From Candidatus Kaiserbacteria bacterium RIFOXYD1_FULL_42_15 (GTDB lineage Bacteria; Patescibacteriota; Minisyncoccia; Phycocordibacterales; UBA918): 42,512 nt of DNA. Location: positions 1-42,512 of the forward strand of contig MFMT01000023.1 in NCBI GenBank assembly GCA_001783565.1, read 5' to 3'. Position numbers and translations under genes: made by a program. This document shows, in pieces, positions 1 through 42,512 of this stretch (within the stretch, counting starts at the first letter, position 1; the number at the start of each line of letters is the position of its first letter). The notes below the pieces were generated by a model. The model did no database searches. It had not been told where the DNA came from and saw nothing but the letters and a program-made list of their open reading frames with translations.

Positions 1-32
1 AACAATTTGCTATACTGTTAAAATCAAAATTT

Positions 33-263
33 ATGACAACCCAACCAAATAATCCACTTCATGGCATCACCCTAAAAGCGCAAGTTGAGGGATTGGTTGA
101 AAGATATGGTTGGGAGAAGCTCGGTCAACGAATCGCTATCAAATGTTTTATTGATAAACCTAGCATTTCATCGAGCTTAACTTTTCTCCGCAAAACCCCC
201 TGGGCAAGAACAAAAGTAGAACGCCTCTACCTACAAACCCGCAGCCCAAAGAAAAATAAATAA
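33..263 (+). CDS. small VF530/DUF2132-family protein
   Basis: 76-aa [27 protein letters not shown]...[13 protein letters not shown] matches my recollection of the DUF2132/VF530 four-helix family. -10-like boxes lie just upstream. Confidence 0.55.
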
Positions 264-301
264 TGGTTGATATACGGTGTTAGAAAATTAATTATAAATT
301 T

Positions 302-916
302 ATGACAAATATTATTGAGGTGGAGATGAGAGGGCCGATAGGCTTGTCCGACAAGCAACGAGTTTCTGAATTTCTTGGTAAGGAGGGTATTTTTAAGACA
401 AAGAAAGAAAGAGTCTTAATTGATTACTCAATGTTTTTACCAAATCAAGGTATTTCTCAAAGAACAAAGGACATCAGACTTCGGACGACTAACGGTGTGT
501 CAGAAATTGTAATTAAAACCGGCTCATGGGGAGGCAACGACCAAAGAAACGAATATAGTGCCAAAACTGAAAGTACTTTTGATAATTTAGTTCAGATATA
601 TAAGCTACTGGGTTATAGCAAGGGTATGTTGTGTGTGCGATACACTAACGTTTTTGAGTACAAAGGAATTGAAATAGCCATAGTGGAAGTTCCAAATCAT
701 AGTTATTACTTTGAGGCCGAGTTAGAACTTCAGCCTGGTGATGATGTTAATAAAGCGCAGGAAGAAATAAATACAGTATTAAAAGAATTGCAGCTGGAAT
801 CATTTTCTGATGAAGAATATTTCAAATATATCGAAACCCTGAATAAGGAAGTAAACACCGTTTTTGATGCCAATCTTGTAGAAAATGATTATTTTAGGAA
901 AAACTACAACGTCTAA
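302..916 (+). CDS. CYTH-domain protein (triphosphate tunnel metalloenzyme / class IV adenylyl cyclase-like)
   Basis: 204-aa ORF. It has an N-terminal ExExR strand (IIEVEMRG) and alternating charged beta-strand motifs (DIRLRT, EIVIKT, YYFEAELE) typical of CYTH. The family call is from memory only. Confidence 0.5.
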   Translation: MTNIIEVEMRGPIGLSDKQRVSEFLGKEGIFKTKKERVLIDYSMFLPNQGISQRTKDIRLRTTNGVSEIVIKTGSWGGNDQRNEYSAKTESTFDNLVQIYKLLGYSKGMLCVRYTNVFEYKGIEIAIVEVPNHSYYFEAELELQPGDDVNKAQEEINTVLKELQLESFSDEEYFKYIETLNKEVNTVFDANLVENDYFRKNYNV

Positions 917-1020
917 ACTTAAATTTAATTTAAACAAACCGGACACAAGCACAACTGGCGCTGGGTTTGTTTATTCGGTATCTTTCTAAATGGCACTATA
1001 TCTGCTAAGCTAGCGAAGAT

Positions 1021-2118
1021 ATGTCACTATCAGTCGGGATTGTTGGGTTACCAAATGTCGGGAAATCGACGCTTTTTAATGCCCTTACAAAAAACTCAGT
1101 GCCAATGGAGAATTATCCGTTTTGTACTATTGACCCAACTGTGGGGGTGGTAGCTGTACCTGATGGGCGGTTGGCTACTCTGGCCGGAATCTCTGGTACT
1201 GATACTATTATCCCAGCCATTGTGGAATTTGTTGATATTGCTGGACTCGTAAAGGGTGCTTCGGCTGGTGAAGGGCTGGGAAATAAATTCCTGGCCAATA
1301 TTCGTGAGACGGATATGATTTTGGAAGTGGTGCGTATTTTTGAGGATAGTGATATTCATCATGTCTCGGGACAGGTAGACCCACTCGGTGATATTGAGGT
1401 AATAAATCTAGAATTAATACTAGCTGACGCCGAGACAGTAGCCAAACGTTTGAATAATGTTGAACGTGACGCTAAGCGTGGAGACAAGGATGTAATTGTT
1501 GAGCGTGATGTTTTGGCACGAATGTTGCCACATCTCGAAGCTGGACAGCTGGCCAATCAGCTTGAAATGAACGAAGCGGAAGTCAAGGCGGTCAAGAGTA
1601 TTCACCTCCTGAGCATGAAGCCGTTTTTGTATATTTGCAATAAGAAAACTGATGCCTTTAATCTCGATGAACAAAATGACGATCGTTGGCAATCATTGCT
1701 TGAGTTTTTTGAAAACACTAATAGCGAATACGTGGTGGTTGACGCAGGGATGGAGCACGAGCTCAAGGATCTTTCTGACGATGAAAAAAATGAATTTCGT
1801 CGCGAATATGGAGCGCAGGATAGTGGGGTAGGGACACTTATTCGCGCTTGCTACGACCGTCTCGGATTGATGTCTTATTTTACCACTGGAGAAAAAGAGA
1901 CTCGCGCTTGGACAGTGCCTATCGGTAGTACCGGACCAAAGGCGGCCACCGCCATCCATACAGATTTTGAAAAGAAATATATTCGCGCTCAAGTAGTGAC
2001 GTTTGATGACTTGGCAGCCGCCGGTTCAAAAACTGTGGCCAAAGAGCAAGGCAAAATGCGTACTGAGGGTAAGGATTATATCGTAAAAGATGGTGATGTG
2101 ATTGAGTTTATGATTTAA
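1021..2118 (+). CDS. ychF: redox-regulated / ribosome-binding ATPase YchF (Obg-like)
   Basis: 365 aa, full length. It has the P-loop GIVGLPNVGKSTLFNALT and a C-terminal TGS-like end ...KDYIVKDGDVIEF. Confidence 0.93.
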   Translation: MSLSVGIVGLPNVGKSTLFNALTKNSVPMENYPFCTIDPTVGVVAVPDGRLATLAGISGTDTIIPAIVEFVDIAGLVKGASAGEGLGNKFLANIRETDMILEVVRIFEDSDIHHVSGQVDPLGDIEVINLELILADAETVAKRLNNVERDAKRGDKDVIVERDVLARMLPHLEAGQLANQLEMNEAEVKAVKSIHLLSMKPFLYICNKKTDAFNLDEQNDDRWQSLLEFFENTNSEYVVVDAGMEHELKDLSDDEKNEFRREYGAQDSGVGTLIRACYDRLGLMSYFTTGEKETRAWTVPIGSTGPKAATAIHTDFEKKYIRAQVVTFDDLAAAGSKTVAKEQGKMRTEGKDYIVKDGDVIEFMI

Positions 2119-2129
2119 GAATATGAAGA

Positions 2130-2312
2130 CGGACGACGTGGATTGCTCAGCTCTGACTCGCAAAGACGACGAAGACGGATGGTGTGGATTGCCGCGCTCC
2201 CGCTCGCAAAGACGGACGATGGTGGTTTATGTCGAGCGTTGACGTCTTTGCGAGTCATTACACCACAGTGGAATGACGTGGCAATCCATGACGGACGTGG
2301 ATTGCCACGTTC
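2130..2312. repeat. cluster A of the GTGGATTGC-N-CTCGCAAAGACG inverted-repeat family
   Basis: Units lie at 2138-2168 (+), 2184-2214 (+) and 2243-2289 (-, 47-nt long form), with a half unit at 2297-2306. The same module recurs at five other intergenic loci. Confidence 0.85.
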
Positions 2313-2462
2313 ATTTGTATTAGCATACAGATTTCACTCACTCGGTCATAAAAATAAAACTACACTACGTTACGTCTTATTTTTACGACACTCGTTCGTT
2401 CATCTGTAGGGGATGACGGGGCGATCTAGGGTGTCATAAATTACTTGTCACAAAAAATTTAA

Positions 2463-2481
2463 TTAGGGGTTAAACCCCTAA
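2463..2481. repeat. orphan REP-like hairpin TTAGGGGTTAAACCCCTAA
   Basis: It has the same core as the hairpins flanking the RAYT gene (30971-30997, 31635-31661). It lies 2 nt beyond the stop of the minus-strand gene 2484-2753 and is followed on the minus strand by a T run. Confidence 0.7.
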
Positions 2482-2483
2482 CT

Positions 2484-2753
2484 CTAGCTCCCCTCCATCG
2501 GAGGATTGGCGCGCTGGACTGGGCTAATGATTGTCGGCTTCCACTCTGCTGTTATTTCTGTATTTTCCTTTTCGTACTCTCTGATTTGATGGGTGAGGTA
2601 TTGTTGGAGACGTTTGGCGTGCTGTGGAGTGAGTGAATAGATTGTGCCTTGATTTCCTGAGCTGATACCCATCACGAAAAACTCTGGTGTGAAGGCGATG
2701 TTGATACTTTCGGCAAACAACTTCGGAGCATTTTTTAAGTCATCTGGTTTCAT
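2484..2753 (-). CDS. DUF3467-family protein
   Basis: 89-aa ORF. ...INIAFTPEFFVMGI...LTPQHAKRLQQYLTHQIREYEKE resembles DUF3467 as I recall it. It is one of only two clear minus-strand protein genes. Confidence 0.55.
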   Translation of the reverse strand: MKPDDLKNAPKLFAESINIAFTPEFFVMGISSGNQGTIYSLTPQHAKRLQQYLTHQIREYEKENTEITAEWKPTIISPVQRANPPMEGS

Positions 2754-2835
2754 ATCTATGCATTATAACGCTGAATGTCTAAATGTGATAATAAACAACA
2801 ACTTTACCTTGAAAACAGGAGTATAATATTAGTAT

Positions 2836-3735
2836 ATGGAAAAAAATACAGCCAAGCACTTTGTGCTACAACTCGGGTCACTTATTAGTTTATATTTATC
2901 TTTATCATTTTTAATCACACTTTTATTCGGAATAATTAATCTCACGTTCCCTAATGCCAGTGAGGGCTATTGGGTTATCGAGAGTGCCAGCAATAGCGTG
3001 CGTCTTGGTATTGCAATGGTGATAGTGTTTTTTCCAACTTACTTAGTACTAACCAGAGCGGTCAATCGCACCAGGCGCTCTGATACAGACCACGCTTATT
3101 TAGCACTAACCAAATGGCTAATTTATCTGTCACTCCTAGTCGGCGGTGGAATTTTGCTTGGTGATTTAGCTGTTGTCATTATGACTTTTCTTAATGGTGA
3201 CATAACCATGCGCTTTATCTTGAAGGCCGTCACTATGTTGGTTATCATCGGCTTCGCCTTTTACTACTACCTTCTAGACGCCCAGGGGTACTGGATAAAG
3301 AACGAGAAGAAATCAGTCGGGTATGGTGTTGTCGTTACAATCATTGTTTTGGCCGTAATTGTATTTGGATTTTTCCATATTGCCACGCCAGGCATGGTTG
3401 CTGCTATGAAATTGGATGAAAAACAAATTCAAGACTTGCAACAAATCCAATGGAAAATAGAATCAGTAATCACCACTACTTCAGCGCTACCGACAACTCT
3501 AGAAGATGCTTTCGCTGGGTTTGCCATACCAACAGCGCCGGCAGGGCGAGAAGATTATACTTACCAAGTAACTGATGTCGGGTTCCAACTTTGTGCCACT
3601 TTCTCGCAGGCCAGTGAGGGTCAAATGGGTGTAGATATTTACGCCAACCCAGTTGATTTAACTAGACCGGTTAAAAATGCCGACAGTTGGCAATACAAGG
3701 CCGGACGTTACTGCTTTGAACGAATCGTAAAGTAG
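2836..3735 (+). CDS. integral membrane protein, DUF5671-like N-terminal region
   Basis: 299 aa with about 5 predicted TM helices in the first 190 aa and a soluble C-terminal domain. TATAAT at 2822-2827 lies 8 nt before the ATG. Confidence 0.5.
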   Translation: MEKNTAKHFVLQLGSLISLYLSLSFLITLLFGIINLTFPNASEGYWVIESASNSVRLGIAMVIVFFPTYLVLTRAVNRTRRSDTDHAYLALTKWLIYLSLLVGGGILLGDLAVVIMTFLNGDITMRFILKAVTMLVIIGFAFYYYLLDAQGYWIKNEKKSVGYGVVVTIIVLAVIVFGFFHIATPGMVAAMKLDEKQIQDLQQIQWKIESVITTTSALPTTLEDAFAGFAIPTAPAGREDYTYQVTDVGFQLCATFSQASEGQMGVDIYANPVDLTRPVKNADSWQYKAGRYCFERIVK

Positions 3736-3752
3736 TATAATTTAGTCTGAGT

Positions 3753-3788
3753 GTTAAGGCCGGCGCATGGCGCCGGCCTTAACTTTTT
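3753..3788 (+). terminator. rho-independent terminator
   Basis: A perfect 13-14 bp GC-rich stem (G)TTAAGGCCGGCGC-ATG-GCGCCGGCCTTAA(C) is followed by TTTTT. Confidence 0.85.
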
Positions 3789-3856
3789 ACATAGCATAAA
3801 ACTCATGGCATACTAATGAATACATTATTTATTTTCCAGTAAGCGTTTGGCGGAAT

Positions 3857-6727
3857 ATGCATAAAAAAATCAATCACCAAGAAATTGAAGCAAAGTGGCA
3901 AAAGCAGTGGGCAAATAGCGCGATCTATCACACTACTGAAAATCCTGACAAACCAAAAACCTTCGTGCTCGACATGTTTCCTTATCCATCGGGAGAAGGT
4001 CTTCATGTTGGACATCCCAAAGGATATATTGCCACCGACATCTACTCTCGTTTCAAACGCATGACGGGACATGAAGTACTTCACCCAATGGGATGGGATG
4101 CTTTTGGCTTACCGGCCGAGAACTACGCCATCAAGAATAAAGTACATCCCCGAGTGGCAGTAGAAAAAAATGTTGCGCGCTTCAAGGAACAGCTTGGTGT
4201 TCTTGGTTTTGATTATGATTGGGATAGAGAAATAAATACTACCGACCCTGCCTACTATAAATGGACGCAGTGGATTTTTCTACAACTGTTTAAAAAGGGG
4301 TTGGCTTATGAGTCGTATGAACCTATCAACTGGTGCCCTGGTTGTCAGACAGGATTGGCAAACGAGGATCTCGAGAGTGATGGCACTTGTGAGCGTTGCG
4401 GTAGTGTAGTTGAAAAGAGACCGATGCGTCAGTGGGTATTAAAGATTCGTGAATATGCGGACCGAATGCTCGATGACCTAGACATGCTTGAGTGGCCAGA
4501 ACATATCAAAGAAGCTCAGCGTAATTGGATAGGCAGGTCAAAAGGAGCAGAGATAGATTTCAAACTTTTCTCACCTAGGACATCCGATGTCCTAGGTGAG
4601 AATGAAGAAATTGGCGAAGTTACAGTTTTTACGACTCGACCAGATACTCTCTACGGGGCGACTTATTTAGTGCTGGCTCCCGAACATCCATTTATAGAAA
4701 ATGAGATAGAGAAAATTGAAAATAGAAAAGAAGTGGATGATTACATTGCTAAAGCTAAACAAAAAAATGAACAAGATCGCCTTGATGCTACCAAAGAAAA
4801 GACTGGGGTGAAATTGGAAGGTGTTACAGCAATCAACCCAGGAAGTGGAGAAGAGATACCGGTATATATTGCGGATTATGTGCTCGCCAGTTATGGCACC
4901 GGCGCCATTATGGCTGTCCCAGCACATGATGAACGTGATTTTGAGTTTGCTACTAAATTCGGTGTTGAGATAAAGCAGGTGGTAGCACCATTCATTAAAG
5001 CTGATGGTGAGGACTCACCCAGAGATGGTCTTGAGACTTTAGAAAGACCCTGTATAGACATAATTATTGAGCATCCAAATAATGGTACTTTCTTAATACA
5101 GAAAGAAAAGGATGGGGATAGAAACCTTATACATTTTGTAGGAGGCGGTGTTGATGGAGAGGATGATATGACAGCTGTGACTAGAGAGCTCTTAGAGAAG
5201 ACAGGATTTTCCGAATTTGAATTTATGTCGAATAAACCAGTATTTACTACAAAATCCATTGGTTATCGTCATAGTAAGAACAAGAATCAGCAAGGCGTTA
5301 GTAATTTTTATCACATTAAACTAACTGGTCTGGGGCAGGTACGTTCGGAGATAGAAGATGGTAAACATACAGTTGAGTGGCTGACGAGAGAAGAGATTAC
5401 AAAACAAATAACCTGGGCCTGGCATGCAAGATCTTGGGCTGCCTTGAATGGAGAAATGGTATCCACCAATTTGGGAGTTTTAGTAAATTCTGGAGAATTT
5501 GACGGAATGAATTCAGAGGAAGCTAAGAAAGCTATCGTTGAAAAAGTTGGTGGGCGGATGACTAATACTTATAAAATTCGTGATTGGGTGTTTTCACGTC
5601 AGCGTTATTGGGGAGAGCCAATTCCGATTGTTCATTGTGAGAAATGTGGACCAGTAGCTGTTCCTGAAGATCAATTGCCAATAACTCTACCAGAAGTCGA
5701 ACGCTACGAGCCGGCTGGAGACGGACAGTCGCCACTCTCAACTATTCCCGACTGGGTCAACACCACTTGTCCGCAGTGTGGAGAAGCAGGCAAGCGCGAG
5801 ACCAACACAATGCCACAGTGGGCGGGCTCGTCTTGGTACTACCTACGCTACATGGATCCAAAAAATGACCGAGAGCTAGTATCAAAGGAACGTGAAAAAT
5901 ATTGGGCACCGGTTGATATTTACGTTGGCGGTGACCATGCCGTGCGCCACCTTATTTACGCGCGGTTCTGGCATAAATTCTTGTATGACATTGGTGTTGT
6001 ATCTACCGTAGAACCATTCCAACGACTCGAATTCCTTGGTTTTATTCTAGCTGAAGACGGACGAAAAATGAGTAAGCGGTGGGGAAATGTTATCAATCCT
6101 GACGACATTGTGGCGTTAGTGGGGGCAGACAGTTTGCGTGTCTATGAAATGTTCATGGGTCCGTTTGAAAATACTATCGCCTGGTCCAAAGACGGACTGG
6201 CGGGGGCCTGCCGTTTCTTGGAACGAGTTAATGGATTAAGTGCCCACCTGACTGACAATGAATCAGAATCAGTACAGAGACAACTTCATAAGACTATTAG
6301 GAAGGTGGTCGAAGATATTGAAAGCTTCAAATTCAACACGGCCGTCAGTGCCATGATGATATTTATTAATGAAGCGGAAAAGAATGGGTTGTCACAAAAG
6401 ACTTTTGAGCAATTCTTGCAAATTCTGGCACCATTTGCACCACACTTGACTGAGGAACTTTGGCAAGAACTCGGTCACAGCAACTCCATTCATCTGGAGT
6501 CGTTCCCTGTCGCAGACGAGGAATTAGCCAAGGACACAACAGTTGAGATTGGAGTTCAGATTAATGGCAAACTACGTGGCAGTATTGAGGTAGCTCCTGA
6601 TGCCCCGGAGAGTACTGTAACCGACATGGCCAAGGGCAATAGTGTAATCGCCAAGTACCTTGATCAGGCGGAGATTAAGAAAGTGGTCTACGTACCCGGA
6701 CGCATTCTTAATTTCATTATTAATTAG
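3857..6727 (+). CDS. leuS: leucine--tRNA ligase with an extra Nudix-like inserted domain
   Basis: 956 aa. It has the HIGH motif (HVGH), the CP1 editing motifs TTRPDT and GTGAIMAVPAHDERD, KMSKR, and WYYLRY. An extra ~140 aa lies between EFATKFGVEIKQVV and GVLVNSGEFDG. Confidence 0.95.
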   Translation: MHKKINHQEIEAKWQKQWANSAIYHTTENPDKPKTFVLDMFPYPSGEGLHVGHPKGYIATDIYSRFKRMTGHEVLHPMGWDAFGLPAENYAIKNKVHPRVAVEKNVARFKEQLGVLGFDYDWDREINTTDPAYYKWTQWIFLQLFKKGLAYESYEPINWCPGCQTGLANEDLESDGTCERCGSVVEKRPMRQWVLKIREYADRMLDDLDMLEWPEHIKEAQRNWIGRSKGAEIDFKLFSPRTSDVLGENEEIGEVTVFTTRPDTLYGATYLVLAPEHPFIENEIEKIENRKEVDDYIAKAKQKNEQDRLDATKEKTGVKLEGVTAINPGSGEEIPVYIADYVLASYGTGAIMAVPAHDERDFEFATKFGVEIKQVVAPFIKADGEDSPRDGLETLERPCIDIIIEHPNNGTFLIQKEKDGDRNLIHFVGGGVDGEDDMTAVTRELLEKTGFSEFEFMSNKPVFTTKSIGYRHSKNKNQQGVSNFYHIKLTGLGQVRSEIEDGKHTVEWLTREEITKQITWAWHARSWAALNGEMVSTNLGVLVNSGEFDGMNSEEAKKAIVEKVGGRMTNTYKIRDWVFSRQRYWGEPIPIVHCEKCGPVAVPEDQLPITLPEVERYEPAGDGQSPLSTIPDWVNTTCPQCGEAGKRETNTMPQWAGSSWYYLRYMDPKNDRELVSKEREKYWAPVDIYVGGDHAVRHLIYARFWHKFLYDIGVVSTVEPFQRLEFLGFILAEDGRKMSKRWGNVINPDDIVALVGADSLRVYEMFMGPFENTIAWSKDGLAGACRFLERVNGLSAHLTDNESESVQRQLHKTIRKVVEDIESFKFNTAVSAMMIFINEAEKNGLSQKTFEQFLQILAPFAPHLTEELWQELGHSNSIHLESFPVADEELAKDTTVEIGVQINGKLRGSIEVAPDAPESTVTDMAKGNSVIAKYLDQAEIKKVVYVPGRILNFIIN

Positions 6728-6760
6728 TTTGTTTGAATAAAGTACCTGTGCTAGTTAAAC

Positions 6761-6980
6761 GTGGATTGCCACGTCACTCCGCTATCGCTCCATTCCTCGC
6801 AAAGACGGCCAGCGTAGCTGACCGTCGACGACTAAAACTAAAGTTTTAGTCGTCTTTACGAGTGAAACGCAGCAATCCACGTCGTCGTCCCGTCTGTCTT
6901 TGCCTGCCTGCCCTGCATGCCATGCCTGCGCATGCAGGGCAGGCATGGCATGCAGGCGAGTGGCAACGAAGCAATTTACG
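6761..6980. repeat. cluster B of the GTGGATTGC-N-CTCGCAAAGACG family
   Basis: Units are 6761-6807 (+, long form) and 6851-6880 (-). A degenerate minus unit at 6891-6979 has a nested GC-rich palindrome. A perfect 12-bp hairpin lies at 6827-6854 between the first two units. Confidence 0.85.
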
Positions 6981-7093
6981 TTTGATTAACATTGGTGTCT
7001 ATAACTATGTTGACGTATATCAATTCGCATGATATAAATACACTCACGCATTGAGCTACAAAACTCACCCATAGATTAAATACCCTTAATATT

Positions 7094-8119
7094 ATGATTT
7101 CATTCAAACCAAAACAAGTTACAAAAAAATTGCTTTCAGCTCTACCTGAACGCGCTCGTGATGTTCTCACCAAACGCTATGGTCTTGGCCAAGATAATGA
7201 AACTTACACTCTTGAATCAATTGGTCAGACTTATGGAATCACTCGAGAACGAGTACGACAGATTGAAAACTATGGTATTGCCGCTATTCGTAAATCCGCC
7301 ATTTATACAGAAAATACGGCTATGTTTGAAGAATTACGTAGTCTTATTAAACAGCTAGGTAACGGTGTTGTGGCTGAAAAAGTTTTACTTGATTCCTTAA
7401 CTAAGGATGTTGTCATTCGTAATCACCTTTATTTTCTTTTGATAATTGGTGATGCCTTCTCTAAGGGTAAAGAAAACCCTCTCTATACTAGCCGTTGGTT
7501 TACAGAAAAGAAAATTGCTGAAATAGTTGAAAAAGCACTCAAGAATGTACATGGTACTCTCAATCGAGATGACTTAATTAGTGAGCAGGAAATTCTAAAT
7601 CGTTTTCGTAATGAATTGATTGAAATCGCCGATAAACAGGACGATGAAACATTAAAGCGATGGCTGATGATTTCCAAACAAATTGGTCAAAACCCTCTTG
7701 GAGACTGGGGTCCAGCTGATAGTCCCAACGTCCGAGTAAAGGGAATTCGTGATTATGCTTATTTAGCGGTGAAGCGACATGGATCGCCAATGCATTTCAA
7801 GGAGGTTTCGGTAGCCATTAGTGATTTATTTAACCATAATGCACATGTAGCTACCACTCACAATGAACTGATCAAAGATGCACGCTTTGTTCTAGTGGGA
7901 CGTGGTCTCTATGCTCTAACTGAATGGGGATATACCGCCGGAGTGGTTAAGGATGTTTTGCGTGAAATTTTGCAAGCTGAAGGACCGCTTTCTCGTGAAG
8001 AATTGATTGATAAAGTACGTAAGGAACGATATGTTAAAGACAACACTATTGTGGTAAATCTACAGGATGCCAATCTTTTCAAGCATTTAAGTAACGGTTC
8101 TTATACACTAGCTGAATAA
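7094..8119 (+). CDS. sigma-70 region-4-like HTH plus HARE-HTH domain protein
   Basis: 341 aa. The N-terminus LPERARDVLTKRYGL...TLESIGQTYGITRERVRQIENYGI resembles sigma70 region 4. A later segment (GSPMHFKEV...DARFVLVGRGLYALTEWGY) resembles the HARE-HTH/RpoE N-terminal domain. Confidence 0.55.
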   Translation: MISFKPKQVTKKLLSALPERARDVLTKRYGLGQDNETYTLESIGQTYGITRERVRQIENYGIAAIRKSAIYTENTAMFEELRSLIKQLGNGVVAEKVLLDSLTKDVVIRNHLYFLLIIGDAFSKGKENPLYTSRWFTEKKIAEIVEKALKNVHGTLNRDDLISEQEILNRFRNELIEIADKQDDETLKRWLMISKQIGQNPLGDWGPADSPNVRVKGIRDYAYLAVKRHGSPMHFKEVSVAISDLFNHNAHVATTHNELIKDARFVLVGRGLYALTEWGYTAGVVKDVLREILQAEGPLSREELIDKVRKERYVKDNTIVVNLQDANLFKHLSNGSYTLAE

Positions 8120-8199
8120 AATTTACAATTTTGAAAATAAATAGATTACAGTGGAACAACTCTCCACTGTATTTTGTTTTAATGTACAATAGTAAATAC

Positions 8200-9525
8200 A
8201 TGGCGGATTTATTTAAGATACTACTTAGTGCGATAGCTGCTCCAATTTTGTTGGTGGTGGCATTTGTCGTTATGCGCTACACCTTTGCAATTATAGGGGT
8301 AGATTTTGGGCTGATAATATCAATTACCATCGCTTTAACTCCTATATGGTTACCGTTTGTTTTATTCTTTCTTCTCTTTGAACGCTGGATGGATTTTGTT
8401 CACTTAAAATTTTCTCTTGATAATGGACGAACGACTCTTCGTATCAAACTACCACAGGAAGTCCTGAAATCACCCGAAGCAATGGAGAGTGTATTTGCTT
8501 TAATTCACAACCCCAATAATTCAGACAATCTTTGGCAAACATACATTGACGGTCGACTACCTTTGATATTCAGTTTTGAATTAGTTTCAATTGGTGGTGA
8601 CGTGCGTTTTTATATAAACATACCTACCAAGAAAACCAAAAATCTTATTGAAGCCCAGCTTTATGCCCAATTTCCCGGCATTGAAGTTACTGAAGAGATG
8701 GTTGATTATTCATCAGAGGTGGTTTGGAATCCAAAAAAATGGGAGATGATGGTCTTCCATATTGGAAAAAAGGAAGATCAAGTGTTCCCAGTCAAAACCT
8801 ATATAGATTTTGGACTTGATAAACAGCCCAAAGAAGAACTTAAATTTGAGCCGATGGCGGCCATGCTAGAACAACTTAGTACCGCCAAGCCACATGAACG
8901 TTTCTGGATTCAAATTCTATGTAAGCCACACGTAAAGCGAAACTTTAAGAGTGGTTTTTTGAAATCCAAAGCTAGTTGGGAAGGTGATGTTTTCGCTAAA
9001 ATTAGTGAGATGTTAGGTCGTGATCCTAAAAAGAAAACTGGTCCGGTAGAATTTGAAGAACAGCCACGCTTAACTGCTGGTGAACGTGACACGGTTGCGG
9101 CTATGGAGCGCAATGCTGGTAAATATGCCTACGAAACAGCCATTCGTTATGTGTATATTACCCCATTAGGAAAATTTGATGGTAACGCTCTGTTATTGTT
9201 AAAAACATTTTCCCAGTATGACATTATTAAGCGTAACGGATTAGGTGTTCGTTGGCGTACCGACTTTGATTACAACTGGTTCTCAGATTGGTCAGGAAGA
9301 AAAAAAATGGAACTAAAGAAAAAGGAACTTGAAGATTACAAAAAGCGCGTCTATACAGTCAGAGAGCCCATATCAAGGGTGGATGAACTGAAGATATTTA
9401 CTGCCGAAGAATTGGCAACTATTTACCATATTCCGGGTAGCTCGGTTATTACCCCTGGACTATCCCGTATTCCATCAGCCAGACGTGAAGCACCGGCTAA
9501 TTTACCAGTTGAATTACCTCAATAA
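8200..9525 (+). CDS. membrane-anchored protein of unknown function
   Basis: I prefer the ATG at 8200 (MADLFKILL...) over the upstream TTG at 8131. Two N-terminal TM helices are followed by a large soluble domain (LRIKLPQEVLKSPEAMESVFALIH...). I cannot assign a family. Confidence 0.5.
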   Translation: MADLFKILLSAIAAPILLVVAFVVMRYTFAIIGVDFGLIISITIALTPIWLPFVLFFLLFERWMDFVHLKFSLDNGRTTLRIKLPQEVLKSPEAMESVFALIHNPNNSDNLWQTYIDGRLPLIFSFELVSIGGDVRFYINIPTKKTKNLIEAQLYAQFPGIEVTEEMVDYSSEVVWNPKKWEMMVFHIGKKEDQVFPVKTYIDFGLDKQPKEELKFEPMAAMLEQLSTAKPHERFWIQILCKPHVKRNFKSGFLKSKASWEGDVFAKISEMLGRDPKKKTGPVEFEEQPRLTAGERDTVAAMERNAGKYAYETAIRYVYITPLGKFDGNALLLLKTFSQYDIIKRNGLGVRWRTDFDYNWFSDWSGRKKMELKKKELEDYKKRVYTVREPISRVDELKIFTAEELATIYHIPGSSVITPGLSRIPSARREAPANLPVELPQ

Positions 9526-9544
9526 AATAAAAGTATTTAATTAT

Positions 9545-10543
9545 ATGGAGCAAACAGTAACCCCAGAAATTCCCGAGAAAAAAACAAATCAGCTCAGATT
9601 TATTTTGTTAAGCATTATAATTTCTGCTTTATTACTATCTATAATAATTTGGTATATTACTTATTTTAAAAAACCTCCAGCTGAATTTCCGGTCGGTGAA
9701 CCGATAGAGGTTACTCGAGGTATGAACATGGAAGGCATTTCGCACCTACTACAGGTGCGAAATGTTGTCCGCTCTAGTTTATTTTTGAATTTTGTTCTTT
9801 TAACTAAATATAATCCAGCCGATATTAAGGCCAGCACCTATGTTTTTTCTGAACCATTAGATGTTTTTGGTGTAGCAAAACGTTTATCGGAGGGTGATTT
9901 TAATTCCAATTTGGTCAGGTTCACTCACCGTGAAGGAGAGAGGGCACTATATATTGCCGAGACGGCTAAAAAACAGTTGGTAAATTTTGATCAAAATAGT
10001 TTTTTGAAAGAAGCTATCCCTTTGGAAGGAAAATTATTTCCAGATACGTATTTTATTCCCACAAATTATACCGCCCATGAATTGATAACCACTATGTTGG
10101 ATAATTATGAAAAAAATATTAATCCCTTGCGTGATGACATTATCAAAAGTGGCTTAACCGAACAAGAAATTATTACTTTAGCATCAATTGTTGAAAGAGA
10201 GGCAAATTCTTCAGAATCAATGGGGCTAGTGTCAGGTATTCTTCGTAATCGCTTAGAATTAGGTATGGCCTTACAGGTAGATGCCTCAATAGAATATGTA
10301 CTTGATAAAAGTTTGCAGGAACTATCTCCTTCTGACCTAGAATTAGATTCACTCTACAATACTTATAATCACCCCGGCTTACCACCAAGTCCGATTGGCA
10401 ATCCTGGTTTAGAATCAATTCAAGCGGTATTGAATCCAACCAATTCAAAATATTTGTATTATCTGACTGACTCTGAAGGTATTTTTCACTATGCTAATTC
10501 CTTTGAGGAACATAAAGAGAACATTGCTCTTTACTTGAGATAG
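9545..10543 (+). CDS. mltG: endolytic murein transglycosylase MltG (YceG-like)
   Basis: The ATG at 9545 is in frame with the 9485 ORF. It has an N-terminal TM helix plus the motifs LFPDTYFIP, LASIVEREA, LQVDASIEY and YNTYNHPGLPPSPIGNPG. Confidence 0.85.
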   Translation: MEQTVTPEIPEKKTNQLRFILLSIIISALLLSIIIWYITYFKKPPAEFPVGEPIEVTRGMNMEGISHLLQVRNVVRSSLFLNFVLLTKYNPADIKASTYVFSEPLDVFGVAKRLSEGDFNSNLVRFTHREGERALYIAETAKKQLVNFDQNSFLKEAIPLEGKLFPDTYFIPTNYTAHELITTMLDNYEKNINPLRDDIIKSGLTEQEIITLASIVEREANSSESMGLVSGILRNRLELGMALQVDASIEYVLDKSLQELSPSDLELDSLYNTYNHPGLPPSPIGNPGLESIQAVLNPTNSKYLYYLTDSEGIFHYANSFEEHKENIALYLR

Positions 10544-10572
10544 TTAAAAAATATGGTAGCGTACTATGAATT

Positions 10573-11637
10573 ATGAACAAACAAATAACCGTTTTTGTTG
10601 GTCTTTCCGGTGGAGTAGACTCATCGGTAGCCGCTCTGCGTCTTTTAAAGCAAGGATATAAAGTGGTCGGAGTTTTTATCAAGGTTTGGCATCCGGATTT
10701 TTTGGTTTGCAACTGGGAAGCCGAGCGACTTGACGCCATGCGAGTGGCCGCCAAACTAGGCATTCCATTTTTAACCTGTGATGCTATCAATACTTATCGT
10801 GACGCTGTTGCTAAATATTTTATTGAAAGTTATCAAGCCGGACGAACACCAAACCCTGATGTTATGTGCAACAAGGAAGTCAAATTTGGAGTTTTTATGG
10901 ACTTTGCCAAGAAACGTGGTGCAGACTTTGTGGCTACTGGACACTATGCCCAAAATAAGTTTATAAACGGCAAGCACTGGCTTGCTCGTGGTGTTGATAC
11001 TAACAAAGATCAAAGTTATTTTTTGTGGACACTAACTCAGTCACAGTTAAAACATATTCTGTTCCCAGTTGGCAATTCATCTAAGGATGTAATTCGTAAA
11101 GAAGCGACTAAGGCAGGTTTGATAACTGCCCAAAAGAAAGACAGCCAAGGTGTTTGTTTTCTTGGTCATATTGATATTCCTGATTTTCTTTCACACTACA
11201 TTGATCTTAAACCAGGTCATGTTCTCGACGAGGTTGGTAATGTAGTAGGTGAACACCAAGGTGCCTTTGTCTACACCATTGGTCAAAGACACGGCTTTAC
11301 TCTAAATTCACCAGATAGTAATCGCGGACCACATTATGTTGTAGAAAAAGATCTATCAAAAAACCATTTGGTTGTGTCTGCGATTAAACCAATCATAAAT
11401 ACTAAAGAGAATCTAACACTTAGTGAGGTGCAATTAAATAATTCTCTACCGAAACAAGGAGAAATCCTAGCACAGACTCGTTATCGTCAAAATCCATTTT
11501 CAGTTACGGTAGCAATAAATAATGACAAGGATAAACTCTTATTAACAATAAATGAAACCACTGAAGTTCCAGCTATTGGTCAGTCCTGTGTATTATATCA
11601 AGGTGAAATTGTGCTAGGAGGTGGTATTATTTCATAG
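10573..11637 (+). CDS. mnmA: tRNA 2-thiouridine(34) synthase MnmA
   Basis: 354 aa. It has the PP-loop VGLSGGVDSSVAA, plus DQSYFLW and QGVCFLG. Confidence 0.93.
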   Translation: MNKQITVFVGLSGGVDSSVAALRLLKQGYKVVGVFIKVWHPDFLVCNWEAERLDAMRVAAKLGIPFLTCDAINTYRDAVAKYFIESYQAGRTPNPDVMCNKEVKFGVFMDFAKKRGADFVATGHYAQNKFINGKHWLARGVDTNKDQSYFLWTLTQSQLKHILFPVGNSSKDVIRKEATKAGLITAQKKDSQGVCFLGHIDIPDFLSHYIDLKPGHVLDEVGNVVGEHQGAFVYTIGQRHGFTLNSPDSNRGPHYVVEKDLSKNHLVVSAIKPIINTKENLTLSEVQLNNSLPKQGEILAQTRYRQNPFSVTVAINNDKDKLLLTINETTEVPAIGQSCVLYQGEIVLGGGIIS

Positions 11638-12482
11638 TGTCAATTTCTGTTCTTAAAGCTGATGGAACTACTGAATACTTCAAAATTGAGAAGTTGCGTC
11701 GTTCCTTACGTCGAGCAGGGGCAAACAATCAAGAGATTGTAACTGTTATTGAGGCGGTTGAATCTCACTTGTATGATGGTATTAAGACTCAAGAAATCTA
11801 TCGTTTTGCTTTTGAAAGATTACGACAAGAGGGAATACCAGCAGCCACCAGATATTCTCTTCGTCGGGCCTTATTTGGTTTAGGCCCAACTGGTTTTCCG
11901 TTTGAACGTTTTTTGGGCAGGATGTTTAAGGCCGAAGGTTACAACACCGAAACCGGTATTATTATAAGTGGTCATTGTGCCACACACGAAATAGATATTG
12001 CTGCCTATAAAAGTGACCATAGTTTTATTGGTGAAGCAAAATTTCATGCCAGACCAGGTATGAAGTCCGATCTTCAGGTAGCCCTTTATTCTTATGCTCG
12101 GTTACTTGATTTACGTGATGCGCGTATTTGTGTTGATGATGTCTGCGGAGTGAAAGAATTCTGGCTAATTACTAATACCAAATTTACCACCTCGGCTGAA
12201 AAATATGGCCTCTGTGTCGGATTGAAAATGCTCAGTTGGGACTTTCCTCGAAAAAATAACTTGCATGACCGCATTGAACGGGCTAAGGTCTACCCAATTA
12301 CCGTTTTGCATACTTTAACACCATCACAGATTTCCACTCTTTTTGAACATGATGTTATCCTTTGCAGTGAGATCATCAATAATCCTCATTACTTACACAC
12401 CCTACACATAAATGAAGTTAAAGCCCAAGAAATTATTATAGAAGCAAATAACATCATAAATAATAACTCCACAAGCACCTAA
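11637..12482 (+). CDS. ATP-cone domain fused to an Mrr-like restriction endonuclease domain
   Basis: 281 aa. The GTG start shares one nt with the mnmA stop. The N-terminus VLKADGTTEYFKIEKLRRSL... resembles an ATP-cone. The middle FPFERFLGRMFKAEGY...HEIDIAAY...IGEAKFH fits a PD-(D/E)xK (Mrr_cat-like) core. Confidence 0.65.
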   Translation: MSISVLKADGTTEYFKIEKLRRSLRRAGANNQEIVTVIEAVESHLYDGIKTQEIYRFAFERLRQEGIPAATRYSLRRALFGLGPTGFPFERFLGRMFKAEGYNTETGIIISGHCATHEIDIAAYKSDHSFIGEAKFHARPGMKSDLQVALYSYARLLDLRDARICVDDVCGVKEFWLITNTKFTTSAEKYGLCVGLKMLSWDFPRKNNLHDRIERAKVYPITVLHTLTPSQISTLFEHDVILCSEIINNPHYLHTLHINEVKAQEIIIEANNIINNNSTST

Positions 12483-12572
12483 ATCTGAGTGGCTGTCAAT
12501 ATTCTTACCAAGCAGTGTTGATGTTATACTTATTAGGTAAGGATTTTATTTCAGCAATTCACAAAAAACAAT

Positions 12573-13127
12573 ATGTCAGAAAAAAAAGAAGAGACTCAAA
12601 AGACGGTAATAGCGTTTATAGTCGGTTTACTTATCGGAGGATTACTAGTTTGGGCATTTAGTGGTACCGAAAGCGTCGCACCAAAAAGTACTACTGATGA
12701 CAAGGTTGACACCACTGCCACAACTGATAGTAAGTCAGACGATACAAAAACCGCTACTATAGATGAGAAAAAAATAGTAGTTACACCAGAGCCTACAGCC
12801 GTCCTACCAGTAGGAGATGGTTCAGTTAAGGTTGCAGATGACCAGGCAGCTGGATCAAGAGTTGCTTTAGCATCAGCTACATTCCCAATCAAAGAAGGTT
12901 GGATTGGTGTTCGTGACTATGACAATGGTAATCTAGGTGGTCTTCTCGGCGTTGTTCGCTTTAGTGAGGAACAAGGTTTGGTACCAACCACAATTATCCT
13001 GCAACGGGCAACTGTAGCCGGAAATACTTACGCAGTTATTTTCTATACCGAAAGCGGCGACCGTAAATTCAGTCTGGCTAACGATGTTCAGGTTGATAAG
13101 ATTTTTGCCACCTTTACTGCCAAATAA
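12573..13127 (+). CDS. membrane-anchored extracytoplasmic protein, unknown function
   Basis: 184 aa. An N-terminal TM helix (VIAFIVGLLIGGLLVWAF) is followed by a T/D/K-rich linker and a beta-rich C-terminal domain. Confidence 0.5.
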   Translation: MSEKKEETQKTVIAFIVGLLIGGLLVWAFSGTESVAPKSTTDDKVDTTATTDSKSDDTKTATIDEKKIVVTPEPTAVLPVGDGSVKVADDQAAGSRVALASATFPIKEGWIGVRDYDNGNLGGLLGVVRFSEEQGLVPTTIILQRATVAGNTYAVIFYTESGDRKFSLANDVQVDKIFATFTAK

Positions 13128-13145
13128 AACCTGCTGAGATGTTTG

Positions 13146-13176
13146 AAAAATCCCTCGCATGAGGGATTTTTCTTTA
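13146..13176 (+). terminator. rho-independent terminator
   Basis: AAAAATCCCTC-GCAT-GAGGGATTTTTCTTT: a 7-bp stem plus a T tract, 19 nt after the stop of the preceding gene. Confidence 0.7.
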
Positions 13177-13261
13177 TGGCATGGAACCAATACTAAATTG
13201 CCCTGAATTGGCGCGTCGTTGCGTTGACACTCCATTTTTTGCAATGACAAACAGTGGTAAG

Positions 13262-13386
13262 CAAACGTGGATTGCTTCACTCCGTTCGCCTGTCTGCCAT
13301 GCCTGCGCATGCAGGGCAGACAGGCAAAGACGGTTGTCTGTTCTGCCTGTTCGTCTTTGCGAGGAGCTTGTGACGAAGCAATCCAG
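13262..13386. repeat. cluster C of the GTGGATTGC-N-C(A/T)..GCAAAGACG family
   Basis: Units are 13267-13332 (+) and 13352-13386 (-). The + unit carries the GC-rich core CTGCCATGCCTGCGCATGCAGGGCAG, also seen in cluster B. Confidence 0.85.
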
Positions 13387-13456
13387 AGTCTAATAAGTTA
13401 AATCTTTCCAAGAATTGTGGGTGGTAATTGGTGAAGGTATCGGTATAATGATTGAT

Positions 13457-14251
13457 ATGGCTGATTATACAAAAAAATATAACCCAAATAGAAGTACTGA
13501 GTGGAATTACGGCGGAGACAAGTGGCGACTCTCTCGCTCTAAGATTGATTTTTTTGTTGAATGTCCTCGTTGTTTTTACCTTGATAATAAACTCGGTACT
13601 AAACGTCCCGGCTTTCCATCATTTAACTTGAATCTTGCCGTTGACGAGCTTTTCAAAAAAGAGTTTGATGTTCACCGAAAAAATAAGACCCCCCACCCAG
13701 TAATGGAGCAATACAAAATAAAGGCAGTTCCTTTTCAACATGAAAAAATGGATGTTTGGCGTGACAACTTTGTCGGTATCGAATACGCCCATCCCGAGAC
13801 TGGCATGACCGTTTCAGGCGCAATTGACGATATCTGGATAACGCCGTCCGGAAAACTTATCATTGTGGATTATAAATCAACCTCAAAAGACGGTTCGATT
13901 ACAGAACTGTCAGACAGCCCTTGGGACCAACAATACAAGCGTCAGCTCGGCGTTTACAAATGGCTGCTGGAGAAAAACGGCTTCAAGGTCGAGGATGTCG
14001 GTTACCTAGTGTATGCCAATGCCAGTAAAGATGAGGTTGGTTTTGATAACAAACTGGTTTTTGAAACCACCATGGTCCCTGTCGAGGCAGAAACGGAATG
14101 GATTGAGCCAACTTTGAAAAAAATTAAGACCTGTCTTGATGACGAACACCTACCCGCTATAGGGGAGAAGTGTGAATTTTGTCCCTATCGTGAGGCCTGT
14201 GGCAAAAAACTGCAACATATCCACGCACGCCAATTAGCTCAAAGTAAATAA
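13457..14251 (+). CDS. PD-(D/E)XK nuclease, Cas4/RecB-like, with a 4-Cys cluster
   Basis: The ATG at 13457 lies 7 nt after TATAAT (13444-13449). It has an N-terminal Cys (CPRCFYL), the core DDIWITPSGKLIIVDYKS, and a C-terminal CEFCPYREAC. Confidence 0.7.
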   Translation: MADYTKKYNPNRSTEWNYGGDKWRLSRSKIDFFVECPRCFYLDNKLGTKRPGFPSFNLNLAVDELFKKEFDVHRKNKTPHPVMEQYKIKAVPFQHEKMDVWRDNFVGIEYAHPETGMTVSGAIDDIWITPSGKLIIVDYKSTSKDGSITELSDSPWDQQYKRQLGVYKWLLEKNGFKVEDVGYLVYANASKDEVGFDNKLVFETTMVPVEAETEWIEPTLKKIKTCLDDEHLPAIGEKCEFCPYREACGKKLQHIHARQLAQSK

Positions 14252-14307
14252 GAAATTTACGGGTCTCACCCTTAAATTTGAAACAAAGATATAGAACTAG
14301 TTATTTT

Positions 14308-14565
14308 ATGACCTTATTTCGGGAAAAAGTAAAAGATATCGTCTGTTCAATTCCAGCTGGCAAGACCATGTCATATAGCGAGGTGGCAGCCAAGGCAGGG
14401 TATCCACGAGCTGCCCGTGCAGTTGCTAATATCATGGCTACCAATTATGATCCAGATATACCTTGCCACCGAGTAATCCGCTCTAATGGCCAATTAGGCG
14501 GGTATAATCGTGGCGGAGAAGAAGCCAAACGTGTTATATTAGAAACAGAAAAAATTAAATTATAA
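14308..14565 (+). CDS. MGMT-family protein (methylated-DNA--protein-cysteine methyltransferase DNA-binding/active-site domain only)
   Basis: The ATG at 14308 is in frame with the TTG at 14278. The active-site motif IPCHRVI is present. The protein is about 85 aa and has only the C-terminal domain. Confidence 0.75.
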   Translation: MTLFREKVKDIVCSIPAGKTMSYSEVAAKAGYPRAARAVANIMATNYDPDIPCHRVIRSNGQLGGYNRGGEEAKRVILETEKIKL

Positions 14566-14570
14566 TTCTT

Positions 14571-14855
14571 ATGTTTATTACAGATTCAACACTACAACGT
14601 TTAGAGAAAGACCGGAATACACTTATTACAAATCAAACCGAAATGCGACGAGACGCCAATACCCTTCGTGCTCAGATGCAGGTAAAGATTCAAGAAGTAC
14701 AACGTGATTTTGAGTATCGAATTGAAAAAATCGAACACGACCTTGATGAAATTGAAAGGAAGATTCCAGCTCTTACACATCAAATTGAGCAACGAGGCAA
14801 AGAAGTGCAAAAGAAATATGACGATGAGCAGAAAGAATTAAATAAAGCAGTATAA
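14571..14855 (+). CDS. coiled-coil protein, unknown function
   Basis: 94-aa ORF rich in E/K/Q/R heptad-like sequence and tightly packed between neighbouring genes. No family recognised. Confidence 0.4.
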   Translation: MFITDSTLQRLEKDRNTLITNQTEMRRDANTLRAQMQVKIQEVQRDFEYRIEKIEHDLDEIERKIPALTHQIEQRGKEVQKKYDDEQKELNKAV

Positions 14856-14873
14856 CAATTGCTATCAAGCTTT

Positions 14874-15473
14874 ATGTACTCCTACCGCATTGAACAAGCT
14901 ATCCGCGCTGCTGCGGTACTCCATCGTGAGCAATCACGAAATGGTTCAGTACCTTTTCCGTTTGTAACTCATCTGTTTTCGGTAGCAATGTTTTTGCTCG
15001 ATTTTACCAAAGACGAAGACGTGATTATAGCAGCACTACTGCACGATACTATTGAAGATACTGACTACACGATTGAAGAGCTGAAAGAAGACTTTGGTGA
15101 AAAAGTAACGGAAATAGTATCGACACTAACCGAACCCAAATACCACAAAGATAAAAAGCTAAACTGGGTTGAAAGTAAAACGGCCTACGCAAAACAGTTA
15201 AAAAATGGTCCCACTGAAGCAGTACTAATTGCAGCGGCTGATAAAATTCACAATTTTCGCTCCAGCGTAGAAGAATACTACGATGATCACAATCGCTTTC
15301 TGCAAGATTTCGGCAAACATTTAGATGAACGCCTAGAAGTTTACCAAACTATTTCTAACGTATTTAATAATCGGCTCGACGGTCCTTTACTTAAGGAATA
15401 CAACCACGTTTTTGACGAATATAAGAATTTCATTTATGACATCCAAAAATCACAACGACAAGAAAAATTTTAA
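14874..15473 (+). CDS. HD-domain (p)ppGpp hydrolase-like protein (SpoT/Mesh1-type small alarmone hydrolase)
   Basis: AAAVLHREQSRNGSVPF..THLFSVA...IIAALLHDTIEDTDYTIEELKEDFGEKV matches the RelA/SpoT hydrolase HD domain. No synthetase domain is present. Confidence 0.75.
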   Translation: MYSYRIEQAIRAAAVLHREQSRNGSVPFPFVTHLFSVAMFLLDFTKDEDVIIAALLHDTIEDTDYTIEELKEDFGEKVTEIVSTLTEPKYHKDKKLNWVESKTAYAKQLKNGPTEAVLIAAADKIHNFRSSVEEYYDDHNRFLQDFGKHLDERLEVYQTISNVFNNRLDGPLLKEYNHVFDEYKNFIYDIQKSQRQEKF

Positions 15474-17289
15474 CTACACCATCACAACAAATCTTCCTAA
15501 ATTAGGCACAATTAAAAATGAGTGGGATTTAAAAAAGCAGTACTATACTAGCCACACCGACACACAAATTGAAGCAGACGTCCTAGCTACCGAAAAAGCA
15601 CTCAAAAACTTTGCTAAAAAGTGGCGTAGTAAAAAATTTACTACCGATGTAAGACTTCTTAAACAGGCCCTGACTGAAAGTGAAGTAATGTCAGGTAATC
15701 CAACATTCTCAAGACCAATGCGCTATTTTAGTCTTGTCACCGCACTTAATACCGCAGACTCAGTTGCCGAAAAACAAATATCGCTTATTGGTAACAGACT
15801 GCGTAAAGCGAGTAACCAAGTACTTTTTTTTACGCTCGAATTAGGCAAGATATCCAAAGCTGAACAAAAAAAACTGATAAACCATGCTGACCTTACACAT
15901 TTTCGTTACTACCTTGAAGAACTTTTTGCTAGCGCCAAGTATCATTTGACAGAAGACCAAGAAAAAATTATTAGCTTGAAAAGCCGTCAATCATACGGGC
16001 GCTGGGTTGACATGACTGACAAAATTATTAGTCAACGTCACATTGTCTGGAAAGATAAAAGTGTTGCCTTACCCGAGGCGATCGAAATGGTTAACCTACA
16101 GACATTCGCCAATAAGCCGAAGCTCTGGGGACTAATAGTCGATCAACTTGAACAAATCAGTGAAATTGCAGAACATGAATTCAATGCCATTATCACTGAT
16201 GTCCGCACCGAAGACGAACTTCGGGGTTACAAAAAACCCTATAGTGCCACTGTGTTGAATTACCAAGACAACGAAATAGCGCTTGAAAGACTATTGGCGG
16301 CGGTAACTGGTACCGGATTTAAACTTAGTCATAAGTTTTATAAACTGAAGGCAAAATATCACGGCGTAGAAAAACTCGAATATAGTCAAAGGAATGAAAG
16401 TGCTGGTGAAAGTGTGTCGATTTCTTATGATCAGGCCGTGACAGTTTGCCGTGACGTGTTCTATAGCGTCCACAAAGATTACGGCGAATTTTTTGACTCA
16501 ATGCTAGAGAACGGCCAAATTGATGTTTGGCCAAAACCAGGCAAGACTGGTGGCGCTTTTATGTCTGCGGAGAATGGTCACCCCACCAATGTCATGCTTA
16601 ATCATGTGACAAACTTTCAAGCACTTGAAACACTGGCTCATGAGATGGGCCACGCTATTCATGCCATGCGAAGTAAAAAACAAACACCGTTTTATTCAAA
16701 TCACTCTATAGTGACAGCCGAAACTGCCAGCACATTATTTGAGAACTTAGTTTTTGATGCGGTTTTTGCGCAAGTGAGTAATGATGAAAAAGCCATTCTC
16801 CTCCATGACCGTATCCTTCGCGATATATCAACCATCCAACGCCAAATTGCATTTTTTAATGCCGAACTCGAAATTCATAACACCATTCACTTAAAAGGGG
16901 GGATGAGTGGCGAAGAGTTGCGGAACTGCATGCAAAAACACCTTCAGTCCTACCTTGGGGCAGCTGTAAATGTAACTGAAAAAGACGGCTACACATACGT
17001 TTATGTCGGCCATCTTCGCTACGGTTTCTATGTGTATTCATACGCTTATGGACTTATGATGAGTAGCATTATGTCGGGTAGATATCGCGAAGATAACAAC
17101 TACGTTGAAAAGATTGACGAGTTTTTGTCACTTGGTGAATCAATGCTAATTAAGGACATTTACAAGAAAGTTGGTATTGATACCTCAAAAATTGATACTT
17201 TTGAAAACGCTCTCAAAAAACTTGGGGATGATATTGCTATGTTTGATAAACTACTAAAGAAAAAGAAGAAGCCCAGTAATGTTAAATAA
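15436..17289 (+). CDS. pepF: oligoendopeptidase F family (M3B) metallopeptidase
   Basis: About 617 aa from the ATG at 15436, overlapping the upstream gene by 38 nt. The zinc motif HEMGHAIH is present and length and architecture fit M3B. Confidence 0.85.
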   Translation: MTSKNHNDKKNFNYTITTNLPKLGTIKNEWDLKKQYYTSHTDTQIEADVLATEKALKNFAKKWRSKKFTTDVRLLKQALTESEVMSGNPTFSRPMRYFSLVTALNTADSVAEKQISLIGNRLRKASNQVLFFTLELGKISKAEQKKLINHADLTHFRYYLEELFASAKYHLTEDQEKIISLKSRQSYGRWVDMTDKIISQRHIVWKDKSVALPEAIEMVNLQTFANKPKLWGLIVDQLEQISEIAEHEFNAIITDVRTEDELRGYKKPYSATVLNYQDNEIALERLLAAVTGTGFKLSHKFYKLKAKYHGVEKLEYSQRNESAGESVSISYDQAVTVCRDVFYSVHKDYGEFFDSMLENGQIDVWPKPGKTGGAFMSAENGHPTNVMLNHVTNFQALETLAHEMGHAIHAMRSKKQTPFYSNHSIVTAETASTLFENLVFDAVFAQVSNDEKAILLHDRILRDISTIQRQIAFFNAELEIHNTIHLKGGMSGEELRNCMQKHLQSYLGAAVNVTEKDGYTYVYVGHLRYGFYVYSYAYGLMMSSIMSGRYREDNNYVEKIDEFLSLGESMLIKDIYKKVGIDTSKIDTFENALKKLGDDIAMFDKLLKKKKKPSNVK

Positions 17290-17432
17290 TTCCTTAATAC
17301 AGCACTGAAGACCATTATTTAAGCGTCTATTATAATGATGTATATTTGCCTTAGTTATAATAGTTTAAACAATAACCCTCGCCAATCCTATTAAATTTGC
17401 TATAGTAACAGAGTTACAAATAGTTATTTTCT

Positions 17433-19319
17433 ATGAGTGGAAATGAAATTCGTGCTAAGTTCCTGGCCTTTATGGAGTCCCGCGGTCACGCCATTATACC
17501 GTCGGCGTCTTTAGTGCCCCAAAATGACCCTTCGGTGCTTTTTAACACTGCCGGGATGCAGCCGTTAGTGCCATACCTGATGGGACAACCCCACGCGAGT
17601 GGCAGAAAGCGTATCGCCGACTCACAAAAATGTGTCCGCACCAATGACATTGACGAGGTGGGGGACAACACCCACTTGACCTTCTTCGAAATGCTTGGCA
17701 ATTGGTCTTTGGGAGATTATTTCAAACAGGAAGCCCTGACCTGGAGTTTTGAACTACTGACTTCAAAGACCGAAGGATTTGGCCTTGACCCCAAGCGCCT
17801 ATACGTCACTGTATTTCAGGGTGACGAAAACGCTCCTCGTGATGAGGAGGCCTATGTAATCTGGAAAGAAATCTTTGAAAAAGCTGGGCTCGATCCTGGG
17901 AAACGCATTTTCTTTATGGATGCAGACTCCAACTGGTGGAGCCCGGGGGACAATGGTCCATGTGGCCCAGACAGTGAAATGTTTTATGACGTGTCCGGCA
18001 CCTTAACCGAGGGGCTGACAAGAGAAGAATTTATTGCCGCTGACGACCGCCAAGACATTGTTGAAATCTGGAACGATGTGTTTATGGAGTACGAGAAAAA
18101 GGACGGTAAGGTAGTGGGGAAGCTTGCCAAACAAAATGTCGACACTGGTTCGGGCCTAGAACGAGTCACCGCCGTAGTGCAAGGGAAGAGTGATGTTTTC
18201 GCTACTGACTTGTTCGTACCAATCCTTGATAAAATTGCCGAACACAGTTCCAAAGCTGACCCACGAGCAGCCAGGGTTATTGCTGACCACATTCGCGCCT
18301 CCACTTTCTTAATCGCCGACGGCGTCGCACCAGGCAACACCGACCAGGGCTATATTTTGCGTCGCTTGATGCGCCGGGCTATTCGTTATGCTGATACTCT
18401 CGGAATGCCGGCTGGTTCACTGGTGACACTAGTACCAGTTATCGTTAATTTGTATGGTGAAGCTTATCCCGAAGTGGCCGTCAATGAACAGAATATTGCT
18501 AGAGTAATAAGTACCGAAGAGGAACAGTTCCGCAAAACATTGGAAAACGGTCTAAAACAATTTAATAAAATCACTCTGCAGATTCATATGGTCAGCAAGA
18601 TTGTTGACGGTAAAAAAGTAATTGACACTTCAGTTGCTCCGACCACTAAACAAGCCATCAGTGGTCAGAATGCTTTTGACCTATACACCACTTATGGTTT
18701 TCCAATCGAACTAACCGAAGAAATTGCCGCCGAAAAGGGTCTGGTAGTGGAGCGGAAAGGTTTTGACAAACTAATGATAGAACACCGTGACCTTTCACGG
18801 GCTGGAGCCGAGCAAAAGTTCAAAGGCGGTCTAGCTGACCATTCCGACCAAGTGGTCCAATACCACACTACCCACCACCTACTCCTTCGGGCCCTACAAA
18901 TGGTTCTGGGTGACCAGGTAAAGCAACGCGGGTCAAACATCACTAACGAGCGTCTTCGTCTTGATTTCAGCAACGACACCAAAATGACCGATGAACAAAA
19001 AACCGAAGTCGAGAAAATTGTGAACGAGAAAATCGCTGCCGGTCTGCCTGTTATTCTCAACACCTTACCAAAAGAAGAAGCTGAACAACTTGGTGCTGAG
19101 CACGAGTTCGGTGCGAAGTATCCCGATACCGTCACCGTCTACTCGATCGGTCCAGTGGGCGCCACGGTTGAAAATCCAGATTTTGCAAACGCATTCTCGC
19201 TCGAATTCTGCGGCGGCCCTCATGTTACCAACACCTCTGACATTAAAGGAATTTTTAAAATCCAAAAAGAAGAATCATCATCGGCAGGTATAAGGCGGAT
19301 TAAGGGGGTTCTCGGTTAA
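17433..19319 (+). CDS. alaS: alanine--tRNA ligase lacking the C-Ala domain
   Basis: 628 aa. It has the N-terminal FLAFMESRGHAIIPSASLVPQNDPSVLFNTAGM and the editing-domain motifs HTTHHLL and CGGPHV. It ends at ...GIRRIKGVLG, where the coiled-coil/C-Ala region normally begins. Confidence 0.93.
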   Translation: MSGNEIRAKFLAFMESRGHAIIPSASLVPQNDPSVLFNTAGMQPLVPYLMGQPHASGRKRIADSQKCVRTNDIDEVGDNTHLTFFEMLGNWSLGDYFKQEALTWSFELLTSKTEGFGLDPKRLYVTVFQGDENAPRDEEAYVIWKEIFEKAGLDPGKRIFFMDADSNWWSPGDNGPCGPDSEMFYDVSGTLTEGLTREEFIAADDRQDIVEIWNDVFMEYEKKDGKVVGKLAKQNVDTGSGLERVTAVVQGKSDVFATDLFVPILDKIAEHSSKADPRAARVIADHIRASTFLIADGVAPGNTDQGYILRRLMRRAIRYADTLGMPAGSLVTLVPVIVNLYGEAYPEVAVNEQNIARVISTEEEQFRKTLENGLKQFNKITLQIHMVSKIVDGKKVIDTSVAPTTKQAISGQNAFDLYTTYGFPIELTEEIAAEKGLVVERKGFDKLMIEHRDLSRAGAEQKFKGGLADHSDQVVQYHTTHHLLLRALQMVLGDQVKQRGSNITNERLRLDFSNDTKMTDEQKTEVEKIVNEKIAAGLPVILNTLPKEEAEQLGAEHEFGAKYPDTVTVYSIGPVGATVENPDFANAFSLEFCGGPHVTNTSDIKGIFKIQKEESSSAGIRRIKGVLG

Positions 19320-19359
19320 CTTAAGCCATAGTAGGTAGTAATGGCGAGATGTCACACCT

Positions 19360-19403
19360 CTCGACGTCATTACGCCCGTCAGTACGTACGTACTGACGTC
19401 GAG
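19360..19403. promoter_or_regulatory. 44-bp nested palindrome abutting a TATAAT box (candidate operator or terminator)
   Basis: The outer arms are CTCGACGTCA and TGACGTCGAG. They enclose the 14-bp palindrome AGTACGTACGTACT. TATAAT at 19404-19409 follows immediately. Confidence 0.4.
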
Positions 19404-19483
19404 TATAATTATTGCTAGTTATCCTAAGTAGTGTACAAAAGGCGACACCAAGTGTGCTTACCTTGTATACTATATTTACTCAC

Positions 19484-20716
19484 ATGAGTTTATTTTCCTC
19501 AGGAAAAAATAATGTTCGTTTTGGAGCTCTGATTGAAATCGGTTCTGGTAGTGTTGTTGTTTCAATAATAAAATCAGATGCTACAAAAAAGAATCCAGAG
19601 ATAATTTGGTCACAACGTGAATTTGCTTCTTTAAAGTCAATCAAATCTCACGAGCAAGACGACAAAAGTATCATGGCAGTTTTAATGAACGTTATTTTAC
19701 AAGTTAATAGCACTGGCTATAAAGTACTGAAAGCTTATGACCCAAATGCACGAATAGGACATGTGCAGATTTCAATCACAGCACCATGGTCATACACCAT
19801 CAGCAAGACAATTGAATACTCAGAAGATCAAGAGTTTACTATTACGGCCGAATTAATAAATAACCTAATAGCCACCGCCCAAAAGAAGGTTGACAAAAAC
19901 AAAACAGAAAAGGAAATCGCCAGCGAACACGGACTGACTGTCTTAACTAGAAGTGTCACCGACATTAGGTCTAATGGTTACAAGACCACCAAGCCATTGA
20001 ATCAAAAGGCAAAAGCTATATCTATCACTCAGATTAGTGCCATCGCAGAAACAGCTATCACGGATGCTGTCATAGATTTACAGAGAAAAATACTTCCAAA
20101 CGCTAATTTGAAAACGTTCTCCTTTATGATGATGTTTCAGGCCTTGGTACGAAAATTATATCCACAAACAAATGACTTTTGCTTAATTGATGTGACATAT
20201 GAAGCTACCGAAATAGCCATTATCAGAAATGACACTCTTAAGTACTGCACCCAAACTGCTATTGGTGTAAACACTTTGGCACGAGGGTTGGCCAAAGTTT
20301 TAAGTATACCTCACGAAGAGGCACTGGCTTTTATGCGGGAGCCTTATTATTCAACAGCCCTCAAAACTCTTCCCGATAGTAAAATAATGGCCATGAAAGA
20401 AGTTTTGAAGAATTACCAAGTACAACTGGTAAAATTATTCAAAGAGACCGGTGATAATCTTTCCATACCACGGACTATGTTTTTACACGGTTCTGCGGGT
20501 TCAGACGGCATCTTACAAACACAAATGATGGATGAGGCCAAAATTGCCACCAGTTCTTCTTATGCTATATTCGAAATCTCAAGTGAGATTTTAACAAAAT
20601 CCTACACTGCTGAACAAAAGAAAACACTATTTTCTGTCACCTCAGATACCAGTGTTTTGTTGGCAGCGCAGTTTTTCCACACAAAAGAGAGTCGGGGTAA
20701 CTTTATTAGTAAATAA
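19484..20716 (+). CDS. divergent actin-like ATPase (FtsA/PilM-like)
   Basis: I prefer the ATG at 19484. The phosphate-1-like motif GALIEIGSGSVVVSI and the second motif CLIDVTYEATEIAIIRND...AIGVNTLARGLA resemble the ASKHA/FtsA fold. The assignment is weak. Confidence 0.4.
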   Translation: MSLFSSGKNNVRFGALIEIGSGSVVVSIIKSDATKKNPEIIWSQREFASLKSIKSHEQDDKSIMAVLMNVILQVNSTGYKVLKAYDPNARIGHVQISITAPWSYTISKTIEYSEDQEFTITAELINNLIATAQKKVDKNKTEKEIASEHGLTVLTRSVTDIRSNGYKTTKPLNQKAKAISITQISAIAETAITDAVIDLQRKILPNANLKTFSFMMMFQALVRKLYPQTNDFCLIDVTYEATEIAIIRNDTLKYCTQTAIGVNTLARGLAKVLSIPHEEALAFMREPYYSTALKTLPDSKIMAMKEVLKNYQVQLVKLFKETGDNLSIPRTMFLHGSAGSDGILQTQMMDEAKIATSSSYAIFEISSEILTKSYTAEQKKTLFSVTSDTSVLLAAQFFHTKESRGNFISK

Positions 20717-20740
20717 CCAGCTATACTGTACAATATACTT

Positions 20741-22078
20741 ATGACACAAAAATGGAATCTTCAAGATATCAGACCAGTCGAACCAAGACAGCGTCGCCGT
20801 TCAAGTACTATAAAAAATAGCGACCCTTCGGGTCAGTCTGATGTTATTGATACTAAGAATGGTTCAGAATTTGAGGTTTTACCATCTATATCCATTAACG
20901 ACGGCAAAAAAAAGAGTCCAAGGCAATTATTCGTGGCCATATTTATCTTTGTAGCCGTGGTGGGAACTGGTATTGGTGTTAGTGCCTTAACGGCAGGGGC
21001 AGTAATTACTTTATATCCAAAGGTTCGTGATATTAATGTCAATGCTGAATTTACCGCTCTTAATACCAAAAAAACTGACAGTTTGTCTTATGAAATAATG
21101 ACTATTGATGCTACAGGCGAACGACAAGTAACTGCCACTGGGCAGGAACAAGTGAAGAGTCAAGCTACAGGTGAAATTGAAATTACTAAAAGCACACCGG
21201 GAACCGAACGTCTAATTAAAAACACTAGATTTGCTACTACTGATGGTTTAGTATTTAGAATTCAAGAATCGGTGGTTATACCAGGAGCAGTAAAGAACGA
21301 GACTGGGGAAATGGTACCTGGAACCGTCAGAGCACAGGTCTTTGCCGATGAGGCCGGTGAAAACTATAATTTGCCTGCTAATACAATTCTTTCAGTCCCA
21401 GGTTTTAAGGAAGATGACTATACTGAACTTTACGATTCTATCAAAGCATCTAACTTGATGGCTTTTACGGATGGTTTTGACGGACCAAAGTTTATCATTG
21501 ATGAAAATGAACTTGCTACCGCTAAACAATCTTTACAGATGGAATTACGAGATACTTTAGTTGCTCGTGTGGTTAGTGAAAAGCCGGCAAATTTTACTTC
21601 TTTTGACAGCTCAATTGTTATTACTTATACAGACCTGCCTTCAGCTCAATATGGTGACACACTGGTTACTATTCGTGAACAAGCCACTTTACAAATTCCA
21701 CTTTTTAAAAATGCTGATTTTGCATCATTCATCGCCAAAGAAACAATAGTTGGCTATGATGCTAATGAATCAGTTCGGATTGATAACCTAGACACTCTAA
21801 CCTTCCTATATTCAACTGCCAGTACCTCACAAACAAATCTGGCCAATATTGATAGCTTTACCTTTAAAATATCAGGAATCCCCAAAATTGTTTGGACCGT
21901 TGATCAAGAGAGAATGAAGGTGGATTTAATTGGTATGGAAAAAACTGCCTTTCCTGGTATTTTGGGTAAATATAGTGGAATTACCAAAGGTGAAGTGAAG
22001 GTTCGTCCTTTTTGGAAACGTAGTTTCCCAGACAAACTTGACCAGATTAAAATCGTTGAAGTTTTATCAACACCGTAG
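20741..22078 (+). CDS. membrane-anchored protein, unknown function
   Basis: 445 aa. A basic N-terminus and a single TM helix (LFVAIFIFVAVVGTGIGVSAL) are followed by a large beta-rich extracytoplasmic domain. It starts 25 nt after the FtsA-like gene. Confidence 0.45.
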   Translation: MTQKWNLQDIRPVEPRQRRRSSTIKNSDPSGQSDVIDTKNGSEFEVLPSISINDGKKKSPRQLFVAIFIFVAVVGTGIGVSALTAGAVITLYPKVRDINVNAEFTALNTKKTDSLSYEIMTIDATGERQVTATGQEQVKSQATGEIEITKSTPGTERLIKNTRFATTDGLVFRIQESVVIPGAVKNETGEMVPGTVRAQVFADEAGENYNLPANTILSVPGFKEDDYTELYDSIKASNLMAFTDGFDGPKFIIDENELATAKQSLQMELRDTLVARVVSEKPANFTSFDSSIVITYTDLPSAQYGDTLVTIREQATLQIPLFKNADFASFIAKETIVGYDANESVRIDNLDTLTFLYSTASTSQTNLANIDSFTFKISGIPKIVWTVDQERMKVDLIGMEKTAFPGILGKYSGITKGEVKVRPFWKRSFPDKLDQIKIVEVLSTP

Positions 22079-22132
22079 TTGTCTAAAACTATTGACGTTA
22101 TGCGATTATTTTGATACACTCATGCCCGTCTA

Positions 22133-22360
22133 ATGGATCAATCAGATATATCAAAAAAGGATGACCTTATCAACGGTACAGTAGAGGAAGCGCTACCTAA
22201 TGCGCTTTTCCGTGTAATTCGTGATGATACAGGAGAATCACTTATTGCCTATCTGGCCGGCAAGATGAGACGTTTTAGAATTAGAGTTTTGGTGGGCGAC
22301 AAAGTTTGTATGGTCATTGACCCCTACGGCGGAAAAGCTCGCATTAGTAAACGCTTATAA
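22133..22360 (+). CDS. infA: translation initiation factor IF-1
   Basis: 75 aa. [14 protein letters not shown]...[20 protein letters not shown]...DPYGGKARI is a typical S1-like IF-1. Confidence 0.93.
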
Positions 22361-22370
22361 ATATCACCAC

Positions 22371-22487
22371 ATGAAAGTACGATCGTCAGTAAAAAAAATG
22401 AGTCCGGATGATATTATCGTCAAAAGACGTGGTGTTGTTTTTGTTATCAATAAAAAGAAACCCCGCCATAAACAGCGACAAGGATAA
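22371..22487 (+). CDS. rpmJ: 50S ribosomal protein L36 (Cys-less form)
   Basis: This 38-aa ORF is absent from the ORF track because it is too short. I translated it by hand as [38 protein letters not shown], with stop TAA at 22485-22487. It sits in the canonical position between infA and rpsM. Confidence 0.9.
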
Positions 22488-22498
22488 TTATCTATTAT

Positions 22499-22876
22499 AT
22501 GCGTATTTCAGGTATCAACATTCCCGACGACAAACAACTGGCTTATGGCTTAACTGCTATTTTTGGTATTGGTTTATCCAGATCTAAGGAAATTCTAAAG
22601 TCTCATAAAATTGATCCAACTATTAAGCCAACCGCTCTCACAACCGAACAAGAAAACGTCATTCGAGAAAGTGTGGAATTATTTACTATTGAGGGTGAAT
22701 TAAAACGTGATATTTCTAGTAATATTAAACGTCTCAAGGATATACAATCTTATCGTGGTTCACGTCACAGTAAGCGCTTACCGGTTCGCGGACAGAGAAC
22801 CAAGACTAATGCCCGCACTCTCAAGGGAGCCAAGAAAACTATGGGTAGTGGACGTCGTAAGCTCGAAAAGACTTAA
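22499..22876 (+). CDS. rpsM: 30S ribosomal protein S13
   Basis: 125 aa. MRISGINIPDDK...YRGSRHSKRLPVRGQRTKTNART. Confidence 0.95.
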   Translation: MRISGINIPDDKQLAYGLTAIFGIGLSRSKEILKSHKIDPTIKPTALTTEQENVIRESVELFTIEGELKRDISSNIKRLKDIQSYRGSRHSKRLPVRGQRTKTNARTLKGAKKTMGSGRRKLEKT

Positions 22877-22906
22877 AATTTAATTATTAAAATCACGTAT
22901 TGACAT

Positions 22907-23338
22907 ATGGGTAAGAAACGTATAACAAAAAAGAGTGGGGGTTCGGATGTAGCGGGTTCATCTCGTGCTCTTAATCGTATCCCTAAGCGCAAGGTGGTCA
23001 CTGGTAAATTAAATATCATGGCAACTTTTAATAATACTTTACTGACACTTTGTGACAACAAAGGAAATGCAGTCATGAGTGCCTCAAGTGGTGCGTTGGG
23101 ATTCAAAGGGTCACGTAAGAGTACTCCATTTGCTGCCGCCAAAGTTGGTGAAATTATTGGTGAGAAAGCTCAGCAGATGGGTATGAAGGATGCAGAAATA
23201 ATTGTCCGGGGAGTTGGTGCTGGTCGTGAATCTGCCCTGCGAGCCTTTGCTGGAAAGGGTATCGGGATTTTGAAAATCGTTGATATGACCCCTATTCCCT
23301 TTAATGGTGTGCGGGCACCTAAACCAAGACGTATTTAA
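22907..23338 (+). CDS. rpsK: 30S ribosomal protein S11
   Basis: 143 aa. ...ATFNNTLLTLCDNKGN...GFKGSRKSTPFAA...MTPIPFNGVRAPKPRR. Confidence 0.95.
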   Translation: MGKKRITKKSGGSDVAGSSRALNRIPKRKVVTGKLNIMATFNNTLLTLCDNKGNAVMSASSGALGFKGSRKSTPFAAAKVGEIIGEKAQQMGMKDAEIIVRGVGAGRESALRAFAGKGIGILKIVDMTPIPFNGVRAPKPRRI

Positions 23339-23356
23339 TTAAGTCATATATTCATT

Positions 23357-23962
23357 ATGAAAATTGGTCCTAAATATAAAATTGCGAAGCGCCTAGGTGC
23401 TCCAATCTTTGAAAAAACACAGTCAGCTAAATTTGCTCTTTCTGAAGCCAAGCAGGGTCGTAACCGCAAGCGTGGTGGAATGGCTAGTGACTACAAAAAG
23501 CAATTGATTGAAAAACAAAAAATGCGATTTACTTATGGTATTAGCGAGAAACAACTTAGTCGTTATGTTAGTGACGCCACCGAAAAAAGTAATCAACCTA
23601 TTTCAATTTTAATGGAACGTTTAGAGTTTCGCTTGGATAATGTTGTTTACCGCCTTGGTTTAGCTAAGACTCGTCGCTTTGCTCGCCAAATGGTAAACCA
23701 CGGTCATATTTTTGTTAATGGTCGCAGACTAGATATTCCGTCACATAAAGTTTCTGCTAATGATATCATCTCGGTTCGTGAGCAGAGTAAAGGTAAGGGA
23801 ATGTACACTTTTTTACCTGAAACTCATGAAAGTGTCAGTGTGCCAGTCTGGCTAAAATTTGATCTTAAATCCATGTCTGGAATAATAGTCGGCAGTCCGG
23901 TTTATCAAGCTACTGATTTCATGTTTGATCCAGAACAAGTGCTTGAGTATTATAGTCGATAG
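23357..23962 (+). CDS. rpsD: 30S ribosomal protein S4
   Basis: 201 aa. It contains the S4 RNA-binding domain RLDNVVYRLGLAKTRRFARQMVNHGHIFVNG. Confidence 0.95.
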   Translation: MKIGPKYKIAKRLGAPIFEKTQSAKFALSEAKQGRNRKRGGMASDYKKQLIEKQKMRFTYGISEKQLSRYVSDATEKSNQPISILMERLEFRLDNVVYRLGLAKTRRFARQMVNHGHIFVNGRRLDIPSHKVSANDIISVREQSKGKGMYTFLPETHESVSVPVWLKFDLKSMSGIIVGSPVYQATDFMFDPEQVLEYYSR

Positions 23963-23995
23963 AAAGCGTGGTTTATTAAAGTAATTTATAACATT

Positions 23996-24955
23996 ATGTT
24001 AGAAACAAATGTCACCCTACCTTCAAAGCCACGCGTTGTGTCGGAGGTTAATTTCCAAGGTGTTTATGAAATTGACGGGCTTTACCCCGGATATGGACAT
24101 ACACTAGGTAATTCGTTGCGCCGAATAATTCTTGCTTCGCTTCCCGGGGCGACTATCACTCAAGTCAAAATTGACGGGGTACAACATGAATTTTCTACAA
24201 TCTCTGGTATTAACGAGGATGTTATTACTATTCTTCTAAATTTGAAAAGAGTACGCTTTCAGCTTCACGGTGATGAGGCAATGACTGTCACCCTTAAAAA
24301 GAAGGGTGTCTGCGAAGTTACCGCTACTGACATTACTTGCCCTTCTCAAGTCGAAATCCTAAATCCCAGCCAACATATCGCCGAGTTAACCGCAAAGAAT
24401 GCTAACTTAGATATGGAAATCAAAATTGAGCATGGACTTGGTTATGTTCCTCGTGAAATTCATCAACGTGATAAGGTAGAAATCGGAACAATAGCCCTTG
24501 ATGCCGTCTTTACCCCTATCAGACGCGCCAACTACGAAGTGGAAAACATGCGAGTTGGTGACCGAACAGACTACAATCGTCTCCGTATCTTTATTGAAAC
24601 AGATGGTACTCTAACTCCACGCGAGGCGCTAGAAAAGTCAATTGAAATTATGATTCACCAACTTAATGCTATTATTGGTTTTCAAAATCAAGTTGATACA
24701 CCGACAGTTAAAGCCGAAGCCAGTCAAGCAGTAGAAGCGAAAACAATTGACAATGAGATCTTAAAAACAAGAATCGAGACACTAGAACTTTCCTCTAGAA
24801 CTCTACAGGCTCTTGAGCTTGCCAGCATCAGGACTGTCGGAGGGCTTGTGCGAAAGAGAAAAGATGATATTCTAGCTCTCGATGGAATTGGACCAAAAGG
24901 GGTTGAAGAAATTGTTATGCTCCTGGAAAAAATGAGTCTATCTCTGACTGAATAA
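23996..24955 (+). CDS. rpoA: DNA-directed RNA polymerase subunit alpha
   Basis: 319 aa. It has the N-terminal domain motifs GHTLGNSLRRILL.. and a C-terminal domain LELSSRTLQALELASIRTVGGL. Confidence 0.95.
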   Translation: MLETNVTLPSKPRVVSEVNFQGVYEIDGLYPGYGHTLGNSLRRIILASLPGATITQVKIDGVQHEFSTISGINEDVITILLNLKRVRFQLHGDEAMTVTLKKKGVCEVTATDITCPSQVEILNPSQHIAELTAKNANLDMEIKIEHGLGYVPREIHQRDKVEIGTIALDAVFTPIRRANYEVENMRVGDRTDYNRLRIFIETDGTLTPREALEKSIEIMIHQLNAIIGFQNQVDTPTVKAEASQAVEAKTIDNEILKTRIETLELSSRTLQALELASIRTVGGLVRKRKDDILALDGIGPKGVEEIVMLLEKMSLSLTE

Positions 24956-24958
24956 ATT

Positions 24959-25315
24959 ATGCAACACGGAAATAAAAATCGAACCTTTGGGCGAGTGCGC
25001 AGTCAGCGGACGGCTTTAATGCGTGGATTGGCGGTGTCACTTATTCGTGATGGTAAAATCAAAACCACTGAAGCAAAAGCCAAGGAGCTAAGACCACTGA
25101 TTGAACGCCTCGTAACCTACGGAAAGAAGAACACGCTCTCAGCTCGCCGTATTGTCGCTAGCCGTCTTGGTGAACCAAACACCAGCATCGTCAAGAAGGT
25201 ATTTGATGTTATTGCACCAAAATTTACTGAGAGAGCTGGGGGTTATACAAGAATTATTAAAATGGGACGTACCCCAGCTGGACGGGACGAGGCAGTAATC
25301 GAATTTGTAGAATAA
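24959..25315 (+). CDS. rplQ: 50S ribosomal protein L17
   Basis: 118 aa. ...RTFGRVRSQRTALMRGLAVSLIRDGKIKTTEAKAKELRP. Confidence 0.93.
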   Translation: MQHGNKNRTFGRVRSQRTALMRGLAVSLIRDGKIKTTEAKAKELRPLIERLVTYGKKNTLSARRIVASRLGEPNTSIVKKVFDVIAPKFTERAGGYTRIIKMGRTPAGRDEAVIEFVE

Positions 25316-25319
25316 TTAT

Positions 25320-25682
25320 ATGACTACAGAAATTACAAAAAAAGAATATTCTATTGATGCCTCAAACATGCGTTTGGGTACTTTGGCTACTCAGGCAGCT
25401 GCTATTTTACTTGGTAAAAAAACTCCTGATTATGCCCGCCATCTGACAGCCGATGTTAATCTTACAATTACCAATGTCAGTAAGCTCGACATTACTGAAA
25501 AGAAGAAGCAGGAAATTTATCAATCTTATTCTGGTTACCCAGGTGGTCGCAAGACTGAAACTCTTGACCATCTAGGAAATAGATTGGGTTATGCAGAGGT
25601 AGTGCGCCGCACGATTGCCGGCATGCTTCCAAATAATAAATTAAAGAAACCGATGCTTAAAAACCTAGTAATTACTGAATAA
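25320..25682 (+). CDS. rplM: 50S ribosomal protein L13 (short form)
   Basis: 120 aa. ...IDASNMRLGTLATQAAAILLGK...YSGYPGG...IAGMLPNNKL. It starts 4 nt after rplQ. Confidence 0.9.
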   Translation: MTTEITKKEYSIDASNMRLGTLATQAAAILLGKKTPDYARHLTADVNLTITNVSKLDITEKKKQEIYQSYSGYPGGRKTETLDHLGNRLGYAEVVRRTIAGMLPNNKLKKPMLKNLVITE

Positions 25683-25683
25683 T

Positions 25684-26094
25684 ATGGCTACCAAAACAAC
25701 TGAACGCTATATCGAAGGACTAGGACGTCGTAAAACTGCGACAGCTCGGGTGCGTCTTACACCGGCCAAGGAAACAACTATTTTGGTAAATGAGAAAGAA
25801 TTGTCTGATTATTTCTCATATGCTGCTTTGCAACAAGATGTTACTTCTGTACTCAAGACAGAAGAAGCGGGAATTGAACATTATGCAATTACTGCCAAAG
25901 TGCTCGGTGGCGGACTTTCTTCGCAAGCCGAAGCTATCAGACTCGGAATTGCTCGCGCGTTGGTAAAGGAAAAAGCTACCCGCCGAATTGCTCTCAAGAA
26001 AGCCGGCTTCCTCAAACGAGATCCACGTTCAGTCGAGAGAAAGAAGTTCGGACTTCTCAAAGCTCGCAAGCGACCGGCCTGGAGTAAACGATAA
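25684..26094 (+). CDS. rpsI: 30S ribosomal protein S9
   Basis: 136 aa. GLGRRKTATARVRL...RDPRSVERKKFGLLKARKRPAWSKR. Confidence 0.95.
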   Translation: MATKTTERYIEGLGRRKTATARVRLTPAKETTILVNEKELSDYFSYAALQQDVTSVLKTEEAGIEHYAITAKVLGGGLSSQAEAIRLGIARALVKEKATRRIALKKAGFLKRDPRSVERKKFGLLKARKRPAWSKR

Positions 26095-26243
26095 ATTCTG
26101 CAATCTGGCGTTGTCGCTACGAAAAATAAGATGTTCGCTGGACTATTTGTCCCACTCTCATTTTGTTTTCCTAGGCCCCTGGCCACATAGCAAAATATAT
26201 CGTTTCCTAATTTAAAAATAAACGCGCAGCTTCATACGCTACG

Positions 26244-26287
26244 AAAAAAGACTCTGCCCGGACAGCTGTCCCCGTCGGGTCTTTTTT
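26244..26287. terminator. bidirectional terminator-like hairpin
   Basis: AAAAAAGAC-[26 nt containing the palindrome GGACAGCTGTCC]-GTCTTTTTT. The A and T tracts on both sides allow termination in either direction. It lies 150 nt after rpsI. Confidence 0.5.
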
Positions 26288-26678
26288 CCTGTTTCCTACA
26301 GAAACTGTCCACTCACTCACTACTTTGTTTCACTTTCAGTTCATAAAGTTGCAGTGTGAGTCTTGCGAAGTGACATTAAATCACTTCTCACGCATCACTC
26401 TGCATCTTACAAATAACGTTTCGTACATTGTTATAGGCACACTCTTATGGCGGTTAACTATACAACACTTCATTGAGTGTCTTCCCATCAAGTCCACAGT
26501 GTTCAAGGTTGTTATTATTCCACAGGCGGATTTTATTTTTAAGTTGTGTCGGATTTGAGAATGTATTTTTCTGATAAAACTTCTCCTCATCTTCACGATG
26601 GGAACGGCCATAAACACAAGAACTAAAGCCACAGTGGCAACACTGCGGCTTTCCATATTAATGCTACAATAAAACCAT

Positions 26679-27125
26679 ATGAACACCTCACCAAATATTC
26701 AGCTGATCCTCGATATTCTTAAAAATGAAGCTGATGGCAATGTAAAAGTAGCTTTAACTAAAATGACCAAAGATTACAAAATGACCTGGATGTACCAAGG
26801 AAAAGAAGATTTATTTCCGACTACCAGTAATGATGTAGATGCTGAACTCGAAGATGTCTATCCTATCAAGGGTCGTGAGTATGATATTCGTAACATTGCC
26901 GAAGGTGAAAATGTCGTGATGATTGAAATGATTGAAAGTTATCCCGATCCAGACGATGGACAAATGTATCGAACGCCGCAAGTGATTGTTCTTGAGTTAA
27001 AGGACGGTTTGATTCGTACCGGCAGACACTATACTGACCCACGATTGTCGTTTATGAAACTGACGAGGGAGCAGCTGGACAGTGTTTTGCGCGATACAAA
27101 AACCAAGAAAATAATCTCGGAATAA
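26679..27125 (+). CDS. NTF2/SnoaL-like fold protein
   Basis: 148-aa ORF whose size and pattern (...VVMIEMIESYPDPDDGQMYRTPQVIVLELKDGLIRTGRHYTDP) are consistent with a SnoaL/ketosteroid-isomerase-like fold. TACAAT lies 8 nt before the ATG. Confidence 0.4.
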   Translation: MNTSPNIQLILDILKNEADGNVKVALTKMTKDYKMTWMYQGKEDLFPTTSNDVDAELEDVYPIKGREYDIRNIAEGENVVMIEMIESYPDPDDGQMYRTPQVIVLELKDGLIRTGRHYTDPRLSFMKLTREQLDSVLRDTKTKKIISE

Positions 27126-27255
27126 TTTCTCGGGTGTAGTCAGATATGATTTATACTTGCATGACCCAGTAATCACGTTTGAAAAATTACTTTTGATTTG
27201 TTTATTCCTCCCTAAAGTTCAATACTATTGAACTGTGAGAGAATTTTTTGTTTCT

Positions 27256-27284
27256 TTGACACCATTGCTTTTCAGCGTTATAAT
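27256..27284 (+). promoter_or_regulatory. consensus sigma-70-type promoter of the grpE-dnaK operon
   Basis: TTGACA (27256-27261), an exact 17-nt spacer, then TATAAT (27279-27284). The grpE ATG at 27291 lies only 6 nt downstream. Confidence 0.65.
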
Positions 27285-27290
27285 GTAAAT

Positions 27291-27896
27291 ATGGTGAACA
27301 AAAAAGAACACAATCCCAATCAGGATGACATCGAAATCACCAGCGAATCGTCTGAAATTATGGAACCTGAATTGGAGGATGTTGAAAATACAGCAAATCA
27401 AAAAATTAAAATTTTACGAGATAAACTTAAAGAAACAGAAGCTAAACTAATGGACTTACGTGAAGAACTTCAGCGCTCGAAAGCAGATTTTTTAAACGCT
27501 AAACGGCGGCTTGAGGAGGAACGTTTACAAGATCGTAAACGCACGATAAATAAACACATAGAAAAACTACTCCCCATTTGCGACAGTTTTTATCTAGCCA
27601 TGTTAGATAAAGAAACTTGGGCTAAAGCCGATGAAAAGTGGCGATTGGGTATAGAGGGGATTTATAGTCAATTAATGTCGCTATTGAACTCTTATCAAGT
27701 TTCTGGCTATGACCCAACTGGTGAAGTGTTTGATCATAATCGCCATGAGGCACTAGCTATGGTACCTGTTACAGAACCCGAACAAGACAACCATGTATTA
27801 ACCGTTATTCAACTTGGTTATGAAATTATCAACAGTGATCATACTGACATAATCAGACCAGCTCGAGTGACTGTTGGAGAATTAAAAAGTAATTAA
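27291..27896 (+). CDS. grpE: nucleotide exchange factor GrpE
   Basis: I prefer the ATG at 27291, because the upstream part of the 27228 ORF covers the promoter. It has a coiled-coil N-terminus and the GrpE core ...DSFYLAM...GYDPTGEVFDHNRHEALAMV. Confidence 0.9.
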   Translation: MVNKKEHNPNQDDIEITSESSEIMEPELEDVENTANQKIKILRDKLKETEAKLMDLREELQRSKADFLNAKRRLEEERLQDRKRTINKHIEKLLPICDSFYLAMLDKETWAKADEKWRLGIEGIYSQLMSLLNSYQVSGYDPTGEVFDHNRHEALAMVPVTEPEQDNHVLTVIQLGYEIINSDHTDIIRPARVTVGELKSN

Positions 27897-27926
27897 ATTT
27901 ATAAATAAAAAATTAACTTTAACATT

Positions 27927-29822
27927 ATGGCAAAAATTTTAGGAATTGATCTTGGAACTACTAACTCAGCTATGGCCATCATTGAGGCAGGTGAACCAAC
28001 CATTATTGAAAATATTGAAGGTGTCCGCACTACGCCATCTGTGGTGGCGATATCAAAAACCAATGAGCGTTTGGTGGGACAAATTGCTAAACGCCAAGCC
28101 GTAACTAACCCTACCAACACTATCTATGGTATCAAGCGCTTCATGGGGCACACCTTTGATGAAGAAGCGGTGCAAAAAGACAAAGCTATCGTACCGTACG
28201 AGATAAAGAAAGGAAGCGACGGTGGCGCAATAGTGGTAATGGGTGGCAAGGATTATCGACCAGAGGAAGTATCAGCTATGATTCTTACTAAGTTGAAGGC
28301 AGACGCAGAAGCAAAGACTGGTGAGAAAATAACCGAAGCAGTTATTACAGTGCCAGCTTATTTTAATGACTCACAGCGAAAAGCGACCCAAGATGCTGGC
28401 AAGATTGCTGGACTCGAAGTTAGACGAATCATAAATGAGCCAACTGCGGCTGCTCTGGCTTACGGCTTCAATAAAAAAAAGGAAGAGAAGATTGTTGTTT
28501 TTGACTTTGGTGGTGGAACCTTTGATGTGTCAGTACTTGAAGTCGGTGATGATGTCATAGAAGTACAATCTTCAGATGGTGATGCCCATATGGGTGGACG
28601 TGATATTGATCAGGATATTGTGCAATACTTAATTGACACTTTCAAAGGCTCTGACGGCATCGATCTTAAAAAGGACAAGTTGGCCCTGCAACGACTCGAT
28701 GAAGCAGCCGAAAAGGCTAAATTGGAGCTTTCAACTACCAGTGAAACTGAGGTTAACATCCCTTTTATTTCTTCTGATAGTGACGGCCCAAAACATTTAC
28801 AAATAAAGATTAGTCGTGCCAAGCTTGAGGAAATTGCTCACGAATATATTGACCGTTCAATTGAGATTACCAAACGCTCTATGGAAGCATCTGGATTGAA
28901 AATTTCAGAAATTGATGAAATTATTTTAGTTGGTGGTCAGACTCGTATGCCAGCCATCATATCAGCAGTTAAAGAATTATTTGGCAAAGAGCCAAATAAA
29001 AGCATAAATCCAGACGAGGTGGTCGCTCTCGGAGCTGCCATTCAAGCTGGTATTTTCCAAGGAGACGTTCAGGACATTACACTGGTAGACGTGATTCCTC
29101 TCTCACTAGGTATCGAAACCATGGGTGGAGTAACCACAAAATTAATTGAGCGAAATACTCATATTCCAACCAAAAAGGAACAAGTATTCTCGACCGCAGC
29201 TGACAATCAGACTTCGACTGAAATTCACATCACTCAGGGTGAGAGATCGATGGCTACTGATAACAAATCACTGGGACGATTTGTGCTTGATGGTATTCCA
29301 CCAGCACCACGAGGTATTCCGCAAATCGAGGTGGCCTTTGATGTTGATAGTAACGGTGTGCTTAAGGTGACTGCTAAAGATAAAGCCACTGGAAAAGTTC
29401 AATCGATTAAAATTGAAGCTAGTTCAGGTTTATCAGACACTGATATTGAGCGCATGAAAAAAGAGGCGGATGATCACGCCGATGAAGACACCAAGAAAAA
29501 AGAGCTCATCGATACAAAAAATCATGCCGAACAAATGATCTATACAGCCGAAAAAGCTTTGAAGGATCATGGCGATAAAGTTTCATCTGAAATTAAAGAT
29601 GATGTTACTGCTAAGATTACATCCCTAAATGATGTGAAATCCAAGGATAACAAAGAGGATATTGCCACCGCCACCGAAGCGCTCAGTTCAGCCATGCAGA
29701 AAATTGGTGAAACGATGAATAAAGAGACAGCTACTGAAACATCCACAGAAGCTACTAAGGACGGAGAACAAGTACGCGATGCGGAAGTTAAAGAAGAAAA
29801 CTCAGACAATACTGGAAAATAG
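27927..29822 (+). CDS. dnaK: molecular chaperone DnaK (Hsp70)
   Basis: 631 aa. [19 protein letters not shown], and full-length Hsp70 architecture. Confidence 0.97.
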
Positions 29823-29826
29823 TGCT

Positions 29827-29865
29827 AGAAAATGAGTGCAAATTTTATTTTTGCACTCATTTTCT
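29827..29865 (+). terminator. perfect 16-bp stem hairpin between dnaK and dnaJ (attenuator or terminator)
   Basis: AGAAAATGAGTGCAAA-TTTTATT-TTTGCACTCATTTTCT. A CATAAT -10-like box follows at about 29874. Confidence 0.6.
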
Positions 29866-29889
29866 AACTGTGGCATAATTACCTAAACT

Positions 29890-30966
29890 ATGAAAGATTA
29901 CTATCAAATTCTCGGACTTCAAAAAGGTGCCTCTCGCGAGGAGGTTAAGAAAGCTTTTCGCAAGCTTTCTTCGCAGTATCACCCCGACAAGAAAACTGGT
30001 GACGAATCCAGATACAAGGAAATAACCGAGGCCTACGCTACCTTAGGCGATGAAAAGAAAAAGGCCGAATATGATACCTATGGTCATTCATTTAGTGGCG
30101 GAGGCGGTAATACTGGTGGTGGTGGACAAGGATTTGGTGGTTTTAATTGGGCTGATTTTCAGAACGCTGGCCAGGGTGGGGAATTTGAATTTGACATTAG
30201 TGATATTTTTGAAAACTTTGGCTTTGGTGGTGGTAGACAAAAAACTGCGCGCGGGCGAGACATTTCAATTGACATTAATTTAGGATTTGAGGAATCAATT
30301 TTCGGAGTGATTCGTAAGGTTCTTCTCACTAAAAATAATATTTGTCAATCATGTAACGGTACTGGTGCTAAGACTGGGACAGAAATGAAAACCTGTACCA
30401 CCTGCAATGGAGCAGGAAAAATCCACGAAACCCGTCAAAGTATCATGGGAAGTTTTTCAACTGTCCGTGAATGTTCAGCTTGTAATGGTACTGGCAAAGT
30501 TCCTAAGGAACGTTGCCCACACTGTGCTGGTGCGGGGATTGCGCGCACTCAAGAAGAAATTGAGATTAAGATACCGACCGGAATTCAAAATGGGGAAGTC
30601 ATTCGTATGACTGGGCGAGGTGAAGCTATGCCCCATGGACAACCCGGCGATTTATATATCAAGGTTCATGTCGAGCCCCATGCCAACATTAAGCGTGACG
30701 GCACTACCTTACTGACAAAATTACCAATAAAAATTACTGACGCTCTACTTGGTGGCAACTACAAAGTTGAAACCCTAGATGGGGTAGTTGAAATAAAAAT
30801 ACCGGCCGGCATCACCCATGGCGAGTTTCTTCGCATCAAAAACAAAGGCGTTCCAATTGACAACCGTCGCGGTGAATTCCTAGTCAAAATAGAAATCGAA
30901 ACCCCCAAACAACTATCCCGCAAAGCCAAGAAACTAATCGAAGACCTCCGCGCCGAAGGCATCTAA
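29890..30966 (+). CDS. dnaJ: molecular chaperone DnaJ
   Basis: 358 aa. It has a J domain with HPD (YHPDK), a G/F-rich region, and four CxxCxGxG zinc-finger repeats. Confidence 0.95.
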   Translation: MKDYYQILGLQKGASREEVKKAFRKLSSQYHPDKKTGDESRYKEITEAYATLGDEKKKAEYDTYGHSFSGGGGNTGGGGQGFGGFNWADFQNAGQGGEFEFDISDIFENFGFGGGRQKTARGRDISIDINLGFEESIFGVIRKVLLTKNNICQSCNGTGAKTGTEMKTCTTCNGAGKIHETRQSIMGSFSTVRECSACNGTGKVPKERCPHCAGAGIARTQEEIEIKIPTGIQNGEVIRMTGRGEAMPHGQPGDLYIKVHVEPHANIKRDGTTLLTKLPIKITDALLGGNYKVETLDGVVEIKIPAGITHGEFLRIKNKGVPIDNRRGEFLVKIEIETPKQLSRKAKKLIEDLRAEGI

Positions 30967-30970
30967 CCCT

Positions 30971-30997
30971 AAACTTAGGGGTTAAACCCCTAAGTTT
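30971..30997. repeat. REP-like hairpin, left flank of the RAYT gene
   Basis: AAACTTAGGGG-TTAAA-CCCCTAAGTTT, an 11-bp stem. It overlaps the RAYT stop codon by 1 nt and lies 4 nt after the dnaJ stop. Confidence 0.85.
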
Positions 30998-31626
30998 TAC
31001 TCTAGGGTATCGGATGATTTTGATTTTAGTCTCCTTAAATAAATATCATTAGCCAGAAATACGGCGTCTTTAAACGAGTAATCAACCTGTTCAACACTGT
31101 ATAATAGCTTGCTTCTAGATATATTTTGATAGTGCAGTGAACTGGAGTGACATATTTCTCTCTCCATTTTTATATTATGCACAAAATGATTTTCATTTAC
31201 ATATGCGAGTAGATAGTTGTATTGTTCATCTGAGTTAACATGAACTCGCTTAAATGTTCCCTGGAACAATGCTCCTGATCTATCATTATCTAAATTGTAA
31301 TAACTAGTATACCCACCACTGACTCTTTTCATGAACTCACTAATACCACCATCGATATTTTGTTTTAAAATTAAATGAATGTGATTAGGTAATAGAGAGT
31401 ATGCCTTTATATTCACCAAACGTTCAGCATTTGTGAATATCTTTTTGTGGGCTAATGCAAAATCAAAATTGATTACTGGTTCTATTGAATTAAACAAATC
31501 AAGTGATTGATAAAAACGTAAATAGTCACGTTTTGATGCAAAAACTTCCCGTTTATCAACACCACGATTAAACACGTGGTATATTTCACCAGTCAGCAAT
31601 GGAACAATTTTTCTTGACATAACCAT
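30997..31626 (-). CDS. REP-associated tyrosine transposase (RAYT, IS200/IS605-like HUH Y1 transposase)
   Basis: 209 aa. It has the N-terminal YHVFNRGVDKREVF, the HUH motif LLPNHIHLIL, and a C-terminal catalytic-Tyr region LAYVNENHFVH. Confidence 0.85.
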   Translation of the reverse strand: MVMSRKIVPLLTGEIYHVFNRGVDKREVFASKRDYLRFYQSLDLFNSIEPVINFDFALAHKKIFTNAERLVNIKAYSLLPNHIHLILKQNIDGGISEFMKRVSGGYTSYYNLDNDRSGALFQGTFKRVHVNSDEQYNYLLAYVNENHFVHNIKMEREICHSSSLHYQNISRSKLLYSVEQVDYSFKDAVFLANDIYLRRLKSKSSDTLE

Positions 31627-31634
31627 ATTATATC

Positions 31635-31661
31635 AAACTTAGGGGTTTAACCCCTAAGTTT
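31635..31661. repeat. REP-like hairpin, right flank of the RAYT gene
   Basis: AAACTTAGGGG-TTTAA-CCCCTAAGTTT is the exact reverse complement of the left hairpin. It lies 8 nt upstream of the RAYT ATG. Confidence 0.85.
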
Positions 31662-31721
31662 TTATCCCAAGGTGATAAAGCGCTAGCTGTTGATTAATCT
31701 TATAATGTAGATAAGTAAACT

Positions 31722-32207
31722 ATGGACACGGCATACATATTTAGTATTCTTCAGGAACTGATTTATATCTTGGTAGTCTTTGGTTTTTTTCTTGGTTATG
31801 CCATTTTTCGGGGCCGGCAAGCAATCATTAATTTGATTACCGGACTTTATTTAGCATTACTTATTTCATTGGAATTTCCGTACTACGACATCCTCCTCTC
31901 ACAAGCAACAACTGCTCATAGTCAATCAATAGTGAAGCTAATTCTATTTGCTATATTTACATTATTAACTACTATTCTAGTCACTCGGATTATGCCTGAT
32001 GAATACCGAGAGAAAAAAATTGAAAGCATTTTCAAAAAAATACTTTTAGCAATGGCAGGCACCATACTCATCACGGTCTTTAGTTTTCATGTCCTACCCG
32101 TCACCGAATTCCTTACCCCTGGCACACCCATCCAATCTCTCTTTGCCCCCGCTCAATACTTCTTCTGGTGGCTGTTAGCTCCGTTGCTAGTTTTGTATTT
32201 GAATTAA
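31722..32207 (+). CDS. integral membrane protein (4-5 TM), unknown function
   Basis: 161-aa hydrophobic ORF. It is possibly CvpA-like, but I cannot support that assignment. Confidence 0.45.
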   Translation: MDTAYIFSILQELIYILVVFGFFLGYAIFRGRQAIINLITGLYLALLISLEFPYYDILLSQATTAHSQSIVKLILFAIFTLLTTILVTRIMPDEYREKKIESIFKKILLAMAGTILITVFSFHVLPVTEFLTPGTPIQSLFAPAQYFFWWLLAPLLVLYLN

Positions 32208-32242
32208 ATACAACAAAAACCCATTTTGGGTCTTTTAAAACA

Positions 32243-32270
32243 TTGACATTTATCTACAGTAGTGTATAAT
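32243..32270 (+). promoter_or_regulatory. sigma-70-type promoter upstream of the AdoMetDC-like gene
   Basis: TTGACA (32243-32248), a 16-nt spacer, then TATAAT (32265-32270). This leaves an ~80-nt leader before the ATG at 32356. Confidence 0.5.
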
Positions 32271-32355
32271 CTAAATACAAATTATATATTATCAATGCAG
32301 GTTGTTCATATTCTGATATTGACAAAATGAGCATTCTAACCAAGTATACTAAAGT

Positions 32356-32763
32356 ATGAAAAATGATTTGAAAGTTGAACAGTTTGGAATTCACTATATG
32401 TTGGATGGTTATGGAGCAGATGCTGTGATACTCAGTGACGCGGTAGCTCTTCGTCATATACTTGATACTCTACCAACCAAAATGGGCATGCACGCCATAA
32501 ACGAACCGGTAGTGGTGGAAGTTGGTGCTAAAAACCGCAAAGATCCAGGGGGTATCAGTGGTTTTGTGATGATTGCTGAAAGTCATATTAGTTTTCACAC
32601 TTTTCCGAAGCGTGGTTTTGTGACAATTGATGTCTACACTTGCCAAAATGAGCTTGATACAGACAAACTCACTCGTGAATTCACTGAGTTTTTCAAATTA
32701 AAAGAAGTTGACGAGTATACAAAAAAGAGGGGGACGAAATACCCTGTTGAGAATATTTACTAA
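32356..32763 (+). CDS. pyruvoyl-dependent S-adenosylmethionine decarboxylase family proenzyme (class 1b, SpeH/SpeD-like)
   Basis: 135 aa. The self-cleavage/active-site signature VMIAESHISFHTFPKRGFVTIDVYTC is present. Substrate specificity cannot be read from the sequence. Confidence 0.85.
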   Translation: MKNDLKVEQFGIHYMLDGYGADAVILSDAVALRHILDTLPTKMGMHAINEPVVVEVGAKNRKDPGGISGFVMIAESHISFHTFPKRGFVTIDVYTCQNELDTDKLTREFTEFFKLKEVDEYTKKRGTKYPVENIY

Positions 32764-32780
32764 GATAATTACTGTAAGAC

Positions 32781-33821
32781 ATGCCTAAAATCAACAAAGG
32801 TGGATATTTGAAGGAGAAAATTGAACACATTGATATCAAAAAGCATGATACTCGTGCGCTGATTAATGATATGAGTAAAATGTCATTTTCTGCTCGTGAC
32901 CTAGCTCGAGCAAGTGATATTTATGACATGATGTTGAAGGATAAGAAATGTACAATCTTCCTTACGTTAGCTGGTAGTACTAGCGTCGCTGGTTGCATGC
33001 AGGTGTATGTGGACATGGTTAAAAATAATATGGTTGATGCTATCGTTTCTACTGGTGCATCAATAGCTGATATGGATTTTTTTGAAGCATTAGGAAATAG
33101 ACACTATAAAGGGACACCCGAGGTTGATGACGCTGATCTCCGCAATCACTTAGTTGACCGTATATACGATACTTTTATCGATGAAGAGGCACTTGAAAAA
33201 AGTGATTTGACGATTAAAGAAATCGCTGACGGTCTAGAGGCTAGAACGTACGCACCATGGGAGCTAATTTATGAAATGGGAAAATGGCTATCCAATAATC
33301 CAAAGAGAGCCAAAAAACAAGATTCTTTAATACAGGTTGCCTACGAACACAACGTTCCTATTTTCTGCCCAAGCTTTTCTGATAGTGGTGCTGGTTTTGG
33401 TATTGCTCTTCACTATATGGGAAGACCTGACTCACACCTTGTTATTGACACCACCCTAGACTTCATTTCGATTACTAAACTTAAAATACAAGCTGAAACC
33501 ACTGGTTTATTAATGGTTGGTGGTGGTGTTCCAAAGAATTTTACTCAAGATACCGTCATAGCAGCAGAAATGTTTGGCAAGGTAGTAGACATGCACAAAT
33601 ACACCGTTCAAATTACCGTGGCTGATGTTAGAGATGGAGCACTTTCTAGTTCAACTCTCAAGGAAGCAGGGTCATGGGGAAAGGTAAGCAAAACTTATGA
33701 GCAAATGGTATTTTCCGAAGCTACTATGTCCGTACCACTTTTAGCTGCTTATGGCTATCACAGTGGCGGTTGGAAAAAAAGAAAACACCATAATTATATT
33801 AAATTCTTAAAACGCGTCTAG
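32781..33821 (+). CDS. deoxyhypusine synthase family protein (DHS-like / homospermidine-synthase-like)
   Basis: 346 aa. It has LAGSTSVAGC, DAIVSTGASIADMD and GGGVPKNF, and a catalytic-Lys context EAGSWGKV comparable to EAVSWGK of DHS. Confidence 0.85.
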   Translation: MPKINKGGYLKEKIEHIDIKKHDTRALINDMSKMSFSARDLARASDIYDMMLKDKKCTIFLTLAGSTSVAGCMQVYVDMVKNNMVDAIVSTGASIADMDFFEALGNRHYKGTPEVDDADLRNHLVDRIYDTFIDEEALEKSDLTIKEIADGLEARTYAPWELIYEMGKWLSNNPKRAKKQDSLIQVAYEHNVPIFCPSFSDSGAGFGIALHYMGRPDSHLVIDTTLDFISITKLKIQAETTGLLMVGGGVPKNFTQDTVIAAEMFGKVVDMHKYTVQITVADVRDGALSSSTLKEAGSWGKVSKTYEQMVFSEATMSVPLLAAYGYHSGGWKKRKHHNYIKFLKRV

Positions 33822-33881
33822 AGTCATTAACACTGATAACACTTACTGTTGAACGTTAAAAAAAATTGAAATGATCTAGGC

Positions 33882-34970
33882 ATGACAATAGCAATAATAT
33901 CTACAGCCATTAGTTCTGTTTGCATGGCCCTAATGATTGTAACTGATAAACTGATGCTGAATCAGTGCTATGAAAGTAAACCTAGACAAGCATGGTTTAT
34001 TAGTTCTCTTGCCGGTTCAGTATTTGGATTGATTCTTACATTTATAATGTGGGGAGCTATTGCTGCAGTTAGTACCAGTGGTACGTTTATCATGTTGCTT
34101 TCTGCAAGTATAGACCTATTCTTTTGGCAGGGTTTAGTTGTTTTAGTGGCTGGTATTTTGGGTATTCAAATATTATTTCACTATTTTAATTGTTTTGGTG
34201 AAGAAGCGAGCTCAGCTTCAGTAGCTGCCTGGATTGCAGCCACACCAATTTTTATATTACTTACTTTTGTATTTTTAGGTCTTATCAGCCAACTTACAGG
34301 TTTCTACACAGCTTCCACACTTACCCAGTCAATACATCCTATTTTTGTAATTAGTACCATAATAACAACCTTTGCTTTAATTGGTTTTGAATATGTTTCT
34401 AATTCGGATAAAATTTTTCAAAACAAATACCGCAAAAGTTTGATACTATTGATAAGTTATAATGTTTTTTACAGTATATTACTTCAATATGTACTTAGTA
34501 GTGAACCATGGAAGTATAGTCATAGCATGTATGTTTTAGCCCTACTACCATATCTATGGGTTGGTTTTGCAACTGGTACTAGGGATATTTTAAACAAAAA
34601 TAGGAGAAAGGAAATTTTTGACAATTGGCACTTGAATGTTAAAAAATATTGGAAACTTATTTTAATGGCTGAAATAATTGGAATGTTTGTCTTTTACTTT
34701 GAGTACTTCGGTTTGGCTGACCTGAACGCTGCCTATGTTAGCGTAATTATTGGTGCTCATGTACTACTGGTATACCTATTGGACTTTCTCTTACTTTTGT
34801 ATATACACAGCAAACACAATCATTTTATTAAAATTAATAAAACTCAAACACTGATAATTGATGAAACCATTCCTTTGTATCAGGTAAAAACTATAAAAGC
34901 AAGAATTGTTGAAATTCTTTTTTTAACAACTACGGTTGTTGGTATTATTGTTACCACAATGTATATATAA
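33882..34970 (+). CDS. polytopic membrane protein (~10 TM), possible transporter
   Basis: 362-aa very hydrophobic ORF with two halves of about 5 TM each. No family motif recognised. Confidence 0.55.
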   Translation: MTIAIISTAISSVCMALMIVTDKLMLNQCYESKPRQAWFISSLAGSVFGLILTFIMWGAIAAVSTSGTFIMLLSASIDLFFWQGLVVLVAGILGIQILFHYFNCFGEEASSASVAAWIAATPIFILLTFVFLGLISQLTGFYTASTLTQSIHPIFVISTIITTFALIGFEYVSNSDKIFQNKYRKSLILLISYNVFYSILLQYVLSSEPWKYSHSMYVLALLPYLWVGFATGTRDILNKNRRKEIFDNWHLNVKKYWKLILMAEIIGMFVFYFEYFGLADLNAAYVSVIIGAHVLLVYLLDFLLLLYIHSKHNHFIKINKTQTLIIDETIPLYQVKTIKARIVEILFLTTTVVGIIVTTMYI

Positions 34971-35079
34971 ACTACTTGGTGGGCTTTATAGCTGTAGATA
35001 AACAACTTGAGAAACTCATACATTACTGTATCTTATAGAGGTACAGTGATGTTTGTCGGTTGTTGTCATACCGCTTTAC

Positions 35080-35238
35080 ATGGATACAAAATCTAAAATA
35101 TTAATTGTTCTGTTGGTAATTCTGATAGTACTTTCCGTCTCAGCTACGTACTATAGGTTTTTTGTTTTCAAAGATTACGAAACATTCTTTGATAATTATG
35201 ATGAAGAGGCACTAGATAGCACAACACTAGGAGAATAA
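35080..35238 (+). CDS. small single-pass membrane protein
   Basis: The ATG at 35080 gives 52 aa: MDTKSKILIVLLVILIVLSVSATYYRFF... with an acidic tail. It fits tightly between flanking genes. Confidence 0.35.
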   Translation: MDTKSKILIVLLVILIVLSVSATYYRFFVFKDYETFFDNYDEEALDSTTLGE

Positions 35239-35244
35239 TTTTAC

Positions 35245-35778
35245 ATGCAAATTTCTTGGTTCAATAAAAAGCTCGAGACGCGAAAATCACCGATTTCTGG
35301 AACTGGGGTTTTCGCGAAAAAACAAATCGCAAGAGGAGAGACGGTAGCAGTCTTTGGTGGCTTTGTCGTTGACGTAGATACTCTAAAAAAAAATAAGACT
35401 ACATGCCCGAAAGAGTATAAGACGATTTTAGAAATTGGATATCAAATTACAGATAATTTAATTTATGCACCAACTACAAAGGCACAGTTTTCAGTTATTG
35501 AGTACCTTAATCATAACTGTGACCCAAATTGCGGTTTCGAGGATGCAATAACGCTCGTTGCAATGAGAGATATACCTAAAAATACAGAAATAAGCATGGA
35601 CTATGCAATGTGCGTGTCACTCAAGATGTTTGAGATGAAGTGTGAATGTGGGAGTAGTATTTGCAGGGGTTTTGTACATTTTAATGACTGGAAGATCAAA
35701 GAGCTGCAGAAAAAATACAAAAAATTTTTTCAGCCATATATAAGGAAAAAGATTAAGTTGCTTAATGTAAAAAAATGA
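35245..35778 (+). CDS. SET-domain protein-lysine methyltransferase
   Basis: 177 aa. It has SPISGTGVFA, the NH(S/N)C motif YLNHNCDPNC, ISMDY, and a post-SET-like Cys cluster CECGSSICRG. Confidence 0.8.
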   Translation: MQISWFNKKLETRKSPISGTGVFAKKQIARGETVAVFGGFVVDVDTLKKNKTTCPKEYKTILEIGYQITDNLIYAPTTKAQFSVIEYLNHNCDPNCGFEDAITLVAMRDIPKNTEISMDYAMCVSLKMFEMKCECGSSICRGFVHFNDWKIKELQKKYKKFFQPYIRKKIKLLNVKK

Positions 35779-35779
35779 T

Positions 35780-37441
35780 ATGGAACAATTACTCTGTCCA
35801 TGGGACGCACCAAACTGGCTATTTTTTTCAGAAAATGTGCCAAATATGCTTTTTTATTCACACTTTACCGCACTTCTAGCTATTTTCATCATAGGGTCAT
35901 TTCTGTTTTTTAAAGATAGGAAAAACCTTACCGTTCGTATTTTAACAGGTCTTTTTATTTTGTTTTTTGTATGGACAATAATTGACGTTATTATTTGGGC
36001 GACAAACAGGTCGGACTTGGTTTTGTTTTTGTGGGCAATGATTGTACTGATTGAACCAATTATTTATATACTCGCTTTTTACACTTTGTTTAGTTTTTCC
36101 TACAACAAAACACCCGCTTTCATCATCAACCTTTTTGTAACTCTTTTACTTCTTCCTCTTATATTGTTTATACCAACTAATTTGAATCTTAGTGGTATCA
36201 ATTTGTATGACTGTAATGCTATAGAAGGTCCATTAGCCAGTGTTTACACATATTTCCTTGAAATATTGTTTATTTTTGGGATAATATTTGTTGCTACAAA
36301 AAAGATTGTTTCATTAGAAACTCGAAAAGAAAGAGTAAAGATTTTGTTTTTTGCCCTTGGTCTACTAGCGTTCTTGGCTGCTTTTGCTTCTGGAAATATT
36401 ATTGGTAGTGTAACTGGTGATTGGATACTAGCACAGTATGGACTGCTTGGTATGCCAATCTTTGTGGGATTTCTAACCTACCTTATTGTTGAATACAAAA
36501 TCTATAATTTAAATATCCTTGGCGCCCAAGCACTCATTGTAACCCTCTGGTTTTTGATTGGATCACTATTATTTGTTGCGCAATCAATTCAAACCAAAAT
36601 TGTGTCGGGTTTTACACTTTTAGTTGCTGTTGTCTTGGGAATAATTTTGGTTCGTAGTATTAAAAATACTGTCCACCAACGTGAAGAGATTGAAAAACTG
36701 GCGATTAAACTGGAGAAAACTAATGTTCGCCTTAAGATACTTGATAAGCAAAAATCTGAATTCGTTTCCATTGCTAGCCACCAATTACGCAGTCCACTGA
36801 CTTCTATTCGTGGTTATATTTCTATGATGCAAGAGGGAAGTTTTGGGGCTGTGACTGCCAAAATGATTGAACCGCTCCAACGAATCAACGAATCGGCCTC
36901 CATGATGGCTACTTCCATTGAGGATTTTCTCAGTGTATCTCGTATTGAGTCAGGTAATATGAAATATGAATATTCTGACTTTAATCTGCGTGACCAAGCC
37001 GAACATATCGTTGATGACCTGCGACCAGAAGCACTTAAAAAAGGACTATTGCTATTATTCCGCACCGATCTAAACTGCCAAGGAATAGTTAAAGCCGATG
37101 TCGGTAAAATACAACAAATTCTTCATAACCTTATTAACAACTCTCTCAAGTATACACCCAAAGGAACTATTACAGTCTACGTTCACGACGATAAGAAACG
37201 AAAATTATTGTACGTTGAGATAATTGACACTGGCATCGGTATGAGTCAGGTGACAATAGACTCTTTGTTTGAGAAATTCACTCGGGCACAAAATGCCAAC
37301 TCAGTTAATATAAAAGGCACTGGATTAGGACTCTTTATTGCCCGAGAAATGGCTCGGGCTATGAAGGGTGATGTCACTGCTCACTCTGAGGGGGAAGGTA
37401 AGGGTTCTCACTTTATTTTTACTATTCCATTTCAGCAATAA
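35780..37441 (+). CDS. sensor histidine kinase with a polytopic membrane N-terminus
   Basis: 553 aa. About 8 TM helices are followed by the HisKA H-box FVSIASHQLRSPLTSIRGY and HATPase_c N/G boxes (LHNLINNSLKYT, DTGIGM, GTGLGLFIA). No response regulator is present in the window. Confidence 0.9.
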   Translation: MEQLLCPWDAPNWLFFSENVPNMLFYSHFTALLAIFIIGSFLFFKDRKNLTVRILTGLFILFFVWTIIDVIIWATNRSDLVLFLWAMIVLIEPIIYILAFYTLFSFSYNKTPAFIINLFVTLLLLPLILFIPTNLNLSGINLYDCNAIEGPLASVYTYFLEILFIFGIIFVATKKIVSLETRKERVKILFFALGLLAFLAAFASGNIIGSVTGDWILAQYGLLGMPIFVGFLTYLIVEYKIYNLNILGAQALIVTLWFLIGSLLFVAQSIQTKIVSGFTLLVAVVLGIILVRSIKNTVHQREEIEKLAIKLEKTNVRLKILDKQKSEFVSIASHQLRSPLTSIRGYISMMQEGSFGAVTAKMIEPLQRINESASMMATSIEDFLSVSRIESGNMKYEYSDFNLRDQAEHIVDDLRPEALKKGLLLLFRTDLNCQGIVKADVGKIQQILHNLINNSLKYTPKGTITVYVHDDKKRKLLYVEIIDTGIGMSQVTIDSLFEKFTRAQNANSVNIKGTGLGLFIAREMARAMKGDVTAHSEGEGKGSHFIFTIPFQQ

Positions 37442-37477
37442 GTGGCTGATTCTGGTTAAATTTGTTACTATTGGTGC

Positions 37478-38431
37478 ATGAAGACAACAACCATACTCAC
37501 TGGATTACAACCATCTGGTGACCTGCATATTGGGAATTATTTTGGGTCAATCAAACCATTTCTTGATTTATATGACGAACAAAAGGACTCTGCCAAATTT
37601 TATTTAATGGTGGCTGATTATCATGCTTTGACATCGGTACGAGACGGCAGTGCCTTACGTCGCAATATCTACAACATCGTGCGTGATTATTTGGCTACTG
37701 GCGTTGACCCAGAGCACGTGACTTTATTCCGTCAATCAGATAACCCTGACCACATGGAATTGGGATGGATTCTTGACTGCATGGTATCTGTACCATTTTT
37801 AATGCAAGCCCATTCATATAAAGATAAGGTAACAAGGGGTCTCGATGCTAATGCCGGGCTCTTTACCTACCCGATGCTAATGGCGGCCGACATCTTACTT
37901 TACAATACTGACTTAGTACCAGTCGGGGAGGATCAACGCCAACACCTAGAATACACTCGTGAAGCCGTGACGAAATTCAACAACAACTACGGAGAAATAC
38001 TTAAAGAACCCAAGGAAGTTATTCTTAAAAATGTTGGTGTTGTACCGGGAACAGATGGTCAAAAAATGAGCAAGAGCTACGGGAACACTATTCCACTTTT
38101 TGGTACCCGTGAGGAAATTCAAAAAGCCGTGATGAGTATTGTCACCGACTCAACCGGAGACCGTCCTGAAAATGTCTACGCTATTCATTCATTATTCAGA
38201 AGCAAGGGGCAATTGGAGAGCTTGTACTCTGAACATACTGGAAAGTACAAATATCTAAAGGAAGCGTTGATCGAGGACATAGATTCGTTAATCGCACCAA
38301 TGCGCGAAAAACGCAATGACATCAACGATGGCGATATCCGCAAAATACTGGCTGCCGGAGCTGAGAAGGCAAGAGGAATATCGTCAATAACCATGGAGAA
38401 AATCAGGGATGTGATTGGAATTAATATTTAG
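37478..38431 (+). CDS. trpS: tryptophan--tRNA ligase
   Basis: 317 aa. LTGLQPSGDLHIGNYFG (HIGH region), GEDQRQH, KMSKS. Confidence 0.95.
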   Translation: MKTTTILTGLQPSGDLHIGNYFGSIKPFLDLYDEQKDSAKFYLMVADYHALTSVRDGSALRRNIYNIVRDYLATGVDPEHVTLFRQSDNPDHMELGWILDCMVSVPFLMQAHSYKDKVTRGLDANAGLFTYPMLMAADILLYNTDLVPVGEDQRQHLEYTREAVTKFNNNYGEILKEPKEVILKNVGVVPGTDGQKMSKSYGNTIPLFGTREEIQKAVMSIVTDSTGDRPENVYAIHSLFRSKGQLESLYSEHTGKYKYLKEALIEDIDSLIAPMREKRNDINDGDIRKILAAGAEKARGISSITMEKIRDVIGINI

Positions 38432-38493
38432 AAAATCTAGGAATAGATTCAAGTGCTGTGGCCCGCCCCGTTAGAAACTATGTTTCAAACAGG

Positions 38494-38739
38494 GCTCGCA
38501 AAAACGACGTTAACGAAAACGTGGATTGCCACGTTGCGACTCGCAAAGACGACGGTGGGTATGAGATGTTTATTGCGTCGTCTTCGCGAGGAGGGAGCTC
38601 GCAAGCGAGTGACGTGGCGATCCATGGTGGTTTGACGGTGTGGATTGCTTCGTTGCGACTCGCAAAGACGGCGTTGACGAACGACGTGGCAATCCATAAT
38701 GTACGAAAACGTGGATTGCCTAATAACCTCACGAAGACG
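38494..38739. repeat. cluster D of the GTGGATTGC-N-CTCGCAAAGACG family
   Basis: Units are 38521-38551 (+), 38579-38625 (-), 38640-38670 (+) and 38711-38739 (+). Half units lie at 38494-38505 and 38689-38697. Confidence 0.85.
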
Positions 38740-38780
38740 TATTTGATGCGGTCATTAAAAAAATGAGGTACAATATAAAA

Positions 38781-39106
38781 ATGCCACTGAAGCAGCCGAC
38801 ACTGCTGAGGCGAGAGAAGAAAAGTGAGCAAATAAGCGTAGCGATTATTGCGAACTTTGTTCCCGATTTGTCCCTTCTTAAGGCAAATTGCTGGAACGAC
38901 CAGTAACAAAATTCAATACGTTGTCTATTTTCACCTTAGTAGAACTCTCCGGGAGCGCCCGACATCGCGCTAAAAAAGATGCTGTTGGTTAAATAAACTG
39001 TAACCAACAAGCAAGTAGGGTGGTACCGCGCAGTAATCGCAAGATTGCAATCGCCCCTACAAATGTATTATTAGCTTAATATATTTGTAGGGGCGATTTT
39101 GTTTCT
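38781..39106 (+). promoter_or_regulatory. T-box riboswitch leader with intrinsic terminator, controlling aspS
   Basis: The T-box core AGTAGGGTGGTACCGCG lies at 39014-39030. The antiterminator helix GTAGGG/CCCTAC carries a UGGUACC bulge. The Stem III hairpin is TGTTGGTTA..TAACCAACA (about 38983-39009). The terminator is AATCGCCCCTACAAAT..ATTTGTAGGGGCGATT plus TTTGTTT (39049-39106). A candidate Stem I lies at 38836-38971 with GAC-A at 38961-38964. TACAAT sits at 38769-38774. Confidence 0.85.
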
Positions 39107-39137
39107 ACAAAACAATTATTATAAAGTAAATAGAAAT

Positions 39138-40487
39138 ATGACTAGGACATTAATTAGAGAGTTAAAAGAGAATATTGAAAAAGAGATAACCATTAAAGGT
39201 TGGGTGGATGTGGCCAGACTACAGGGCAAAATGGCTTTCTTTGATTTTCGTGATAGAAGTGGAAAAATTCAGGGAGTGGTTTTTGGTAAGCCAGAAGTGC
39301 TGAAAGTGGCCGAAACACTACGACAGGAGTGGGTAGTAGAAGTAAGTGGTGTGGTGCATTCTCGTCCAGAGAAAATGGTAAATACAACTGTTGAAAATGG
39401 CGATATTGAGCTAGAAATTACTAAAATCACTGTCTTGGCACAGGCAGAACCGTTACCGTTTGACATGTCGTTAGAAGGTTATAATTTGGATTTAGCAACC
39501 GAATTGGATCATAGAGCATTGACATTGCGCCACCCAAAACTACAAGCCATATTCAAAGTACAAAGTGTCATAATTGACTCTTTCCGTGAATTTATGAAGA
39601 AAAATGATTTCTTCGAATTTCAGGCGCCATCTATTACTCCAGCAACAGCTGAGGGTGGGGCAGAGGTTTTCCAAGTGAATTACTTTGATAAGAAAGCATA
39701 TCTGACACAATCACCTCAACTTTACAAGCAAATTGTCATGACGGCTTTTGAGCGAGTTTTTTCTGTTAATAAGGTCTTCAGAGCCGAACCAAGTGCTACA
39801 ACACGCCACATTACAGAAATTGTTTCTCTCGACGCAGAAATGGGCTTTATTGATTCCTGGTTGGATGTGCGTGACATGTCCGAAAATACAGTGCGATATA
39901 TTCTTAATGAAGTGGCCGAAAAATGCTCCCCTGAGTTCAAACTCCTTAACACTACTCTACCTACGATTATAGACAAAACTCCAACTTATTCGTTGACTGA
40001 AGCACAAGAACTAATCTTTCAAAAGTCCGGTCGCGATGTGCGTGGAGAAAAGGATTTAAACCCAGAAGATGAACGTACCCTCTGTGACATTATTAAAAAA
40101 GAGACCGATTCGGACTTTGTTTATGTTTATGGATATCCAACGCGTCAAAAACCATTTTACGTTTTTCCAAATCCGGAGAAACCTGAGTTCAACGAAGGAG
40201 TTGATTTGCTTTGTCGAGGAATTGAGTGGCTCTCTGGCGGTCGGCGCATTAACAACTACGCCCAATTATGTGAACATGTAAAGACCTGGGAAATGGATCC
40301 AAACTCCATTACTATGTTCCTGGAAGCATTCAAATATGGCGTACCGCCAGAAGGTGGTTTTGCTTTCGGTGCCGAACGAATGACAATGCAAATTCTTGGT
40401 TTAAAAAATATCCGTGAAGCTACAATGTTTCCTCGCGATATGAATAGAATTGATATGTTGTTGTCTGGTGCAGAAAAAGAAGTTTAA
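39138..40487 (+). CDS. aspS: aspartate--tRNA ligase, archaeal/eukaryotic type (possibly non-discriminating)
   Basis: I prefer the ATG at 39138, because the TTG at 39099 lies inside the terminator stem. About 449 aa. Motifs are TEGGAEVF, YLTQSPQLYKQ and FRAEPSATTRHITE, with class II motif 3 GFAFGAERM. SPQLYKQ argues for AspRS rather than AsnRS. Confidence 0.9.
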   Translation: MTRTLIRELKENIEKEITIKGWVDVARLQGKMAFFDFRDRSGKIQGVVFGKPEVLKVAETLRQEWVVEVSGVVHSRPEKMVNTTVENGDIELEITKITVLAQAEPLPFDMSLEGYNLDLATELDHRALTLRHPKLQAIFKVQSVIIDSFREFMKKNDFFEFQAPSITPATAEGGAEVFQVNYFDKKAYLTQSPQLYKQIVMTAFERVFSVNKVFRAEPSATTRHITEIVSLDAEMGFIDSWLDVRDMSENTVRYILNEVAEKCSPEFKLLNTTLPTIIDKTPTYSLTEAQELIFQKSGRDVRGEKDLNPEDERTLCDIIKKETDSDFVYVYGYPTRQKPFYVFPNPEKPEFNEGVDLLCRGIEWLSGGRRINNYAQLCEHVKTWEMDPNSITMFLEAFKYGVPPEGGFAFGAERMTMQILGLKNIREATMFPRDMNRIDMLLSGAEKEV

Positions 40488-40506
40488 CGGTTGAATAGTT
40501 GATTAT

Positions 40507-40690
40507 GTCGTTGCGAGTCGCAACGTGGCAATCCACAGCGAAGGCAGACGTGGATCGCTTCGTTGCGACTCGCGAAGACGAAGTTGACCGGACGGATATG
40601 GATTGCCACCTGCCGCGCTTCGCTCGCAGCTAAAGGCGCTCGCAAAGACGGACGTGACAGACGTGGATTGCTTCGTGTGCTCGCAAAGAC
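40507..40690. repeat. cluster E of the GTGGATTGC-N-CTCGCAAAGACG family
   Basis: Units are 40507-40536 (-), 40550-40580 (+), 40598-40650 (+, with an internal duplication of the CGCTCGCA arm) and 40663-40690 (+). Confidence 0.85.
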
Positions 40691-40777
40691 TCATGTGGTG
40701 GATGTAGCGATATGCGATCAACCAGCAATACTCATTTCGAAAACTAAATTAAATACCAAACATGATAGAATTACTGT

Positions 40778-41521
40778 ATGAGTTTGACTGCCAACACGTT
40801 TGATTTCTCTATTAAAACCAACGTCTTTGAAGGACCGCTGGAGCTTTTGATTGAGTTGGTGGAAAAGCGCAAGCTACTGATTAATGATATTTCGCTGGCA
40901 GAAGTTACAGACGAATACCTTAACCGCGTGAGTGAGATGCAAGAAATGTCATTACCGAATACCGCCCAGTTTATACAACTCGCTGCGACACTTCTTTTGA
41001 TAAAATCAAAGTCGTTATTACCAGTCCTTGAGCTCACCTCTGAAGAGGAGACGGTTATTGGCGACCTGGAGGAACGACTGAGGATATATCAAGTCTATCG
41101 TACCGGAGGACAGTATTTAGCTAGTGTTTTCGGTCAAGCACCGCTGTATGGACCAAGGTTTGTACCGCCTAAAAATCCCATGTTTGTTACCGATGAATGG
41201 TGTACTATCACAGCTCTACATGAAGCGATGTTAGGTGTGTTGCAGAATCTTCCTAAAAAAGAATTCAAGCCAAAGGTACAAGTAAAGGCAACCATCTCGC
41301 TTGAAGACATGATGATCAGCTTGCAAAAACGAATAGAAAAACACATCAGAACTAAATTCTCCGAACTACGTGCCGAAGCTACAGAACACAAAACTGTGAT
41401 TGTGAGTTTTCTGGCTATTTTGGAGTTATTCAAACAAGGGAATGTATTGGTAACACAACTAGGGCGATACGGTGATATTGAAATTGTGCTAGAGCAGGGA
41501 AGTACGCCGAGGTATTATTGA
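40778..41521 (+). CDS. scpA: segregation and condensation protein A
   Basis: 247 aa. FEGPLELLIELVEKRKLLINDISLAEVTDEYL is the typical ScpA kleisin N-terminus. Confidence 0.9.
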   Translation: MSLTANTFDFSIKTNVFEGPLELLIELVEKRKLLINDISLAEVTDEYLNRVSEMQEMSLPNTAQFIQLAATLLLIKSKSLLPVLELTSEEETVIGDLEERLRIYQVYRTGGQYLASVFGQAPLYGPRFVPPKNPMFVTDEWCTITALHEAMLGVLQNLPKKEFKPKVQVKATISLEDMMISLQKRIEKHIRTKFSELRAEATEHKTVIVSFLAILELFKQGNVLVTQLGRYGDIEIVLEQGSTPRYY

Positions 41522-41612
41522 ATATAAGAAAGAGGATAGGGAAAGGGGAGGGGGTTTAATGGTTGAATAGTTAAATAGTTGCATGGTTGCAAAGTTTAAT
41601 AGTAACGTGGTT

Positions 41613-41878
41613 GTGGACTGCTTCGCGAGCTTGCGGTGACGACTTACTTTCGTCTTTACGAGGAATGGAGCGATAGCGGAATGACGTGGCAATCCATGGT
41701 AATGACGAACGGTGTGGATTGCTTCCTTACAGGAACTGTTCAGGTTGTCACTATTTTTGCAAAATAGCAGGCAACCTCTTGCGAAGCTCCAAGTGTTCGC
41801 TTCTCACGTGCGACTCGCAAAGACGACGAGGAGGGGCGATGGTGAGACGGATTGTTGTGACAGGGTTGGGCAATCCAT
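41613..41878. repeat. cluster F of the GTGGATTGC-N-CTCGCAAAGACG family
   Basis: There is a degenerate unit at 41613-41643. Unit 41651-41697 (-) matches 44 of 47 nt of the reverse complement of unit 6761-6807. Unit 41714-41825 (+) has its arms separated by an ~80-nt insert. Half units lie at 41847-41857 and 41870-41878. Confidence 0.85.
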
Positions 41879-41892
41879 TTTAATAAATATAT

Positions 41893-41938
41893 AAAAAGAA
41901 AAGGCTGTTGCAATGTCGATGAATCGATTGCAACAGCC
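41893..41938 (-). terminator. strong rho-independent terminator on the minus strand
   Basis: A 12-bp stem GGCTGTTGCAAT/ATTGCAACAGCC (41903-41938) is followed on the minus strand by TTTTCTTTTT (41902-41893). Confidence 0.75.
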
Positions 41939-42355
41939 CTGACGGTCAGTTTAAGATTTTTCTCTCGAAGGGAAAACTGCCAACCCCTTGCCACTTTACC
42001 ACCGCCATGCGGTGTCATGTGGCGAATTCATACATCGGAACATTTTCATGTCCCTCTCCCTTTCTCTTTCTTTTCTGATCGTTTTGGCGTTGGGAGAAAC
42101 CCGGTTGGGTTCCCCCCTCAAAAGACCTGAGGTGTCCGTTGCGATTAGGTTGCTAAAGAGCAACTACATCGCATAGTCACCTCGGCCGGCGCCGACGCAT
42201 CAGGTCGATGCGGTCGGCAGAATCACGGCACCCAGGTCGACAAAAAATTCAACACTCATTTGCATCGCCATATACTGCGGCGAGAAGTTGGTTTTCATTT
42301 CAATCCTCCACTTGCTTGAGCTACACCACACGATTGTGATGTTTCTTGCTCAAGT
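41895..42355 (-). ncRNA. candidate ~460-nt structured transcript (unknown RNA, or a carrier of small ORFs) in the scpA-scpB gap
   Basis: It is bounded by the promoter at 42362-42390 and the terminator at 41893-41938. It is a GC-rich island with many local hairpins, a 26-nt purine-only tract, and no ORF of 60 aa or more. Its identity is unknown. Confidence 0.4.
42200..42298 (-). CDS. hypothetical 32-aa peptide with a canonical Shine-Dalgarno
   Basis: GGAGG (complement of 42305-42309) is followed by a 6-nt spacer and ATG. I translated it by hand as MKTNFSPQYMAMQMSVEFFVDLGAVILPTAST. Its GC-rich codons differ from the rest of the window. Coding status is unproven. Confidence 0.3.
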   Translation of the reverse strand: MKTNFSPQYMAMQMSVEFFVDLGAVILPTAST

Positions 42356-42361
42356 CTTAAT

Positions 42362-42390
42362 ATATTATCATACTATACCATAAAAGTCAA
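42362..42390 (-). promoter_or_regulatory. near-consensus extended -10 promoter on the minus strand
   Basis: Read on the minus strand: TTGACT (42390-42385), a 17-nt spacer ending in TGA, then TAATAT (42367-42362). Confidence 0.6.
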
Positions 42391-42476
42391 GCAATTTTGT
42401 TAAAAATTGGCAGTTGTGCACAAAAAGAGCGGAAAAACTTTGTTTTTCAGCCCTAAAACTGTGTTAAAATACCCAC

Positions 42477-42512
42477 ATGCCTTTAGATATCCTCATTGAA
42501 GGACTGCTTTTT
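42477..42512 (+). CDS. scpB: segregation and condensation protein B, 5' end only (runs off the window)
   Basis: The hand translation MPLDILIEGLLF resembles the ScpB N-terminus (..IEALLF). TAAAAT lies 6 nt upstream, and this is the expected partner of scpA. Confidence 0.55.
   Translation, partial: MPLDILIEGLLF

What the first reader, a model, noticed from the sequence alone, without database searches (positions are those of the whole stretch)
38781..39106. Canonical T-box riboswitch controlling an archaeal-type AspRS in a CPR-like genome
The 13-nt T-box core GGGTGGTACCGCG is exact (39018-39030). It sits in the expected antiterminator context: helix GTAGGG/CCCTAC and a 7-nt bulge UGGUACC. It competes with a long terminator (39049-39106) followed by TTTTGTTT, and a Stem III hairpin lies just upstream. 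A candidate Stem I spans 38836-38971. Its base helix AGC-GUA-GCGA pairs with UCGC-GCU, with a 3-nt bulge at the K-turn position but Watson-Crick pairs where G.A pairs are usual. Its internal loop presents GAC followed by a purine (38961-38964), which would be an Asp specifier. T-boxes are best known from Firmicutes and a few other phyla. Here one regulates an archaeal or eukaryotic-type, probably non-discriminating AspRS, with an unusually long Stem I. The neighbouring aaRS genes leuS, alaS and trpS show no such leader. The UGGU bulge would pair with discriminator A73, or with G73 by wobble.
Basis: partly seen in the sequence, partly recalled or inferred. Interest (0 to 1): 0.6.

Follow-up and report, generated by a model that had tools for sequence, protein, structure and literature searches.

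The report
Short-armed aspartate T-box riboswitch before aspS
The leader of the aspartyl-tRNA synthetase gene of this ultra-small (CPR/Patescibacteria) bacterium looks like a real tRNA-sensing T-box switch, but it shows the Asp codon in the end loop of a tiny hairpin rather than in the long tRNA-docking arm that transcription-terminating T-boxes are thought to need.

Summary
The exact T-box core is at 39018-39030, with a UGGUACC bulge, an antiterminator, Stem III, and a 22-bp terminator followed by UUUUGUUU. The gene downstream is a non-discriminating AspRS.

That GAC lies in the Stem IIA/B pseudoknot and is not conserved. The 5' end of the proposed stem lies in a Stem II insert that only a few relatives share.

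Comparison of 33 non-redundant aspS leaders puts the real Stem I at the 5' end (38783-38811). It is a K-turn followed by a 5-bp stem whose terminal loop, CCGACA, shows GAC. The stem covaries. After it come a Stem II with an S-turn, a pseudoknot, Stem III and the discriminator.

The decoding half therefore resembles the translational ileS T-boxes of Actinobacteria, but the output is an intrinsic terminator. Papers I read pair such short Stem I arms with translational control.

Rfam RF00230 scores only 23 bits against a cut-off of 93. The UGGU bulge meets the G73 of the genome's tRNA-Asp as a G-U wobble; 30 of 33 relatives have UGGC.

Related leaders show AAC before aspS, ACC before thrS and AUC before ileS. 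This scan's earlier, unpublished notes report the same architecture in other CPR genomes, including an Asp case. No function was tested experimentally.

The parts
38769..38774 (+). Candidate -10 box TACAAT. It implies a transcript start near 38781, 1-3 nt before the K-turn. This is inferred only.
   Evidence: Read from the sequence. Relatives have TATAAT-like boxes 5-8 nt before the equivalent ACC/GCC stem. The promoter scan reported no + strand site. The nearest TTGATG lies 20 nt upstream, which is a poor spacing.
38783..38811 (+). Ultrashort Stem I with a K-turn. C-stem GCC/GGC is 38783-85/38809-11, the 3-nt bulge ACU is 38786-88, the tandem G.A pairs are 38789-90/38807-08, the 5-bp stem is 38791-95/38802-06, and the terminal loop CCGACA is 38796-38801.
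   Evidence: It is the MFE fold of 38781-38813. 26 of 33 non-redundant aspS leaders have a K-turn-flanked hairpin with GAC in the loop, against 0.04 of 33 in shuffles and 0 of 17 thrS leaders. Covariation on 30 sequences: 84.6% of cells paired against 27-48% when the partner is slid, 26 cells changed on both sides, and 0 of 500 shuffles as high.
38798..38801 (+). Specifier GAC (Asp codon) followed by the conserved purine A38801. It is complementary to anticodon GUC of the genome's tRNA-Asp.
   Evidence: A and C of the triplet are invariant and G is at least 90% conserved in alignment A1. The exception, L109, reads AAC. tRNA-Asp(GUC) is at C9:9904-9978.
38812..38949 (+). Stem II. The base helix GAGAG/CUCUC is 38812-16/38945-49. 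The S-turn strands are AAGAA 38817-21 and AGUAGAA 38938-44. The upper helix is 38822-27/38931-37.
   Evidence: The base helix is 97% paired across 27 leaders, and all 5 pairs show changes on both sides. The AAGAA and AGUAGAA strands are nearly invariant. The upper helix is read from the sequence.
38828..38930 (+). Lineage-specific distal insert in Stem II, about 100 nt, holding several sub-hairpins. cmscan aligned part of it as Stem I.
   Evidence: Only L007, L011 and L017 share it. Its GAA-NNN triplets read CUU, CUU, CUC and UUU, so they covary as a helix and do not behave as a codon. Other full-type relatives have 10-110 nt at this position.
38950..38971 (+). Stem IIA/B-type pseudoknot. CGGG 38950-53 pairs with CCCG 38958-61, and AGCG 38954-57 pairs with CGCU 38968-71.
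   Evidence: The first stem varies CGGG/CCCG, CGU/ACG, CGG/CCG; pair 39-47 has 11 changes on both sides. The second stem varies AGCG/CGCU, UGC/GCA, GGC/GCC, ACGC/GCGU, read.
38977..39014 (+). Stem III (38981-39012, with A39009 bulged) and its flanking purines AGAUG (38977-81) and AA (39013-14).
   Evidence: Fold of -10.6 kcal/mol, z -3.4. [quoted passage not shown] Relatives keep ...GAG-stem-GAAGU.
39015..39060 (+). Antiterminator (T-box discriminator). A1 is 39015-20/39055-60, the bulge UGGUACC is 39021-27, and A2 is 39028-30/39052-54. A2 carries a GCAA-capped extension at 39033-38/39043-48.
   Evidence: A1 and A2 covary in relatives: AGGG/CCCU, AAGG/CCUU, GAGG/CCUC, AUGG/CCAU for A1 and GCG/CGC, ACG/CGU for A2.
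39049..39106 (+). Intrinsic terminator. The 22-bp hairpin is 39049-39098 and the UUUUGUUU tract is 39099-39106. It takes up the antiterminator's 3' strand.
   Evidence: At least 21 of 33 related aspS leaders pass an automatic test for a terminator that sequesters the A1 3' strand and is followed by a U run.
39138..40487 (+). aspS, an archaeal-type non-discriminating AspRS. The true start is ATG 39138. The TTG at 39099 in the ORF list lies inside the terminator's U tract.
   Evidence: NF003483 457.6 bits and TIGR00458 372.5 bits, both above their cut-offs. Homologues start MERTLI... at the equivalent ATG. The asnS family model found no gene other than this one, and gatB is present.

Best explanation
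The stretch 38781-39106 is a tRNA-Asp-sensing T-box transcription attenuator for aspS.

The transcript probably starts just before a K-turn that sets up a 5-bp Stem I. The terminal loop of that stem (CCGACA) shows the codon GAC plus a purine, much like an anticodon loop in reverse. It would pair with anticodon GUC of tRNA-Asp.

There is no distal Stem I platform for the tRNA elbow. I infer that the codon-anticodon helix is instead braced by the Stem II S-turn (AAGAA/AGUAGAA) and oriented by the IIA/B pseudoknot, as in the actinobacterial ileS T-boxes.

If the bound tRNA is uncharged, its 3' G73-C-C-A pairs with the bulge UGGU. In this genome the pair at G73 is a G-U wobble. [quoted passage not shown] If the tRNA is charged, the much more stable terminator (-33.6 against -16.9 kcal/mol) forms and transcription stops at 39099-39106.

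Shown here: every sequence element, its conservation and covariation, and the match between specifier, bulge and tRNA. Inferred: tRNA binding, the S-turn contact, the start site, and the regulatory outcome.
For: - The core, bulge, antiterminator, terminator and Stem III are all present.
- The leader is conserved before aspS in 18 of 30 loci of the genus sample (the window's own locus included) and in 14 of 80 wider loci.
- In one alignment (A1, 30 sequences; A2, 27) each of Stem I, the Stem II base and the first pseudoknot stem covaries.
- A K-turn hairpin with GAC in its loop occurs in 26 of 33 leaders, against 0.04 in shuffles.
- The bulge base tracks the tRNA. aspS leaders have UGGC in 30 cases and UGGU in 3, and tRNA-Asp has G73. 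All 17 thrS leaders have UGGA, and the one tRNA-Thr drawn has U73.
- The loop triplet tracks the gene. It is GAC or AAC before AspRS genes, ACC before thrS, and AUC before ileS.
- A terminator overlapping the antiterminator is found in at least 21 of 33 leaders.
- The motif 5'-RRRxG-Stem III-AA-3' is present.
Against: - RF00230 scores 23 bits, far below the cut-off of 93.
- The discriminator pair is a G-U wobble in this genome, which should weaken antitermination.
- The MFE fold of the whole leader does not form Stem I.
- No clear -35/-10 pair was found.
- There are no transcript or binding data.
- Published work holds that terminator-type T-boxes need the elbow contact for fast tRNA capture (PMC7583486), so function without it is unproven.
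Confidence: 0.8

Rival explanations
1. One reading: a canonical T-box with a very long Stem I (38836-38971) that shows GAC 38961-63 in an internal specifier loop.
For: AGC-GUA-GCGA and UCGC-GCU can pair on paper, and GAC is followed by A.
Against: - The triplet is not conserved in relatives: GAU, GUU, GCU, GAA.
- Its partner strands belong to a covarying pseudoknot.
- The 5' strand lies in an insert that most relatives lack.
- All of these leaders carry the 5' hairpin with GAC instead.
Confidence: 0.03
2. The switch also or mainly senses tRNA-Asn, because the enzyme is non-discriminating. Anticodon GUU could pair with GAC through a G-U wobble at the first codon base, and UGGU might suit an Asn tRNA.
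For: - No asnS gene was found and gatB is present.
- Sister leaders carry AAC in the same loop before AspRS genes. Of the seven seen, three (L109, L151, L163) have UGGU.
- A T-box that senses tRNA-Asn and controls the transamidation operon is known in Clostridium acetobutylicum (Saad 2013, cited in PMC4052509).
Against: - GAC is a perfect match to tRNA-Asp.
- No tRNA-Asn gene was found in this 84%-complete assembly, so its discriminator base is unknown.
- The closest relatives (89-90% AspRS identity) have GAC with UGGC.
Confidence: 0.1
3. A decaying or constitutive leader: a T-box relic whose terminator merely lowers aspS expression and no longer responds to tRNA.
For: The score against the family model is very low, the discriminator pair is a wobble, Stem II carries a large insert, and some relatives have lost Stem II and the pseudoknot altogether.
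Against: Every functional element is intact. Helices keep pairing through compensatory changes across genera, and the specifier and bulge stay matched to the tRNA.
Confidence: 0.06
4. Translational control, as in the actinobacterial ileS T-boxes: the 3' hairpin hides the ribosome-binding site instead of terminating transcription.
For: The decoding half has the same architecture as the translational class.
Against: The hairpin ends 40 nt before the ATG and is followed directly by a U tract. No Shine-Dalgarno sequence lies within it.
Confidence: 0.03

Closest known systems
Translational ileS T-boxes of Actinobacteria with short or 'ultrashort' Stem I (Sherwood, Grundy & Henkin 2015; Mycobacterium and Nocardia structures), as summarised in PMC7583486, PMC11297988 and PMC12990946
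   Same: The base of Stem I carries a K-turn. Stem I is very short and has no elbow-binding platform. Stem II has an S-turn purine string. A IIA/B pseudoknot, Stem III and a UGGN-ACC bulge are all present.
   Different: The output here is an intrinsic terminator with a U tract, not sequestration of the ribosome-binding site. The specificity is Asp and the gene is aspS, not Ile and ileS. The host is Patescibacteria. Stem II carries an insert of about 100 nt. The original 2015 paper is not held in the library, so my description of the ultrashort class rests on the reviews and on memory.
Classical transcriptional T-box leaders (Rfam RF00230; for example Bacillus subtilis tyrS and glyQS)
   Same: The T-box core sequence is the same, as are the competing antiterminator and terminator, the pairing of the bulge with the tRNA NCCA end, a codon plus purine as specifier, the K-turn, and an aaRS gene as target.
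   Different: There is no long Stem I, no distal interdigitated T-loop platform, and no internal specifier loop with its own S-turn. The score is 23 bits against the cut-off of 93.
Two-codon T-box of Clostridium acetobutylicum that controls the transamidation operon (Saad et al. 2013, cited in PMC4052509)
   Same: A T-box governs the indirect Asn-tRNA pathway. Sister leaders of this family show AAC before AspRS genes.
   Different: That one is a long-Stem-I T-box with overlapping Asn and Glu codons. The window's leader shows a single GAC.

Membership tests
T-box leader (broad sense) | Conserved T-box sequence that forms the 5' strand and 7-nt bulge (UGGN ACC) of an antiterminator | tested here: met
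   AGGGUGGUACCGCG lies at 39017-30, and the antiterminator is the MFE fold of 39012-62. Its helices covary in relatives.
T-box leader (broad sense) | A mutually exclusive terminator (or sequestrator) that uses the 3' strand of the antiterminator | tested here: met
   Terminator 39049-98 plus a U tract contains 39052-60. At least 21 of 33 relatives show the same arrangement.
T-box leader (broad sense) | Specifier codon, followed by a purine, that matches the amino acid of the regulated gene | tested here: met
   GAC followed by A lies at 38798-801 before aspS. Relatives show GAC or AAC before aspS, ACC before thrS and AUC before ileS.
T-box leader (broad sense) | The variable bulge base is complementary to the tRNA discriminator base | tested here: inconclusive
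   Across the family it is met: 30 of 33 leaders have UGGC and the tRNA has G73. In the window the base is U, which gives a G-U wobble with G73.
T-box leader (broad sense) | Antitermination that depends on uncharged tRNA | not testable with these tools
   This needs in vitro transcription or reporter assays.
Rfam RF00230 / class I transcriptional T-box | Score at or above the gathering cut-off (93 bits) | tested here: not met
   The score is 23 bits. None of the 151 genomes sampled from the order reaches the cut-off; the highest is 60.8 bits.
Rfam RF00230 / class I transcriptional T-box | Long Stem I with an internal specifier loop and a distal platform that stacks on the tRNA elbow | tested here: not met
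   Stem I is a 5-bp hairpin with the specifier in its 6-nt terminal loop. cmscan deleted 51 model positions of Stem I and placed the rest on a Stem II insert.
Class II (actinobacterial ileS-type) T-box | Short or ultrashort Stem I, combined with a Stem II S-turn and a IIA/B pseudoknot as the decoding module | tested here: met
   The K-turn hairpin, the AAGAA/AGUAGAA strands between covarying helices, and the pseudoknot at 38950-71 are all present. That these contact the tRNA as in the ileS structures is inferred.
Class II (actinobacterial ileS-type) T-box | Translational output: the alternative fold sequesters the ribosome-binding site | tested here: not met
   The alternative fold is a terminator hairpin plus a U tract that ends 31 nt before the ATG. 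It contains no SD sequence.

The most novel reading that the evidence does not exclude
This leader would be one member of a large, unpublished class of transcription-terminating T-boxes in Patescibacteria. They read the tRNA anticodon with an anticodon-loop-like terminal hairpin loop and have no tRNA-elbow contact.

Within one genus the class runs from full versions (K-turn, S-turn and pseudoknot, as here) to leaders that are little more than Stem I, a linker and the discriminator. It has spread to aspS (GAC or AAC), thrS and ileS.

If these leaders work, they overturn the view that co-transcriptional T-boxes need the long Stem I platform for fast tRNA capture. They would also give the smallest natural tRNA-sensing switches known.
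Probability: 0.5. Interest if true: 0.75.

Novelty: new variant of a known kind. Interest (0 to 1): 0.6.

Why it matters
Reviews of T-box mechanism (PMC7583486, PMC11297988) separate two types. Terminator-type switches need a long Stem I and a tRNA-elbow contact to catch tRNA within the transcription time window. Translational actinobacterial switches can do without it. This leader joins the short decoding module to a terminator, so it tests that kinetic argument directly.

It also shows why Rfam-based annotation misses most T-boxes in this CPR order: none of the 151 sampled genomes reaches the cut-off. These bacteria have very few known regulators, so a widespread tRNA-sensing switch on aspS, thrS and ileS matters for how they cope with dependence on a host for amino acids.

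The compact versions could serve as small parts for engineered tRNA sensors.

Tried and rejected
- The Rfam gathering-threshold scan of the window found nothing.
- I rejected cmscan's placement of Stem I at 38815-38880. That stretch is a Stem II insert shared by only four leaders, and its 'specifier' triplets vary (CUU, CUC, UUU).
- MFE folding of the whole leader or of the decoding half did not recover Stem I. I relied on comparative data instead.
- My first strict K-turn search missed leaders with a mismatch next to the G.A pairs, so I relaxed it.
- My first terminator script used a faulty pattern. The corrected one still undercounts.
- Sherwood et al. 2015 (PMC4313828) is not held in the library.
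- Literature searches for T-box together with Patescibacteria, CPR or Parcubacteria listed no paper that holds both terms among those shown.
- The ileS leader of this genome (C40:10521-10965) has no RF00230 hit and no canonical GGUGGNACC. I left it open.

Full report
**Observation**

The 13-nt core GGGTGGTACCGCG is exact at 39018-39030. It occurs once in the window (0.04 expected at up to one mismatch) and once in the 757-kb genome.

Folded alone, 39012-39062 gives the textbook antiterminator (-16.9 kcal/mol, z -2.8):
- helix A1 is 39015-20/39055-60;
- the 7-nt bulge UGGUACC is 39021-27;
- helix A2 is 39028-30/39052-54, with a GCAA-capped extension.

The stretch 39049-39098 forms a 22-bp hairpin (-33.6 kcal/mol, z -9.4) followed by UUUUGUUU. 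This hairpin contains the 3' strand of the antiterminator, so the two folds exclude each other.

Stem III is 38981-39012 (z -3.4). [quoted passage not shown]

Rfam finds nothing at gathering thresholds. With relaxed filters RF00230 matches 38815-39061 at 23 bits against a cut-off of 93 (E 0.007 on 851 nt). Nearly all of that score comes from the 3' half.

**The gene and the organism**

39138-40487 encodes aspartate--tRNA(Asn) ligase (NF003483, 457.6 bits, cut-off 353). The asnS family model finds no gene other than this one, and gatB is present. The assembly is 84% complete, so absence of asnS is not proven.

tRNA-Asp(GUC) has discriminator G73. No tRNA-Asn gene was found.

Public relatives of the AspRS carry Paceibacteria, Nomurabacteria, Kaiserbacteria and Adlerbacteria labels. 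The genome is therefore a Patescibacteria (CPR) member.

I took the regions upstream of aspS in 29 genomes of the genus sample and in 80 public contigs. 18 of 30 loci (the window's own included) and 14 of 80 loci carry AGGGTGG[C/T]ACC[G/A]CG.

It lies in a compact pseudoknot:
- CGGG 38950-53 pairs with CCCG 38958-61;
- AGCG 38954-57 pairs with CGCU 38968-71.

Both stems change in a compensating way in relatives (for the first; for the second).

Only three relatives share that insert.

**The real Stem I**

All of these leaders begin with one conserved element. In the window it runs as follows:
- C-stem GCC (38783-85);
- bulge ACU;
- GA;
- stem AGCAG;
- loop CCGACA (38796-38801);
- stem CUGCU;
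- GA;
- C-stem GGC (38809-11).

This is a standard K-turn: a C-stem, a 3-nt bulge and tandem G.A pairs. It is followed by a 5-bp stem whose terminal loop shows GAC and then a purine. It is the MFE fold of 38781-38813.

A pairing-based search finds such a hairpin with GAC in the loop in 26 of 33 non-redundant aspS leaders. Shuffled leaders give 0.04 of 33, and thrS leaders give 0 of 17.

On a 30-sequence alignment:
- the A and C of GAC are invariant and the G is at least 90% conserved;
- 84.6% of cells in the two helices are paired, against 27-48% when the partner is slid;
- 26 cells are changed on both sides;
- no shuffle of 500 reaches that value.

**The rest of the decoding half**

After Stem I comes Stem II. 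Its base helix, GAGAG/CUCUC (38812-16/38945-49), is 97% paired across 27 leaders, and all five pairs show changes on both sides.

Next to it lie the nearly invariant strands AAGAA and AGUAGAA. Together they look like the S-turn and purine string of ileS T-boxes.

The distal part of Stem II varies from about 10 nt to more than 100 nt. The window has a long version (38828-38930). cmscan mistook that version for Stem I.

**Independent checks of the specifier reading**

- The bulge base tracks the tRNA. aspS leaders have UGGC in 30 cases and UGGU in 3, and tRNA-Asp has G73. All 17 thrS leaders have UGGA, and the one tRNA-Thr drawn has U73.
- The loop triplet tracks the gene. thrS leaders have a 7-nt loop CUACCAA closed by richly covarying stems.
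- Some AspRS genes in the order are preceded by AAC in the same loop.
- ileS leaders in the order and in other classes of the phylum show AUC together with UGGU.

**Mechanism**

The best reading is a tRNA-Asp-dependent transcription attenuator.
1. The loop GAC pairs with anticodon GUC.
2. The S-turn and the pseudoknot brace that helix.
3. The uncharged G73-CCA end pairs with UGGU and stabilises the antiterminator.
4. Otherwise the terminator forms and transcription stops.

The elements, their conservation and their covariation are shown. tRNA binding and the regulatory outcome are inferred.

In the window the discriminator pair is a G-U wobble. The nearest relatives have C at that position, so this looks like a recent, tolerated or tuning change.

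The terminator is not a one-off. At least 21 of 33 leaders pass an automatic test.

**Comparison with what is known**

Reviews state that transcriptional T-boxes generally need a long Stem I with its elbow-binding platform. They also state that short or ultrashort Stem I arms belong to translational, mostly actinobacterial ileS T-boxes (PMC7583486; PMC11297988; PMC12990946). [quoted passage not shown]

The leader here has the class II decoding module and a class I output. It fails RF00230 membership on score and on Stem I. It fails class II membership on output.

T-boxes as such are not new in CPR:
- In the phylum sample, 51 of 151 genomes have RF00230 hits, five of them above the cut-off.
- In the window's order, 50 of 151 genomes have hits, all below the cut-off.

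My literature searches listed no paper that describes T-boxes in Patescibacteria.

Earlier notes of this scan, which are AI notes and unpublished, report the same architecture in other CPR genomes before proS, cysS, thrS, glyS, ileS and one aspS. I saw those notes after reaching my own reading, and they agree with it.

**Limits**

- There are no transcript, binding or probing data.
- The promoter is weak on paper.
- Thermodynamic folding of the full leader does not by itself give Stem I.
- The description of the actinobacterial ultrashort class rests on reviews, because the primary paper was not available.

Noticed in passing
G000 C25:732-948 (-) and C42:558-738 (-); loci L001, L002: The genome has two thrS paralogues, each with its own sub-threshold T-box (about 31 bits) and a UGGA bulge. 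The Thr codon ACC sits in a 7-nt terminal loop, CUACCAA. The hairpin lies inside a junction closed by CAGA...UCUG. That closing helix covaries in relatives (UAGA/UCUA, CAGG/CCUG). This architecture differs from the aspS leaders.
   Followed up: partly
L010, L020, L025, L027, L049, L050, L059, L129 (aspS leaders of relatives): In these relatives the aspS leader has no Stem II and no pseudoknot. The K-turn Stem I with GAC is joined by a linker of only about 15-30 nt to Stem III and the antiterminator. In L129, Stem III is missing too. These would be exceptionally small T-boxes if they work.
   Followed up: partly
L109, L151, L162, L163, L168, L171, L172: Sister leaders show the Asn codon AAC instead of GAC in the same terminal loop. 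The four whose downstream protein I scanned (L109, L163, L168, plus the GAC leader L150 for comparison) precede AspRS genes of archaeal or bacterial type, not AsnRS. L109, L151 and L163 have UGGU. This suggests that sensing has switched between tRNA-Asp and tRNA-Asn for a non-discriminating enzyme.
   Followed up: partly
window 38828-38930: The Stem II insert contains its own loop-E-like motif (CGUA ... GAA) capped by a small hairpin, plus two further hairpins. It is shared with L007, L011 and L017. Its role is unknown.
   Followed up: partly
window 38494-38739: The spacer between trpS and the leader is filled with repeated units (CGTGGCGATCCA / CGTGGCAATCCA and their complements). Another note of this scan treats them as a REP-like cluster.
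   Followed up: no
L146, L153, L156, L157, L160, L164, L169, L174 (same order): A second, longer T-box type occurs in the order before genes that are not aaRS genes. One of them looks like tryptophan synthase beta from its N-terminal sequence. These leaders share a conserved ...UUCUGCG.AGUGGAAAUCCGG..CCUCCGU... region, so both long-arm and short-arm T-boxes occur in this lineage.
   Followed up: no
G000 C40:10521-10965: The ileS leader of this genome has AUC followed by A beside a GGAGG/CCUCC helix, GGUGGAAUC in place of a canonical T-box, and a terminator just before the start codon. RF00230 gives no hit there at E<=10.
   Followed up: partly
window 39099-39137: The longest ORF call starts at TTG 39099, inside the terminator's U tract. 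Homologues show that the real aspS start is ATG 39138.
   Followed up: yes

What the first reader, a model, noticed from the sequence alone, without database searches (positions are those of the whole stretch)
41893..42390. scpA and scpB split by a foreign-looking, promoter- and terminator-bounded minus-strand unit: GC-rich structured RNA with two SD-led micro-ORFs
scpA (ends 41521) and scpB (starts 42477) are normally adjacent or overlapping, but here 955 bp separate them. Beyond repeat cluster F, the gap holds a self-contained minus-strand unit. Its promoter is near consensus: TTGACT, 17 nt, TGA, then TAATAT (42390-42362). The body is about 460 nt. The terminator is strong: a 12-bp stem at 41903-41938 followed by TTTTCTTTTT. 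The body is a GC-rich island in an AT-rich genome and is packed with hairpins. Examples are CCGA-CGCATC-AGGTC-GATGCG-G-TCGG at 42192-42217, GTTGCT-AAAG-AGCAAC at 42149-42164, and GGGAGAAACCC-GGTT-GGGTTCCCCCC at 42092-42117. The 5' leader has a CTTGAGC/GCTCAAG stem. There is also a 26-nt purine-only tract (complement of 42051-42076) and no ORF of 60 aa or more. Two micro-ORFs each sit behind a canonical Shine-Dalgarno. The first is GGAGG-6 nt-ATG for MKTNFSPQYMAMQMSVEFFVDLGAVILPTAST (42298-42200). The second is GGAGAGGGAC-ATG for MKMFRCMNSPHDTAWRW (42049-41996). Essentially no other gene in this window has an SD, and the codons are GC-rich. By inference the unit is either a novel structured ncRNA (in AT-rich genomes ncRNAs stand out as GC islands), a horizontally acquired small-peptide or toxin-like locus, or a dual-function RNA. 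I could not match it to tmRNA, RNase P, SRP, 6S or common riboswitch signatures by eye.
Basis: partly seen in the sequence, partly recalled or inferred. Interest (0 to 1): 0.75.

Follow-up and report, generated by a model that had tools for sequence, protein, structure and literature searches.

The report
Hypervariable micro-gene cassette upstream of scpB
Between two chromosome-segregation genes of an uncultivated groundwater bacterium (Candidatus Kaiserbacteria) lies a separately promoted mini-gene that encodes a peptide of about 32 residues followed by a strongly folded RNA tail; its parts are swapped between strains and species, so it is a new, unexplained polymorphic locus, not junk and not a known RNA.

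Summary
The described unit is real. On the minus strand it has an extended -10 sigma-70 promoter (42390-42362), a 5' hairpin, GGAGG, a 32-codon ORF (42298-42200), about 260 nt of GC-rich structure and a hairpin-plus-U-run terminator (41938-41893). It matches nothing in Rfam, ARAGORN, Pfam, NCBIfam or PADLOC, nor any phage, plasmid or viral sequence searched.

Relatives settle three points.

1. Micro-ORF1 is very likely translated. Twelve alleles keep the frame to one conserved UGA. The N-terminal N-F-S-P(-Q) motif varies only at third codon positions, including a TCG-to-AGC serine switch. A Shine-Dalgarno word is kept in a genome that otherwise lacks them.
2. Micro-ORF2 is not a gene. Its "SD+ATG" is a GNRA-tetraloop hairpin, and it is deleted or truncated in relatives.
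3. The unit is not a one-off foreign insertion. It sits upstream of scpB across a Kaiserbacteria subclade. It is a mosaic cassette (promoter/leader, ORF, 3' domain). Deeply divergent alleles coexist within a species and are shared between species.

Structure in the 3' domain is supported by folding energy, not by significant covariation. Function is unknown. My best reading is a small-peptide mRNA with interchangeable structured tails. A dual-function RNA remains possible.

The parts
42362..42390 (-). Sigma-70-type promoter: -35 TTGACT (42390-42385), 17-nt spacer ending in TGA (extended -10), -10 TAATAT (42367-42362). The predicted transcription start is near 42355.
   Evidence: The same architecture, TTGAC[ATG]-16/17-TAnn[AG]T (ATTATT in L044), is present in all 15 related units examined, 14 of them with TG before the -10.
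42315..42354 (-). 5'-terminal hairpin of the transcript: outer stem CUUGAGC/GCUCAAG and inner stem CAUCACA-AUCG-UGUGGUG. It ends a few nucleotides before the SD.
   Evidence: Folds (leader alone -17.3 kcal/mol, z = -3.9). Inner-stem position 5 is A-U, C-G or U-A in different alleles, which needs at least two compensatory double changes. U-G pairs fit only the minus strand.
42305..42309 (-). Shine-Dalgarno GGAGG, 6 nt upstream of the ORF1 ATG.
   Evidence: An SD-like purine word is kept upstream of the ATG in 11 of 12 alleles. Only 5 of 38 other genes in the window have one.
42200..42298 (-). Micro-ORF1: 32 codons plus UGA, MKTNFSPQYMAMQMSVEFFVDLGAVILPTAST. It is one allele of a polymorphic small-peptide family with a constant N-F-S-P(-Q) motif (codons at 42275-42289) and a variable remainder.
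   Evidence: The frame is kept to a conserved UGA in 11 complete alleles of 25-37 codons. Motif substitutions occur only at third positions, plus a TCG-to-AGC serine switch. The other two frames usually contain stops. The exact peptide is also present as a called gene in the public protein collection (P0121).
42192..42217 (-). GC-rich hairpin CCGAC-CGCAUC-GACCU-GAUGCG-UCGG that holds the ORF1 stop codon within the conserved CCUGAU(C/G) context.
   Evidence: L011 changes both sides of this stem to U-G and G-U wobble pairs, so pairing is kept only on the minus strand. CCUGAU(C/G) is conserved in most alleles; L026/L037 have CCUGACC and L028 CUGAUC.
41939..42191 (-). 'Long' structured 3' domain. 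It contains hairpins at 42149-42164 and 42092-42117, a purine tract at 42051-42076, a GNRA hairpin GGGACAU-GAAA-AUGUUCC at 42037-42054, and the helix GCCAC/GUGGC enclosing CACCGC-AUG-GCGGUG at 41990-42023.
   Evidence: z-score. The domain is 82-94% identical in species whose scpB is only 71-73% identical. RNAalifold predicts 73 pairs with 96% of cells paired; 9 pairs vary on one side through G-U and 1 pair is compensatory. This is not significant against shuffles. The domain is absent or replaced in alleles L013, L028 and L029 and partly deleted in L019.
41996..42049 (-). Micro-ORF2 (MKMFRCMNSPHDTAWRW). Rejected as a gene; it is part of the structured 3' domain.
   Evidence: L019 lacks the block with its ATG. 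L026 has a premature stop, giving 14 aa. The 'SD+ATG' lies in a tetraloop hairpin.
41893..41938 (-). Intrinsic terminator: 12-bp outer stem GGCUGUUGCAAU/AUUGCAACAGCC with an inner CGAU-UCA-UCG(A) stem, followed by UUUUCUUUUU.
   Evidence: Of the 17 predicted stem pairs, 15 are invariant in five sequences. The tail GCCUUUUCUUUUU is also kept in units that have a different terminator stem.
42414..42423 (.). Palindrome TTGTGCACAA between the scpB promoter and the unit's promoter. It marks the scpB-side boundary of the exchanged cassette.
   Evidence: TTGTG(C/T)ACAACT is conserved in L005, L026, L028, L029, L034 and L037. In L037 the sequence switches from window-like to species-C-like at this point.

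Best explanation
The unit is a real, independently transcribed small-protein gene. Its mRNA is unusually well armoured, and it belongs to a positionally conserved but highly polymorphic cassette upstream of scpB in a subclade of Candidatus Kaiserbacteria.

Proposed mechanism:
1. A strong extended -10 promoter fires away from scpB.
2. The transcript starts with a stable 5' hairpin, which I infer protects it from 5'-end-dependent decay.
3. A Shine-Dalgarno sequence recruits ribosomes. This is rare in a genome where most genes look leaderless.
4. Ribosomes translate a peptide of 29-41 residues. The N-terminal M-x(2-5)-N-F-S-P-Q is the constant part, and the remaining roughly 22-30 residues are the variable part.
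5. Translation always ends at a UGA embedded in a GC-rich hairpin.
6. A GC-rich structured 3' region and an intrinsic terminator finish the RNA.

Shown by the data:
- The promoter, hairpin, SD, ORF and terminator architecture is conserved.
- The ORF start is constrained at codon level.
- The three modules (promoter/leader, ORF allele, 3' domain) recombine between strains and species.
- Deeply divergent alleles coexist within one species.

Inferred:
- The peptide is the main product, with its variable part acting as a specificity region under balancing or diversifying selection.
- The 3' domain is an interchangeable accessory that stabilises the RNA or adds a riboregulatory function.
For: Architecture:
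- Promoter, hairpin-plus-U-run terminator and strong folding are all present.
- The same promoter type occurs in 15 of 15 related units.
- The 5' hairpin has two compensatory changes.

Coding:
- Eleven complete alleles (plus one cut by a contig end) keep the frame from the start to one conserved UGA. Their lengths are 78-114 nt, all multiples of 3. The other two frames mostly contain stops.
- In the N-F-S-P codons, all 4 variable sites among the close alleles are third positions (chance 1/495). L041 encodes Ser as AGC instead of TCG and Pro as CCT.
- An SD is kept in 11 of 12 alleles, against 5 of 38 other genes in the window.
- Two alleles are already called as 32- and 37-aa genes in public data.

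Polymorphism:
- Species C has scpB at least 98.9% identical in nucleotides across L026, L028 and L029, yet carries three unrelated ORF alleles, two promoter types and two 3' domains.
- The window strain and L005 differ at 3 of 744 nt in scpA. Their ORFs are 58% identical and their 3' domains 94%.
- The window's allele recurs at 87-89% in species C, whose scpB is 71% identical.
- L037 combines the L028 promoter (100%) with the L026 ORF (98%).
- Allele a is identical in at least 10 independent samples, so these are not assembly chimeras.
- Window against L011: 13 of 99 ORF positions differ, 0 of 201 flanking positions differ, and 19 of 549 scpB positions differ.
Against: - There is no expression or peptide data.
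- Two units have lost the start codon while keeping the transcript (L028 also lost the SD and part of the 5' hairpin; L034). One unit, L044, has no such ORF. The peptide is therefore dispensable in some lineages, or those copies are decaying.
- The variable part has no conserved physicochemical character: net charge runs from -4 to +3 and GRAVY from -0.85 to +1.1. This fits a specificity region but equally fits a sequence that does not matter.
- Within allele class c, dN/dS is about 1 (window against L011) and about 0.3 (window against L029). Positive selection is not shown.
- No partner gene (exporter, receptor or modifying enzyme) lies within the 42-kb window or 9 kb downstream.
- The conserved UUCUCGCCG also takes part in predicted local hairpins, so part of its conservation could act at RNA level.
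Confidence: 0.6

Rival explanations
1. Dual-function RNA. The transcript both encodes the peptide and acts through its conserved structured 3' domain as a riboregulator or protein-binding RNA, as RNAIII/hld or SR1/SR1P do.
For: - The long 3' domain is 82-94% identical between species whose scpB is 71-73% identical.
- It folds far better than shuffled sequence.
- All one-sided changes in predicted stems keep pairing through G-U on the minus strand.
- Its high GC content is maintained in an AT-rich genome.
- Units with no usable start codon still keep the promoter and terminator.
Against: - Covariation is not significant: 1 compensatory pair, and 194 of 500 shuffles do as well.
- The domain is missing or replaced in alleles L013, L028 and L029, partly deleted in L019, and undetectable by nhmmer in more distant units. 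It is therefore not an essential part of the unit.
- Its high cross-species identity could simply reflect recent transfer.
- No target or binding motif was identified.
Confidence: 0.3
2. Purely non-coding structured sRNA. ORF1 is incidental, and its conserved stretch is an RNA motif.
For: - Folding z-scores are strong.
- Start-less or ORF-less versions exist: L028, L034 and L044.
- The conserved UUCUCGCCG can pair with the SD or with a downstream GCGGCGAAA.
- The stop codon lies in a motif conserved at nucleotide level, CCUGAUC.
Against: - Substitutions in the motif occur only at third positions, and the TCG-to-AGC serine switch changes the nucleotides while keeping the amino acid.
- The frame stays open across indels in 11 complete alleles, while the other frames carry stops.
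- The SD is conserved at the right distance.
Confidence: 0.12
3. Translated sensor or leader ORF. What matters is the act of translating about 30 codons up to a UGA inside a hairpin, for instance to remodel the downstream RNA or to report on SD-dependent or RF2-dependent translation capacity. The peptide sequence itself does not matter. The interior therefore drifts freely and is shuffled by recombination.
For: - ORF length is confined to 29-41 codons.
- The start signals and the UGA-in-hairpin context are the conserved parts.
- The interior has no conserved chemistry.
- dN/dS is about 1 within one allele class.
- The stop codon is UGA in all 11 complete alleles.
Against: - Amino-acid-level conservation of N-F-S-P(-Q) is not explained unless the nascent peptide acts on the ribosome.
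- Nothing lies downstream of the terminator to be regulated except repeats and the convergent end of scpA.
- The short-type units have little RNA after the stop codon.
Confidence: 0.15
4. Type I toxin-antitoxin-like selfish module: a small toxic peptide on a highly structured, stable mRNA, held in check by an antisense RNA.
For: - The ORF is small and sits behind a 5' hairpin on a very structured mRNA.
- The locus is polymorphic, transferred horizontally and shows apparent pseudogenisation (L028, L034) and an IS insertion (L039).
- Two alleles (c1, g) have a hydrophobic stretch.
Against: - Most alleles have no transmembrane-grade hydrophobic segment. The best 17-residue Kyte-Doolittle window ranges from -0.38 to 1.14 for 9 of 11 alleles.
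- No antisense promoter is conserved among alleles.
- The unit is single-copy in the 42.5-kb window.
- It is fixed at one chromosomal position across species.
Confidence: 0.08
5. Decayed fragment of a longer protein gene, or inert foreign DNA.
For: - GC content is higher than the surroundings.
- Gene callers sometimes place 67-105-aa ORFs on the opposite strand of related units.
Against: - Those ORFs are not conserved in sequence or frame between relatives and are arginine-rich antisense artefacts.
- They give no Pfam hit.
- The promoter, hairpin and terminator are conserved across species.
Confidence: 0.03

Closest known systems
Dual-function (coding) sRNAs: S. aureus RNAIII/hld, B. subtilis SR1/SR1P, E. 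coli SgrS/SgrT, psm-mec RNA
   Same: These are promoter-to-terminator transcripts of a few hundred nucleotides, with a small SD-led ORF towards the 5' end and a long, hairpin-rich remainder. (The comparison draws on my own knowledge of these systems. The window's architecture comes.)
   Different: - There is no sequence or structure match to any Rfam family.
- No base-pairing target is known.
- The ORF is polymorphic, with deeply divergent alleles.
- The 3' domain is exchangeable or absent.
Pherotype or specificity-group peptide loci of Gram-positive bacteria (agrD, comC, comX, shp)
   Same: - The peptide gene is short, with a constant part and a hypervariable part.
- Several deeply divergent alleles coexist within a species and are shared across species boundaries.
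- Apparent null alleles exist.
   Different: - No processing, export or receptor gene lies next to it or within about 50 kb of sequence seen.
- There is no signal or double-glycine leader.
- The neighbours are scpA and scpB.
- Signalling is pure inference.
RiPP precursor peptides (conserved leader, hypervariable core)
   Same: An N-terminal constant motif is followed by a variable C-terminal segment.
   Different: - The constant part is only about 8 residues.
- No modifying enzyme, RRE protein or transporter is in the neighbourhood.
- Cys, Ser and Thr content is not consistent between alleles.
Type I toxin-antitoxin loci (hok/sok, aapA/isoA, ldr/rdl, fst)
   Same: The peptide is about 30 residues and lies on a strongly folded mRNA with a structured 5' end. 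The intergenic locus is polymorphic, with decaying copies.
   Different: - The peptides are mostly not hydrophobic.
- There is no conserved antisense promoter.
- The unit is single-copy in the 42.5-kb window and positionally fixed.
tmRNA (ssrA)
   Same: It is a structured RNA of similar size (about 350-460 nt) with a short reading frame whose stop codon sits in a hairpin.
   Different: - ARAGORN finds no tRNA-like domain in the window or in 12 related loci.
- The ORF has an SD and an ATG.
- The peptide ends are not a conserved degradation tag.
- There is no Rfam hit.

Membership tests
Any Rfam 15 RNA family (including tmRNA, RNase P, SRP, 6S, riboswitches, large ncRNAs) | Covariance-model score at or above the family's gathering threshold | tested here: not met
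   No hits in the window or in 16 related loci. In E-value mode on 41400-42512 the hits all had E of 1 or more and scored far below the gathering thresholds.
tmRNA | tRNA-like domain formed by the 5' and 3' ends, plus a tag reading frame | tested here: not met
   ARAGORN finds no tRNA or tmRNA gene in the window or in 12 loci carrying units.
Dual-function sRNA | Independent transcript with its own promoter and terminator | tested here: met
   Shown at sequence level only. The extended -10 promoter is conserved in 15 of 15 units and the hairpin-plus-U-run terminator is present. No transcript data.
Dual-function sRNA | Small ORF that is translated | tested here: met
   Comparative evidence only: frame conservation, third-position-only substitutions, the TCG/AGC serine switch and a conserved SD. 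No Ribo-seq or peptide data.
Dual-function sRNA | Regulatory activity of the RNA itself (base pairing with targets or protein binding) | not testable with these tools
   No target was identified. Covariation in the 3' domain is not significant.
Type I toxin-antitoxin | Small hydrophobic, membrane-inserting toxin | tested here: not met
   Only 2 of 11 alleles reach a 17-residue Kyte-Doolittle mean of 1.5 or more. Allele a has GRAVY -0.85.
Type I toxin-antitoxin | Antisense or overlapping antitoxin RNA with its own promoter | tested here: inconclusive
   The consensus scan finds antisense promoter-like sites in 5 of 15 units, at positions that are not shared between unrelated alleles. A trans-encoded antitoxin cannot be excluded.
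Peptide pheromone / pherotype locus | Genetic linkage to processing, export or receptor genes that co-vary with the peptide | tested here: not met
   The neighbours are AspRS/AsnRS-type synthetase, ScpA, ScpB, a D-Ala-D-Ala carboxypeptidase, MraY, FtsW and MurG. The rest of the window is housekeeping. A histidine kinase lies about 4.5 kb away (35780-37441), but it was not examined for co-variation.
Peptide pheromone / pherotype locus | Multiple divergent alleles within a species, shared across species | tested here: met
RiPP precursor | Maturation enzyme(s) encoded nearby that recognise the leader | tested here: not met
   No radical-SAM, YcaO, LanB/C/M, ATP-grasp or peptidase-C39 transporter domains occur among the window's proteins or 9 kb downstream.
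Diversity-generating retroelement target | Reverse transcriptase and template repeat nearby, with adenine-specific substitutions | tested here: not met
   There is no RT domain in the window. The substitutions between alleles c1 and c2 are of nine different types, and alleles also differ by indels.
Known protein families (Pfam, NCBIfam, PADLOC) | Profile-HMM match to the peptide | tested here: not met
   No match with E below 0.29 for 7 alleles. A profile search of 1.84 billion representatives returned only the two alleles themselves, plus two repeat proteins whose hits are sums of weak repeat matches.

The most novel reading that the evidence does not exclude
The cassette may be a population-level recognition or antagonism system of CPR bacteria. 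In this reading the peptide is abundant and leaderless, its constant N-F-S-P-Q handle is used for export or docking, and its variable tail defines 'types'. Negative frequency-dependent selection would maintain those types, and related Kaiserbacteria species sharing an aquifer would exchange them. The peptide would be carried on a bifunctional RNA whose alternative 3' domains add a regulatory layer. That would be the first pherotype-like or kin-discrimination-like locus described in the Candidate Phyla Radiation.
Probability: 0.2. Interest if true: 0.85.

Novelty: new variant of a known kind. Interest (0 to 1): 0.62.

Why it matters
CPR bacteria such as Kaiserbacteria are uncultivated, have tiny genomes, and have almost no described regulatory RNAs or small proteins.

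This locus gives four things:
- A concrete, testable candidate for a translated micro-protein family that gene callers almost always miss.
- An example of SD-led translation in a genome that otherwise appears to use leaderless mRNAs.
- A recombination hotspot where strains that are 99-100% identical in the flanking genes carry unrelated alleles, and where alleles cross species boundaries. This is the signature expected of loci involved in interactions between cells, phages or hosts.
- An explanation for why metagenome assemblies repeatedly break just upstream of scpB in these organisms.

If the peptide turns out to be a specificity determinant, it would open the question of self/non-self or signalling biology in CPR bacteria to direct experiment.

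Tried and rejected
- **Known RNA families.** Rfam with gathering thresholds on the whole window and 16 loci, and E-value mode on the region, gave only noise. ARAGORN found no tmRNA or tRNA.
- **Mobile-element origin.** blastn of the unit against 50,697 phage and 72,556 plasmid records found no match. Exact 19-20-mers of the 3' domain had no match in IMG/VR viral contigs.
- **Micro-ORF2.** Rejected because it is deleted or truncated in relatives and lies in a hairpin.
- **Opposite-strand ORFs of 62-105 aa called by gene finders.** Rejected: not conserved and no Pfam hit.
- **DGR-type mutagenesis.** Rejected: no RT, and substitutions are not adenine-specific.
- **Cis-antisense antitoxin promoter.** Not conserved.
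- **SD sequestration by long-range pairing.** The predicted MFE structures differ between alleles, so no conclusion is possible.
- **By-eye resemblance of the L044 and L007 units to the long 3' domain** (ACGGAC...UUYCGAU...CGAGAGAAAAAUCU). nhmmer did not support it, so I treat it only as a lead.
- **Peptide homology.** Nothing in Pfam, NCBIfam or PADLOC. The 5.8-billion-protein search returned only two alleles. The 1.84-billion-representative profile search added only two repeat proteins whose hits are sums of weak repeat matches.
- **Collection scans.** The ScpA scan of genome contigs returned 4 loci and the ScpB scan of metagenome contigs returned 4. Most alleles therefore came from exact-protein look-ups.
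- **Literature.** Searches for NFSPQ, and for CPR together with small RNA, hypervariable or Shine-Dalgarno terms, found nothing relevant.
Full report
**1. The observation**

- scpA ends at 41521 and scpB starts at 42477, leaving 955 nt between them.
- On the minus strand there is a -35 TTGACT (42390-42385), a 17-nt spacer ending in TGA, and a -10 TAATAT (42367-42362). This was the best promoter-like site in the region.
- A 12-bp outer stem at 41903-41938 is followed by UUUUCUUUUU. The simple terminator scanner did not list it. I think this is because the hairpin has an inner stem rather than a short loop, but I did not check that against the tool.
- The RNA from 42362 to 41893 folds with -185.3 kcal/mol, z = -7.55 against dinucleotide shuffles. 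The opposite strand gives z = -6.58.
- The unit is 49% GC against 40% for the window, and it occurs once in the window.
- Only 5 of 38 genes in the window have any SD-like word upstream. Fifteen of 39, including scpA and scpB, have a -10-like box ending 4-12 nt before the start codon, against 5% of random positions. The organism therefore seems to use mostly leaderless mRNAs, and a 57-nt leader with GGAGG is exceptional.
- One small correction: ORFs of 62 aa (plus strand) and 92 aa (minus strand, running through the terminator) do overlap the unit. They are not conserved.

**2. Not a known element**

- Rfam 15 gives no hit at gathering thresholds in the window or in 16 related loci, and only noise in E-value mode.
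- ARAGORN finds no tmRNA or tRNA.
- There is no blastn match in phage or plasmid collections and no exact 19-20-mer match in viral contigs.
- The peptides match nothing in Pfam, NCBIfam or PADLOC.

**3. Organism and relatives**

- The closest ScpA proteins in species-representative genomes belong to Candidatus Kaiserbacteria and Paceibacteria MAGs, at 59-78% identity.
- Exact-protein look-ups for ScpA, for ScpB homologues at 70-95% identity, and for the allele-a peptide (P0122) gave about 46 contigs; two collection scans added 8 more. Most are from groundwater metagenomes.
- By scpB nucleotide identity these fall into the window's species complex A (95-100%), species B (82%), species C (71%), species D (81% at amino-acid level) and more distant ones.
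- In every locus that carries both genes and the unit, scpA and scpB are 406-955 nt apart. The space next to scpB holds a minus-strand unit with the same promoter type, TTGAC[ATG]-16/17-TAnn[AG]T (ATTATT in L044); 14 of the 15 units also have TG before the -10.
- The unit is therefore an old resident of this position in the clade. It is not an insertion peculiar to this genome.
- Many assemblies break inside it.

**4. Micro-ORF1 is very likely translated**

Twelve alleles were recovered:
- MKTNFSPQYMAMQMSVEFFVDLGAVILPTAST (window)
- MKTNFSPHHVEKNMSVEFLGDLGAAILPTAST
- MKTNNFSPQYVAMQMSVEFFGDLSAPILPTAST
- MTGNFSPQVVTHLQKNFCHVDDVLRACRRRCALT
- MLTNFSPQGVTAHYVFCALSKPPVPAEST
- MKTINFSPPPQNAAKETDRFCAGLADLENVVAST
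- MKMNNFSPQITAKKIRVEINININTLGLVGASTP
- MTDPMNFSPQNAAKENESLFY(D/G)DHSRGLATVGDGTTT
- MMLFSNNFSPQMRIRAVGGNIVNNDVLAAGGAIT
- and others.

The evidence for translation is as follows.
- All complete alleles keep the frame from the start to the same UGA, which lies in the conserved context CCUGAU(C/G), despite many indels. Lengths are 78-114 nt, always multiples of three. The other two frames usually carry stops.
- In the N-F-S-P codons, the four variable sites among the close alleles are all third positions and all synonymous. The chance of that placement is 1/495.
- L041 encodes the same N-F-S-P-Q with AGC for Ser and CCT for Pro. That is hard to explain at RNA level.
- An SD-like word is kept 5-10 nt upstream in 11 of 12 alleles.
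- Two alleles already exist as called 32- and 37-aa genes in the public protein collection.

The caveats are these.
- L028 has lost the SD, the ATG and part of the 5' hairpin. L034 has lost the ATG. L044 has no such ORF.
- The conserved UUCUCGCCG also takes part in predicted local hairpins.

**5. Micro-ORF2 is not a gene**

- The block containing its ATG is absent from species D (L019).
- Species C (L026) has a stop after 14 codons.
- Its 'GGAGAGGGAC-ATG' is the 5' arm and loop of a GGGACAU-GAAA-AUGUUCC tetraloop hairpin.

**6. RNA structure**

- The 5'-terminal hairpin (42354-42315) is kept in species A-D. One inner-stem pair is A-U, C-G or U-A in different alleles, and several changes are to U-G.
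- The stop-codon hairpin changes to wobble pairs on both sides in L011. These wobbles are compatible only with the minus strand.
- For the long 3' domain, RNAalifold predicts 73 pairs with 96% of cells paired. Nine pairs vary on one side through G-U and one pair is compensatory (GCCAC/GUGGC to GCCGU/GCGGC). With only five, very similar sequences this is no better than shuffled controls: 194 of 500 shuffles do as well.
- The 3' structure therefore rests on folding energy and on the maintained GC content. It does not rest on covariation.

**7. A mosaic, polymorphic cassette**

The unit consists of three modules: promoter plus leader, ORF allele, and 3' domain. They recombine.
- Species C contigs L026, L028 and L029 are at least 98.9% identical in scpB. 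They carry three unrelated ORFs (47-62% identity), two promoter/leader types, and a long against a short 3' domain.
- Species B shows the same pattern in L013, L014 and L015.
- In the window's own species, L005 differs at 3 of 744 nt in scpA. Its ORF is 58% identical to the window's while the 3' domain is 94% identical.
- Alleles cross species. The window's ORF recurs at 87-89% in species C, whose scpB is 71% identical.
- L037 (scpB 95% to the window) combines the promoter of L028 (100%) with the ORF (98%) and 3' domain (91%) of L026. Its sequence switches from window-like to species-C-like at the palindrome TTGTG(C/T)ACAACT, which is 42414-42423 in the window.
- These combinations recur in independent samples and assemblers. 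Allele a is identical in at least 10 samples.
- Between the window and L011, 13 of 99 ORF positions differ, 0 of 201 flanking non-coding positions differ, and 19 of 549 scpB positions differ. The Fisher p-values against scpB are 3e-4 for the ORF and 3e-3 for the flank.
- Within allele class c, dN/dS is about 1 (window against L011) and about 0.3 (window against L029). Positive selection is not demonstrated.

**8. What it most likely is and does**

Shown:
- A conserved promoter, 5' hairpin, SD, small ORF, structured tail and terminator.
- Codon-level constraint on the ORF start.
- Modular recombination and coexistence of deep allele classes.

Inferred:
- The transcript is a stable, efficiently translated mRNA for a peptide of 29-41 residues. 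Its N-terminal N-F-S-P-Q is the constant, functional 'handle' and its variable remainder is a specificity region.
- The 3' domains are interchangeable accessories that stabilise the RNA or add a riboregulatory function.

The variable parts share no chemistry: net charge runs from -4 to +3, and most lack a membrane-grade hydrophobic stretch. No partner gene lies within the 42.5-kb window or 9 kb downstream. That sequence encodes tRNA synthetases, ribosomal proteins, RpoA, DnaK/DnaJ/GrpE and cell-wall and division genes.

I give 0.6 to 'translated small-protein gene in a polymorphic cassette'. The rivals are:
- a true dual-function RNA (0.3, compatible with the main reading);
- a translated sensor ORF whose peptide sequence is irrelevant (0.15);
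- a purely non-coding sRNA (0.12);
- a type I toxin-antitoxin-like module (0.08);
- a decayed gene (0.03).

**9. Comparison with known systems**

- In architecture it works most like the coding sRNAs (RNAIII/hld, SR1/SR1P).
- In population genetics it behaves most like the pherotype peptide loci (agrD, comC, comX).
- It fails the membership tests that could be run for tmRNA, all Rfam families, type I toxins (hydrophobic peptide), RiPP and pheromone loci (linked enzymes or receptors) and DGR targets.
- I therefore file it as a new variant of a known kind, namely small-ORF-bearing structured transcripts. Its unusual property is that it is a recombining, trans-specifically polymorphic cassette in a CPR bacterium.

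**10. Limits**

- There are no expression or proteomic data.
- Only about 12 alleles were recovered, from a narrow clade.
- The genome and metagenome collection scans returned few loci.
- Resemblances between the long 3' domain and the units of more distant relatives (L044, L007) were seen by eye only and were not supported by nhmmer.

Noticed in passing
window ~2130-2310, 6750-6990, 13270-13380, 38490-38750, 40500-40700, 41590-41880: Clusters of REP-like intergenic repeats are built from CTCGCAAAGAC / GTCTTTGCGAG and GGATTGC / GCAATCC words in both orientations. For example, 41651-41696 is 96% complementary to 6762-6807. One cluster fills the space between the end of scpA and the unit's terminator. 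Related repeats follow the terminator in species A', B and C.
   Followed up: partly
whole window; e.g. scpA 40778, scpB 42477: Fifteen of 39 genes have a -10-like hexamer ending 4-12 nt before the start codon, against 5% of random positions. Only 5 of 38 have an SD-like word. The organism appears to rely largely on leaderless or very short-leader mRNAs. scpA and scpB each look like separate leaderless transcription units.
   Followed up: partly
window 42414-42455: A perfect palindrome TTGTGCACAA (42414-42423) is followed by the hairpin GAGCGGAAAAAC-TTTG-TTTTTCAGCCC (42428-42455), which overlaps the scpB -35 region. Both lie between the divergent promoters and are conserved in relatives. The palindrome coincides with the cassette's recombination boundary and could be an operator.
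   Followed up: partly
window 3857-6727: The leucyl-tRNA synthetase (956 aa) gives a NUDIX-domain hit at residues 398-525, next to its editing domain. This looks like an unusual insertion.
   Followed up: no
window 30971-30998 and 31635-31662: Near-identical perfect palindromes AAACTTAGGGGTT(A/T)AACCCCTAAGTTT flank the only long minus-strand gene (30997-31626, 209 aa, no Pfam hit). Similar copies occur at 2459-2486 and 14253-14280.
   Followed up: no
L039:182-994: In one relative (ScpB 73%) an IS element (rve integrase, minus strand) occupies the position upstream of scpB where the unit normally lies.
   Followed up: no
window 42200-42202 and all related units: All 11 complete ORF1 alleles stop with UGA, never UAA or UAG, mostly within the conserved context CCUGAU(C/G). 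The stop sits in or next to a GC-rich hairpin whose sequence differs between alleles.
   Followed up: partly
L008:4742-5105 (GTDB Kaiserbacteria MAG JAYTKW010000024): The 364 nt after scpA hold the 3' part of a GC-rich minus-strand unit. It contains an ORF end ...ICIT* at ACCUGAUC and its own terminator, so the family extends to this deposited genome. The contig ends before the ORF start.
   Followed up: partly
L029:~430-450 (leader of allele c3): The 5' hairpin loop of this allele carries an extra perfect palindrome, CATGGTTAATTAACCATG-like (ATGGGTTAATTAACCATG), that is absent from the window's otherwise similar leader.
   Followed up: no
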